A DNA stretch of 20,000 bases from an uncultured virus (IMG/VR IMGVR_UViG_3300025030_000083). Lineage: Duplodnaviria > Heunggongvirae > Uroviricota > Caudoviricetes. The notes under the pieces are model-generated. The model was given only the letters and a program-made list of their open reading frames with translations. It was not told where the DNA came from and searched no databases. Below are positions 1 to 20,000 of this stretch, piece after piece. The position numbers were made by a program, and so were the translations under genes. Where the stretch lies: IMG/VR virus record IMGVR_UViG_3300025030_000083, positions 55,292 to 75,291 of that record; one strand, 5' to 3'. Each line of letters starts with the position of its first letter. Position 1 is the stretch's first letter.

Positions 1-2
1 TA

Positions 3-1061
3 CGCCACTGCCGTCCAGAATACTTTCGAGCAGAGATGGATAAATTAATGCCATATAGGGGAAAGAAAATAGATGGCCCAGAATTAAATAAAGCAATCAG
101 TCTACAAATTCCCATCCGTCTAGGAATTCGATTTGAAGATTTTCTTCCTATCGAAGCTCAAAAAGGAATCAGTTTGAATTTTATGCAATATTTATCTGAT
201 ATTGCATATCCCATAATGGTGAACACTAAGTCTGCGTTAATCGGAAGAGAAGATTACGTTAGGGCACTAGCAGATAATAAAGGTGGTGCTGCTGTTCATA
301 TGACGGCGATATCTTCAGATGGTATTCTAAATAAAAAGTTGGAACCTGGCGCCCCGTCTTTTGAGAAACGCATGCTTGCTGTAAAAGCCCTTACGGATGC
401 AGGGGTTAGGGTTGTCGCAAGGATCGAGCCATTCATGGTCTTTGTGAACGATGATCCTTATTATGTTCAAAAATGGATACAGGGAGTCAGGGAAGCAGGG
501 ATTAAACATATCACTTTTGATACATATAGCTACTCCGCTTCTGCCCCTGGAGTTGAACGCCAAATGGAAATGGAAGGAATAGATTTTCGTAGAATGTTTT
601 TGCTAATGTCAGATAGTCAGTGGTTGGGTTCTTTGATTTTAGGAGAATTTATGAAAATGATGAAATCCGAGGGATTTTCAACTTCCACCTTCGATTTCGG
701 GAATTCCCCGATCAATAATGATGAAATCTGCTGCTCCGTATCAGATGTTTACTTACCCCTGGGTGGAGGGTTCTCCTACGGGAACAACATGATTGCTGCT
801 AGGTTTGTTCGGGATAACGGACCCCACCCAGTAACGTGGGGGAAATATAACGCTTTCGTAGAGGAACGTGGGGGGTGGTTATCAGAAACCTTAATGCAAG
901 AAGTAAAGAATTCGTGGAATCTTGGGGGACATCAAGCATATCAGGTGGATTGGGCCCAGGGAATTGAACCTTATGGAAGAGATCGAGAAGGAAATATAGT
1001 TTGGAGATATATTGAAAGTTCTGACTTCCGCTTAGAAATGTTAGAAAATTTGGTCCGGTGA
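3..1061 (+). CDS. Radical SAM protein, SplB/Rv2578c-like (5' end truncated by the window edge)
   Basis: The frame is open from position 3 (RHCRPEYFRAEM...). Motifs EDFLPIE, PIMVNTKS..I.RED and LEPGAPSFEKRMLAVKALTDAGVRVVARIEP match SPL-like radical SAM proteins. The CxxxCxxC motif is not visible and is presumably upstream. Confidence 0.75.
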   Translation, partial: RHCRPEYFRAEMDKLMPYRGKKIDGPELNKAISLQIPIRLGIRFEDFLPIEAQKGISLNFMQYLSDIAYPIMVNTKSALIGREDYVRALADNKGGAAVHMTAISSDGILNKKLEPGAPSFEKRMLAVKALTDAGVRVVARIEPFMVFVNDDPYYVQKWIQGVREAGIKHITFDTYSYSASAPGVERQMEMEGIDFRRMFLLMSDSQWLGSLILGEFMKMMKSEGFSTSTFDFGNSPINNDEICCSVSDVYLPLGGGFSYGNNMIAARFVRDNGPHPVTWGKYNAFVEERGGWLSETLMQEVKNSWNLGGHQAYQVDWAQGIEPYGRDREGNIVWRYIESSDFRLEMLENLVR

Positions 1062-1441
1062 AAAATAAAGGATTCTTTTCAAGACACTGGAGCGAATCTG
1101 ACGAAAGAGTACTCAAATATTTGGGGGACTTTTTCAAAGATCCTCCGATTAAACCAGATTATAAAGCTGGATACGACGTTACGGTGGGAGATGCAAAGAT
1201 AGAAATAAAATCGTGCCAAGAATGGATACATTCAGAAAGTGTTAAGGGAAAATGGAAGAGAAGAAGAGGGAGATTCCACTTTGATAAGGGAACAGAGGCC
1301 GATATGATTTTATTTGTATTAGTCAAAGAATCGGGGGAGTTGGAATTTGCTATCCGATTTCCAGAACAATATGGAGTACGGAAATTGAAAATACCTATAA
1401 CGATATTATGGAATAAAGTATTTACAGAGGCGAGGATATGA
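1058..1441 (+). CDS. Small PD-(D/E)XK restriction-endonuclease-fold protein
   Basis: GYDVTVGDAKIEIKS fits the D-x(n)-E-x-K motif; RGRFHF and DMILFV follow. The GTG start overlaps the upstream TGA. Confidence 0.6.
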   Translation: MKNKGFFSRHWSESDERVLKYLGDFFKDPPIKPDYKAGYDVTVGDAKIEIKSCQEWIHSESVKGKWKRRRGRFHFDKGTEADMILFVLVKESGELEFAIRFPEQYGVRKLKIPITILWNKVFTEARI

Positions 1442-1818
1442 ATTTACGTTGTTTTTGGGGAATTCATAAGCCTGTTGCTACCAATCCTAAAAGGGGGATA
1501 TTAATAGGGGGAACCCATTGTAAAAGATGTGGGAGTATTCTAACTAATCCCATAGAATGGCCTAACCCCCTTCCTTCGCAAACTATTCAACCTTTTTGTG
1601 AAAACTCTAAATGCCCTATATGTCATTCTAGCCCTATATATACCTATTTTTGCTTAGGAATACGTTGGGATTTAGAAACAAAATATCCGTATTATATACC
1701 AAATGAAAATTTAAAATGCCCCTACGGAGAAAAAGGGCATCTCCATCGTAGTTGTTCTTGTAAATATAAGTGGGTGGAAAAAACAGCCATAGATGCCGAA
1801 TTAACGGAAGGCGAATAA
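1438..1818 (+). CDS. Cys/His-rich phage protein, probably Zn-binding (N-terminus resembles DUF1660)
   Basis: LRCFWGIH...CKRCG, CPICH and HLHRSCSC; ATGA overlap with the previous gene. Confidence 0.6.
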   Translation: MNLRCFWGIHKPVATNPKRGILIGGTHCKRCGSILTNPIEWPNPLPSQTIQPFCENSKCPICHSSPIYTYFCLGIRWDLETKYPYYIPNENLKCPYGEKGHLHRSCSCKYKWVEKTAIDAELTEGE

Positions 1819-1986
1819 ATGGATTATACAAAAAAATTGATCAAGGCTGCTAAAGATTATTTAAGGGCATCTACTTGCAATTGTAAATATAATGGCGGTT
1901 GCCCACAAGAAGTTTTGCAATCTTTAATAGATGAATATAAACCTCCTCTAATTATTCCTACCAAGAAAAAGAAAGGTTCCAAATGA
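1819..1986 (+). CDS. 55-aa hypothetical protein absent from the ORF track (MDYTKKLIKAAKDYLRASTCNCKYNGGCPQEVLQSLIDEYKPPLIIPTKKKKGSK)
   Basis: The ATG directly follows TAA 1818 and the TGA overlaps ATG 1983, so it fills the gap exactly. Confidence 0.7.
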   Translation: MDYTKKLIKAAKDYLRASTCNCKYNGGCPQEVLQSLIDEYKPPLIIPTKKKKGSK

Positions 1987-2654
1987 AACTGAAAATTGTT
2001 AGTCCTACAGGATTGGTCAAAGATGTTAAAGTGGTTAATGCAGAAACCAACGAAATGCTTGATGATGTTAAGGAATTTACCATCCATGCCAAATCCAATA
2101 TGGGATTAGTAGAAGTTTCAATTAAATTTTCTCGTTTAGCTTTTGAAGTAACTGCGGAAAAAAAGAAAAGAACAAAGAAACCCAAATATCCTGACTCTAC
2201 TGCATATTCTAAAAGTTGTATAGAGGCCAACAAAAAAACAGTTATGGATGGGGAGGGGAGAGTTGATTTAGACTACGTGGAAAATCATGGGGTGAATCCT
2301 AATGATCGCCTCAGTTGGTATATGTGGCGATATTTTATCAAAATATATTCTGAAAATAAATTAACTAAAATAAAAGTTCCAGATATTGTAGATTTCATTA
2401 GAAGAGAATTTGGGCCAGATCAATCAGCAATTGAATTTAAGTTTGACAGGACGACTGCAAATCATTGCATAAATAAATTTTGTTTCATTGGACTATTAAA
2501 TAAACATAAAAAATCAGATGAATGCTTTTATACTTTCTCCAACTCCGTAAAAAGAAGGGGGTTAGAGTGGTTTTTACAAGGGAATAAATATATGAAAGGC
2601 CATTTTCAATCGGGAGCAGAGGGGTTTTTTAATCTATTGGAAATAAAGGAATAA
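1983..2654 (+). CDS. Hypothetical protein, possible C-terminal winged-helix DNA-binding domain
   Basis: 223-aa ORF in operon context. IKVPDIVDFI...TANHCINKFCFIGLLNKHK...YTF resembles a wHTH pattern. Confidence 0.55.
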   Translation: MKLKIVSPTGLVKDVKVVNAETNEMLDDVKEFTIHAKSNMGLVEVSIKFSRLAFEVTAEKKKRTKKPKYPDSTAYSKSCIEANKKTVMDGEGRVDLDYVENHGVNPNDRLSWYMWRYFIKIYSENKLTKIKVPDIVDFIRREFGPDQSAIEFKFDRTTANHCINKFCFIGLLNKHKKSDECFYTFSNSVKRRGLEWFLQGNKYMKGHFQSGAEGFFNLLEIKE

Positions 2655-2659
2655 AAATA

Positions 2660-2863
2660 ATGGCTTCTGGGATATATGTAATAGTTAATAAAATAAATAG
2701 AATGATGCACGAACCTTGGAGCAAAGAAAGAAAGACCAAATTATCGGAATTCAAAATAAAATATTATCAAGAACATCCTATGAGCAAAGAAACTAGACAA
2801 AAAATGTCAGAAGCTAAAATAGAATATCATAGAAAAATGAGGGAGAAAAAAATTGAAAAATGA
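2660..2863 (+). pseudogene. Internally deleted GIY-YIG homing endonuclease remnant with NUMOD3-like repeats
   Basis: MASGIYVIVNKIN is a typical GIY-YIG start, but YIG and the catalytic core are absent. WSKERKTKLSE and HPMSKETRQKMSEAK are NUMOD3-like. RBS AAGGA upstream. Confidence 0.7.
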
Positions 2864-2929
2864 ACTAAAAATAGAGAGGTCATTTCCAATCGGACACACA
2901 AGGATTATTCAATCTACAGGATGTTACAA

Positions 2930-3160
2930 ATGAATCTTAAAAAAGAAGGAAAAGATTTAGTCCAACGGGGGGTTAAATTGGGGAAATCTTTTGTATTAAC
3001 AATTATATTATTATTGCAATTGGCCATTCAAGTTTGTATACTATTCTTTACTGTATGGATAACCGTATTTACCAAGGGGAAGGAAATTGCAGATAGAAAA
3101 ACATTTGAGATATCCAAGGGATCTACAGTTCCTATGACTCTATTTCCAAGGGGGAATTGA
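2930..3160 (+). CDS. Small membrane protein (start at 2921 or 2930)
   Basis: Long hydrophobic stretch FVLTIILLLQLAIQVCILFFTVWITVF. Confidence 0.55.
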   Translation: MNLKKEGKDLVQRGVKLGKSFVLTIILLLQLAIQVCILFFTVWITVFTKGKEIADRKTFEISKGSTVPMTLFPRGN

Positions 3161-3161
3161 A

Positions 3162-3992
3162 TTGGGACTTCGAAATGAATTAGAGGTTGAAAGGGTATTC
3201 ACTTACGGAGTTGCTTTGGAACAGGGGGGTACTCAAAAAAACGCTGTATTCTGTTGGGAAAATATCATTTATATTATGAACTCCGATAAGACTATACTAC
3301 TTCGGTTTGAAACATCGGTTAATGAATTCAAAGACCCCATTAGATTTTTCTTGAGCGATTATGATTCCCCAAATTTTACTGCGGACGGAAGTAATATAAC
3401 TTTCCTTCAAAAAGGGGAGGAATTCATACGTAGCAAGAGATGCCGAATCCCCAATCAAACTTTTCAAGAAGTTGAAGAATTGTTTTATAAATTTTATAGT
3501 CCTGATAAAATGAAATGGAAAATTTCCTTTAGCAAATCTTCGTTGGATCTCTTGGACGAGAATTTATCGCATATTGAATTTGTAACTAAAGGGGGGGAAC
3601 TAAAAATACTCCAACGAGATATCTATGTCGGATCTCTAATCCAACTCGAAAGAAAAATGGAAATGGAGGGCCTCGGCCTAACAGAACCAGAAGATGTTCT
3701 TCCAGATTCTCTTTCCCCCATGGGAATGAGGACTGGTGATTTCTTGGCACTATTTAATTTCAATGAGAAGGTAGACATTTATTTTCCAGAAGAACTGCAA
3801 TACTTTATAATTGAGGGATTGCATAATAATATATCAGGGGTTATTGCGGGGTGCATTTATGACGACTGCGGGACAATAGCTGATTTAGGGGAGGTTATGC
3901 ATGGGCGGAAAAAGTCGGAAAACGGGGAGTATATCCAAAAAGTTAGTCGAACGGTTGCTGAGCCAATCCTCAAAAGGAGGAAAATCATCTAA
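3162..3992 (+). CDS. Putative two-domain sliding clamp (PCNA/T4 gp45-like)
   Basis: Core of about 245 aa with a repeated helix/strand pattern (IYIMNSDKTILLRF; HIEFVTKGGELKIL; FLALFNFNEKVDIYF...FIIEG...ISGVIAG). Lies in a replication module; TTG start with GGGGG RBS. The CDS is secure, the fold call is inference. Confidence 0.45.
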   Translation: MGLRNELEVERVFTYGVALEQGGTQKNAVFCWENIIYIMNSDKTILLRFETSVNEFKDPIRFFLSDYDSPNFTADGSNITFLQKGEEFIRSKRCRIPNQTFQEVEELFYKFYSPDKMKWKISFSKSSLDLLDENLSHIEFVTKGGELKILQRDIYVGSLIQLERKMEMEGLGLTEPEDVLPDSLSPMGMRTGDFLALFNFNEKVDIYFPEELQYFIIEGLHNNISGVIAGCIYDDCGTIADLGEVMHGRKKSENGEYIQKVSRTVAEPILKRRKII

Positions 3993-4107
3993 GTCGGGGG
4001 TTTCTCCAAAGGGATTATTGGATAAGGGGGGACTTGATTGGACGAAGGATTTTCCTGGGGATGAGGAAAGAAAGAAACGCGAAGCCGAGGGAGGGGGAAA
4101 TAAATGA
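3901..4107 (+). CDS. Small basic Gly/Ser/Lys-rich protein overlapping the upstream gene
   Basis: Strong RBS GGAGGT just upstream of the ATG; its stop forms an ATGA overlap with 4104. Confidence 0.55.
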   Translation: MGGKSRKTGSISKKLVERLLSQSSKGGKSSKSGVSPKGLLDKGGLDWTKDFPGDEERKKREAEGGGNK

Positions 4108-4547
4108 ATCCCGACGATATGCTCACAGGACGCGAGATGGACGCGCTGGTGGCGGAGAAGATCATGGGGTCTGTGCCATGCGACGGATGGAGTCGCTTTC
4201 ATATAGGCGAGATGATGAATGACATGAAGTGTGAGCATGAAATGGGCAAGTGTTTCCCAAAGAAAGCTGGGCCTCCGATGTATTCCACCTCCATTTCCGC
4301 TGCGTGGCAGGTCATGGAGCATTTCAGACAAAACCAATGGAAAGTAAGCGTTATTGGTAATGAATGGTATGACGGAGCGTCGTGGATTTGTGTTATGAGA
4401 GACGCGATAGGCGAAGAGAGGGGAACCGGGATCGACAAAAAGTCATGTACTGTCGTTGATGGTAAGCAGGGATGGGATGAACCGTCCGCCCCTCTCGCCA
4501 TCTGCCGCGCCGCGCTGAAGACGGTGGGAAAAAATGAGACTTTCTAA
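4104..4547 (+). CDS. Phage ABA-sandwich domain protein
   Basis: GREMDALVAEKIMG...PMYSTSISAAWQVME...SAPLAICRAAL signature; visibly more GC-rich than its flanks. Confidence 0.8.
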   Translation: MNPDDMLTGREMDALVAEKIMGSVPCDGWSRFHIGEMMNDMKCEHEMGKCFPKKAGPPMYSTSISAAWQVMEHFRQNQWKVSVIGNEWYDGASWICVMRDAIGEERGTGIDKKSCTVVDGKQGWDEPSAPLAICRAALKTVGKNETF

Positions 4548-4746
4548 TTGTACCCACGAAGTACCTCCCTTTGCCCTATGTGGGATATGCGAACCAGAGG
4601 AATTGAAGTCAATACTTAAAGAGATAAATCGACTATGGGGAAAGTTAGATGGCCCATGCCCCTATTGCAAAGTAAATGGTCCCTGCAAACATTGGTCTGG
4701 ATGTGGATGGTCCGCCTCGTTTAAAACTGTAGAGGAAAAAATATGA
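4534..4746 (+). CDS. Cys-rich hypothetical protein
   Basis: CTH..., CGIC, CPYC and CKHWSGC; overlaps both neighbours. Confidence 0.55.
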   Translation: MRLSNCTHEVPPFALCGICEPEELKSILKEINRLWGKLDGPCPYCKVNGPCKHWSGCGWSASFKTVEEKI

Positions 4747-5000
4747 ACGAAATTGAGTTTGTTAAAAGTGTTCAAACGCTAGAAGTTAGAGAAAACGATC
4801 TAATGATTATCAAGATTCCTTACAAAATTAAACCAGAAAATTCTGAAAAAATTAGAAAACTAGCAGAAGATAATTTGCCTATAGGAATGAAAGGAAAAGT
4901 AAAAATATTCATCCTTGAAGAAGGGGTTGATATAGGAATTATACGAGCAGAGGAGGATAACCATAAATGTGTCAAGAATGTAGTTGGGAAAATTTCATAG
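4743..5000 (+). CDS. Hypothetical phage protein
   Basis: RBS GAGG and ATGA overlap. Confidence 0.65.
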   Translation: MNEIEFVKSVQTLEVRENDLMIIKIPYKIKPENSEKIRKLAEDNLPIGMKGKVKIFILEEGVDIGIIRAEEDNHKCVKNVVGKIS

Positions 5001-5158
5001 AAGAAATAAATGATTATTTATCAGACCCAGATTACGATTGGGCCGAAGAAACGCTGTCGGGGATTGCAAATACTGTAGAAGAAAATAGTCATGTAACGGA
5101 TAGGCAAAAAGAAGCGGTGGAGAATATCGTTGAGGCTGTTGAAAGGAAAAGTCGGTGA
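4967..5158 (+). CDS. Small acidic hypothetical protein
   Basis: RBS GAGGAGG; the stop overlaps the next GTG. Confidence 0.65.
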   Translation: MCQECSWENFIEEINDYLSDPDYDWAEETLSGIANTVEENSHVTDRQKEAVENIVEAVERKSR

Positions 5159-5961
5159 AAAGTAATTACTTAAAATTGCTTGAGAAATATAAAATTACTC
5201 CAACTTTTCCATGCAGTCAAGAATATTTTGAACGATCTGGAATTGAAGAGCAAACTTGTGGAGATTATGTATATTGGAAACAACACGAGTGGTTCATAGG
5301 GCCGCCAATAAATTCACTAACGGGGGAGTTAGTTAAAAGCCCTCCTTCAGATTGGATTATTCCCATGAACAAAATTTGGGCTTGTTTTCATAATTGGGAA
5401 ATGTCCTCAGATTATAAGAAGGAATTTTTATCCTTTGAGTATATCTATGATCCCAAAAACTTTTTGAAAATGGAAGGGGGTCGTTGGTCTATCTTTAGGA
5501 AAAATATTCGCAAATTCCCTGGCCGATATGGGAATGCCCCCCTACGATATATTGAAGCAACCTCTGATCATGAGGAGGATTTGAAAAAGTTATTTCTGGA
5601 ATGGGTTGGTACCAAGGGGGAAGATCAAGAAATACATGATGATGAAGTTATGCTAAATTACCTTTTTCATGGTAATAATAGAAAAATTTTGGTAGATAAA
5701 AATAATTATATTTTGGGGGTAAATATATGGGATTTGGGGTACTCCCAAATTTATTTCCGGTTCAATTTCTCCCGAAATATCAAATTTTTAAACGAATATT
5801 TGAGATATATTTTCTATACAGATCCTATCATATTGAACCAAAATAAATTGGTTAATGATGGGGGATCTCTAGATAACAAAAATCTTGAGGCATTTAAGGA
5901 CAAACTTTGCCCTTTGGAAAAAAGGGAAATTTTTTCTTATATCAAAATGGAGGAAATATGA
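5155..5961 (+). CDS. DUF2156 / aminoacyl-phosphatidylglycerol synthase C-terminal-like GNAT (tRNA-dependent transferase fold)
   Basis: EYIYDPKNFLKMEGGRWSIFRKNIRKF matches DYIY...L.G.K...RN....F. LVNDGGSLDNKNLEAFKDKLCP matches the C-terminal N...D.G..GL...K....P motif. Confidence 0.7.
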   Translation: MKSNYLKLLEKYKITPTFPCSQEYFERSGIEEQTCGDYVYWKQHEWFIGPPINSLTGELVKSPPSDWIIPMNKIWACFHNWEMSSDYKKEFLSFEYIYDPKNFLKMEGGRWSIFRKNIRKFPGRYGNAPLRYIEATSDHEEDLKKLFLEWVGTKGEDQEIHDDEVMLNYLFHGNNRKILVDKNNYILGVNIWDLGYSQIYFRFNFSRNIKFLNEYLRYIFYTDPIILNQNKLVNDGGSLDNKNLEAFKDKLCPLEKREIFSYIKMEEI

Positions 5962-6266
5962 AACCTATAGATTTTTCTGAGAAAACAAAAGATTTACAAA
6001 AACCAGCAGAAATGACAGATAAAGAATGTTCCCCACTTCCCATTTGGAATGACGGACAAATTTGTATATCTTGTTGGAAAGCAGATTGGAAAGAAAGATT
6101 ATCTATTTTATTTTTCGGAAAAATTTGGATCCGAGTTTATTCAGGGGTAACTCAACCACCTATATATTTAGAAGGAACAAAAACACCATTTGCTACTCCT
6201 ATGATATTAAATGTTAAAAAGTTAAAAGATGCCTGGAATAAAACTTTTATGGGGAGGGAAAAATGA
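5958..6266 (+). CDS. Hypothetical phage protein (MKPIDF...CSPLP...ISCW...ERL...G..QPP)
   Basis: RBS GGAGG before ATG 5958 and ATGA overlaps at both ends. Confidence 0.7.
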   Translation: MKPIDFSEKTKDLQKPAEMTDKECSPLPIWNDGQICISCWKADWKERLSILFFGKIWIRVYSGVTQPPIYLEGTKTPFATPMILNVKKLKDAWNKTFMGREK

Positions 6267-7327
6267 AAAAAGTTGATCTGTTAAATGCTATCAAATCTGT
6301 AATGATGGGGATTGACAAATCCAGTGCCATCGGATCAGATTTTATTCTATTCGATGAAAACTGGGTCCGGTCGTACAAGGAGGATATCAGTTGCTCCTTC
6401 CCCCTTGAAACGGGAATCAGAACAGCTGTTAGAGCAGAAGAATTGTACAAGGTTTTATCCAAAATGGAAGCCGAAGAAATTGATATCAAGATGAATGACG
6501 ACGGTAAATTTCAAGTTAAGGGGGGGAAGACTACTCTCAAAATGAACCCTCTTCAAAAAGAACAGATTACCAGTTCTCTAGAGAGGGCTTGGGCTGTTCA
6601 AACAGATGGATTGGAATGGTTCTATCTCCCCAAAGACTTCCAAGTGGGAATGGAACTTTGTTCATTCAGCGCAGGGACGGGGCCAGCTTTGGGACCTTTG
6701 GCAGGGGTTCATTTCTTCGAAAATAAAGCAGTTTCTACAGACAATTACCGGGTGTCCATCTATACCATGTTGGAAGCAGTCACTAGCGCATTTACCCTCC
6801 CAACCAAAACGGTGGAAGGGCTTATGAAATTAGAAGAGAACTTTGAAATTATTGCTTTATCAAAGGCATGGGCTCATTTCTCTAACGAAAGGGGAGCTAT
6901 CTATAGTTCAAGGGTACTAGCAGGGGATTACCCTTCCAAGAAGATTGTGGGACTGTTCGAAGTTATGAAATTTGATATGACTGCTGATCCTCTTGAGTTT
7001 CCCAAGGGATTGGAGGCTCCGTTGGAAAGGGCTAAAATCCTGGCTGGTGCTAGTGGAGATGGATGGGATGCTTTATCAAAAGTTTCTCTTTCCTATTCCA
7101 AGGGAGTTTTAGAAATTCGGGCGGGGAAAGAAGCAGGGGAAATTGTTGACGGAGTTGATTGGAAAAAAGGTCATTTTGAAGAAGGAATTGAACTTAAAGT
7201 ACAACCTGACTTTTTCAAAAAAATTTTAGGAATCACCCGTCAATTCCGTATGAGCGGAGTTAAGAAATCATTGTTGTTCTCTTCGGAGAAATTTAGTCAT
7301 ATTATGGTTGCATCAGTAGGAAAATAG
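6263..7327 (+). CDS. dnaN: DNA polymerase III beta-like sliding clamp
   Basis: 354 aa, the three-domain size. AVSTDNYRVS corresponds to VATDGHRLA and SRVLAGDYP to SRLIEGxFP. Confidence 0.8.
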   Translation: MKKVDLLNAIKSVMMGIDKSSAIGSDFILFDENWVRSYKEDISCSFPLETGIRTAVRAEELYKVLSKMEAEEIDIKMNDDGKFQVKGGKTTLKMNPLQKEQITSSLERAWAVQTDGLEWFYLPKDFQVGMELCSFSAGTGPALGPLAGVHFFENKAVSTDNYRVSIYTMLEAVTSAFTLPTKTVEGLMKLEENFEIIALSKAWAHFSNERGAIYSSRVLAGDYPSKKIVGLFEVMKFDMTADPLEFPKGLEAPLERAKILAGASGDGWDALSKVSLSYSKGVLEIRAGKEAGEIVDGVDWKKGHFEEGIELKVQPDFFKKILGITRQFRMSGVKKSLLFSSEKFSHIMVASVGK

Positions 7328-7335
7328 GAGATTGT

Positions 7336-7584
7336 ATGAGAAATTATTTTAGTAAATTAGTTGGGGCAATTTTTATAGGAATTATTATTCTTTCTGAAGT
7401 TCAATTTTCTCCTGGAATAATAGTAAAAACAGTGTGTATAGATGGACTTGAATTTGTAGTAGCCTATCCACTTAAATGGTCAATGGGAAATATCTTACCT
7501 GCTAAGGCCCCCACATCGGTGATTCAAGTGTATGATAAGAGTGATTATGCTCATGGTAGTCCTCAACCAAAAAGTTGCAAATAA
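7336..7584 (+). CDS. Small protein with N-terminal hydrophobic or signal segment
   Basis: RBS AGGAG; LVGAIFIGIIIL; C-terminal Cys. Confidence 0.6.
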   Translation: MRNYFSKLVGAIFIGIIILSEVQFSPGIIVKTVCIDGLEFVVAYPLKWSMGNILPAKAPTSVIQVYDKSDYAHGSPQPKSCK

Positions 7585-7586
7585 AA

Positions 7587-7808
7587 ATGAAAAAGAAAGA
7601 CAAAAAGATTAAGACAAGTATTATTCTTACTCCTTCTGATGAGTCAAAATCAGTTTGTCCTCGCTGCAAAAGTTATTATGCGGGTAAAATTCCAGTGTTG
7701 GATTTCAAAGATCCAGAATATTCTGCAGGGAAAAGGGAGAAACCACCTACCATAATGGTAAAATGCCACGGGGCGCACCCCCAAGATCCTTGGGAAGGGA
7801 AAGATTAA
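7587..7808 (+). CDS. Small hypothetical protein with CPRC
   Basis: ATG 7587 follows the upstream stop; TAATG junction with the next gene. Confidence 0.55.
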   Translation: MKKKDKKIKTSIILTPSDESKSVCPRCKSYYAGKIPVLDFKDPEYSAGKREKPPTIMVKCHGAHPQDPWEGKD

Positions 7809-7990
7809 TGGATGAAGAGACTGCTAGATTCATATTAAATTTATTTTGGTTGGCTGACGGAGGGGATTGTGCTTTTTGTACTGGGGAAATGACAAGATTC
7901 TTTATTGAAAAGTTTCCTCAATTCGAATGGATAGCTGATGAAATTGCCAAGAAAAAGGGCTTCGATCCTATGTGCTGGAGGGAGCATTAA
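7808..7990 (+). CDS. Small hypothetical protein (ADGGDCAFC motif)
   Basis: The TAATG overlap places the start at 7808. Confidence 0.6.
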   Translation: MDEETARFILNLFWLADGGDCAFCTGEMTRFFIEKFPQFEWIADEIAKKKGFDPMCWREH

Positions 7991-7991
7991 T

Positions 7992-8197
7992 ATGGACATT
8001 AATCAAATTAGGATTGAAAAAAAAAGATGGAAAATAATATGCAAAGAATAATATCACAAATGGTAGGATTATTTATAGACCAAACTGAAGTAAGAGTTGA
8101 GAATATAACTATAGCCATGATAGATGTGACTAGTCTAGGAGATACCAAACCCCGATTCGTAGTGGGACATGTGGAAGTGGGGTTGGAAAAAATATAA
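7992..8197 (+). CDS. Small phage protein split by a frameshift in an A9 run (MDINQIRIEKK + MENNMQRIIS...VEVGLEKI)
   Basis: RBS GGAGGGAG precedes ATG 7992, whose frame stops after 19 aa. The -1 frame 8027..8197 (56 aa) ends directly before ATG 8198. Confidence 0.55.
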
Positions 8198-11100
8198 ATG
8201 CGAGGGTTCTTTGATATACCAACTCCTGCTAAAGCAGCCCAACCAAAAACCCCCCGAGGGGCCGTAGGTTGTGACGCATGTGGGCTGAAAAATCGTACCC
8301 TATCCCCAAATATTCCCCCCACTGGTGAAGGAAAACTTAAAACCTTCATATTGGGGGAAGCTAGTGGTGAGCGAGAAGATCAACTGAACAATCAATTTAT
8401 AGGAGAAACTGGCCATTTTCTTAGAAAATGCTTTAGGATTATGGGGTACGATCTAGATAGAGATTTCAGAAAAACTAATGCCGTAGCGTGTTTTGTTTAT
8501 CATCAAGTTCCTATATTTACTATAGATGGGTATAAACCTGTATCTAAAGTTAAGGTGGGGGATTTAGTATTAACCCATAAAGGAAGATTTAGAAAGGTAA
8601 TATCTAGAATTCAAGATCTTCCCAAGCACCTTAAAAGAATTACTGAAGAAGTTTACAAAATTAAAGTGGGGAGGATCAATTCTCCTTATAAAAATAGAAG
8701 TTTGAAAGAATTTGTTGTTACCTCTTCACATAGATTTTTATCTAAAATAGACAATAAAGAAAATTGGGTTTATGCACGTCAATTAAATAAAGGAGATAGA
8801 ATAATAGCCATAGGAGAAAAATGTATAATTTGTGGGGGTATTTTTTTTAAAACTAATTCTTATGGGGAAAATATTTGTTCTTTAATCTGCGAAAGTAAAT
8901 ACTTAGAGGATAAATATGGAGAAAAACTTAGGGAGAAAGCCCATGAAAAAGTAAGAAGATCGGCTAAACTGGGCGTTTGGGGGAAGATGACGGGGGGGAA
9001 AGTAACTAAGGAAGCTAAGCTAAAAGGCAGAATAAAATGGGCCAAAATTAAAGAATCTGAAAATAAATTATCTAGTATATCTCCTATCACAATAGGATTT
9101 GGAGAGGGGTCTTTAGCAAATTATTTATCCGATAAAAAAATACAATTCATTTCTCAATTTGCCATTGAAACATTAAATTATGATTTCTTTTTGCCAAAGT
9201 ATAATTTGCTAGTGGAAGTAGATAATCCGGATAGGAACGGACAAAAATCAGTTAAAAATGATCAAACGAAAAAAAACATACTAGCTAAAAATTATAATTA
9301 TGAATTACTCCGAGTTTCCTCTAAAAATCCTATTTCCCCAATAGAAAGATTAATAAAGAATCATAATCAAGAATATCAATTCACCGAAGTAGAAATAGTT
9401 TCTATAGAAAAAATTCCTATAGGAAAAAGAATGTCTTTAACTTGCATAGAAGTAGAAGAGGACAATAGTTTTATAGCAAATAGAGTAATTCATCATAATT
9501 GCCGGCCAACCAACGAGAAGGGGAGCAACCGAACTCCGACTACACGGGAAATCAAAGCTTGCGAACCTAACTGGCGAGCAGCGATACAACAATTTCAACC
9601 GAAGTATATACTACTTTTTGGCGCAAAAGCAGTAGAGGCGTTTTTCATGAATAGGACTCAACCTATTTCAACAAATTTATCTATTGGGAGATGGAGAAAA
9701 CTTTGCATTCCTGATGTTCAAACGAAGGCTTGGGTTATCCCACTATACCATCCCTCTTTCGTTATCAGAAATCCTGACGCAGAGAACATTTTCAAATTAG
9801 ACCTCCAATGGGCAATGGAACAAATAACTTCAAATTTACCAGAAATAGAAGAAATTGATTATTCCCAAAAGATAAAATGTCTAACCAATACAGATGAAAT
9901 TTTAGATATTCTCAAAACGATTAAAGAACAAAAACCAACGATAGCATTTGATTATGAAACTACTGGCCTCCGTCCCTACTATCCCGGCCACTCTATTGTG
10001 TCTACGGCTGTCGCTATCTACGGGGAGGACATAGCCTATGCCTGGCCCTACTCCTACCCCGGAGCGTGGCAATCAGGACAGTTAGAAGCGTTGAATAAGG
10101 CATGGCGAGGGGTACTCTCCGACCCAGAAATATTAAAAGTAGCCCAGAATATTCAGATGGAGCATCCGTGGAGTAAAATCATAATTGGAGAAGAGCCAAA
10201 AGGATGGTATTGGGATACAATGGTTTGTTCTCATATCGTAGATGAACGAGCAGGATTTACAGGGCTAGATTTTCAAACGTTTATAAATTGGGGGTATGAA
10301 TACGGAGGGGATATTTCTAAATTCAAAAAGGCCCTTCCGGGAACTAAATTTAATACTATGCAGAAGTGCCCATTAAATGAGCTATTGAAATATAACGGAT
10401 TAGATGCTTATTTCACGATGAGATTGGCGGAACGGCAATGGGATTTCATGGATAAGGGGAATAAGGAATCCCTCGCCGCTTCTAAAGCCTACGATTTATT
10501 TCATAAAGGAGTTCTTGCTTTTTCTGATATGGAAATGGAAGGGATCTCAGTAAACGTAGAATATTATCAAGATACCCAAATAAAATTAGAAAAAAGACTA
10601 GATTTCCTAGAAAAACAATTACTTCGCTCTCCAGAAGCAAAATTATTTAAATCTAAAACAGGAAGAGAAATAAAATTAACTTCTTCTGATGATATGAAAA
10701 AACTTTTGTTTGAATTCTTAGGAGTAAAATCCATCAAAAAAACGGAGGGTGGTGGGGACTCCGTAGATAAAGACGTTGTGGAAAGTTTGGATATACCCTT
10801 CGCAAAAGATTTGGTTAAAAAAAGAAAATTGGATAAATTGAAGACTACTTATATTGATGGAATTTTAGGTTTACAAGTCAATAAAAAATTACATCCTAAT
10901 TCTAATTTACATTTAGTAAGAACAGGCAGAAGTTCTATGGACTCCCCCAATATGCAAAACATTCCCAAAAGAGATAAAGAATCTATGACTATGGTAAGAA
11001 ATGGAATAATTCCCTCTCCAGGAAACCTATTAGCTGAGGCTGATTATGGGGGGCATGAAGTCGGCATTTTAGCTTGCTATTCCAAAGACCCTGTATTAAT

Positions 11101-11722
11101 GAAAGAACGTATAGATGGAGCGGATATTCATCAAGAGTGGGCAGATTTTTTACAACTAAAGGGATTCGATGCAAAAATAATGAGATTCGATGCCAAGAAC
11201 GCCATGGTTTTTGCCCTCTTTTACGGCAGTTATTATAAAAATATTCATGCAGATTTAATTAGCAGAGGATACCATGATCTACCTATAATGAGAGTTCAAA
11301 AAGCAGAGCGAGAATTTTGGCTAAAATATCGTGGGATTAAAAAATTTCAAGATGGACTAATAAAATCATACCAACAAAACGGATATGTTGAAATGATGCA
11401 TGGCTTCCGACGAAGGGGATTTTTAACCAAAAATGAAATTATAAATTCCGTAATTCAAGGCACAGCATTCCACGTACTTTTAGAATCAATAATTAAAATA
11501 AATGAAATATCAAAAGAAGAAAAATGGAAATCTAAATTAATAGGACAAATCCATGATTCTATAATTATAGATACTAACCCAAACGAAATAGATCATGTAA
11601 TAGAAACCACTAAAAAAGTGATGACTAAAGATGTTTTAGCGAACAATCCTTGGATCATTGTCCCATTAATATCTGATATAAAAATAGGAAAAATTAACCA
11701 ATCCTGGGATTTTTTAGTATGA
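8198..11722 (+). CDS. polA: Family-4 uracil-DNA glycosylase (intein-interrupted) fused to 3'-5' exonuclease and family A DNA polymerase
   Basis: UDG: CDACGL, GEASG, QFIGETG, TNAVA|CRP, EIKAC, YHPS. Exonuclease: FDYETTGL, DTM, YNGLDA. Polymerase: TGRSS..PNMQNIP, motif A ADYGGHE, motif B RFDAKNAMVFALFYG, NSVIQGTA, motif C QIHDSI. Confidence 0.93.
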   Translation: MRGFFDIPTPAKAAQPKTPRGAVGCDACGLKNRTLSPNIPPTGEGKLKTFILGEASGEREDQLNNQFIGETGHFLRKCFRIMGYDLDRDFRKTNAVACFVYHQVPIFTIDGYKPVSKVKVGDLVLTHKGRFRKVISRIQDLPKHLKRITEEVYKIKVGRINSPYKNRSLKEFVVTSSHRFLSKIDNKENWVYARQLNKGDRIIAIGEKCIICGGIFFKTNSYGENICSLICESKYLEDKYGEKLREKAHEKVRRSAKLGVWGKMTGGKVTKEAKLKGRIKWAKIKESENKLSSISPITIGFGEGSLANYLSDKKIQFISQFAIETLNYDFFLPKYNLLVEVDNPDRNGQKSVKNDQTKKNILAKNYNYELLRVSSKNPISPIERLIKNHNQEYQFTEVEIVSIEKIPIGKRMSLTCIEVEEDNSFIANRVIHHNCRPTNEKGSNRTPTTREIKACEPNWRAAIQQFQPKYILLFGAKAVEAFFMNRTQPISTNLSIGRWRKLCIPDVQTKAWVIPLYHPSFVIRNPDAENIFKLDLQWAMEQITSNLPEIEEIDYSQKIKCLTNTDEILDILKTIKEQKPTIAFDYETTGLRPYYPGHSIVSTAVAIYGEDIAYAWPYSYPGAWQSGQLEALNKAWRGVLSDPEILKVAQNIQMEHPWSKIIIGEEPKGWYWDTMVCSHIVDERAGFTGLDFQTFINWGYEYGGDISKFKKALPGTKFNTMQKCPLNELLKYNGLDAYFTMRLAERQWDFMDKGNKESLAASKAYDLFHKGVLAFSDMEMEGISVNVEYYQDTQIKLEKRLDFLEKQLLRSPEAKLFKSKTGREIKLTSSDDMKKLLFEFLGVKSIKKTEGGGDSVDKDVVESLDIPFAKDLVKKRKLDKLKTTYIDGILGLQVNKKLHPNSNLHLVRTGRSSMDSPNMQNIPKRDKESMTMVRNGIIPSPGNLLAEADYGGHEVGILACYSKDPVLMKERIDGADIHQEWADFLQLKGFDAKIMRFDAKNAMVFALFYGSYYKNIHADLISRGYHDLPIMRVQKAEREFWLKYRGIKKFQDGLIKSYQQNGYVEMMHGFRRRGFLTKNEIINSVIQGTAFHVLLESIIKINEISKEEKWKSKLIGQIHDSIIIDTNPNEIDHVIETTKKVMTKDVLANNPWIIVPLISDIKIGKINQSWDFLV
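8489..9499 (+). mobile_element. Intein (337 aa) with Zn-finger and Vsr/DUF559-like endonuclease
   Basis: Starts CFVYHQVPIFTIDGYKPVSKVKVGDLVLTHKGR, has block B TSSHRF and ends IEVEEDNSFIANRVIHHN|C. Removal restores TNAVACRP. Internal CIICG...CSLIC and QF....YDFFLPKYNLLVEVD; AT-rich. Confidence 0.93.
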
Positions 11723-11734
11723 GGGAGTTAAAAG

Positions 11735-11764
11735 TTGAAAATGTAGGAAATCCTGTAGTATAAG
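11735..11764 (+). promoter_or_regulatory. Possible sigma70-type promoter upstream of the clamp loader gene
   Basis: TTGAAA-18 nt-TATAAG in the 57-nt intergenic gap, followed by RBS AAGGAG. Confidence 0.3.
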
Positions 11765-11779
11765 GTAAGGAGAGAACCT

Positions 11780-12709
11780 ATGCCTTTGCAATTGTCGTAT
11801 CGCCCAAAAAATCTAGAGGAGTTTTTTGGAAATGAAAATATTAAGGAAAGCCTAAAATCAATTTTATCAAGAGAAGATAAACCACATACCATTTTACTAT
11901 CTGGTCCAAGTGGATGCGGAAAAACAACCCTCGCAAGAATAATCGCTAACATGTTGAAATGTTCTGAAATGGATTTAGCTCAATATAATATATCTGATAT
12001 GCGGGGGATTGATACTGCTAGAGAAATTATAGCTAGTTGCCAGTTTGAGCCATTGTATGGGGACATAAGAGTAATCATTCTGAACGAATGTCACAAATCT
12101 ACCGCCGATTTTCAGAATGCAATGTTAGAAATTCTAGAAGAACCCCCAAAGGGAGTCTATTTCATTCTTTGTACTACAGAACCAGAGAAATTGTTGAAAA
12201 CAATTAAAACTAGATCCACCACATATAACGTTTCAACTCTACGAAAACACGATATGATTTCCTTGATAAATTGGATTTTAACCTCAGAGAACGTTCAATT
12301 ATCGGAAAAGGTGAAAAGTGACATTCTATTCTCCGCAGAAGGGTGTGCTAGAAAAGCATTGGTCATTTTGGATCAAATCATTGATATCCAAGAGGAAGAG
12401 AAACAACTTGAAGCTATCAATGAAAATTTACCTAGTGAGACTGTCATTATTGACTTGTGCCGCAAAATTATGGCTAAAGAGAAGGGCGAAAATCGTTGGA
12501 AAGAATTATCCATAATGTTGAAGGGAGTGGATCAGGAAGCTGAATCAGTTCGCAGAGCGGTTCTTGGGTATCTTGCCTCCGTACTTTTAAATGGGGACCA
12601 TAAGAATGGAGAGAGAGTAGTTAGATTGATGGCTGAATTCTCAAACAATTTTTATGATTCTGGAAAAGCCGGATTAATTGCAAGTTGTTACATGTCTACT
12701 CTAATATAA
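11780..12709 (+). CDS. dnaX: Clamp loader AAA+ ATPase (DnaX gamma/tau or RFC-like)
   Basis: YRPKNLEEFFG, Walker A GPSGCGKTT, RGID, ILNECH, NAMLEILEEPP, FILCTTEPEKL, TIKTRS, GCARKAL. Confidence 0.9.
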   Translation: MPLQLSYRPKNLEEFFGNENIKESLKSILSREDKPHTILLSGPSGCGKTTLARIIANMLKCSEMDLAQYNISDMRGIDTAREIIASCQFEPLYGDIRVIILNECHKSTADFQNAMLEILEEPPKGVYFILCTTEPEKLLKTIKTRSTTYNVSTLRKHDMISLINWILTSENVQLSEKVKSDILFSAEGCARKALVILDQIIDIQEEEKQLEAINENLPSETVIIDLCRKIMAKEKGENRWKELSIMLKGVDQEAESVRRAVLGYLASVLLNGDHKNGERVVRLMAEFSNNFYDSGKAGLIASCYMSTLI

Positions 12710-12718
12710 GGGGAAAAT

Positions 12719-12910
12719 ATGGACGTTAATAAAATAAATGAAGGAGTTGCGAAAGTGCTTACAGGCATCAAAGAGCTAAATGGTTTTGATATAGCAGAAA
12801 AGATAGCGGTGCTCCAATCCGCTGCTTCTTTACTACAAAATACTCTAGCAGCGGAGGGAATTAAAGAAATTTATAAAAATGTGTTCGATAAAATGTTAGG
12901 GGGGAAATAA
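12719..12910 (+). CDS. Small helical hypothetical protein
   Basis: RBS AAGGGG and operon context. Confidence 0.65.
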   Translation: MDVNKINEGVAKVLTGIKELNGFDIAEKIAVLQSAASLLQNTLAAEGIKEIYKNVFDKMLGGK

Positions 12911-12913
12911 GAA

Positions 12914-13414
12914 ATGAGCGACGAATTAGAAATTTCAGAAATTGAAAAAGACTTAGAAATTGATAAAGACAACCTCGATATTGCATGCCTCGACCAGCCA
13001 AGACGTTTCCTAAAGTGGTCAATAGAATACTCAGAAGCCATCCGAGTCAGAGACGAAGCAAAAAGGAGGGCAATGGTAATTAAATCTAATATAAATATGG
13101 ATGTACGTGCTCGCCCTGCGGAGTATAAAATAGATAAAGTAACGGAGGGTTCCATAAATGCAGCTTTAGAATCCAACGAGGAGGTGAATAAAGCCGAGAA
13201 AGAAATATCAGATGCACAATATGCGGTGAATATTTATTCCGCCGCAAAAGAAGCACTAGATCAACGCCGGTCCATGTTGGAGAGATTGGTGGCTCTGTAC
13301 ATCTCTGGTTACTTTTCTCAAGTTCGGTTGGATACCACAGAGGTAGGAAAATTAGCAGATGACGCCACCGCCCACCAACGATCTCTCCTCAAGGCCAGAA
13401 AGAGGACCGAATGA
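12914..13414 (+). CDS. uvsY: UvsY-like recombination mediator
   Basis: DLEIDKDNLD....QP..F..W plus KVTEGSI and coiled-coil helices; near SSB and RecA. Confidence 0.65.
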   Translation: MSDELEISEIEKDLEIDKDNLDIACLDQPRRFLKWSIEYSEAIRVRDEAKRRAMVIKSNINMDVRARPAEYKIDKVTEGSINAALESNEEVNKAEKEISDAQYAVNIYSAAKEALDQRRSMLERLVALYISGYFSQVRLDTTEVGKLADDATAHQRSLLKARKRTE

Positions 13415-13629
13415 ATGATTTAAAACTGTGGGAACAAATATTAATAGCTGTAGTTGGAATACCCTTATCACTAATGGCTATATATATGGTGGTTAGGGTA
13501 ATAGCCACAGCGTGTATGAACAGTTGGTGGGACACTAAAATTAGTCACACCAAAAAACTCCTTGACGTGTTCAAGGATAACCCCCAAAAGGGACCGGAGG
13601 GCAAAAGTGACGCTCCGCCACATAAATGA
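13411..13629 (+). CDS. Small membrane protein whose C-terminus is supplied by the IS right end
   Basis: TM segment ILIAVVGIPLSLMAIYMVVRVIA; the last residues (SDAPPHK) are read from IS sequence starting at 13607. Confidence 0.7.
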   Translation: MNDLKLWEQILIAVVGIPLSLMAIYMVVRVIATACMNSWWDTKISHTKKLLDVFKDNPQKGPEGKSDAPPHK

Positions 13630-13750
13630 GGCGGCTTCTAAGAACATGTTAGCTAACACTAACATTAAGTCCTTCAGGCTGCGTCCCAGCCTGTATACCA
13701 CGGGCGAGAATTACTCGCGCCGCCGCATGATCTCTGTGCGCACTATACCC
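13587..13750 (-). ncRNA. TnpB omegaRNA/reRNA (5' limit approximate), guide about UUUUGCCCUCCGGUCCCUUU
   Basis: This is the expected position over the tnpB 3' end and right end. Hairpins CAGGCTG/CAGCCTG (13675-13693) and CCGCC/GGCGG (13615-13634). The guide is the flank after TCAC. Confidence 0.65.
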
Positions 13751-14776
13751 ACAATCACAATCATGCCTCCGCTCACTCAAGGTTTTCTTTTTAACCTTGC
13801 CGCACTCAGGACATATCTGCGAAGTATAACGCGCACTCACCTCTTCGTATCGAAGACCGGCGCTTTCAGCCTTGTTCTTCAATATCATAAGGAAGCTAGC
13901 CCAGCCAGCATCCAACACCGCTCGTGCCAATCGGTGGTTCTTGACCATCCCTTGGACGTTCAAGCTCTCCACCACAAAAGCTCCGTAGCGATTGATCAAA
14001 TTCACCGCAATTTTATGATGAGCATCCTTTCGTACATTCGATATTTTCAAGTACAATTTGGAAACAATCCTTCGTTGTTTTTCTCTACTATTCGATCCTT
14101 TTTTCTTTCTACTCAAACTGCGTTGGGAGATTCGAAGTTTGCCAAGATTTGGCTTCATCGGTTGAAGAGGATAGATATGCTCTCCATCACTAGTAGTCAA
14201 GAAACTTTCCAACCCAACGTCAATACCAATAATAGGCTTACATGTAATTATTTGAGGCACCAGGGGGAATTTGCAAACCGCCGTCACATACCATTTATCC
14301 AATTCTCTTTTAATATTAATAGTTTTAACTGTACCTTCAATGAGGCGATGCAAATTGATTCGTACCAGTCCAATATGTTGAAGCCTCAGTTTATTACCTA
14401 TTATCCGGGCACCATCTCCGCCACCAGATGGAAACGTTATCGAATGAAATTGATTTCTTGCTTTGAATCTCGGGTAGCCCGGCTTTCCGCCAGATTTAAC
14501 ACGGCGAAAGAACGCTTTGAAAGCCTTATCCAAATTGCGCATTGTTGCTTGAGCAGAGGAAAAATTGATTCTAGCATAGTATGGGTTTATCTTTCGATCA
14601 AGGGTAAATTGGGCCGATTGTTCCACATAATTAACGCCATGTTTATTTGTTTCATAAGATTCCTTTCGCCACCTCAAACAGGCATTGTAAAGTCTTCTGT
14701 GGGTTTCAAGGGATGTTTCAAGTTCCCTAGTTTGATTCACATTTGGTTCAAGTCGATATTTGAAAGCTTTGAACAT
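13649..14776 (-). CDS. tnpB: TnpB RNA-guided endonuclease
   Basis: KAFKYRLEP, GYPRFK, RuvC-I GIDVG, RuvC-II VESL, Zn finger CPECG...CDCG, RuvC-III HRD. Confidence 0.95.
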   Translation of the reverse strand: MFKAFKYRLEPNVNQTRELETSLETHRRLYNACLRWRKESYETNKHGVNYVEQSAQFTLDRKINPYYARINFSSAQATMRNLDKAFKAFFRRVKSGGKPGYPRFKARNQFHSITFPSGGGDGARIIGNKLRLQHIGLVRINLHRLIEGTVKTINIKRELDKWYVTAVCKFPLVPQIITCKPIIGIDVGLESFLTTSDGEHIYPLQPMKPNLGKLRISQRSLSRKKKGSNSREKQRRIVSKLYLKISNVRKDAHHKIAVNLINRYGAFVVESLNVQGMVKNHRLARAVLDAGWASFLMILKNKAESAGLRYEEVSARYTSQICPECGKVKKKTLSERRHDCDCGYSAHRDHAAARVILARGIQAGTQPEGLNVSVS

Positions 14777-15172
14777 CTACTTTCCCTTTTGCGAGTCTAT
14801 ATACATTCGTATTGTTACTCCCAAAACTTGCCCTACAGTTCCAGCATAATAACTACGACTCCAAAGAGTAGGCAATCGAGAACGCAACGAAGAAAACTCC
14901 CGACGCAATATTCGACTAGTGAAACCCTTCAGTCGATTTACAATTTCAGCAATCCCTTGACGAGGGTCAAATTCTATAAATATATGGACATAATCTGGAT
15001 TTATATCCAAAGAGTAAATTACCATTTCCAATTCTTTTGTCTTGGTATAAAGCAATATCCTAAGCCTCTTTTCAATATCCTCTACAAGCACAGGGCGGCG
15101 GTATTTGGTGCACCATATCAAATGCAATTTAAGATTAAAAATTGCCTTAACATTTCGAACATATCTTGCCAT
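14777..15172 (-). CDS. tnpA: IS200-type Y1 transposase TnpA, HUH motif mutated
   Basis: HLIWCTKYRRPVL, PDYVHIF (canonical PDHVH), LKGFTSR, LWSRSYY, YIDSQ. ATG at 15172 is preferred over TTG 15208. Confidence 0.9.
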   Translation of the reverse strand: MARYVRNVKAIFNLKLHLIWCTKYRRPVLVEDIEKRLRILLYTKTKELEMVIYSLDINPDYVHIFIEFDPRQGIAEIVNRLKGFTSRILRREFSSLRSRLPTLWSRSYYAGTVGQVLGVTIRMYIDSQKGK

Positions 15173-15179
15173 GTAAATT

Positions 15180-15208
15180 ATTATAAGTTCGGCGAGTATA
15201 TAAGTCAA
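15180..15208 (-). promoter_or_regulatory. Near-consensus sigma70 promoter for tnpA/tnpB, probably leaderless
   Basis: TTGACT-17 nt-TATAAT, then 7 nt to the tnpA ATG with no Shine-Dalgarno sequence. Confidence 0.75.
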
Positions 15209-15291
15209 GTTAATCGAAAGGAGGGAGTTTCCTCTGCCACCTAAAGGCAGCAGTTACTAATTTAATAAAATAAAAGAAGGAGGAAAAAGAA

Positions 15292-16500
15292 ATGGCCACG
15301 CTTGACAGACGTGCGGCGATGAAAGAATCTCTGGCAAAGAAAACCCAAGAGTCATACGAAAAGCGGGATGACTCTGGGCAGTTTAAAAACATTTTCAAAG
15401 ATGAATACGTTAGCAAACTTTGGAAATGTGGGGAGGGGGAACATCTTATCGATATTATTCCCTTCCTTGCTGGAGACCATGATCCTAATACCAAGCCTGG
15501 GGAACCCAATTATGTATTGATTCTTTGGGTTCATTATCAGGTAGGGGTAAATCAAGATGCTTATGTTTGCCCCGCTCGCAATTATAATAAGTCCTGCCCC
15601 ATTTGCGAATATCGTGAAGAGGTTCGCCGGCAGGAGGATTATGATGAGGATCTGGTAAAGGAACTCACCCCCAAACGTCGGAGTATCTACAATATCCTGT
15701 GCTACGATAATGATAAGGAAGAGAACAAGGGGGTTCAGATCTTCGATGCCGCCCACTGGTTTATGGAGAAGCATATTGCACCTTTGGCTAAGACCCCCGT
15801 TCGGGGGGCTGGAAAATCCACTGATATGTACGTGGCATTCTCAGACCCAGATACAGGGAAATCCATCTCCTTTACTCGTAAGGGAACCAAGAGGAATTCG
15901 GAATTTCTAGCCCATAAGTTTGTGGACAGAAATTACCAAATTCCTGATGAAGTTTTGGATGCGGCTTTCATTTTGGACGATTGCGTCAACTATTCTTCTT
16001 ATGATGAAATTAATCTGGCTTTTCAAGGAGGGGGAGGGGATGTAGCTCCCCCAACAGAGGAATCCCCAGCACCCCAACCGACAGCGGCTCCCGCAGAATC
16101 CCGACTTCGTACCAGAGCAACTCCTGCTCCTGCTGCGGAACCTCCGATACCTGCCCCGGCTGTTAATCCAACCCCCACCCCCCGTCAACGCCCCGCCGCT
16201 ACTCCAGTAACGGCTGGTGCCCAGATCTGTCCTGTTGGGGGAGTATTTGGGGCAGATTGTGAAAAGTATAACGAGTGCGCTACTTGCCCCATTTGGGATG
16301 ACTGCTCGGCTGAGAAGGATAAGATTGATGCGGCTGGCGCAGAGACTTCTGCACCCTCTGCTACTCGTCCTACTCCTGCAGCCCCGGCAACTCCTAGACC
16401 AACTCCTAGACCTGCGGCTCCTGCAGCAGCGGCTCCGGTAGCAACCACTGCGGCTCCTGCCACTGCAGGACCCAGACGTGGTTTAAGACCAAGAGGGTAA
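15292..16500 (+). CDS. Single-stranded DNA-binding protein (T4 gp32-like) with Pro/Ala linkers and an extra Cys-rich domain
   Basis: GEHLIDIIP, VHY, YVCP....KSCPICE, YNI, GVQIF, DPDTGKSISFTRKG; strong RBS AAGGAGG. Confidence 0.78.
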   Translation: MATLDRRAAMKESLAKKTQESYEKRDDSGQFKNIFKDEYVSKLWKCGEGEHLIDIIPFLAGDHDPNTKPGEPNYVLILWVHYQVGVNQDAYVCPARNYNKSCPICEYREEVRRQEDYDEDLVKELTPKRRSIYNILCYDNDKEENKGVQIFDAAHWFMEKHIAPLAKTPVRGAGKSTDMYVAFSDPDTGKSISFTRKGTKRNSEFLAHKFVDRNYQIPDEVLDAAFILDDCVNYSSYDEINLAFQGGGGDVAPPTEESPAPQPTAAPAESRLRTRATPAPAAEPPIPAPAVNPTPTPRQRPAATPVTAGAQICPVGGVFGADCEKYNECATCPIWDDCSAEKDKIDAAGAETSAPSATRPTPAAPATPRPTPRPAAPAAAAPVATTAAPATAGPRRGLRPRG

Positions 16501-16507
16501 TACATAT

Positions 16508-16743
16508 GGGGACGGTCACAGACGGTCGGGGTGTATTGGTTCGGGATAGCCTATCACTTCTTCCCAACTGTCCGTCCCCTTTTTGATTGCTCCAGGGAGC
16601 GTTAAGCCTTGTGTAGGGGGCTGAAACTGGTGCATTGGTTGGGGGGGTGTTCCGTATGTCTGGTTAGATTTTCCGGTACGGACACGGATGGTAACCGTGC
16701 TGACCAAGCGAATGTCTTGGGACGATGGCACCCCTAACCACCA
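16508..16743 (+). ncRNA. Cluster of three GC-rich structured RNA elements of unknown family
   Basis: GGGGACGG/CCGTCCCC + T5; TGCTCCAG/CTGGTGCA; a multibranch element closed by TGGTTGGGG.../...CCCCTAACCA. Confidence 0.5.
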
Positions 16744-16761
16744 AATTAATTAGGAGGGAAA

Positions 16762-17019
16762 ATGATAGTAAAACAGAAATTAGATAATTGTGAAAATCAC
16801 GGCCTTCAATATTCTTGGAAAGTTTTTGAGTTACATCAAAAATGGGGGGATGGGCGCAAATTAGTAAATGGTAGTTCCTTTCCTCCTACTGAAACTCCTA
16901 TTAGAGAAAAACTACTTCCCCTTATTATGAAACAAACCACCCATATTAGGAAATGTCAAAATTGTTTACGAGAAGAATTATTTGAAATGGAAGAAGTTAG
17001 AAAATGGGTTGTTAAATAA
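16762..17019 (+). CDS. Hypothetical protein (CENH...CQNC)
   Basis: RBS AGGAGG. Confidence 0.7.
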   Translation: MIVKQKLDNCENHGLQYSWKVFELHQKWGDGRKLVNGSSFPPTETPIREKLLPLIMKQTTHIRKCQNCLREELFEMEEVRKWVVK

Positions 17020-17134
17020 TGGATGATGGGGTGCCCTATACCATATTCAAACTGCGTCATCCAGACTTGGGGAGTGGGAGCTACCAGCCGGATAAGGGAC
17101 TGCCTCTCTTGAGGCTTATATCCCACTTCCCAAG
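17020..17134 (+). ncRNA. Two tandem stem-loops (structured RNA or leader)
   Basis: TGGATGATG/CGTCATCCA; 14-bp CTTGGGGAGTGGGA/TCCCACTTCCCAAG enclosing GCCTC/GAGGC. Confidence 0.5.
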
Positions 17135-17143
17135 GACTATAAA

Positions 17144-17431
17144 ATGAAAAAAGAAGTTATCAAAGAAGATCCTATGCACGAATGGTTTGGATTAACTTAT
17201 GCATCATACTTAGTTCTTCCTAGAGTAGGATTAATTTCAATGCCATATAATTGGCAAAAGAAAATGGTCAAACTTTTAGAAGAAATGAAAGAAACTTTTT
17301 ATCCAGATGATCTTATGCCGGAATTATCTCAATACAAAGTTCTACTTACAGATAAAACTGGAAGATCTATCAAAGACCCGTTACGTCATTATCGTCACCA
17401 TCCTAAGTTAAAAATTAAGGAAAAAATTTGA
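17144..17431 (+). CDS. Hypothetical phage protein (WFGLTYASYLVLPR...MP..WQ...DPL..YRH)
   Basis: RBS AAGGA; overlaps the next start. Confidence 0.75.
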   Translation: MKKEVIKEDPMHEWFGLTYASYLVLPRVGLISMPYNWQKKMVKLLEEMKETFYPDDLMPELSQYKVLLTDKTGRSIKDPLRHYRHHPKLKIKEKI

Positions 17432-18294
17432 GCAATCTTTTAATAATTGATTCTAATTTCATAGCATACAGAGCCATGCTATCAATGATGGGACTCTCTT
17501 ATGAGGAACATTCCACTGGAGTTATATTTGGTTTCATGAGAGAAATTTTAAAGTTATCGGAGGATTTTGAACAACCTCGATTTACATTTGCTTGGGATTC
17601 TAGAAAATCATATCGTAGAGATGTTTACCCTGATTATAAAAAACGCCCTCAAATTGAAGATCCCGAGATGGAAGATATAATTCGTTCTGGTAAACCCCAA
17701 TTTACGGAAATTCGTACAAAGATTCTTCCTAAATTAGGATTTCAAAATAATTTTATTCAAACTGGATTAGAAGCAGACGATATTATTGCTCATATAGCTA
17801 ATGACCATGCTTGGGAATTTGATCATACTTATATTGTAACGTCGGACGAAGATTTATACCAATTATTAAATTCAAAAGTATCTATTTATAATCCAAGAGA
17901 AAAGAAAATTTACTCTAAAGATGATTTCATAGAAGAAAAAGGGATAGACCCTAATATGTGGTACTACGTTAAATCGGTCGCAGGGTGTTCATCTGATAAT
18001 ATAAAAGGAGTAGTTGGAGTTGGCGAGAAAACTGCTATAAAATATTTAAAATCAGAATTAGGAGTTAGTTCAAAAAAATATCAAGATATACATGCTTTTG
18101 ATCCTACTTTTAATTATTCCTTAGTGAAACTTCCTCATAAAAGATCCACTTCGGTAGATTTAGTACCAGATAAATTAGATTTCAATATATTTGAGGGAAT
18201 ATGCATGGATTATGGATTTTCTAGTTTTTTAAAGAGGGATTTATACAACAAATGGAGAGTTTTATTAAAAGGAGATCAGAATGCCATTGATTAA
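17428..18294 (+). CDS. 5'-3' exonuclease / flap endonuclease (PolI N-terminal or T4 RNase H-like)
   Basis: LIIDSN..AYRA, WDS...YR...YPDYK, EADDII, SDEDLYQL, GCSSDNIKGVVGVGEKTA. Confidence 0.92.
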   Translation: MSNLLIIDSNFIAYRAMLSMMGLSYEEHSTGVIFGFMREILKLSEDFEQPRFTFAWDSRKSYRRDVYPDYKKRPQIEDPEMEDIIRSGKPQFTEIRTKILPKLGFQNNFIQTGLEADDIIAHIANDHAWEFDHTYIVTSDEDLYQLLNSKVSIYNPREKKIYSKDDFIEEKGIDPNMWYYVKSVAGCSSDNIKGVVGVGEKTAIKYLKSELGVSSKKYQDIHAFDPTFNYSLVKLPHKRSTSVDLVPDKLDFNIFEGICMDYGFSSFLKRDLYNKWRVLLKGDQNAID

Positions 18295-19324
18295 ACGCAA
18301 AATACAAGATGTAGCAAAAGGGTTAGTGGCTATACATGAAGAAGAGGAAGAAGTACTTATAGATAAAAGTCGCATGGTTTCTACGGGGTCCACGTTACTA
18401 GATTTGGCGATCAGTGGTAGACGCATACGTGGGGGAGGAGTTCCCTCCGGTATACTTATGGAAATTTCTGGACCCCCTTCTAGTGGAAAAACCTCCGTTC
18501 TTGGAGAGATGGTAGCCTATGTCCAAAATACTGGTGGTATAACCAAAATAGGAGATGCCGAACGTCGAATGACTCCAGATTGGTTAAAATATATGGGGAT
18601 CAAAATTAATAAAGAAGATTTATCAAATCCTACTACTGTTAAAGAAGTAGAAAATTTAATTATGGAAACCCCTGAATCTGAAAATGGGGGAGTTAGTTTG
18701 ACAGCCATAGATAGCGTTGCTGTTTTAATGTCTTCATTAGAAGATGAAAAGGGGGATAAAAGAGGTAGTTCAAGAGCGAAAGAATTCCATCAATTATGCC
18801 GAAAGGCAAAAGCAGAAATATCCAAGAAAAATCGTTTGGTCGTACTAACAAATCAAGTACAAGATATCCAAGATGCATTACCTGGGCAAAAAAGAACTAA
18901 AACTGGTGGTGGAAATGCTATCCCATTTTTAGCATCTCTACGTTTAGAAGTAACACCTACATTAGGATCTAAAATCAAGAAAAAAGTAAAAATAGGAGCA
19001 GTAGAGGTTGAAAAAGTAATTGGAGTAAAATCCAAAGTAACGGTAATAAAAAGTTCTATAGACGCCCCATATAGAGAAGCCGATATATTCATAATTTTTG
19101 ATTATGGGCTTGACGATCTATGGGGAAATTTAGTGTACATTAAAGAAATGTCTGGTAACAAAAAATATTGGGCCGTAACGGAGGAATTCATTAGTCTTGA
19201 AAAATCTATTAAACATATAGAAGAGAATAATCTTCAATCTCAACTCAAAGAAGCTGTTATAAATATGTGGGAAGAAATTGATTCTCAGTTTAGAACAGAA
19301 CGTTCACCAAAAAGTAGGAATTAA
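18281..19324 (+). CDS. recA: RecA/UvsX recombinase
   Basis: STGSTLLDLA, EISGPPSSGKT, DAE, IDSVA, TNQV, GGNAIPFLASLRL. Confidence 0.93.
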   Translation: MPLIKRKIQDVAKGLVAIHEEEEEVLIDKSRMVSTGSTLLDLAISGRRIRGGGVPSGILMEISGPPSSGKTSVLGEMVAYVQNTGGITKIGDAERRMTPDWLKYMGIKINKEDLSNPTTVKEVENLIMETPESENGGVSLTAIDSVAVLMSSLEDEKGDKRGSSRAKEFHQLCRKAKAEISKKNRLVVLTNQVQDIQDALPGQKRTKTGGGNAIPFLASLRLEVTPTLGSKIKKKVKIGAVEVEKVIGVKSKVTVIKSSIDAPYREADIFIIFDYGLDDLWGNLVYIKEMSGNKKYWAVTEEFISLEKSIKHIEENNLQSQLKEAVINMWEEIDSQFRTERSPKSRN

Positions 19325-19325
19325 T

Positions 19326-19766
19326 ATGAATGAAAATAAGGTCGTCAATTTAAGTCCTAACGTTGAAGAAAAACGATGGGAATTATTTTTAACCCATTTG
19401 ACTAAAGAGCTATTCGGATCAGCCATACTTTTACAATTACCAAATTGGAAATATAAAGGAACCCCCGTTCAACCTCAAGAAATAATTTTATTGCAATTAT
19501 CTGGTTGGAAAAAACTGATGTTTTCCATATCAGATATAATAGTAGATCAAATTAATACGATAAAATTAGATATAACTAGTCATACCGTAACAGAATCAAA
19601 AAGAAGAGAAGAAGAAGTAAGATGGAAAACGGAGGCTTTGAAATCTATACGGGGATTATTTTGGTCTATAATTAAATTGAAATATTTCCCCGGAAAAGAA
19701 CTAACGGCTAAATCATTGGATGGTGAAGTTGTTTTGGTTGAATTCTTTGGAAGTCAGAGAGGATGA
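19326..19766 (+). CDS. Hypothetical protein
   Basis: ATG 19326 follows the recA stop; RBS AGGA. Confidence 0.6.
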   Translation: MNENKVVNLSPNVEEKRWELFLTHLTKELFGSAILLQLPNWKYKGTPVQPQEIILLQLSGWKKLMFSISDIIVDQINTIKLDITSHTVTESKRREEEVRWKTEALKSIRGLFWSIIKLKYFPGKELTAKSLDGEVVLVEFFGSQRG

Positions 19767-19773
19767 AAAACCC

Positions 19774-20000
19774 ATGAGTATAGTGATGGGGCTAGATTTA
19801 TCATTATGTGCAACTGGATTGGTAGCCGTAGATAATAATTGGAGAATAGTAGAACAACGACTCATAACATCTTCTTCCAAAGAGGAAAATACACCAAGAT
19901 TAACAAAAATAGCAATTAGTATTGGATTATCCGTCGGTAAGATTAAACCTGATCTAATAATGATAGAAGGTCCTGCTTTTGGTATCACCAAAACAATCAG
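19774..20000 (+). CDS. ruvC: RuvC-like Holliday junction resolvase (3' truncated, absent from the ORF track)
   Basis: MSIVMGLDLSLCATG...RL......KPDLIMIEGPAF; RBS GAGG. Confidence 0.82.
   Translation, partial: MSIVMGLDLSLCATGLVAVDNNWRIVEQRLITSSSKEENTPRLTKIAISIGLSVGKIKPDLIMIEGPAFGITKTI

What the first reader, a model, noticed from the sequence alone, without database searches (positions are those of the whole stretch)
13562..15244. The whole IS200/IS605 element is one open reading frame on its antisense strand, in the direction of the phage operon
Seen: a stop-free + strand frame of 560 codons (532 from ATG 13646) runs across the right-end hairpin and ends at a TAA in the left-end hairpin loop. 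It is codon-for-codon antisense to both tnpB and tnpA, so none of roughly 45-50 Leu and roughly 30 Ser codons is TTA, CTA or TCA. Neighbouring phage genes use TTA heavily. Inference: the open frame may let ribosomes cross the element and prevent transcriptional polarity on the downstream SSB/exonuclease/recA genes, making insertion into an essential operon tolerable. It could instead encode a real overlapping product. Shadow ORFs opposite tnpB do occur, so codon bias of the donor organism is the null hypothesis.
Basis: partly seen in the sequence, partly recalled or inferred. Interest (0 to 1): 0.7.

Follow-up and report, generated by a model that had tools for sequence, protein, structure and literature searches.

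The report
Backward transposon that ribosomes can cross
A jumping gene sits backwards between a phage gene's ribosome-binding site and its start codon, and like its whole lineage it avoids every codon that would read as a stop on the other strand, most likely so that ribosomes can translate across it and the operon keeps working.

Summary
The + strand frame 13562..15244 has no stop (560 codons) and is codon-for-codon antisense to tnpB and tnpA. None of 47 Leu and 34 Ser codons is TTA, CTA or TCA, although 33% of other degenerate codons end in A. P(no stop) is 4e-18 to 9e-9 under three nulls.

The open frame is a lineage trait, not a donor codon-bias relic. In a TnpB tree the window lies in a clade of 35 rows, 33 of them open, with GC3 from 0.28 to 0.78. 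All its tnpA-bearing rows join tnpA and tnpB in one frame.

Two tests found no selection on the antisense protein's sequence.

Empty-site phages place the element at 13607..15291, exactly between the gp32 ribosome-binding site and the gp32 ATG. The right-end terminal GTG takes the place of that ATG, in frame with the open frame. A new AAGGAGG at the left end serves the displaced ATG.

Clade members lie antisense to Pfam-identified neighbour genes (13 flanks of 14, against 10 of 27 for stop-containing relatives).

Best reading: a translational bridge that prevents polarity. Translation itself is not shown.

I found no paper describing this. This scan noted similar cases before on other DNA.

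The parts
13607..15291 (-). Complete IS200/IS605-type element (1685 bp), with tnpA and tnpB on the - strand
   Evidence: In 7 of 10 related phage loci compared, the two flanks abut with no element (alignments). The right-end boundary ...TCAC| is conserved in L117, L089 and L128.
13607..15244 (+). Stop-free antisense frame read from the right-end terminal GTG: 545 codons plus TAA.
   Evidence: GTG 13607 is in frame and lies 5 nt after the phage GGAGGG.
13649..14776 (-). tnpB (375 aa), an RNA-guided nuclease. The RuvC-type acidic residues are present at the aligned motifs.
   Evidence: Pfam. PDB match to ISDra2 TnpB 8bf8/8exa/8h1j, E 4e-45.
14777..15172 (-). tnpA (131 aa from ATG 15172), a Y1 HUH transposase. 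The first His of the HUH motif reads Tyr.
   Evidence: Pfam Y1_Tnp 3.5e-34. In the alignment, 23 of 23 other TnpA sequences have His at that site.
13607..13648 (-). Right end: hairpin 13615..13634 and terminal TCAC. This is the probable 3' part of the guide-RNA scaffold.
   Evidence: fold -6.6 kcal/mol, z -2.1.
15173..15291 (-). Left end: tnpA promoter 15208..15180 (TTGACT-17-TATAAT), hairpin 15234..15253, and about 27 extra nt next to the boundary
   Evidence: Relatives have CCAT 13-16 nt before a GGGGAC-type motif; the window's left end lacks that motif.
15265..15291 (+). Left-end terminal segment, absent from relatives' left ends and from empty-site phages. It carries AAGGAGG (15277..15283) 8 nt before the gp32 ATG.
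   Evidence: It occurs only once in the window.
13596..13606 (+). Original gp32 ribosome-binding site (GGAGGG plus a 5-nt spacer), now in front of the element's terminal GTG
   Evidence: Alignment with 5 empty-site phages.
15292..15295 (-). Target-adjacent motif CCAT on the element's top strand. It is the complement of ATGG, the gp32 start codon plus G.
   Evidence: CCAT ends 13-22 nt before the left-end motif in 21 of 26 clade loci, against 1, 0 and 0 in neighbouring bins.
13587..13606 (-). Predicted guide segment of the TnpB guide RNA (the flank 3' of the right end)
   Evidence: Inferred from family knowledge. By my reading of the L201 sequence, the empty site carries CCAT followed by 11 matching nt.
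13411..13629 (+). Small conserved phage membrane ORF. It used to overlap the gp32 start; its last codons and its TGA now lie inside the element's right end.
15292..16500 (+). gp32-like single-strand-binding protein gene, the first gene downstream of the element
   Evidence: Pfam gp32 4.8e-8. Homologs of 63-79% identity in empty-site phages.

Best explanation
The element belongs to an IS200/IS605 lineage whose target motif is CCAT, the complement of ATGG. This lineage keeps the codon-aligned reverse frame of the whole element free of stops.

In this phage the element landed backwards between the gp32 Shine-Dalgarno and the gp32 ATG. Ribosomes that load on the old gp32 site now start at the element's right-end terminal GTG (13607). 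They translate 545 codons across tnpB and tnpA in antisense and stop at TAA 15242 in the left-end hairpin loop. That stop is 47 nt before the displaced gp32 ATG, which now has a new AAGGAGG supplied by the left-end terminal segment.

Continuous translation would keep the operon transcript covered by ribosomes. That would prevent Rho-type polarity and decay, melt the end hairpins, and deliver ribosomes close to gp32. The essential SSB, exonuclease and RecA genes would then still be expressed.

The amino-acid sequence of the 545-residue product is probably irrelevant.

Shown: the anatomy, the codon avoidance, its conservation in the clade, and the orientation bias. Inferred: that the frame is translated and that this prevents polarity.
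For: 1. Codon avoidance is frame-specific and far beyond chance.

2. It is a lineage trait.
- Clade of 35 tree rows, 33 open, GC3 0.28-0.78.
- 33 loci with an in-frame tnpA-tnpB junction (gap 0 or 3 nt): tnpB has 27 forbidden codons against 291.8 expected, tnpA has 4 against 128.1, and 32 of 33 are open.
- 37 loci with other junctions: 354 against 527.3 and 126 against 189.4, and 2 of 37 are open.
- Flanking genes run at an observed/expected ratio of 0.57-0.73.
- By the row labels of the tree, all 24 tnpA-bearing rows of the clade have a junction gap of 0 or 3, never the -4, -1, +4 or +5 seen elsewhere.

3. Empty-site phages put the element exactly between the ribosome-binding site and the ATG. 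The terminal GTG is in frame, 5 nt after GGAGGG.

4. A new Shine-Dalgarno lies at the left-end terminus, absent from relatives and from empty sites.

5. Orientation by Pfam-identified neighbour genes.
- Clade: 13 antisense and 1 sense distinct flanks.
- 40 randomly picked stop-containing relatives: 10 antisense and 17 sense. Fisher p = 7e-4.
- By locus: 10:1 against 8:13, p = 0.008.

6. There is no + strand promoter-like site between the frame's stop and gp32, and no + strand terminator-like site inside the element.

7. The frame stayed open while the element drifted to the phage's AT-rich composition: GC3 is 0.40 against 0.66 in its nearest relative L117.

8. Tests for selection on the antisense protein give the same values as in stop-containing relatives.
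Against: - There is no expression data of any kind. No RNA run holding the stretch was listed.
- gp32 now has its own strong Shine-Dalgarno, so ribosome hand-over is not strictly needed. Unknown phage promoters cannot be excluded.
- The detailed geometry is not universal in the clade.
  - The terminal GTG is in frame and open through to the left end in only 14 of 35 distinct elements.
  - The ATG of the target motif opens an ORF of 70 or more codons in only about 9 of 28 loci.
  - A Shine-Dalgarno-like 4-mer precedes the right end in 10 of 33 loci, against 14 of 99 control windows (p = 0.065).
  - The left-end non-coding part is only modestly depleted of stops: 9 of 27 elements have none, against 5 of 54 in the other two frames (p = 0.012).
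- One clade member with a sense-oriented neighbour (L136) is still open.
- Clade members share ancestry, so the counts are not fully independent.
- Most clade members are GC3-rich, where open antisense frames come cheaply.
Confidence: 0.55

Rival explanations
1. The frame is kept open and translated for the element's own benefit. For example, ribosomes might stabilise a long antisense transcript that silences tnpA and tnpB, or protect it as proposed for narnavirus reverse ORFs. Expression of host genes downstream would play no part.
For: - Openness is a trait of the element lineage in many hosts and sites.
- The product's sequence appears unconstrained, as reported for ambigrammatic narnaviruses (PMC8155312, abstract).
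- The in-frame GTG and start-codon geometry is present in only part of the clade.
Against: - It does not predict the antisense orientation bias towards neighbour genes.
- It does not predict the precise placement between the ribosome-binding site and the ATG, or the new Shine-Dalgarno in front of gp32.
- No promoter-like site facing antisense was found at the right end, so the transcript must come from the host operon.
Confidence: 0.15
2. The frame encodes a real 532-545 aa protein with a function of its own, overprinted on both transposon genes.
For: - The long frame is conserved across a deep clade.
- Gene callers have predicted it 11 times in public data, counting the window's own copy.
Against: - No Pfam family, and no source name beyond 'hypothetical protein'.
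- Antisense replacements caused by tnpB-synonymous changes are no more conservative than in relatives whose antisense frame is full of stops: observed/expected BLOSUM 0.60/0.31 against 0.53/0.33.
- Doubly synonymous changes are not enriched: ratio 0.53 against 0.56.
- The start position and frame of the ORF's 5' end vary among clade members.
- Elements that lack tnpA, or carry another small gene in its place, keep the frame open across different content.
Confidence: 0.1
3. The frame is a relic of donor codon bias: a pseudo-ambigram inherited from a GC-rich ancestor with no selection on the antisense frame.
For: - Most clade members have GC3 of 0.55-0.78, where TTA, CTA and TCA are rare anyway.
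- Extreme GC3 is known to produce pseudo-ambigrams (PMC13262655, title and abstract only).
Against: - The window's element has GC3 of 0.33-0.40, 33% A-ending codons elsewhere, and 0 of 81 forbidden codons.
- Low-GC3 members keep the frame (L097, L163, L140, L006).
- Elements are about four-fold more depleted than their own flanking genes (0.13 against 0.57). That class was defined by openness itself. The unbiased split by junction type gives 0.09 against 0.67.
- The tnpA-tnpB junction is kept in frame through gap changes of 0 and 3 nt.
- The avoidance is specific to one frame.
Confidence: 0.04

Closest known systems
Ambigrammatic narnaviruses (reverse ORF over the RdRp gene; 10.1101/761890, PMC8316113, PMC8155312; search listings and abstracts seen)
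   Same: - A codon-aligned reverse frame spans nearly the whole forward coding sequence, made possible by avoiding the codons complementary to stops.
- The trait marks a clade.
- The reverse product appears not to be a conserved functional protein; the double-synonym logic of PMC8155312 was applied here.
- Translation, rather than the product, is thought to matter.
   Different: - Here it is a DNA transposon of bacteria and phages, not an RNA virus of eukaryotes.
- The reverse frame spans two genes and both element ends.
- It is read on the host operon's messenger from the host's own ribosome-binding site.
- A concrete benefit can be proposed: downstream host genes stay expressed.
IS608 / ISDra2-type IS200/IS605 elements with TnpB and guide RNA (PMC10055086; passages read with 'find')
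   Same: - Y1 TnpA plus TnpB.
- Sub-terminal hairpins, and insertion 3' of a short target motif without duplication.
- TnpB homologous to ISDra2 TnpB.
- The guide is expected from the flank beyond the right end.
   Different: - That paper reports no orientation bias for TnpB overall. This clade is strongly antisense to its neighbours.
- tnpA and tnpB are joined in frame.
- The whole reverse frame is open.
- The target motif CCAT mirrors a start codon.
IStrons (IS605-type element fused to a group I intron; PMC4227781, 10.1101/2023.11.20.567912; abstracts seen)
   Same: An IS200/IS605-family element that carries a device making insertion into expressed genes harmless to the host.
   Different: IStrons sit in sense and remove themselves from the RNA by splicing. 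Here the element sits in antisense, stays in the RNA and would be translated through.
MIRU-type intercistronic repeats with small ORFs coupled to neighbouring genes (review PMC12548453; listing and abstract start only, MIRU detail recalled)
   Same: Inserted DNA in operons whose reading frame links the upstream and downstream cistrons by translational coupling.
   Different: MIRUs are 40-100 bp non-autonomous repeats in sense orientation. This is a 1.7-kb autonomous-type element read on its non-coding strand.

Membership tests
IS200/IS605 insertion sequences | Y1 (HUH) transposase TnpA | tested here: met
   Pfam Y1_Tnp 3.5e-34. However, the first His of HUH is Tyr here, against His in 23 of 23 relatives. 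The gene is a family member but the enzyme is probably impaired (role of the His recalled).
IS200/IS605 insertion sequences | Accessory TnpB (OrfB) with a RuvC-like nuclease and zinc ribbon | tested here: met
   Pfam OrfB_IS605, Cas12f1-like TNB and HTH_OrfB_IS605. Match to ISDra2 TnpB structures, E 4e-45, with acidic residues present at the GxDxG, VE(S/D)LN and RD motifs. Which residues are catalytic is recalled.
IS200/IS605 insertion sequences | Sub-terminal hairpins instead of inverted repeats; insertion 3' of a short motif without target duplication | tested here: met
   Hairpins at both ends. Empty-site phages show a clean insertion after CCAT with no duplication. CCAT lies at a fixed distance in 21 of 26 clade loci.
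TnpB/OMEGA homing systems | Guide RNA from the right end with a guide matching the empty target next to the target motif | tested here: inconclusive
   The right end is conserved up to TCAC|. By my reading of the L201 sequence, the empty site carries CCAT plus 11 nt identical to the flank. No Rfam match, and no RNA data.
Genetic ambigrams (as defined for narnaviruses) | Codon-aligned reverse ORF over almost the whole forward coding sequence, through avoidance of TTA, CTA and TCA | tested here: met
Genetic ambigrams (as defined for narnaviruses) | Not explained by composition; conserved in a clade | tested here: met
Genetic ambigrams (as defined for narnaviruses) | The reverse frame is translated | not testable with these tools
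   No RNA or ribosome data. The run search listed no holder.
Translationally coupled operon inserts (MIRU-like) | The insert's ORF starts and ends at or near the neighbouring cistrons' stop and start | tested here: inconclusive
   In the window the start is at the old gp32 site, and the stop is 47 nt before gp32, which has its own Shine-Dalgarno. In the clade the stop lies within 5 nt of the junction ATG in 8 of 28 loci.

The most novel reading that the evidence does not exclude
A whole lineage of IS200/IS605 transposons is built as a translatable cassette.

- Its target motif CCAT mirrors ATGG, so it can land backwards between a gene's ribosome-binding site and its start codon.
- Its right-end terminal GTG then serves as a substitute start.
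- tnpA and tnpB are kept in one frame and purged of three codons, so ribosomes run through the entire element.
- Ribosomes are released next to the displaced start codon.

This would be a DNA-transposon counterpart of ambigrammatic RNA viruses. It would also be a third way, besides splicing by IStrons and inteins, for a selfish element to sit harmlessly inside essential operons.
Probability: 0.35. Interest if true: 0.85.

Novelty: new variant of a known kind. Interest (0 to 1): 0.74.

Why it matters
If the reading is right, TnpB/IS605 elements, the ancestors of Cas12 and now used as genome editors, include a lineage with a hidden design constraint on every Leu and Ser codon. That constraint would be an undescribed way for a selfish element to reduce its cost to the host.

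It would explain how such elements persist inside essential phage operons. It would give a prokaryotic, genetically tractable model for genetic ambigrams, whose function in narnaviruses is still debated.

There are practical consequences too. Gene callers sometimes pick the false long ORF. Recoding tnpB for expression would destroy the frame.

The hypothesis is directly testable with one synonymous substitution.

Tried and rejected
- **RNA evidence.** The run search listed no RNA holder of the stretch.
- **Rfam.** No match in 13300..15500 at E up to 1.
- **Phage record collection.** blastn 'distant' found no match.
- **Own genome.** One copy only.
- **Identical copies.** Seven other viral contigs carry the same element, but they are 100% identical including flanks (7 of 7). 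They add no variation and are not independent.
- **Orientation caller.** A purine-skew caller was tried first. It is only about 86% correct on tnpB itself. It gave clade 26 antisense against 13 sense and stop-containing relatives 37 against 61. I replaced it with Pfam-identified neighbours. In the clade set, 13 of 75 ORFs had hits. In the stop-containing set, 29 of 96 had hits, of which a DDE and a Y1 transposase were dropped.
- **Selection on the antisense protein.**
  - The first BLOSUM test looked positive (pooled 0.60 against 0.30).
  - The same excess appears in relatives with stop-filled antisense frames, so I rejected it as a generic artefact.
  - The double-synonym test was likewise negative.
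- **Is the start-codon geometry universal in the clade?** It is not.
- **Left-end boundary.** I considered a boundary near 15265, which would make the AAGGAGG segment phage DNA. I rejected it because homology to empty-site phages stops exactly at 13606 and resumes exactly at ATG 15292, and because CCAT is the clade's motif. Where the roughly 27 nt came from remains unknown.
- **Literature.** Searches for ambigrammatic+transposon, TnpB+antisense+open reading frame, IS605+antisense+overlapping gene, and TnpB+translational coupling returned no paper, judged from titles and abstract starts, that describes a stop-free reverse frame in IS200/IS605. A 2026 OMEGA review contains none of the words antisense, opposite strand, polar, stop codon, reading frame or orientation.
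- **Not attempted.** Structure prediction, protein-atlas and complex tools were not used, because a fold of a probably meaningless product would not decide anything.
Full report
**1. What is there**

The window is the end of a 75-kb uncultured-virus contig with one copy of the element. Around it lies a phage replication module on the + strand:
- a family-A DNA polymerase with an intein and a UDG domain;
- a clamp-loader-like ATPase;
- UvsY;
- a 72-aa membrane ORF;
- then the element;
- then a gp32-like SSB, a 5'-3' exonuclease and RecA.

On the - strand the element encodes TnpB (13649..14776; OrfB_IS605, Cas12f-like TNB, HTH) and TnpA (14777..15172; Y1_Tnp). TnpB matches the solved ISDra2 TnpB at E 4e-45, with the acidic motif residues in place.

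**2. The observation**

The + strand frame 13562..15244 is open for 560 codons and is the exact codon complement of both genes. The tnpA stop TAG is followed directly by the tnpB ATG in the same frame.

Over 506 sense codons, none of 47 Leu and 34 Ser codons is TTA, CTA or TCA. In all other degenerate families 134 of 412 codons end in A.

The phage's own genes use TTA for 129 of 355 Leu codons. Inside the element this frame has no stop for 545 codons, and the other two + frames have 30 and 42 stops.

P(no stop) is 4e-18 with phage codon usage and 4e-14 with the element's own third-position composition. It is 9e-9 after scaling the expectation by 0.67, the ratio seen in flanking genes. In 5000 resamplings the longest open run never exceeded 192 of 506 codons.

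**3. Relatives**

I collected 80 genome, 34 viral and 80 metagenome loci that encode relatives of this TnpB. After removing copies of the window's own phage, 187 remained.

Seven viral contigs carry the same phage, 100% identical including flanks, so they add nothing. The nearest distinct elements are L117/L118 (78% TnpB identity), L089 (65%) and L128/L129 (63%).

For each locus I counted the three forbidden codons. I compared the count with an expectation drawn from the gene's own A-ending usage in other codon families.
- Loci where tnpA and tnpB are joined in frame with a gap of 0 or 3 nt (33 loci): 27 against 291.8 expected in tnpB, 4 against 128.1 in tnpA, and 32 of 33 have an antisense frame open over at least 90% of tnpB.
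- Loci with other junctions (37 loci): 354 against 527.3 and 126 against 189.4, and 2 of 37 are open.
- Flanking genes of the same loci run at 0.57-0.73 of this expectation. Stop-containing tnpB genes run at 0.72.

In a FastTree of 147 distinct TnpB sequences, the window sits in a clade of 35 rows. Of these, 33 are open, with GC3 from 0.28 to 0.78. This tree has SH-like support only, and the basal fork of the clade is weakly supported.

The open state also appears scattered elsewhere on the tree. It needs at least 22 changes of state. Shuffled labels need 46 on average, and none of 500 shuffles was as low.

Low-GC3 members keep the frame:
- the window: 0 against 18.1 expected;
- L097: 2 against 12.0;
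- L163: 3 against 12.3;
- L140: 1 against 9.8;
- L006: 0 against 8.6.

By the row labels of the tree, all 24 tnpA-bearing rows of the clade have a junction gap of 0 or 3 nt. The gap switches between 0 and 3 several times but never takes the -4, -1, +4 or +5 values common in other clades. A donor codon-bias relic does not explain these facts.

**4. Is the product a real protein?**

The product matches no Pfam family. In the 5.8-billion-protein collection the frame has been called as a gene 11 times, counting the window's own copy. None has a Pfam domain or a name beyond 'hypothetical protein'.

I ran two tests on close pairs of elements.

The first asks whether tnpB-synonymous differences cause unusually conservative changes in the antisense protein. 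They seemed to: 0.60 observed against 0.31 expected mean BLOSUM score, over 927 changes in 11 pairs. Relatives whose antisense frame is full of stops show the same excess: 0.53 against 0.33, over 1600 changes in 20 pairs. The excess is therefore generic.

The second uses the double-synonym logic applied to narnavirus ambigrams (PMC8155312, abstract). Doubly synonymous changes are not enriched: 97 of 756 against 667 of 2746 sites gives a ratio of 0.53. In the control set the ratio is 0.56.

The frame is thus kept open, but I see no selection on what it spells. The power of both tests is limited.

**5. Exact anatomy in this phage**

Related phages with gp32 of 63-79% identity lack the element. 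In 7 of 10 loci compared, the two flanks abut.

In those phages the membrane ORF overlaps the gp32 start, and the site reads GGAGGG, a 5-nt spacer, then ATGG. In the window, homology stops at 13606, after the spacer, and resumes at ATG 15292.

The right-end boundary ...TCAC| is conserved in L117, L089 and L128 and across the clade. The element is therefore 13607..15291.

On its own top strand it lies 3' of CCAT. CCAT ends 13-22 nt before the left-end GGGGAC-type motif in 21 of 26 clade loci. Neighbouring 10-nt bins hold 1, 0 and 0. The lineage's target motif is thus the complement of ATGG.

Read on the phage strand, the element begins with GTG (13607). This GTG stands exactly where the gp32 ATG used to stand behind its Shine-Dalgarno, and it is in the open frame. 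The frame ends at TAA 15242 in the left-end hairpin loop.

The last roughly 27 nt of the insert (about 15265..15291) are absent from relatives' left ends and from empty sites. They carry AAGGAGG 8 nt before the gp32 ATG and are unique in the window.

The membrane ORF now ends at a TGA 20 nt inside the element.

The best promoter-like site in the region is the tnpA promoter on the - strand (11 of 12 matches). There is no + strand promoter-like site between the frame's stop and gp32, and no + strand terminator-like site inside the element.

**6. State of the element**

The first His of the TnpA HUH motif is Tyr. All 23 other TnpA sequences aligned have His. The left end lacks the clade's GGGGAC-type motif.

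I infer that the element can no longer move by its own transposase and is fixed in this phage. The role of that His is recalled from IS608 work, not tested here. TnpB looks intact.

By my reading of the L201 sequence, the flank beyond the right end, which is the expected guide, matches that empty site for 11 nt after CCAT. TnpB-driven homing between co-infecting phages is therefore conceivable, as described for the family in PMC10055086 (abstract and passages).

The element's GC3 (0.40 in tnpB, 0.33 in tnpA) is far below that of its nearest relative (0.66). Many synonymous changes towards A and T have therefore accumulated, presumably in the AT-rich phage lineage, and none created an antisense stop. 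This points to selection for the open frame acting within the phage lineage.

**7. Orientation**

I took the longest ORFs next to each element and kept only those with a Pfam hit at E of 1e-6 or better.

| Set | Loci scanned | ORFs scanned | ORFs with hits | Antisense to tnpB | Sense |
|---|---|---|---|---|---|
| Clade | 28 | 75 | 13 | 12 | 1 |
| Stop-containing relatives (random pick) | 40 | 96 | 29 (27 kept) | 10 | 17 |

In the clade set, L123 and L126 share a site and count once. With the window's two flanks this gives 13 antisense and 1 sense. In the control set I dropped one DDE and one Y1 transposase.

Fisher p is 7e-4 by flank. By locus the counts are 10:1 against 8:13, p = 0.008. A published survey found no orientation bias for TnpB overall (PMC10055086, passage), so the bias is specific to this lineage.

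**8. How general is the start-codon geometry?**

It is only partly general.
- The terminal GTG is in frame and open through to the left end in 14 of 35 distinct elements. Four more are in frame but meet a stop earlier, and 17 are in other frames.
- The antisense stop lies within 5 nt of the junction ATG in 8 of 28 loci. In four of them it forms a TGATG overlap.
- The junction ATG opens an ORF of 70 or more codons in about 9 of 28 loci.
- A Shine-Dalgarno-like 4-mer precedes the right end in 10 of 33 loci. Control windows further out have 14 of 99 (p = 0.065), and the reverse complement has 1 of 33.
- The left-end non-coding part has no stop in the aligned frame in 9 of 27 elements, against 5 of 54 in the other two frames (p = 0.012).

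The stop-free frame and the antisense orientation are therefore lineage rules. Landing exactly at a start codon is a frequent but not obligatory case, and this window is a clean example of it.

**9. Explanation and rivals**

Best reading (0.55): the frame is a translational bridge. Ribosomes from the old gp32 site start at the terminal GTG, cross the element and stop just before gp32. This keeps the operon messenger translated, prevents Rho-type polarity and decay, opens the end hairpins and releases ribosomes near gp32.

Rivals:
- translation serving the element itself (0.15);
- a real overlapping protein (0.10);
- a codon-bias relic (0.04);
- something not thought of (the rest).

None of the translation steps is shown. 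No RNA run was listed.

**10. Comparison and novelty**

The closest analogue in kind is the ambigrammatic narnaviruses. The closest relatives in descent are ordinary IS608/ISDra2-type elements. The closest in purpose are IStrons, which make IS605-type insertions harmless by splicing, and MIRU-type coupled repeats.

My searches found no paper describing a stop-free reverse frame in IS200/IS605 or TnpB elements. Supplements were not examined.

This scan has noted similar stop-free reverse frames before, on other DNA. Those notes concern TnpB-only elements and other backward inserts in phages, and they are unchecked AI notes. They agree with this reading but are not independent evidence.

New here:
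- the two-gene element held in one frame;
- the CCAT motif at a fixed distance from the left-end motif;
- the terminal GTG standing in the start codon's place;
- the orientation test based on Pfam-identified neighbours;
- the two negative tests for a functional product;
- the signs that the copy is fixed in the phage.

Noticed in passing
window 8198..11722 (+): The family-A DNA polymerase ORF (1174 aa) also carries intein/Hint and uracil-DNA-glycosylase-type domains (Pfam). It is a second selfish insert in the same replication module.
   Followed up: no
window 14777..15172 (-), HUH motif: The first His of the TnpA HUH motif is Tyr, while 23 of 23 aligned relatives have His. The left end also lacks the clade's GGGGAC-type motif. 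The element is probably immobile although both ORFs are intact.
   Followed up: partly
L128 about 290..410; L129 (same element); perhaps L138 and L107: In place of tnpA, L128/L129 carry a short ORF that reads like a ribbon-helix-helix (Arc-type) protein by eye. It is joined to tnpB by the same TAG-ATG in-frame junction, and the antisense frame stays open across it. No family search was run on it.
   Followed up: no
L053, L096, L105 (outside the clade): Other low-GC3 TnpB genes have very few forbidden codons and nearly full-length open antisense frames: L053, GC3 0.40, 3 against 20.7 expected; L096, GC3 0.25, 3 against 18.2; L105, GC3 0.48, 3 against 18.1. The trait may have arisen more than once.
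   Followed up: no
window 13587..13606 against L201 2975..3003: The flank beyond the right end (the expected TnpB guide) matches the empty gp32-start site of a related phage for 11 nt after CCAT, by my reading of the L201 sequence. The element could act as a homing drive between co-infecting phages.
   Followed up: partly
window 13411..13629 (+): The conserved small membrane ORF upstream lost its original last codons, which overlapped the gp32 start. It now ends with residues and a TGA encoded by the element's right end.
   Followed up: partly
L117 about 100..135: The nearest relative has lost tnpA but keeps the left-end promoter. It also abuts CCAT, and an ATG-started frame reads away from it to the contig end (42 codons). 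The antisense stop lies 4 nt before that ATG.
   Followed up: partly
window 15180..15208 (-): The tnpA promoter-like site (TTGACT, 17 nt, TATAAT) ends 7 nt before the tnpA ATG, with no Shine-Dalgarno between them. This suggests a leaderless tnpA messenger.
   Followed up: no
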